Origin: a virus
Taxonomy: Duplodnaviria; Heunggongvirae; Uroviricota; Caudoviricetes
Direction: 5' to 3' (one strand)
IMG/VR virus record: IMGVR_UViG_2693429642_000016
Length of the DNA: 4,631 bases
The stretch's first letter is position 1. Each line of letters begins with the position of its first letter. The notes under the pieces were generated by a model. That model searched no databases. It was not told where the DNA came from and was given only the letters and a program-made list of their open reading frames with translations. A program made the position numbers and the translations under genes. Below are positions 1 through 4,631 of the stretch, in pieces.

Positions 1-46
1 ATATCCGACTTCTGTACGGAATGGCAAGTGGCGGTTAATTTATTCA

Positions 47-54
47 GGGGAAGG
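47..54 (+). promoter_or_regulatory. Shine-Dalgarno / ribosome-binding site for J
   Basis: Seen in sequence: purine-rich GGGGAAGG at 47..54, with a 4-nt spacer before the ATG at 59. Confidence 0.5.
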
Positions 55-58
55 CTGT

Positions 59-3000
59 ATGGGAAAAGGTGGCGGTAAGGCACACACGCCTCGTGAGGCG
101 AAGGATAATCTCAAATCCACGCAGATGATGAGCGTGATTGATGCGATTGGTGAGGGACCCATTGAAGGTCCGGTGAAAGGCCTGCAGAGTATTCTGGTGA
201 ACAAAACCCCGCTGACGGACACGGACGGTAATCCCGTGATACACGGTGTGACCGCGGTCTGGCGCGCCGGGGAGCAGGAGCAGACACCACCGGAAGGCTT
301 TGAGTCCTCCGGAGCTGAAACTGTACTGGGTGTGGAAGTGACGAAGGCAAAACCGGTGACACGCACCATTACGTCAGCGAACATTGACCGCCTGCGGGTG
401 ACCTTCGGGGTGCAGTCACTGGTGGAGACCACCTCAAAGGGTGACCGTAACCCGACGTCTGTCCGCCTGCTGATTCAGCTTGAGCGTGGTGGTAAATGGA
501 TGACGGAAAAGGATGTCACCATTAACGGCAAGACCACCTCGCAGTTCCTGGCGTCGGTGATTCTGGATAATCTGCCGCCCCGGCCCTTTAACATCCGGAT
601 GGTCAGGGAGACGGCGGACAGCACCACGGACCAGCTGCAGAATAAGACGCTCTGGTCGTCATACACCGAAATCATCGATGTGAAACAGTGCTACCCGAAC
701 ACGGCCATTGTGGGGCTGCAGGTGGATGCGGAGCAGTTCGGCGGCCAGCAGATGACGGTGAACTACCATATCCGCGGTCGCATCATCCAGGTGCCGTCAA
801 ACTATGACCCGGAAAAACGCACGTACAGTGGTATCTGGGACGGCAGTCTGAAACCGGCATACAGCAACAACCCGGCCTGGTGTCTGTGGGACATGCTGAC
901 TCACCCGCGCTACGGGATGGGAAAACGTCTGGGGGCGGCGGATGTGGACAAGTGGGCGCTGTATGCCATCGGGCAGTACTGCGACCAGACGGTCCCGGAT
1001 GGTTTCGGGGGCACAGAGCCGCGGATGACCTTTAATGCGTACCTGGCACAACAGCGTAAGGCGTGGGACGTTCTCAGTGATTTCTGCTCGGCGATGCGCT
1101 GTATGCCGGTATGGAACGGCCAGACGCTGACGTTCGTTCAGGACCGCACGTCGGATGTGGTGTGGCCGTACACCAACAGCGATGTGGTGGTGGATGATAA
1201 CGGCGTGGGGTTCCGCTACAGCTTCAGTGCCCTGAAGGACCGGCACACGGCGGTGGAGGTGAATTACACCGACCCGCAGAACGGCTGGCAGACCTCCACG
1301 GAACTGGTGGAAGACCCGGAAGCCATACTGCGCTACGGACGCAACCTGCTGAAGATGGATGCGTTCGGCTGCACCAGTCGCGGTCAGGCCCACCGTGCCG
1401 GGCTGTGGGTGATAAAGACAGAACTGCTGGAAACGCAGACGGTGGATTTCACACTCGGGTCACAGGGGCTGCGGCACACACCCGGTGACATCATTGAAAT
1501 CTGTGATAACGACTATGCCGGAACCCTGACCGGCGGACGTGTCCTGTCCATTGATGCTGCCACCCGCACCCTGACGCTGGACCGTGAAGTGACACTTCCG
1601 GGGACAGGTACATCGACGGTGAACCTGATTAACGGCAGCGGTAAGCCGGTGAGTGTGGACATCACCGCACACCCCGCGCCGGACCGGATACAGGTCAGTA
1701 CCCTGCCTGATGGTGTGGAGACATACGGGGTGTGGGGACTCTCCCTGCCGTCACTGCGCCGTCGCCTGTTCCGCTGTGTCTCCATCCGGGAAAACACGGA
1801 CGGCACCTTTGCCATCACGGCAGTGCAGCACGTACCGGAAAAAGAAGCCATTGTGGATAACGGAGCCCGCTTTGAGCCGCAGTCAGGCACCCTGAACAGC
1901 GTTATCCCACCGGCAGTGCAGCACCTGACGGTGGAGGTGAGCGCAGCTGACGGCCAGTATCTGGCGCTGGCGAAATGGGACACGCCGCGGGTGGTGAAGG
2001 GCGTGCGCTTCAGTCTGCGCCTGACCAGTGGAAGCGGTGAGAACAGCCGCCTGCTGACCACCGCCATCACTGCCGATACGGAGCACCGTTTCAGTGGCCT
2101 GCCTCTCGGGGAATACACCCTGACGGTCAGGGCGATTAACAGCTATGGCCAGCAGGGCGAACCCGCCACCACCACGTTCCGGATTAACGCACCGGCAGCG
2201 CCTGCCGGTGTTGAACTGACGCCGGGGTATTTTCAGATAACGGCGGTACCGCGTCTTGCGGTGTATGACCCGACGGTGCAGTTTGAGTTCTGGTTTTCGG
2301 AGGCAAAAATTGCAGACGCCGCACAGGTGGAAACCTCTGCCCGTTATCTGGGGACCGGCAGTCAGTGGAGTGTCTCCGGTCCGCACATTAAGCCCGGAAA
2401 GGATTTCTGGTTTTATGTGCGCAGCGTCAACCTGGTGGGTAAATCTGCTTTTGTGGAAGCCAGTGGACGGGCGAGCAATGATGCTGCGGGCTATCTGGAA
2501 CTTTTCCGGGAAAAGATAGGAAAACTGCATCTGGCAGAGGCGCTGTGGGCAGAGATTGACAACAGTCAGCTGAAGGACGAGATGGCGGAAATGCAGACCA
2601 CCATCACAGAAACCCGCAATGAAATCACACAGACGGTCAGTAAAACGCTGGAGGACCAGAGCGCCACCATACAGCAAATCCAGCGCGTGCAGAAGGACAC
2701 AAATGATGACCTTGCTGCACTTTACATGCTGAAGGTACAGAAAACAAAAAATGGCATACCCTATGTTGCCGGTATTGGAGCGGGGATTGAGGATACTGAT
2801 GGCCAGCCCCTGAGCAACATACTGCTGCTGGCTGACCGTATTGCGATGATTAACCCGGAGGACGGCAACACCACGCCGTTATTTGTGGCGCAGGGGAATC
2901 AGTTGTTCATGAACGATGTGTTCCTGAAGCGGCTGTTTGCGGTGAGTATCACCTCGTCCGGCAATCCCCCTACGTTCTCCCTGACGCCGGAAGGCAGGCT

Positions 3001-3589
3001 GACGGCCCGTAATGCGGATATCAGCGGACATATCAGTGCGAACTCGGGCACGCTGAATAATGTCGTGATAGCGGAGAACTGTACCATCAAAGGTACTCTG
3101 AGAGCGGAAAATATCATTGGCGATGTGGTGAAAACGCACAATGTCAGTCTTCCTGATCTCAGGGCTGCAGGGGAGCACAGACACGCGACAGAACGAACGG
3201 TTACTGTCATTGATGATCAGTCGTTTGACCGGAATATTGTTATCCCGCCGGTTTTTTATTCCGGTATTATCTACAAAGGAAGTGATGGTGACGGTGCGAC
3301 CTCAATCTGTACGCTGACGGTGAGTGTGAATGATCGGGTGGTGTTCAGCAAAACCTCATCCATCGGTACCAGGCGTACGTCAGGGGGATACCCCGTTCAG
3401 GAAGACACCATATATCCCGGGTCATCCACTCCGTTCAGCTATTTCATGAGGATGGCGTCAGGGGGAGGTGATGTCAGGATCAAGTTCCGGATTGAGGTCA
3501 TCTATTATGGAACTGCACCGGGTTTTATGACCACAGGGATACAGATCACAACGATGAAGGCGTCAGCTTCAGGATTTGTGGAAAGTTAA
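59..3589 (+). CDS. J: Tail tip attachment / host specificity protein (lambda gpJ family, central tail fibre), 1176 aa
   Basis: Seen: single uninterrupted ORF, ATG at 59, TAA at 3587..3589. Established knowledge (from memory): N-terminus [22 protein letters not shown]...[15 protein letters not shown] closely matches lambda J ([22 protein letters not shown]...), and collinear similarity continues through most of the protein (e.g. [115 protein letters not shown]). The size is typical of J (lambda J is about 1130 aa). The C-terminal part from about nt 3130 diverges from lambda. Confidence 0.95.
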
Positions 3590-3958
3590 TCCCGGACGAT
3601 CGTGATTGCCGGAAGGAGACAAAAACCGCACAGTATGCGCGGGTGCCTTTGGCTGATGGCCGGAGGGAACACCTGAAAGCCTGATGTGAAAAGGCCCCGA
3701 GTCAACTTCAATGTTAACCCGAGGCCCTGATCCGTCTATCTTAAGCAAGTGGCAGGTTAGCGCCTCTCCGTAATAAGGAGCAAGTGCTGTGTCGCAAAAA
3801 CCACCGTGATTTGTATCACTGTAGTGCTCATTATCTGGATCACCCACCGTTCACTGTGTGAATTCCGGTTCCGGATAGCACCTTTTTAATCCTGTAAACC
3901 ACGATTTTTACCGCAGACCGGGAAACCGGCACTGCGGTTTTTTTTATGGGGAAAATCT
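3590..3958 (+). other. Non-coding J-stf spacer (moron-like or decayed-gene region); no credible protein-coding ORF
   Basis: Seen: 369 bp with no + strand ORF of 60 codons or more. The only minus-strand ORF (3569..3847) starts with GTG, has no SD and overlaps the J stop. The spacer contains two consensus AAGGAG motifs (3613..3618, 3775..3780) not followed by substantial ORFs, a TAATAAGGAG motif (3771..3780), and a terminal intrinsic terminator. Established knowledge: lambda carries lom between J and stf. Confidence 0.5.
3911..3945 (+). terminator. Rho-independent (intrinsic) terminator, + strand
   Basis: Seen: GC-rich hairpin CCGCAG-A-CCGG-[GAAA]-CCGG-CA-CTGCGG (3911..3937): 6-bp outer stem, small internal loop, 4-bp inner stem, GAAA tetraloop. 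It is followed immediately by T8 (3938..3945). The reverse complement has no U-tract after the stem, so it is unidirectional on the + strand. Confidence 0.7.
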
Positions 3959-4510
3959 ATGACAGTCAGAATATCGGGCGTGCTGAAGGACGGCACCGGG
4001 AAGCCGGTGCCGGGATGCACCATAGAGCTGAAAGCGCGACGCACCACAGAGACAGTGATAGTCACCACGGTGGCGCAGGGGCAGCCGGGGGAAACCGGCA
4101 GTTACAGTTTTGATGTGGAGCCGGGGTGGTACCGGGTGACGCTGAACACGGAAGGGTACGCCCCGTCGTATGTGGGTGACATTCTGGTGAAGGCGGATTC
4201 TGAGCCGGGAACGCTGAATAAATTTCTGATGGAACAGGATGAGGCGCAGTATTACCCGAAAGCGCTTGCAGAGCTGGAAGCGGTGGCAGCGGAAATCCTG
4301 AAGCGTGCTGAAGCGTCGGCGGCGAGTGCAGAGGAAGCGAAGAAACGGGCAGAGAATGCCCGGGGACCGGCGGGCGAGAAGGGGGACACAGGTCCACAGG
4401 GTGCCACAGGGGCACAGGGACCAGCCGGGGCAACGGGGGCGGTCGGACCAAAAGGTGAGCCGGGGCCATTCATATTTCCTCCGCATGTTGCCCGGGCAAT
4501 TCTAGAGTAG
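3959..4510 (+). CDS. stf: Side tail fibre protein, N-terminal Stf-like domain plus collagen-like repeat; 183 aa, probably truncated or a gene fragment
   Basis: Seen: ATG 3959, TAG 4508..4510, weak purine-rich RBS GGGGAAAA at 3948..3955. Established knowledge (from memory): the N-terminus [28 protein letters not shown] matches lambda Stf ([28 protein letters not shown]), and similarity continues through ...EPGTLNKFL. Inference: 183 aa is far shorter than a full side tail fibre (lambda Stf is 774 aa), and the Gly-X-Y pattern breaks 14 codons before the stop, so this looks like a truncated or joined gene. Confidence 0.8.
4364..4468 (+). repeat. Collagen-like Gly-X-Y triplet repeat (protein-level) within stf
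   Basis: Seen: translation [35 protein letters not shown] has Gly at every third position for about 11 consecutive triplets and is GC-rich. The pattern ends after codon 4466..4468. Confidence 0.8.
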
Positions 4511-4519
4511 CGGGATCAG

Positions 4520-4631
4520 ATGGCAATCGCTTATTGGCAAAATGACAATTTTGTCATTTTCCTGTCACCGGAAAATCAGAGCCTGGCGAGTAAAGTTGGC
4601 AGCATAAAATCACCAGAAATTATGAGCCTAT
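4520..4631 (+). CDS. Hypothetical protein, 5' partial (runs off window end); function unknown
   Basis: Seen: ATG at 4520, open to the window end (MAIAYWQNDNFVIFLSPENQSLASKVGSIKSPEIMSL...), in the same frame as stf and 9 nt after its TAG. No convincing SD (CGGGATCAG upstream). I do not recognise the N-terminus. Only 37 codons are visible, so confidence that it is a real gene is low. Confidence 0.35.
   Translation, partial: MAIAYWQNDNFVIFLSPENQSLASKVGSIKSPEIMSL
4539..4576. repeat. Two overlapping inverted repeats (possible protein-binding site or RNA hairpins)
   Basis: Seen: AAAATGACAA-tt-TTGTCATTTT (4539..4560; 10-bp arms, 2-bp spacer), overlapping ATTTTCC-tgtcacc-GGAAAAT (4556..4576; 7-bp arms, 7-nt loop). 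The symmetry is directly visible; the function is unknown. Confidence 0.5.

What the first reader, a model, noticed from the sequence alone, without database searches (positions are those of the whole stretch)
3590..3958. Gene-less 369-bp spacer with orphan ribosome-binding motifs where lambda carries lom
Seen: between J and stf there is no plausible protein gene, yet the spacer holds two perfect AAGGAG motifs (3613..3618, 3775..3780) and a TAATAAGGAG double-stop-plus-SD signature (3771..3780). Possible translation products are only tiny: GTG 3784..3861 (25 codons, SD spacing of only 3 nt), GTG 3789 (6 codons) and ATG 3711..3773 (20 codons). The spacer ends in a strong intrinsic terminator. 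Established knowledge: this is the position of the moron lom in lambda, and morons are typically promoter-gene-terminator cassettes. Inference: the spacer is either a decayed moron that kept its translation signals and terminator, or it encodes a small RNA or micro-protein. I could not find a convincing sigma70 promoter by eye; the best candidate is weak (-35 GTGATT 3806..3811, -10 CATTAT 3829..3834).
Basis: partly seen in the sequence, partly recalled or inferred. Interest (0 to 1): 0.5.

Follow-up and report, generated by a model that had tools for sequence, protein, structure and literature searches.

The report
Decayed hok/sok toxin-antitoxin cassette
The "empty" spacer between the tail genes J and stf is the broken remnant of a well-known prophage-borne hok/sok toxin-antitoxin cassette: two deletions have destroyed the toxin gene, while the antisense antitoxin RNA gene still looks intact, so it is an ordinary relic rather than something new.

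Summary
The spacer, however, is not anonymous. It is homologous end to end to a hok/sok-type type I toxin-antitoxin cassette that many E. coli lambdoid prophages carry between J and stf, and that Stx phages carry just after lom.

Of 68 unique homologous loci, 63 keep a 46-aa Hok/Gef ORF. The window allele does not. It has:
- a GTG start codon;
- a 10-bp frameshift deletion, which leaves the 6-codon ORF at 3789;
- a 103-bp deletion that removes the Hok C-terminus, the stop codon and the 3' half of the mRNA fold-back helix;
- a T-to-C change in the hok -10 element.

The leftover frame (3806-3889) still scores above the Pfam HOK_GEF threshold.

AAGGAG at 3775 is the real hok ribosome-binding site. 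AAGGAG at 3613 lies in the hok promoter spacer. The terminator (3910-3945) is the end of the hok mRNA. On the minus strand, a Sok-like RNA gene (promoter 3783-3754, hairpin 3728-3691) looks intact.

The doubly deleted allele is rare: 2 of 5,426 complete genomes. This is a known kind of element in a known kind of decay, so interest is low.

The parts
The T-to-C change at 3629 hits a T that is at least 90% conserved.
   Evidence: In alignment A2 of 66 loci the TTGCC[G/C] hexamer and the TA..(A/G)T hexamer are conserved at fixed spacing. The hexamer is TACAGT, TAGATT or TAAATT in relatives, and only the window type has C at the first position. The assignment as a promoter is inferred from the consensus and from its distance to the mRNA 5' end. 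It was not measured.
3641..3945 (+). Residual hok mRNA transcription unit, about 305 nt (about 420 nt in intact relatives). It runs from the conserved 5' end GGGTGCC to the intrinsic terminator.
   Evidence: The Rfam RF01794 model aligns in full from 3641. Intact relatives align over the whole unit. The intact relative folds into a 5'-3' closed structure with z = -7.9. The window RNA does not form this closure.
3641..3657 (+). 5' half of the fold-back helix (the tac-side sequence GGGTGCCTTTGGCTGAT).
   Evidence: In the intact relative L004 these bases pair with ...GGTCAGCCGGATGGCACC near the 3' end. The sequence is nearly invariant in A2.
3687..3748 (-). Predicted Sok-type antisense RNA, about 62 nt. 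It has a roughly 20-nt single-stranded 5' tail, a 16-bp hairpin (3728-3691) and a U-tract.
   Evidence: The fold has an energy of -29.1 kcal/mol and z = -4.6. G-U pairs make the stem better on the minus strand than on the plus strand (read from the sequence). The hairpin is conserved in 28 distinct variants, with a few two-sided changes. The ends are inferred and expression was not tested.
3754..3783 (-). Predicted sok promoter: -35 TTGCTC (3783-3778), 18-nt spacer (17 nt in most relatives; the extra base is the inserted T at 3774), -10 TAACCT (3759-3754).
   Evidence: The promoter is conserved in the relatives. However, AGGTTAGCGCCTCTC was the search pattern used to fetch them, so invariance of the -10 region is partly an effect of how the loci were chosen. 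The same TAACC hexamer is what was mutated in the sokW 'pro-less' construct, as reconstructed from primers YO-421 and YO-597 in PMC8621323. Stx-phage members with an intact hok also have an 18-nt spacer.
   Evidence: AAGGAG or AGGAG lies 7-9 nt upstream of the hok start in the aligned hok loci checked.
3789..3809 (+). Ancestral hok start codon (GTG here, ATG in most relatives) followed by the frameshifted stub VSQKPP*.
   Evidence: The otherwise intact locus L022 also uses GTG, so the start-codon change alone is not disabling.
3796..3802 (.). Junction of the 10-bp deletion. One copy of AAAAACCGTT was lost between AAAAACC direct repeats, which shifts the hok frame.
   Evidence: Alignments A1 and A4. 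The exact junction sequence occurs in only 2 of 5,426 complete E. coli genomes.
3806..3889 (+). Out-of-frame Hok remnant (transmembrane segment plus the SLCEFRFR motif), ending in a foreign tail APF*. PGAP calls its last 21 codons (3824-3889) a hypothetical protein in LZSFT34.
   Evidence: Pfam PF01848 HOK_GEF scores 25.9 bits against a cut-off of 22. PHROG 251 matches at E = 2.8e-10. NCBIfam Hok family matches at E = 1.3e-5, below its cut-off. Translation is and the annotation. There is also a Ser-to-Arg change at 3848.
3871..3879 (.). Junction of the 103-bp deletion (104 bp against some relatives), between the imperfect direct repeats CCGGATAGC and CCGGATGGC. It removes the last 13 Hok codons (GAEIAAFLQCKQ plus the preceding residue), the stop codon, a GC-rich stem-loop and the 3' strand of the fold-back helix.
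   Evidence: The deleted stretch includes the most conserved DNA of the family (columns 321-358 of A2 are at least 90% invariant). The junction occurs in 7 of 5,426 genomes.
3880..3884 (+). Residual fbi-like element GCACC (GGCACC or GGCACCC in intact loci), complementary to the 5' GGGTGC.
3910..3945 (+). Intrinsic terminator of the hok mRNA: ACCGCAG-ACCGG-GAAA-CCGGC-A-CTGCGGT followed by T8.
   Evidence: The fold is. The terminator is conserved in the J-stf subgroup. Other subgroups have a different hairpin plus T-tract (CCGCAGCGTAAAAACTGCGGGTTTTC) at the same place.

Best explanation
The spacer is a degenerate allele of a prophage-borne hok/sok-type type I toxin-antitoxin cassette.

**How the intact form works.** A promoter at about 3606-3634 makes an mRNA of about 420 nt. 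This mRNA encodes a 46-residue membrane toxin of the Hok/Gef family. It is kept translationally silent by pairing between its 5' and 3' ends. A short, unstable antisense RNA (Sok), transcribed from the opposite strand across the leader, also silences it.

**What happened in this window.** The toxin half is dead. The start codon is GTG. A 10-bp deletion between AAAAACC repeats shifts the frame after five codons. A 103-bp deletion between CCGGAT[A/G]GC repeats removes the conserved C-terminus, the stop codon and the 3' partner of the fold-back helix. The -10 element of the hok promoter is weakened.

**What remains.** The hok ribosome-binding site, the terminator and an apparently intact sok gene (promoter, recognition tail, terminator hairpin) are left.

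**Most likely behaviour.** The locus no longer kills or addicts. At most it still produces a Sok-like antisense RNA and a non-coding remnant of the hok transcript. Homology, the lesions and the structural elements are shown. Transcription of either strand and loss of toxicity are inferred.
For: **Homology**
- The spacer matches 198 phage records. Features under the listed matches are annotated 'MokW-like host killing', 'hypothetical protein' or nothing.
- Its leader is found in about 1,750 of 5,426 E. coli genomes, and the listed relatives are mostly annotated 'Hok/Gef family protein'. In the listed relatives the cassette lies upstream of stf, and in the loci fetched with upstream flank it follows J or a J remnant.
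- The full Rfam hok-leader model RF01794 aligns at 3641-3800 with E = 1e-4.
- The remnant frame passes the Pfam HOK_GEF cut-off and matches PHROG 251.

**Coding constraint in relatives**
- 63 of 68 unique homologous loci keep a 46-aa ORF.

**Lesions**
- The lesions are defined against the nearest intact relatives and confirmed by translation.
- They are rare alleles, found in 7 and 2 of 5,426 genomes. That is what recent decay predicts, not a maintained variant.

**RNA anatomy**
- The intact relative folds with a 16-bp 5'-3' closing helix, z = -7.9. The window RNA lacks this helix.
- The Sok hairpin is strong (z = -4.6) and conserved.
- The sok -10 hexamer TAACCT corresponds to the element mutated to abolish sokW activity in PMC8621323.
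- The terminator is confirmed.

**Context and precedent**
- The prophage itself is truncated inside stf.
Against: - There are no expression data for either strand.
- The Rfam score (32.5 bits) is below the gathering score of 59. Even intact clade members reach only 35-51 bits.
- The clade lacks a conserved mok frame, so the textbook mechanism cannot be transferred unchanged.
- The covariation test of the 5'-3' helix gave no support, because the 3' region is misaligned between subgroups.
- A 27-aa peptide containing the whole transmembrane segment could in principle be made by reinitiation at the overlapping GTGA (3806-3809). Loss of toxicity is therefore inferred, not shown.
- The loci were fetched with a pattern that lies inside the sok promoter, which inflates its apparent conservation.
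Confidence: 0.88

Rival explanations
1. Orphan antitoxin with a retained job. The toxin is dead, but the Sok-like RNA is still made. It acts in trans on hok mRNAs of paralogous cassettes in co-resident prophages, as an anti-addiction or cross-protection function. That activity would be why the sok half looks intact.
For: The sok promoter, tail and hairpin carry no obvious lesion and are almost identical to those of the intact locus L022. The two complete genomes with the identical relic carry 2 and 3 further copies of this leader.
Against: The sok gene is only about 100 bp long, and the decay is recent (rare alleles). Its intactness is therefore expected by chance. The recognition tails differ between subgroups, so cross-pairing is not assured. 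The paralogues in those genomes could not be retrieved, and there are no expression data.
Confidence: 0.15
2. A still-toxic mini-Hok. Ribosomes translating the 6-codon stub (SD 3775-3780, GTG 3789) terminate at TGA 3807-3809 and reinitiate at the overlapping GTG 3806. This would yield a 27-aa membrane peptide (MICITVVLIIWITHRSLCEFRFRIAPF) that keeps some activity.
For: The stop and start codons overlap as GTGA. The peptide keeps the whole hydrophobic segment and the SLCE motif, and it scores as HOK_GEF. PGAP predicts a 21-aa product in this frame. Loss of the fold-back helix would, if anything, de-repress translation.
Against: The GTG is an ordinary internal Val codon in all relatives, so the overlap is accidental. 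The peptide lacks the charged N-terminus. It also lacks the C-terminal GAE[F/I]AAFLQCKQ segment, the most conserved part of the family. From my own recollection of Poulsen et al. 1991 on Gef, not checked here, the periplasmic C-terminal part carries the toxic domain. A de-repressed toxin would be counter-selected.
Confidence: 0.06
3. Fully inert DNA. Both promoters are silent and the spacer is neutral filler, apart from separating J from stf.
For: The hok -10 has lost its conserved first T. The sok spacer is 18 nt rather than the commoner 17 nt. The prophage is itself a truncated remnant. The consensus promoter scan found nothing on either strand inside the spacer.
Against: An 18-nt sok spacer also occurs in the Stx-phage members with an intact hok. 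The sokW promoter has the same non-consensus TAACC -10 and is functional (PMC8621323). The scanner would therefore miss real promoters of this family.
Confidence: 0.3
4. Remnant of lom or of its flanks, as the reader suggested as one thing to check.
For: Position only. Lambda has lom between J and stf, which is established knowledge.
Against: blastn of the spacer against 50,697 phage records gives homology only to hok-type loci. In phi346 the Lom CDS ends 63 bp before the homology starts. No ORF of the spacer matches any Pfam family other than HOK_GEF.
Confidence: 0.01

Closest known systems
hok/sok of plasmid R1 and the chromosomal hok loci of E. coli (Hok/Gef family, Pfam PF01848; Rfam RF01794)
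   Same: The toxin is of the same family. The cassette layout is the same: promoter, structured leader of about 150 nt, SD, a toxin ORF of about 50 codons, a 3' element that pairs with the 5' end, and a terminator. There is an antisense RNA gene with its promoter next to the toxin SD and a terminator hairpin inside the leader. PMC6733600 describes the long-distance 5'-3' interaction and 3' processing of hok mRNA. Decay of chromosomal copies is the rule in K-12 (PMC2654758).
   Different: The toxin has 46 residues rather than 50-52, with a distinctive AAFLQCKQ end. There is no conserved mok reading frame. Scores against the Rfam model stay below its gathering score even for intact members. In the window itself the toxin ORF and the 3' pairing partner are deleted.
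hokW-sokW of Stx2 prophage Sp5 (Takada et al. 2021, PMC8621323)
   Same: It is a prophage-borne hok/sok module shown experimentally to be a type I TA system. The sok promoter architecture is the same (-35 TTGC.., about 17 nt, -10 TAACC), as reconstructed from their primers. It offers a plausible role for intact relatives, namely assisting lysis and phage release on induction.
   Different: It is a different paralogue. HokW has 51 aa (MKQQKAM...) and a different leader (GCGGGTGCTTGAGGCTATCTGCC...). The window's clade sits elsewhere in the Stx phages, right after lom, and has not been tested experimentally to my knowledge.
Lambda-type morons (lom, bor)
   Same: It is an autonomous promoter-gene-terminator unit inserted between late genes, at the J-stf junction. 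PHROG 251 is classed as a moron.
   Different: There is no sequence relationship to lom. The cargo is a TA module, not an outer-membrane protein, and here it is non-functional.

Membership tests
hok/sok type I toxin-antitoxin | Small hydrophobic toxin ORF of the Hok/Gef family (PF01848) | tested here: met
   Homology is met. The remnant 3806-3889 scores 25.9 bits (cut-off 22) and intact relatives score 33-41 bits. PHROG 251 also matches. This row concerns ancestry only. Integrity of the ORF is the next row.
hok/sok type I toxin-antitoxin | Intact, translatable toxin reading frame | tested here: not met
   A 10-bp frameshift deletion leaves VSQKPP*. A 103-bp deletion removes the C-terminus and the stop codon. 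By contrast, 63 of 68 relatives keep 46 codons. The window is therefore a pseudogene allele, not a functional member.
hok/sok type I toxin-antitoxin | cis-encoded antisense RNA (Sok) overlapping the toxin mRNA leader, with its own promoter and terminator | tested here: inconclusive
   The predicted promoter (3783-3754) and terminator hairpin (3728-3691) are present and conserved. The -10 is homologous to that of sokW. Transcription was not measured.
hok/sok type I toxin-antitoxin | 5'-3' fold-back (tac/fbi) that locks the full-length mRNA | tested here: not met
   In the intact relative L004 the minimum-energy fold has a 16-bp 5'-3' helix. In the window the 3' strand is deleted except for GCACC, and the fold lacks the closure. 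The covariation test across the clade was inconclusive because of misalignment.
hok/sok type I toxin-antitoxin | mok reading frame overlapping hok, through which Sok acts | tested here: not met
   In most of 55 unique clade members no start codon exists upstream in either alternative frame that reads across the hok start. This is a property of the whole 46-aa clade, not just of the window.
hok/sok type I toxin-antitoxin | Match to the Rfam covariance model RF01794 at its gathering score | tested here: not met
   The window scores 32.5 bits and intact relatives 35-51 bits, against a gathering score of 59. E-values of 1e-4 to 5e-9 are nevertheless significant, and the alignments cover the full model length.
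hok/sok type I toxin-antitoxin | Toxicity of Hok and neutralisation by Sok | not testable with these tools
   This needs expression experiments. It has been shown only for the paralogue hokW-sokW (PMC8621323).
lom / Ail-Lom moron | Sequence homology to lom or its flanks | tested here: not met
   No lom hit was found by blastn. The Lom CDS in phi346 lies upstream of the homologous segment. No Pfam hit other than HOK_GEF was found.

The most novel reading that the evidence does not exclude
The toxin-less cassette survives as an 'orphan' Sok gene. Its antisense RNA would neutralise hok mRNAs of the 2-3 paralogous cassettes present in the same genomes, acting as an anti-addiction or immunity module between co-resident prophages. 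More broadly, the whole 46-aa Hok clade, which lacks a mok frame, may be controlled by Sok through a mok-independent mechanism that has not been described.
Probability: 0.15. Interest if true: 0.4.

Novelty: already known. Interest (0 to 1): 0.14.

Why it matters
It matters little beyond annotation. It shows that an apparently empty J-stf spacer with 'orphan' signals is a recognisable pseudogene of a common prophage TA module. The identical sequence in RefSeq is annotated only as a 21-aa hypothetical protein and could be re-labelled a hok pseudogene with an associated sok.

Two side points may be of modest interest to TA specialists. First, this abundant 46-aa Hok clade (about a third of complete E. 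coli genomes) has no conserved mok frame. Second, it falls below the Rfam gathering score, so it is likely under-annotated. In 933W and VT2-Sakai records, for example, nothing is annotated at the homologous site.

Tried and rejected
- **Promoter and terminator scanner.** It found neither the plus-strand terminator nor the family's promoters. Its criteria exclude interrupted stems and non-consensus -10 elements, so its negative result was not used.
- **Other Rfam hits.** The archaeal snoRNA models sR32 and sR28 matched at 121-178, inside J, with E = 0.2-0.5. I treated these as chance.
- **Other small ORFs.** The frames tested were GTG 3784 (25 aa), ATG 3711 (20 aa), GTG 3602 (24 aa), and minus-strand ORFs of 92 and 41 aa. 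None has a Pfam match. Their start codons and frames are not conserved in the 66-locus alignment.
- **mok search.** No conserved overlapping frame was found.
- **Covariation test of the 5'-3' helix on alignment A2.** Cells were 66.6% paired, with no excess over shuffles. MAFFT puts the GGCACC element of different subgroups in different registers, so I treat this as uninformative rather than negative.
- **RNAalifold on the Sok region.** The hairpin is recovered, but with only 2 pairs showing two-sided changes. This is weak covariation support, again limited by indels.
- **Lom-remnant hypothesis.** Rejected.
- **Co-resident paralogues in LZSFT34 and NCTC9112.** I could not retrieve them to test Sok cross-pairing. 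Only their number is known.

Full report
**What is in the window.** An ORF of 1,176 codons (59..3589) is followed by a 369-bp gap and then an ORF starting at 3959. The same DNA is 100% identical over 3400-4468 in E. coli strain LZSFT34. There the flanking genes are annotated gpJ and 'prophage tail fiber N-terminal domain-containing protein'.

**Checking the observation.** AAGGAG occurs exactly at 3613-3618 and 3775-3780 and nowhere else in the window. Two occurrences in 4.6 kb is the chance expectation (mean 1.74; 100 of 200 shuffles reach 2 or more). The micro-ORFs are as described. The terminator is real: a 7-bp outer stem and a 4-bp inner stem followed by T8 at 3910-3945, folding at -22.8 kcal/mol with z = -5.4. 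The consensus scanner missed it.

**Identity.**
- A permissive Rfam scan aligned the full 157-position 'sok' model RF01794 to 3641-3800 on the plus strand (32.5 bits, E = 1e-4, below the gathering score of 59). The model consensus ends in AUG. From my recollection of the R1 sequence, it represents the hok mRNA leader in the sense orientation, so the hit gives the direction of the toxin mRNA.
- blastn of the spacer found 198 phage records, mostly Stx phages. Some annotate the site as 'MokW-like host killing'.
- In E. coli genomes, the listed relatives carry a 141-nt 'Hok/Gef family protein' gene immediately upstream of stf. In the loci fetched with upstream flank this gene follows J or a J remnant.
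- The window's 27-aa ORF matches Pfam HOK_GEF above the curated cut-off (25.9 vs 22 bits). It also matches PHROG 251, category 'moron' (E = 2.8e-10).
- No other small ORF in the spacer matches anything.

**The lesions.** Alignments with intact relatives show the following changes in the window allele:
- GTG instead of ATG at the toxin start (3789). The otherwise intact locus L022 shares this.
- Loss of one 10-bp unit, AAAAACCGTT, between AAAAACC repeats (junction 3796-3802). The start codon now opens only VSQKPP*.
- A Ser-to-Arg change at 3848.
- Loss of 103 bp between the imperfect repeats CCGGATAGC and CCGGATGGC (junction 3871-3879). This removes the C-terminal GAEIAAFLQCKQ, the stop codon, a GC-rich stem-loop and most of the 3' pairing element.
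- T-to-C at 3629, in the first position of the conserved -10 hexamer of the plus-strand promoter.

I then fetched loci from viral contigs with a 15-nt pattern and combined them with the annotated loci. Of 68 unique homologous sequences, 63 keep a 46-codon ORF. The exceptions are three window-type sequences (the window itself, LZSFT34 and one viral contig), the M3 type (103-bp deletion only) and one frameshift. The 103-bp junction occurs in 7 of 5,426 complete genomes and the 10-bp junction in 2. The clade's leader is present in about 1,750 genomes. This is the signature of a recently decayed allele of a common, constrained gene.

In the 66-locus alignment:
- A -35 TTGCC[G/C] and a -10 TA..(A/G)T lie 17 nt apart, six bases upstream of the conserved 5' sequence GGGTGCC (3641).
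- The first AAGGAG lies in the spacer of this promoter. In other subgroups it is replaced by unrelated sequence, so it is not a ribosome-binding site.
- The second AAGGAG is the toxin's Shine-Dalgarno sequence and is conserved in the aligned loci.
- The TAA preceding it does not end any conserved ORF.
- The terminator closes the toxin mRNA. Other subgroups have a different hairpin plus T-tract at the same position.
- The intact relative L004 folds (z = -7.9) with a 16-bp helix joining its first 17 nt to ...GGUCAGCCGGAUGGCACC near the 3' end. This is the fold-back lock described for hok mRNA (PMC6733600). The window RNA has lost that 3' strand and does not close.

**The antisense gene.** On the minus strand I read -35 TTGCTC (3783-3778), an 18-nt spacer and -10 TAACCT (3759-3754). 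About 20 unpaired nucleotides follow, then a 16-bp hairpin (3728-3691) and a U-tract. The fold is, with z = -4.6. Several stem positions are G-U on the minus strand, hence A-C mismatches on the plus strand, which favours a minus-strand RNA. The hairpin is kept in 28 distinct variants.

The TAACC hexamer is the element that Takada et al. mutated to silence sokW. I reconstructed this from their primers YO-421 and YO-597, and sokW is a proven antitoxin. The inserted T lengthens the spacer from 17 to 18 nt, but the Stx-phage members with an intact toxin also have 18 nt. One caveat applies: my fetch pattern lies in this promoter, so its invariance is partly due to how the loci were chosen. The sok half therefore looks intact, but nothing here shows that it is transcribed.

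**Mechanistic conclusion.** The intact cassette is a self-contained moron encoding a type I TA system. In the window the toxin can no longer be made in its native form, and the mRNA has lost its fold-back lock. The most likely state is a non-toxic relic that may still emit a Sok-like RNA.

The rivals are:
- a trans-acting orphan Sok (the genomes with this relic hold 2-3 more copies of the leader);
- a residual 27-aa mini-toxin made by reinitiation at the accidental GTGA overlap;
- complete transcriptional silence.

A relationship to lom is excluded at blastn and Pfam sensitivity.

**Comparison with the known.** The closest systems are hok/sok of R1, the chromosomal hok loci, and the prophage hokW-sokW.
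- The window fails membership as a functional member, because the ORF and the fbi strand are deleted.
- The whole clade departs from the textbook system in having no conserved mok frame, and it scores below the Rfam gathering threshold.
- Decay of hok loci by point mutation and rearrangement is documented for all five K-12 copies (PMC2654758).
- hokW of Sp5 is a different paralogue, with 51 aa and a different leader. The window's clade sits directly after lom in Stx phages.

**Verdict.** This is a known element in a known state of decay, so interest is low.

Noticed in passing
window 4469-4631 (junction at 4468/4469): The last 163 nt are core E. coli chromosome. They hold the first codons of cusR on the minus strand (CAT at 4471-4473) and the cusR-cusC intergenic region with the palindrome AAAATGACAATTTTGTCATTTT. 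They are at least 95% identical (100% in the best hits) in 5,334 of 5,426 genomes. The stf ORF is cut after about 170 codons and fused to this sequence. No complete genome or viral contig examined carries this junction. The prophage is therefore truncated at its right end, or the source sequence is rearranged or chimeric.
   Followed up: partly
L001-L125 (46-aa Hok clade); window 3641-3790: The clade has no conserved mok-like ORF. In most of 55 unique members, neither alternative frame has a start codon upstream that reads across the hok start. How Sok would repress hok here is therefore not explained by the R1 model.
   Followed up: partly
L002 2501-2811 (phage phi346); records AF125520 (933W) 45490-45749 and AP000363 (VT2-Sakai) 44531-44790: Stx phages carry this 46-aa hok paralogue immediately downstream of lom. 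In several reference records nothing is annotated there. It is distinct from the experimentally studied hokW-sokW of the same phage.
   Followed up: partly
window 3616-3642 (minus strand) and 3621-3630 vs 3933-3942: A terminator-like hairpin plus T-tract on the minus strand (CCGCGCATACTGTGCGG TTTTT) overlaps the hok -10 and +1 region. Its arm AAAAACCGCA is a perfect 10-nt inverted repeat of the 3' half of the plus-strand terminator, 302 nt away (I3). The cassette is thus bracketed by two outward-blocking terminators. The hairpin is weak in other subgroups.
   Followed up: no
L022 10175-10649; L110 4966-5440; L125 7845-8319: Other members show different lesions or variants. L022 has a 20-nt gap in the 5' leader stem and a GTG start, but an intact ORF. 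L110 has a frameshift in the C-terminal codons. L125 has a duplicated segment of about 34 nt in the 3' stem region.
   Followed up: no
L004 540-698, L009 6990-7148, L002 2522-2684, L006 336-497: No member of this abundant clade reaches the Rfam RF01794 gathering score (35-51 bits vs 59). Routine Rfam annotation will therefore miss it.
   Followed up: no

Follow-up and report, generated by a model that had tools for sequence, protein, structure and literature searches.

Side tail fibre (Stf) proteins of the lambda type, represented by lambda orf-401/orf-314 and annotated in E. coli as 'prophage tail fiber N-terminal domain-containing protein' (PF08400), constitute the family with which the locus described here was compared. 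Members of this family have the N-terminal domain PF08400, followed by a collagen-like Gly-X-Y shaft and a distal receptor-binding region, with a total length of 400-520 aa, and their gene is followed by a Tfa/DUF4376 gene. The second system of comparison is the divergent promoter region between cusRS and cusCFBA, in which a CusR box is located between the two promoters. The CusR box has been described in two texts (bioRxiv 10.1101/2023.09.26.559466; PMC10920338), which cite Yamamoto & Ishihama 2005.

The window, i.e., the whole stretch of DNA that was analysed (4631 nt), is the complete draft contig CDQY01000741.1 of assembly GCA_000941535.1, a fragmented draft in which, by its accession suffix, the contig is at least the 741st record. 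It contains one part of each of the two systems. The order of domains (phage_tail_N, then collagen) and the position after gpJ are the same as in lambda-type Stf, and over residues 1-170 the identity is 100% with the Stf of both the LZSFT34 prophage and phage PhiR12_1 and about 99% with ORF-401 of P-EibA. However, the stf gene of the window lacks the collagen repeats after codon 170 and the distal domain, and it is not followed by the DUF4376 gene that is present in every full relative. The cus promoter region is represented by the palindrome AAAATGACAAttTTGTCATTTT, which is exact, and by divergent promoter-like hexamers on both strands; the difference from the known locus is that phage DNA is present where the body of cusR would stand. 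The features of the phage part are as follows.

59..3589, plus strand: gpJ, tail-tip host-specificity protein, 1176 aa (ORF list, Pfam, prophage match)
3641..3889, plus strand: Hok/sok-like module between J and stf (Rfam, Pfam, annotation of relatives)
3641-3800: sok-like region (sub-threshold match to Rfam sok RF01794: 32.5 bits, E 1e-4, gathering score 59)
3806-3889, plus strand: Hok-like ORF, 27 aa, GTG start (Pfam HOK_GEF, 25.9 bits, cutoff 22)
3959..4468, plus strand: 5' part of stf, codons 1-170 (N-terminal domain and first collagen-like Gly-X-Y repeats)

Three ORFs were called in the window, namely gpJ (59-3589), the 27-aa Hok-like ORF (3806-3889) and an ORF of 183 aa (3959-4510). The presence of gpJ, with the Pfam domains FNIII-A_GpJ, Phage-tail_3, Ig_J, Phage_Tail_Tip and Ig_GpJ_C, identifies the left part of the window as the tail module of a lambdoid prophage, and positions 1-4468 in their entirety are such a module, consisting of gpJ, the Hok/sok-like module and stf codons 1-170. 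The gpJ–stf region of the NCTC9112 prophage is 98.4% identical to the window. At the left edge, the homology of NCTC9112, LZSFT34 and PhiR12_1 is lost upstream of the gpJ start codon at position 59, which is ATG in the window and GTG in these three relatives, whereas prophages of the SW071611 type match the window from base 1. Judged from these alignments, the break at 1-59 is a normal lambdoid mosaic boundary at the start of a gene.

In the relatives, the equivalent of 3641-3889 is annotated as 'Hok/Gef family protein'. The 27-aa ORF of the window aligns with positions 9-30 of the Hok/Gef profile only and is possibly a truncated or degenerate toxin. The slot between J and stf holds lom in some related prophages, e.g., P-EibA and the SW071611 type, and the exact Hok/sok variant of the window was found in only two complete genomes, LZSFT34 and NCTC9112. 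Just 5' of the stf start, at 3911-3946, an inverted repeat rich in GC (ACCGCAG…CTGCGGT) precedes eight T residues and resembles an intrinsic terminator located behind the hok module; the scan did not list this repeat, probably because its loop exceeds the limit of the scan.

The 183-aa ORF has a full-length profile match to PF08400 (phage_tail_N) over aa 1-134 (E 1.7e-43), and Pfam collagen repeats over aa 135-169, so that the conserved N-terminal domain and the collagen-like repeats described in the original prediction, which had been made from the sequence without database searches, could be confirmed. The shaft and the distal receptor-binding region are reduced to 12 Gly-X-Y triplets (aa 135-170), and cus intergenic DNA takes the place of the downstream Tfa/DUF4376 gene. 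The last codon in Gly-X-Y phase is CCA (4466-4468), exactly where the repeat pattern had been said to stop, and it is followed by 13 unrelated codons and the TAG at 4508-4510, again as had been predicted. Up to 4468, stf has no mismatch to E. coli LZSFT34 and phage PhiR12_1 and two mismatches to orf-401 of P-EibA; past 4468, about 80% of the positions differ between the window and the stf genes of the relatives.

The region 3850-4631 was compared by megablast with 5426 complete E. coli genomes and 50,697 phage records, and a search with the whole window was also performed. The stf matches among the closest relatives have identities of 96-100% and all end at 4468, and in the whole-window search the prophage homology likewise stops at this base. 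Eight of the 50,697 phage records match the query, all of them on stf only and none beyond 4468. At the protein level, a search of 5.8 billion protein clusters gave best matches that span exactly 93% of the 183-aa ORF, i.e., aa 1-170, and no high-identity protein that reaches the tail of the ORF beyond aa 170. The intact stf sequence 3' of 4468 reads ...AAGGGAGAACGG, and all four relatives carry on alike past the breakpoint (…GGGGCCA AAGGGAGAACGGGGAGAAACAGG…) with further Gly-X-Y repeats, giving a full Stf of 473-520 aa; the next gene, DUF4376/ORF-191A, is probably the one for tail-fibre assembly. A natural mosaic boundary among stf alleles at 4468 was considered and rejected, as the four relatives are identical for at least 95 nt beyond this position.

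The DNA beyond 4468 is unrelated to the phage part. The junction and the features to its right are as follows.

4468..4469, no strand: blunt junction between phage and core-chromosome DNA (three-way alignment)
4469..4473, minus strand: first 5 nt (ATGAA) of cusR, the remainder of which is absent from the window (Nissle annotation, reverse-complement comparison)
4474..4629, no strand: cusR–cusC intergenic control region, 156 nt (identity with Nissle 1917)
4478-4482, minus strand: cusR Shine-Dalgarno motif GGAGG
4499-4526, minus strand: PcusR-like promoter hexamers (hexamer scan)
4508..4510, plus strand: TAG that ends the fused stf' frame, inside non-coding cus DNA (reference annotation, alignment)
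4520..4630, plus strand: 'resuming' open frame of 37 codons, overlapping the CusR box and the promoter of cusC (chance frame)
4539-4560, no strand: CusR box AAAATGACAANNTTGTCATTTT (exact match)
4596-4623, plus strand: PcusC-like promoter hexamers (hexamer scan)
4630..4631, plus strand: first 2 nt of the cusC start codon, and end of the contig (cusC start of Nissle 1917 at L002 3162, equivalent to window 4630)

The segment 4469-4631 is the divergent promoter region between cusR and cusC of the E. coli core chromosome, which belongs to the copper/silver system. It was found in 5334 of the 5426 complete E. coli genomes, with 100% identity in many strains, among them Nissle 1917 and ATCC 11775, and the 15 best matches are all situated at a locus annotated as cusR and cusC. 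A direct comparison with the locus of Nissle 1917 (L002 3001-3163) revealed that 163 of 163 nt are identical, with the cusR boundary at L002 3005, equivalent to window 4473. The segment is present at a median of one place per complete E. coli genome, with a maximum of two. The CusR box AAAATGACAANNTTGTCATTTT occurs exactly (none of 200 shuffles matched), the published CusR-binding palindrome AAAATGACAAnnTTGTCATTTT is copied without change at 4539-4560, and the box is located between divergent promoters, as is typical of the cusR–cusC regulatory region. The flanking genes are represented by only 5 nt of cusR and, at the end of the contig, 2 nt of cusC. The fragment is thus bounded nearly start to start (cusR +5, cusC +2), neither end being more than 5 nt from a start codon. 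These bounds are predicted by none of the models tested; they may be due to chance, or the fragment may be a defined one, such as an intergenic amplicon or a repeat edge in an assembly graph.

Because 4469-4631 is non-coding cus DNA, the TAG is a chance stop in regulatory DNA, and the ORF that starts at 4520 is a chance reading frame and not a gene. The original prediction had pointed out that an ORF in the same frame starts at 4520 and meets no stop up to the end of the window. This is accurate, as the ATG at 4520 is in the frame of stf ((4520-3959) mod 3 = 0) and the frame is open to 4630, and it is compatible with chance, as the frame is equally free of stops in 7.5% of mononucleotide shuffles of 4520-4630. 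A Pfam search with the downstream frame gave no match, and the annotation of Nissle 1917, the reference genome examined, has no CDS in the cusR–cusC interval. The DNA beyond 4470 had also been proposed as the best candidate for accessory cargo. This proposal had to be abandoned, since a segment present in nearly all complete E. coli genomes is core chromosome, and it is missing from all 50,697 phage records, beside stf and elsewhere; a moron would be absent from the core genome and carried by phages at the equivalent position.

A two-gene arrangement shared with related phages, the other outcome allowed for, was not found either, as none of them carries an intact, identical 183-aa gene. Protein look-ups, a cluster listing and a homology search located the exact 183-aa product and the exact gpJ on this contig only. 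In the 5426 complete E. coli genomes there was no place that spans the junction with a coverage of at least 80%, and exact scans of the GTDB species representatives, the JGI metagenome contigs and IMG/VR did not contain the 26-mer across the junction. The scope of the uniqueness statement is about 15 billion proteins, the 5426 complete E. coli genomes, the GTDB representatives, the JGI metagenomes and IMG/VR.

The analysis demonstrated that two stretches of E. coli DNA, unrelated to each other and each of them well known, abut at 4468/4469. Phage homology runs to 4468, and from 4469 there is 100% identity to an unrelated sequence, so that the break is real and exact to the base; the nucleotide alignment to related prophages thus sharpened the breakpoint that had been placed near 4468. 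The visible shift to AT-rich DNA corresponds to a decrease in GC content from 0.70 in 4306-4468 to 0.44 in 4469-4631. Hence, one half of the first model of the original prediction, a recombination or deletion junction, has stood, while its other half, the replacement of the distal fibre by unrelated cargo, has not. In the three-way alignment, stf reads ...GGGGCCA/AAGGGAG, the cus locus ...CAACAGT/TTCATAT, and the window ...GGGGCCA/TTCATAT, and the two parental sequences share no base at the junction, i.e., there is no microhomology.

Several origins of the junction were tried and discarded. A collapse of repeats in a De Bruijn graph (a k-mer mis-join) is excluded by the zero shared bases at the join, and a chimera formed by template switching during PCR is unlikely in the absence of 3' microhomology. 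The attR of a prophage inserted into cusR can be rejected as well, because the phage side of the join lies inside stf, and in all relatives the gene runs on past this point, which therefore cannot be an attP. A Keio-type recombineering scar at cusR was rejected, as the join has no apparent resemblance to the P1/FRT priming sequence. With no shared base at the join, the remaining origins are an event in vivo that was independent of homology, or a chimeric fragment or forced extension that arose in vitro or in silico.

The join is most likely the chimeric end of a short draft contig and absent from the cell, with a probability of roughly 0.6. The 163-nt cus fragment could have been attached via chimeric library fragments or by local contig extension or gap filling, and the point of attachment would be the collagen-like repeats, at which the phage contig would have ended anyway. 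Whatever the origin of the join, the stf frame of the window runs 13 codons into non-coding cus DNA until it meets a chance TAG. A chimeric contig end is favoured by the fact that the contig ends only 163 nt past the join and in single-copy DNA, where a true adjacency should have been assembled onward. The join lies within the Gly-X-Y repeat zone, in which many draft contigs terminate, and partial Stf proteins end at the window equivalents of 4384-4471 and beyond, although the map of these ends is weak evidence, as clustering at 90% biases the length of fragments. In addition, the 183-aa product and the junction are known from this single draft contig. Nevertheless, a repeat or k-mer common to both parents is not present at the join, so that chimeric reads or a forced join would be needed, which are rarer. 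Furthermore, the geometry suits a real event, and it was estimated that a random partner would fit in only a few percent of cases.

This geometry is one argument for the second explanation, which is possible but only about half as well favoured: the junction might be a real, homology-free deletion of roughly 13 kb or more that started in a lambdoid prophage at the argU (DLP12) site. The deletion would, with the same limited plausibility, have removed distal stf, tfa, attR, ompT, ybcH, nfrA, nfrB, cusS, and cusR minus 5 nt. In Nissle 1917, the order is argU tRNA-Arg, an integrase fragment, a tail-fibre-assembly fragment (plus strand), a methyltransferase gene, ompT, ybcH, nfrA, nfrB, cusS, cusR and cusC. 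The tail-fibre end of the argU remnant faces cus, which lies about 11 kb away, and the relative orientation is that of the window; one co-linear deletion would yield exactly this join. A further point in favour of the deletion is that it would remove only accessory or non-essential genes, as established for the K-12 DLP12–cus region. Internal decay of a prophage has occurred at the same locus in Nissle, where the integrase fragment abuts the tfa fragment, truncated stf genes occur in long-read assemblies, and the blunt junction excludes a k-mer collapse.

On the other hand, a deletion does not explain why the contig ends 163 nt past the join although cusCFBA is single-copy, nor why the junction is unique to one draft contig, and an endpoint in a repeat zone that breaks assemblies would be a mere coincidence. 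The closest related prophages are located at potB/pepT and yodB/zinT, and not at argU. A simple deletion requires a J/stf module shortly upstream of ompT; composite queries with the module within about 3.5 kb or within about 7 kb upstream of ompT retrieved no such arrangement from the complete genomes, which also speaks for a chimeric contig end. It should be noted that the query for the 7-kb spacing was 13,146 nt long and that only its ranking was usable, in which the uppermost matches all begin at position 2470 of the query. Literature searches for ompT–nfrA–DLP12 deletions and for the accession of the assembly gave no result. If the deletion were real, the prophage would be fibre-less and unable to excise, and cusCFBA would keep its promoter and CusR box without the cognate sensor and regulator.

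A third explanation, which is improbable, is that the cus fragment resides in a second, phage-linked context, created by an aberrant excision or by a tandem duplication with the joint stf'/cus. The 163-nt segment would, if this improbable case applied, be a repeat in the assembly graph, and the contig would stop at 4631 for that reason. Thus, the end of the contig inside otherwise single-copy DNA would be accounted for, and so might the two limits of the cus fragment, each no more than 5 nt from a start codon; the orientation also appears compatible with a duplication or excision joint. However, no phage record contains cus DNA beside stf, the junction 26-mer is absent from IMG/VR, complete E. 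coli genomes contain, almost without exception, a single copy of the cus segment, and direct evidence for another cus copy is nil. We know of no att site or prophage immediately downstream of cusA. That the junction is real and represents a capture similar to specialised transduction, or a duplication, with the CusR-controlled promoter and possibly cusCFBA behind a truncated stf, is a shade more improbable still; it would provide a lambdoid prophage with a copper/silver efflux locus as cargo.

The weakest explanation, a longer fibre gene with an amber interruption (a pseudogene, or a readthrough or suppressed allele), is suggested by nothing except the in-frame downstream ATG and the frame that is open to the end of the window, and it can be regarded as refuted, because an amber gene would be one continuous homologous gene across the stop, whereas the DNA past 4468 is 100% cus intergenic DNA, the stf genes of the relatives diverge completely from 4469 onward, no high-identity protein covers the tail, the downstream frame has no Pfam match, and open frames of this length are not rare in shuffled sequences.

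Which of the surviving explanations applies determines the consequences. Only if the junction exists in the cell would the phage lack a functional side tail fibre, as the original prediction had concluded. In that case one strain would harbour a fibre-less, non-excisable prophage and would be devoid of OmpT and of the CusRS sensor, a strain-level curiosity with respect to copper/silver tolerance and omptin loss. If the join is the chimeric end of a contig, the 183-aa 'protein' in public databases is a chimeric prediction, and a change in composition close to the end of a short draft contig needs to be checked against the core genome before any ORF there is interpreted.

In the most similar prophage, that of NCTC9112 (L004 15900-28409), an Eib-like gene with a YadA C-terminal domain is found downstream of stf. 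This prophage is about 10 kb away from hprR/hprS, the paralogues of cusR/cusS, which looks coincidental, as the tail of the window is 100% cus and not hiuH–hprR. In PhiR12_1 (L006 6625-9792), an insert of two genes, a transposase/integrase gene and a gene for an ATP-binding helper, interrupts the tail-fibre assembly region; this insert looks IS21-like. In two NCTC long-read assemblies (L008/L009 8001-10430), a gene with an Eib-like YadA anchor lies about 500 nt past an stf gene of 210 codons; gpJ is broken into about eight small ORFs in L008 and is intact in L009, which suggests frameshifts due to sequencing errors in the former.

Truncated stf genes are known from cryptic E. coli prophages, in which, as in the window, an N-terminal Stf fragment has been left after the loss of the remainder. 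Examples are the 210-aa stf followed by an Eib-like gene in the two NCTC long-read assemblies, and CP027376, in which stf is split into 175 + 346 aa. In these cases the partner of the truncated gene is phage DNA and the assemblies are closed or based on long reads, whereas in the window the partner is the core chromosome and the evidence is one short draft contig. Hendrix & Duda are said to have described, in 1992, a frameshift in the stf gene of lambda PaPa. A further case is the decay of the argU prophage of Nissle 1917, of which, owing to an internal deletion, almost no phage DNA is left (L005 36796-37870), and in which fragments of an integrase gene and of a tail-fibre-assembly gene are joined directly beside ompT…cusRS. 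This fusion implies that deletions do occur in the argU prophage, whose tail-fibre end faces cus. However, the deletion in Nissle is internal to the prophage and has left the flanking ompT–cusRS genes intact, while the deletion that might underlie the window would have removed them. In comparison with the known systems, the locus is no new kind of element, but a strain-specific deletion in the course of prophage decay or an assembly chimera, both pieces of which are already known.
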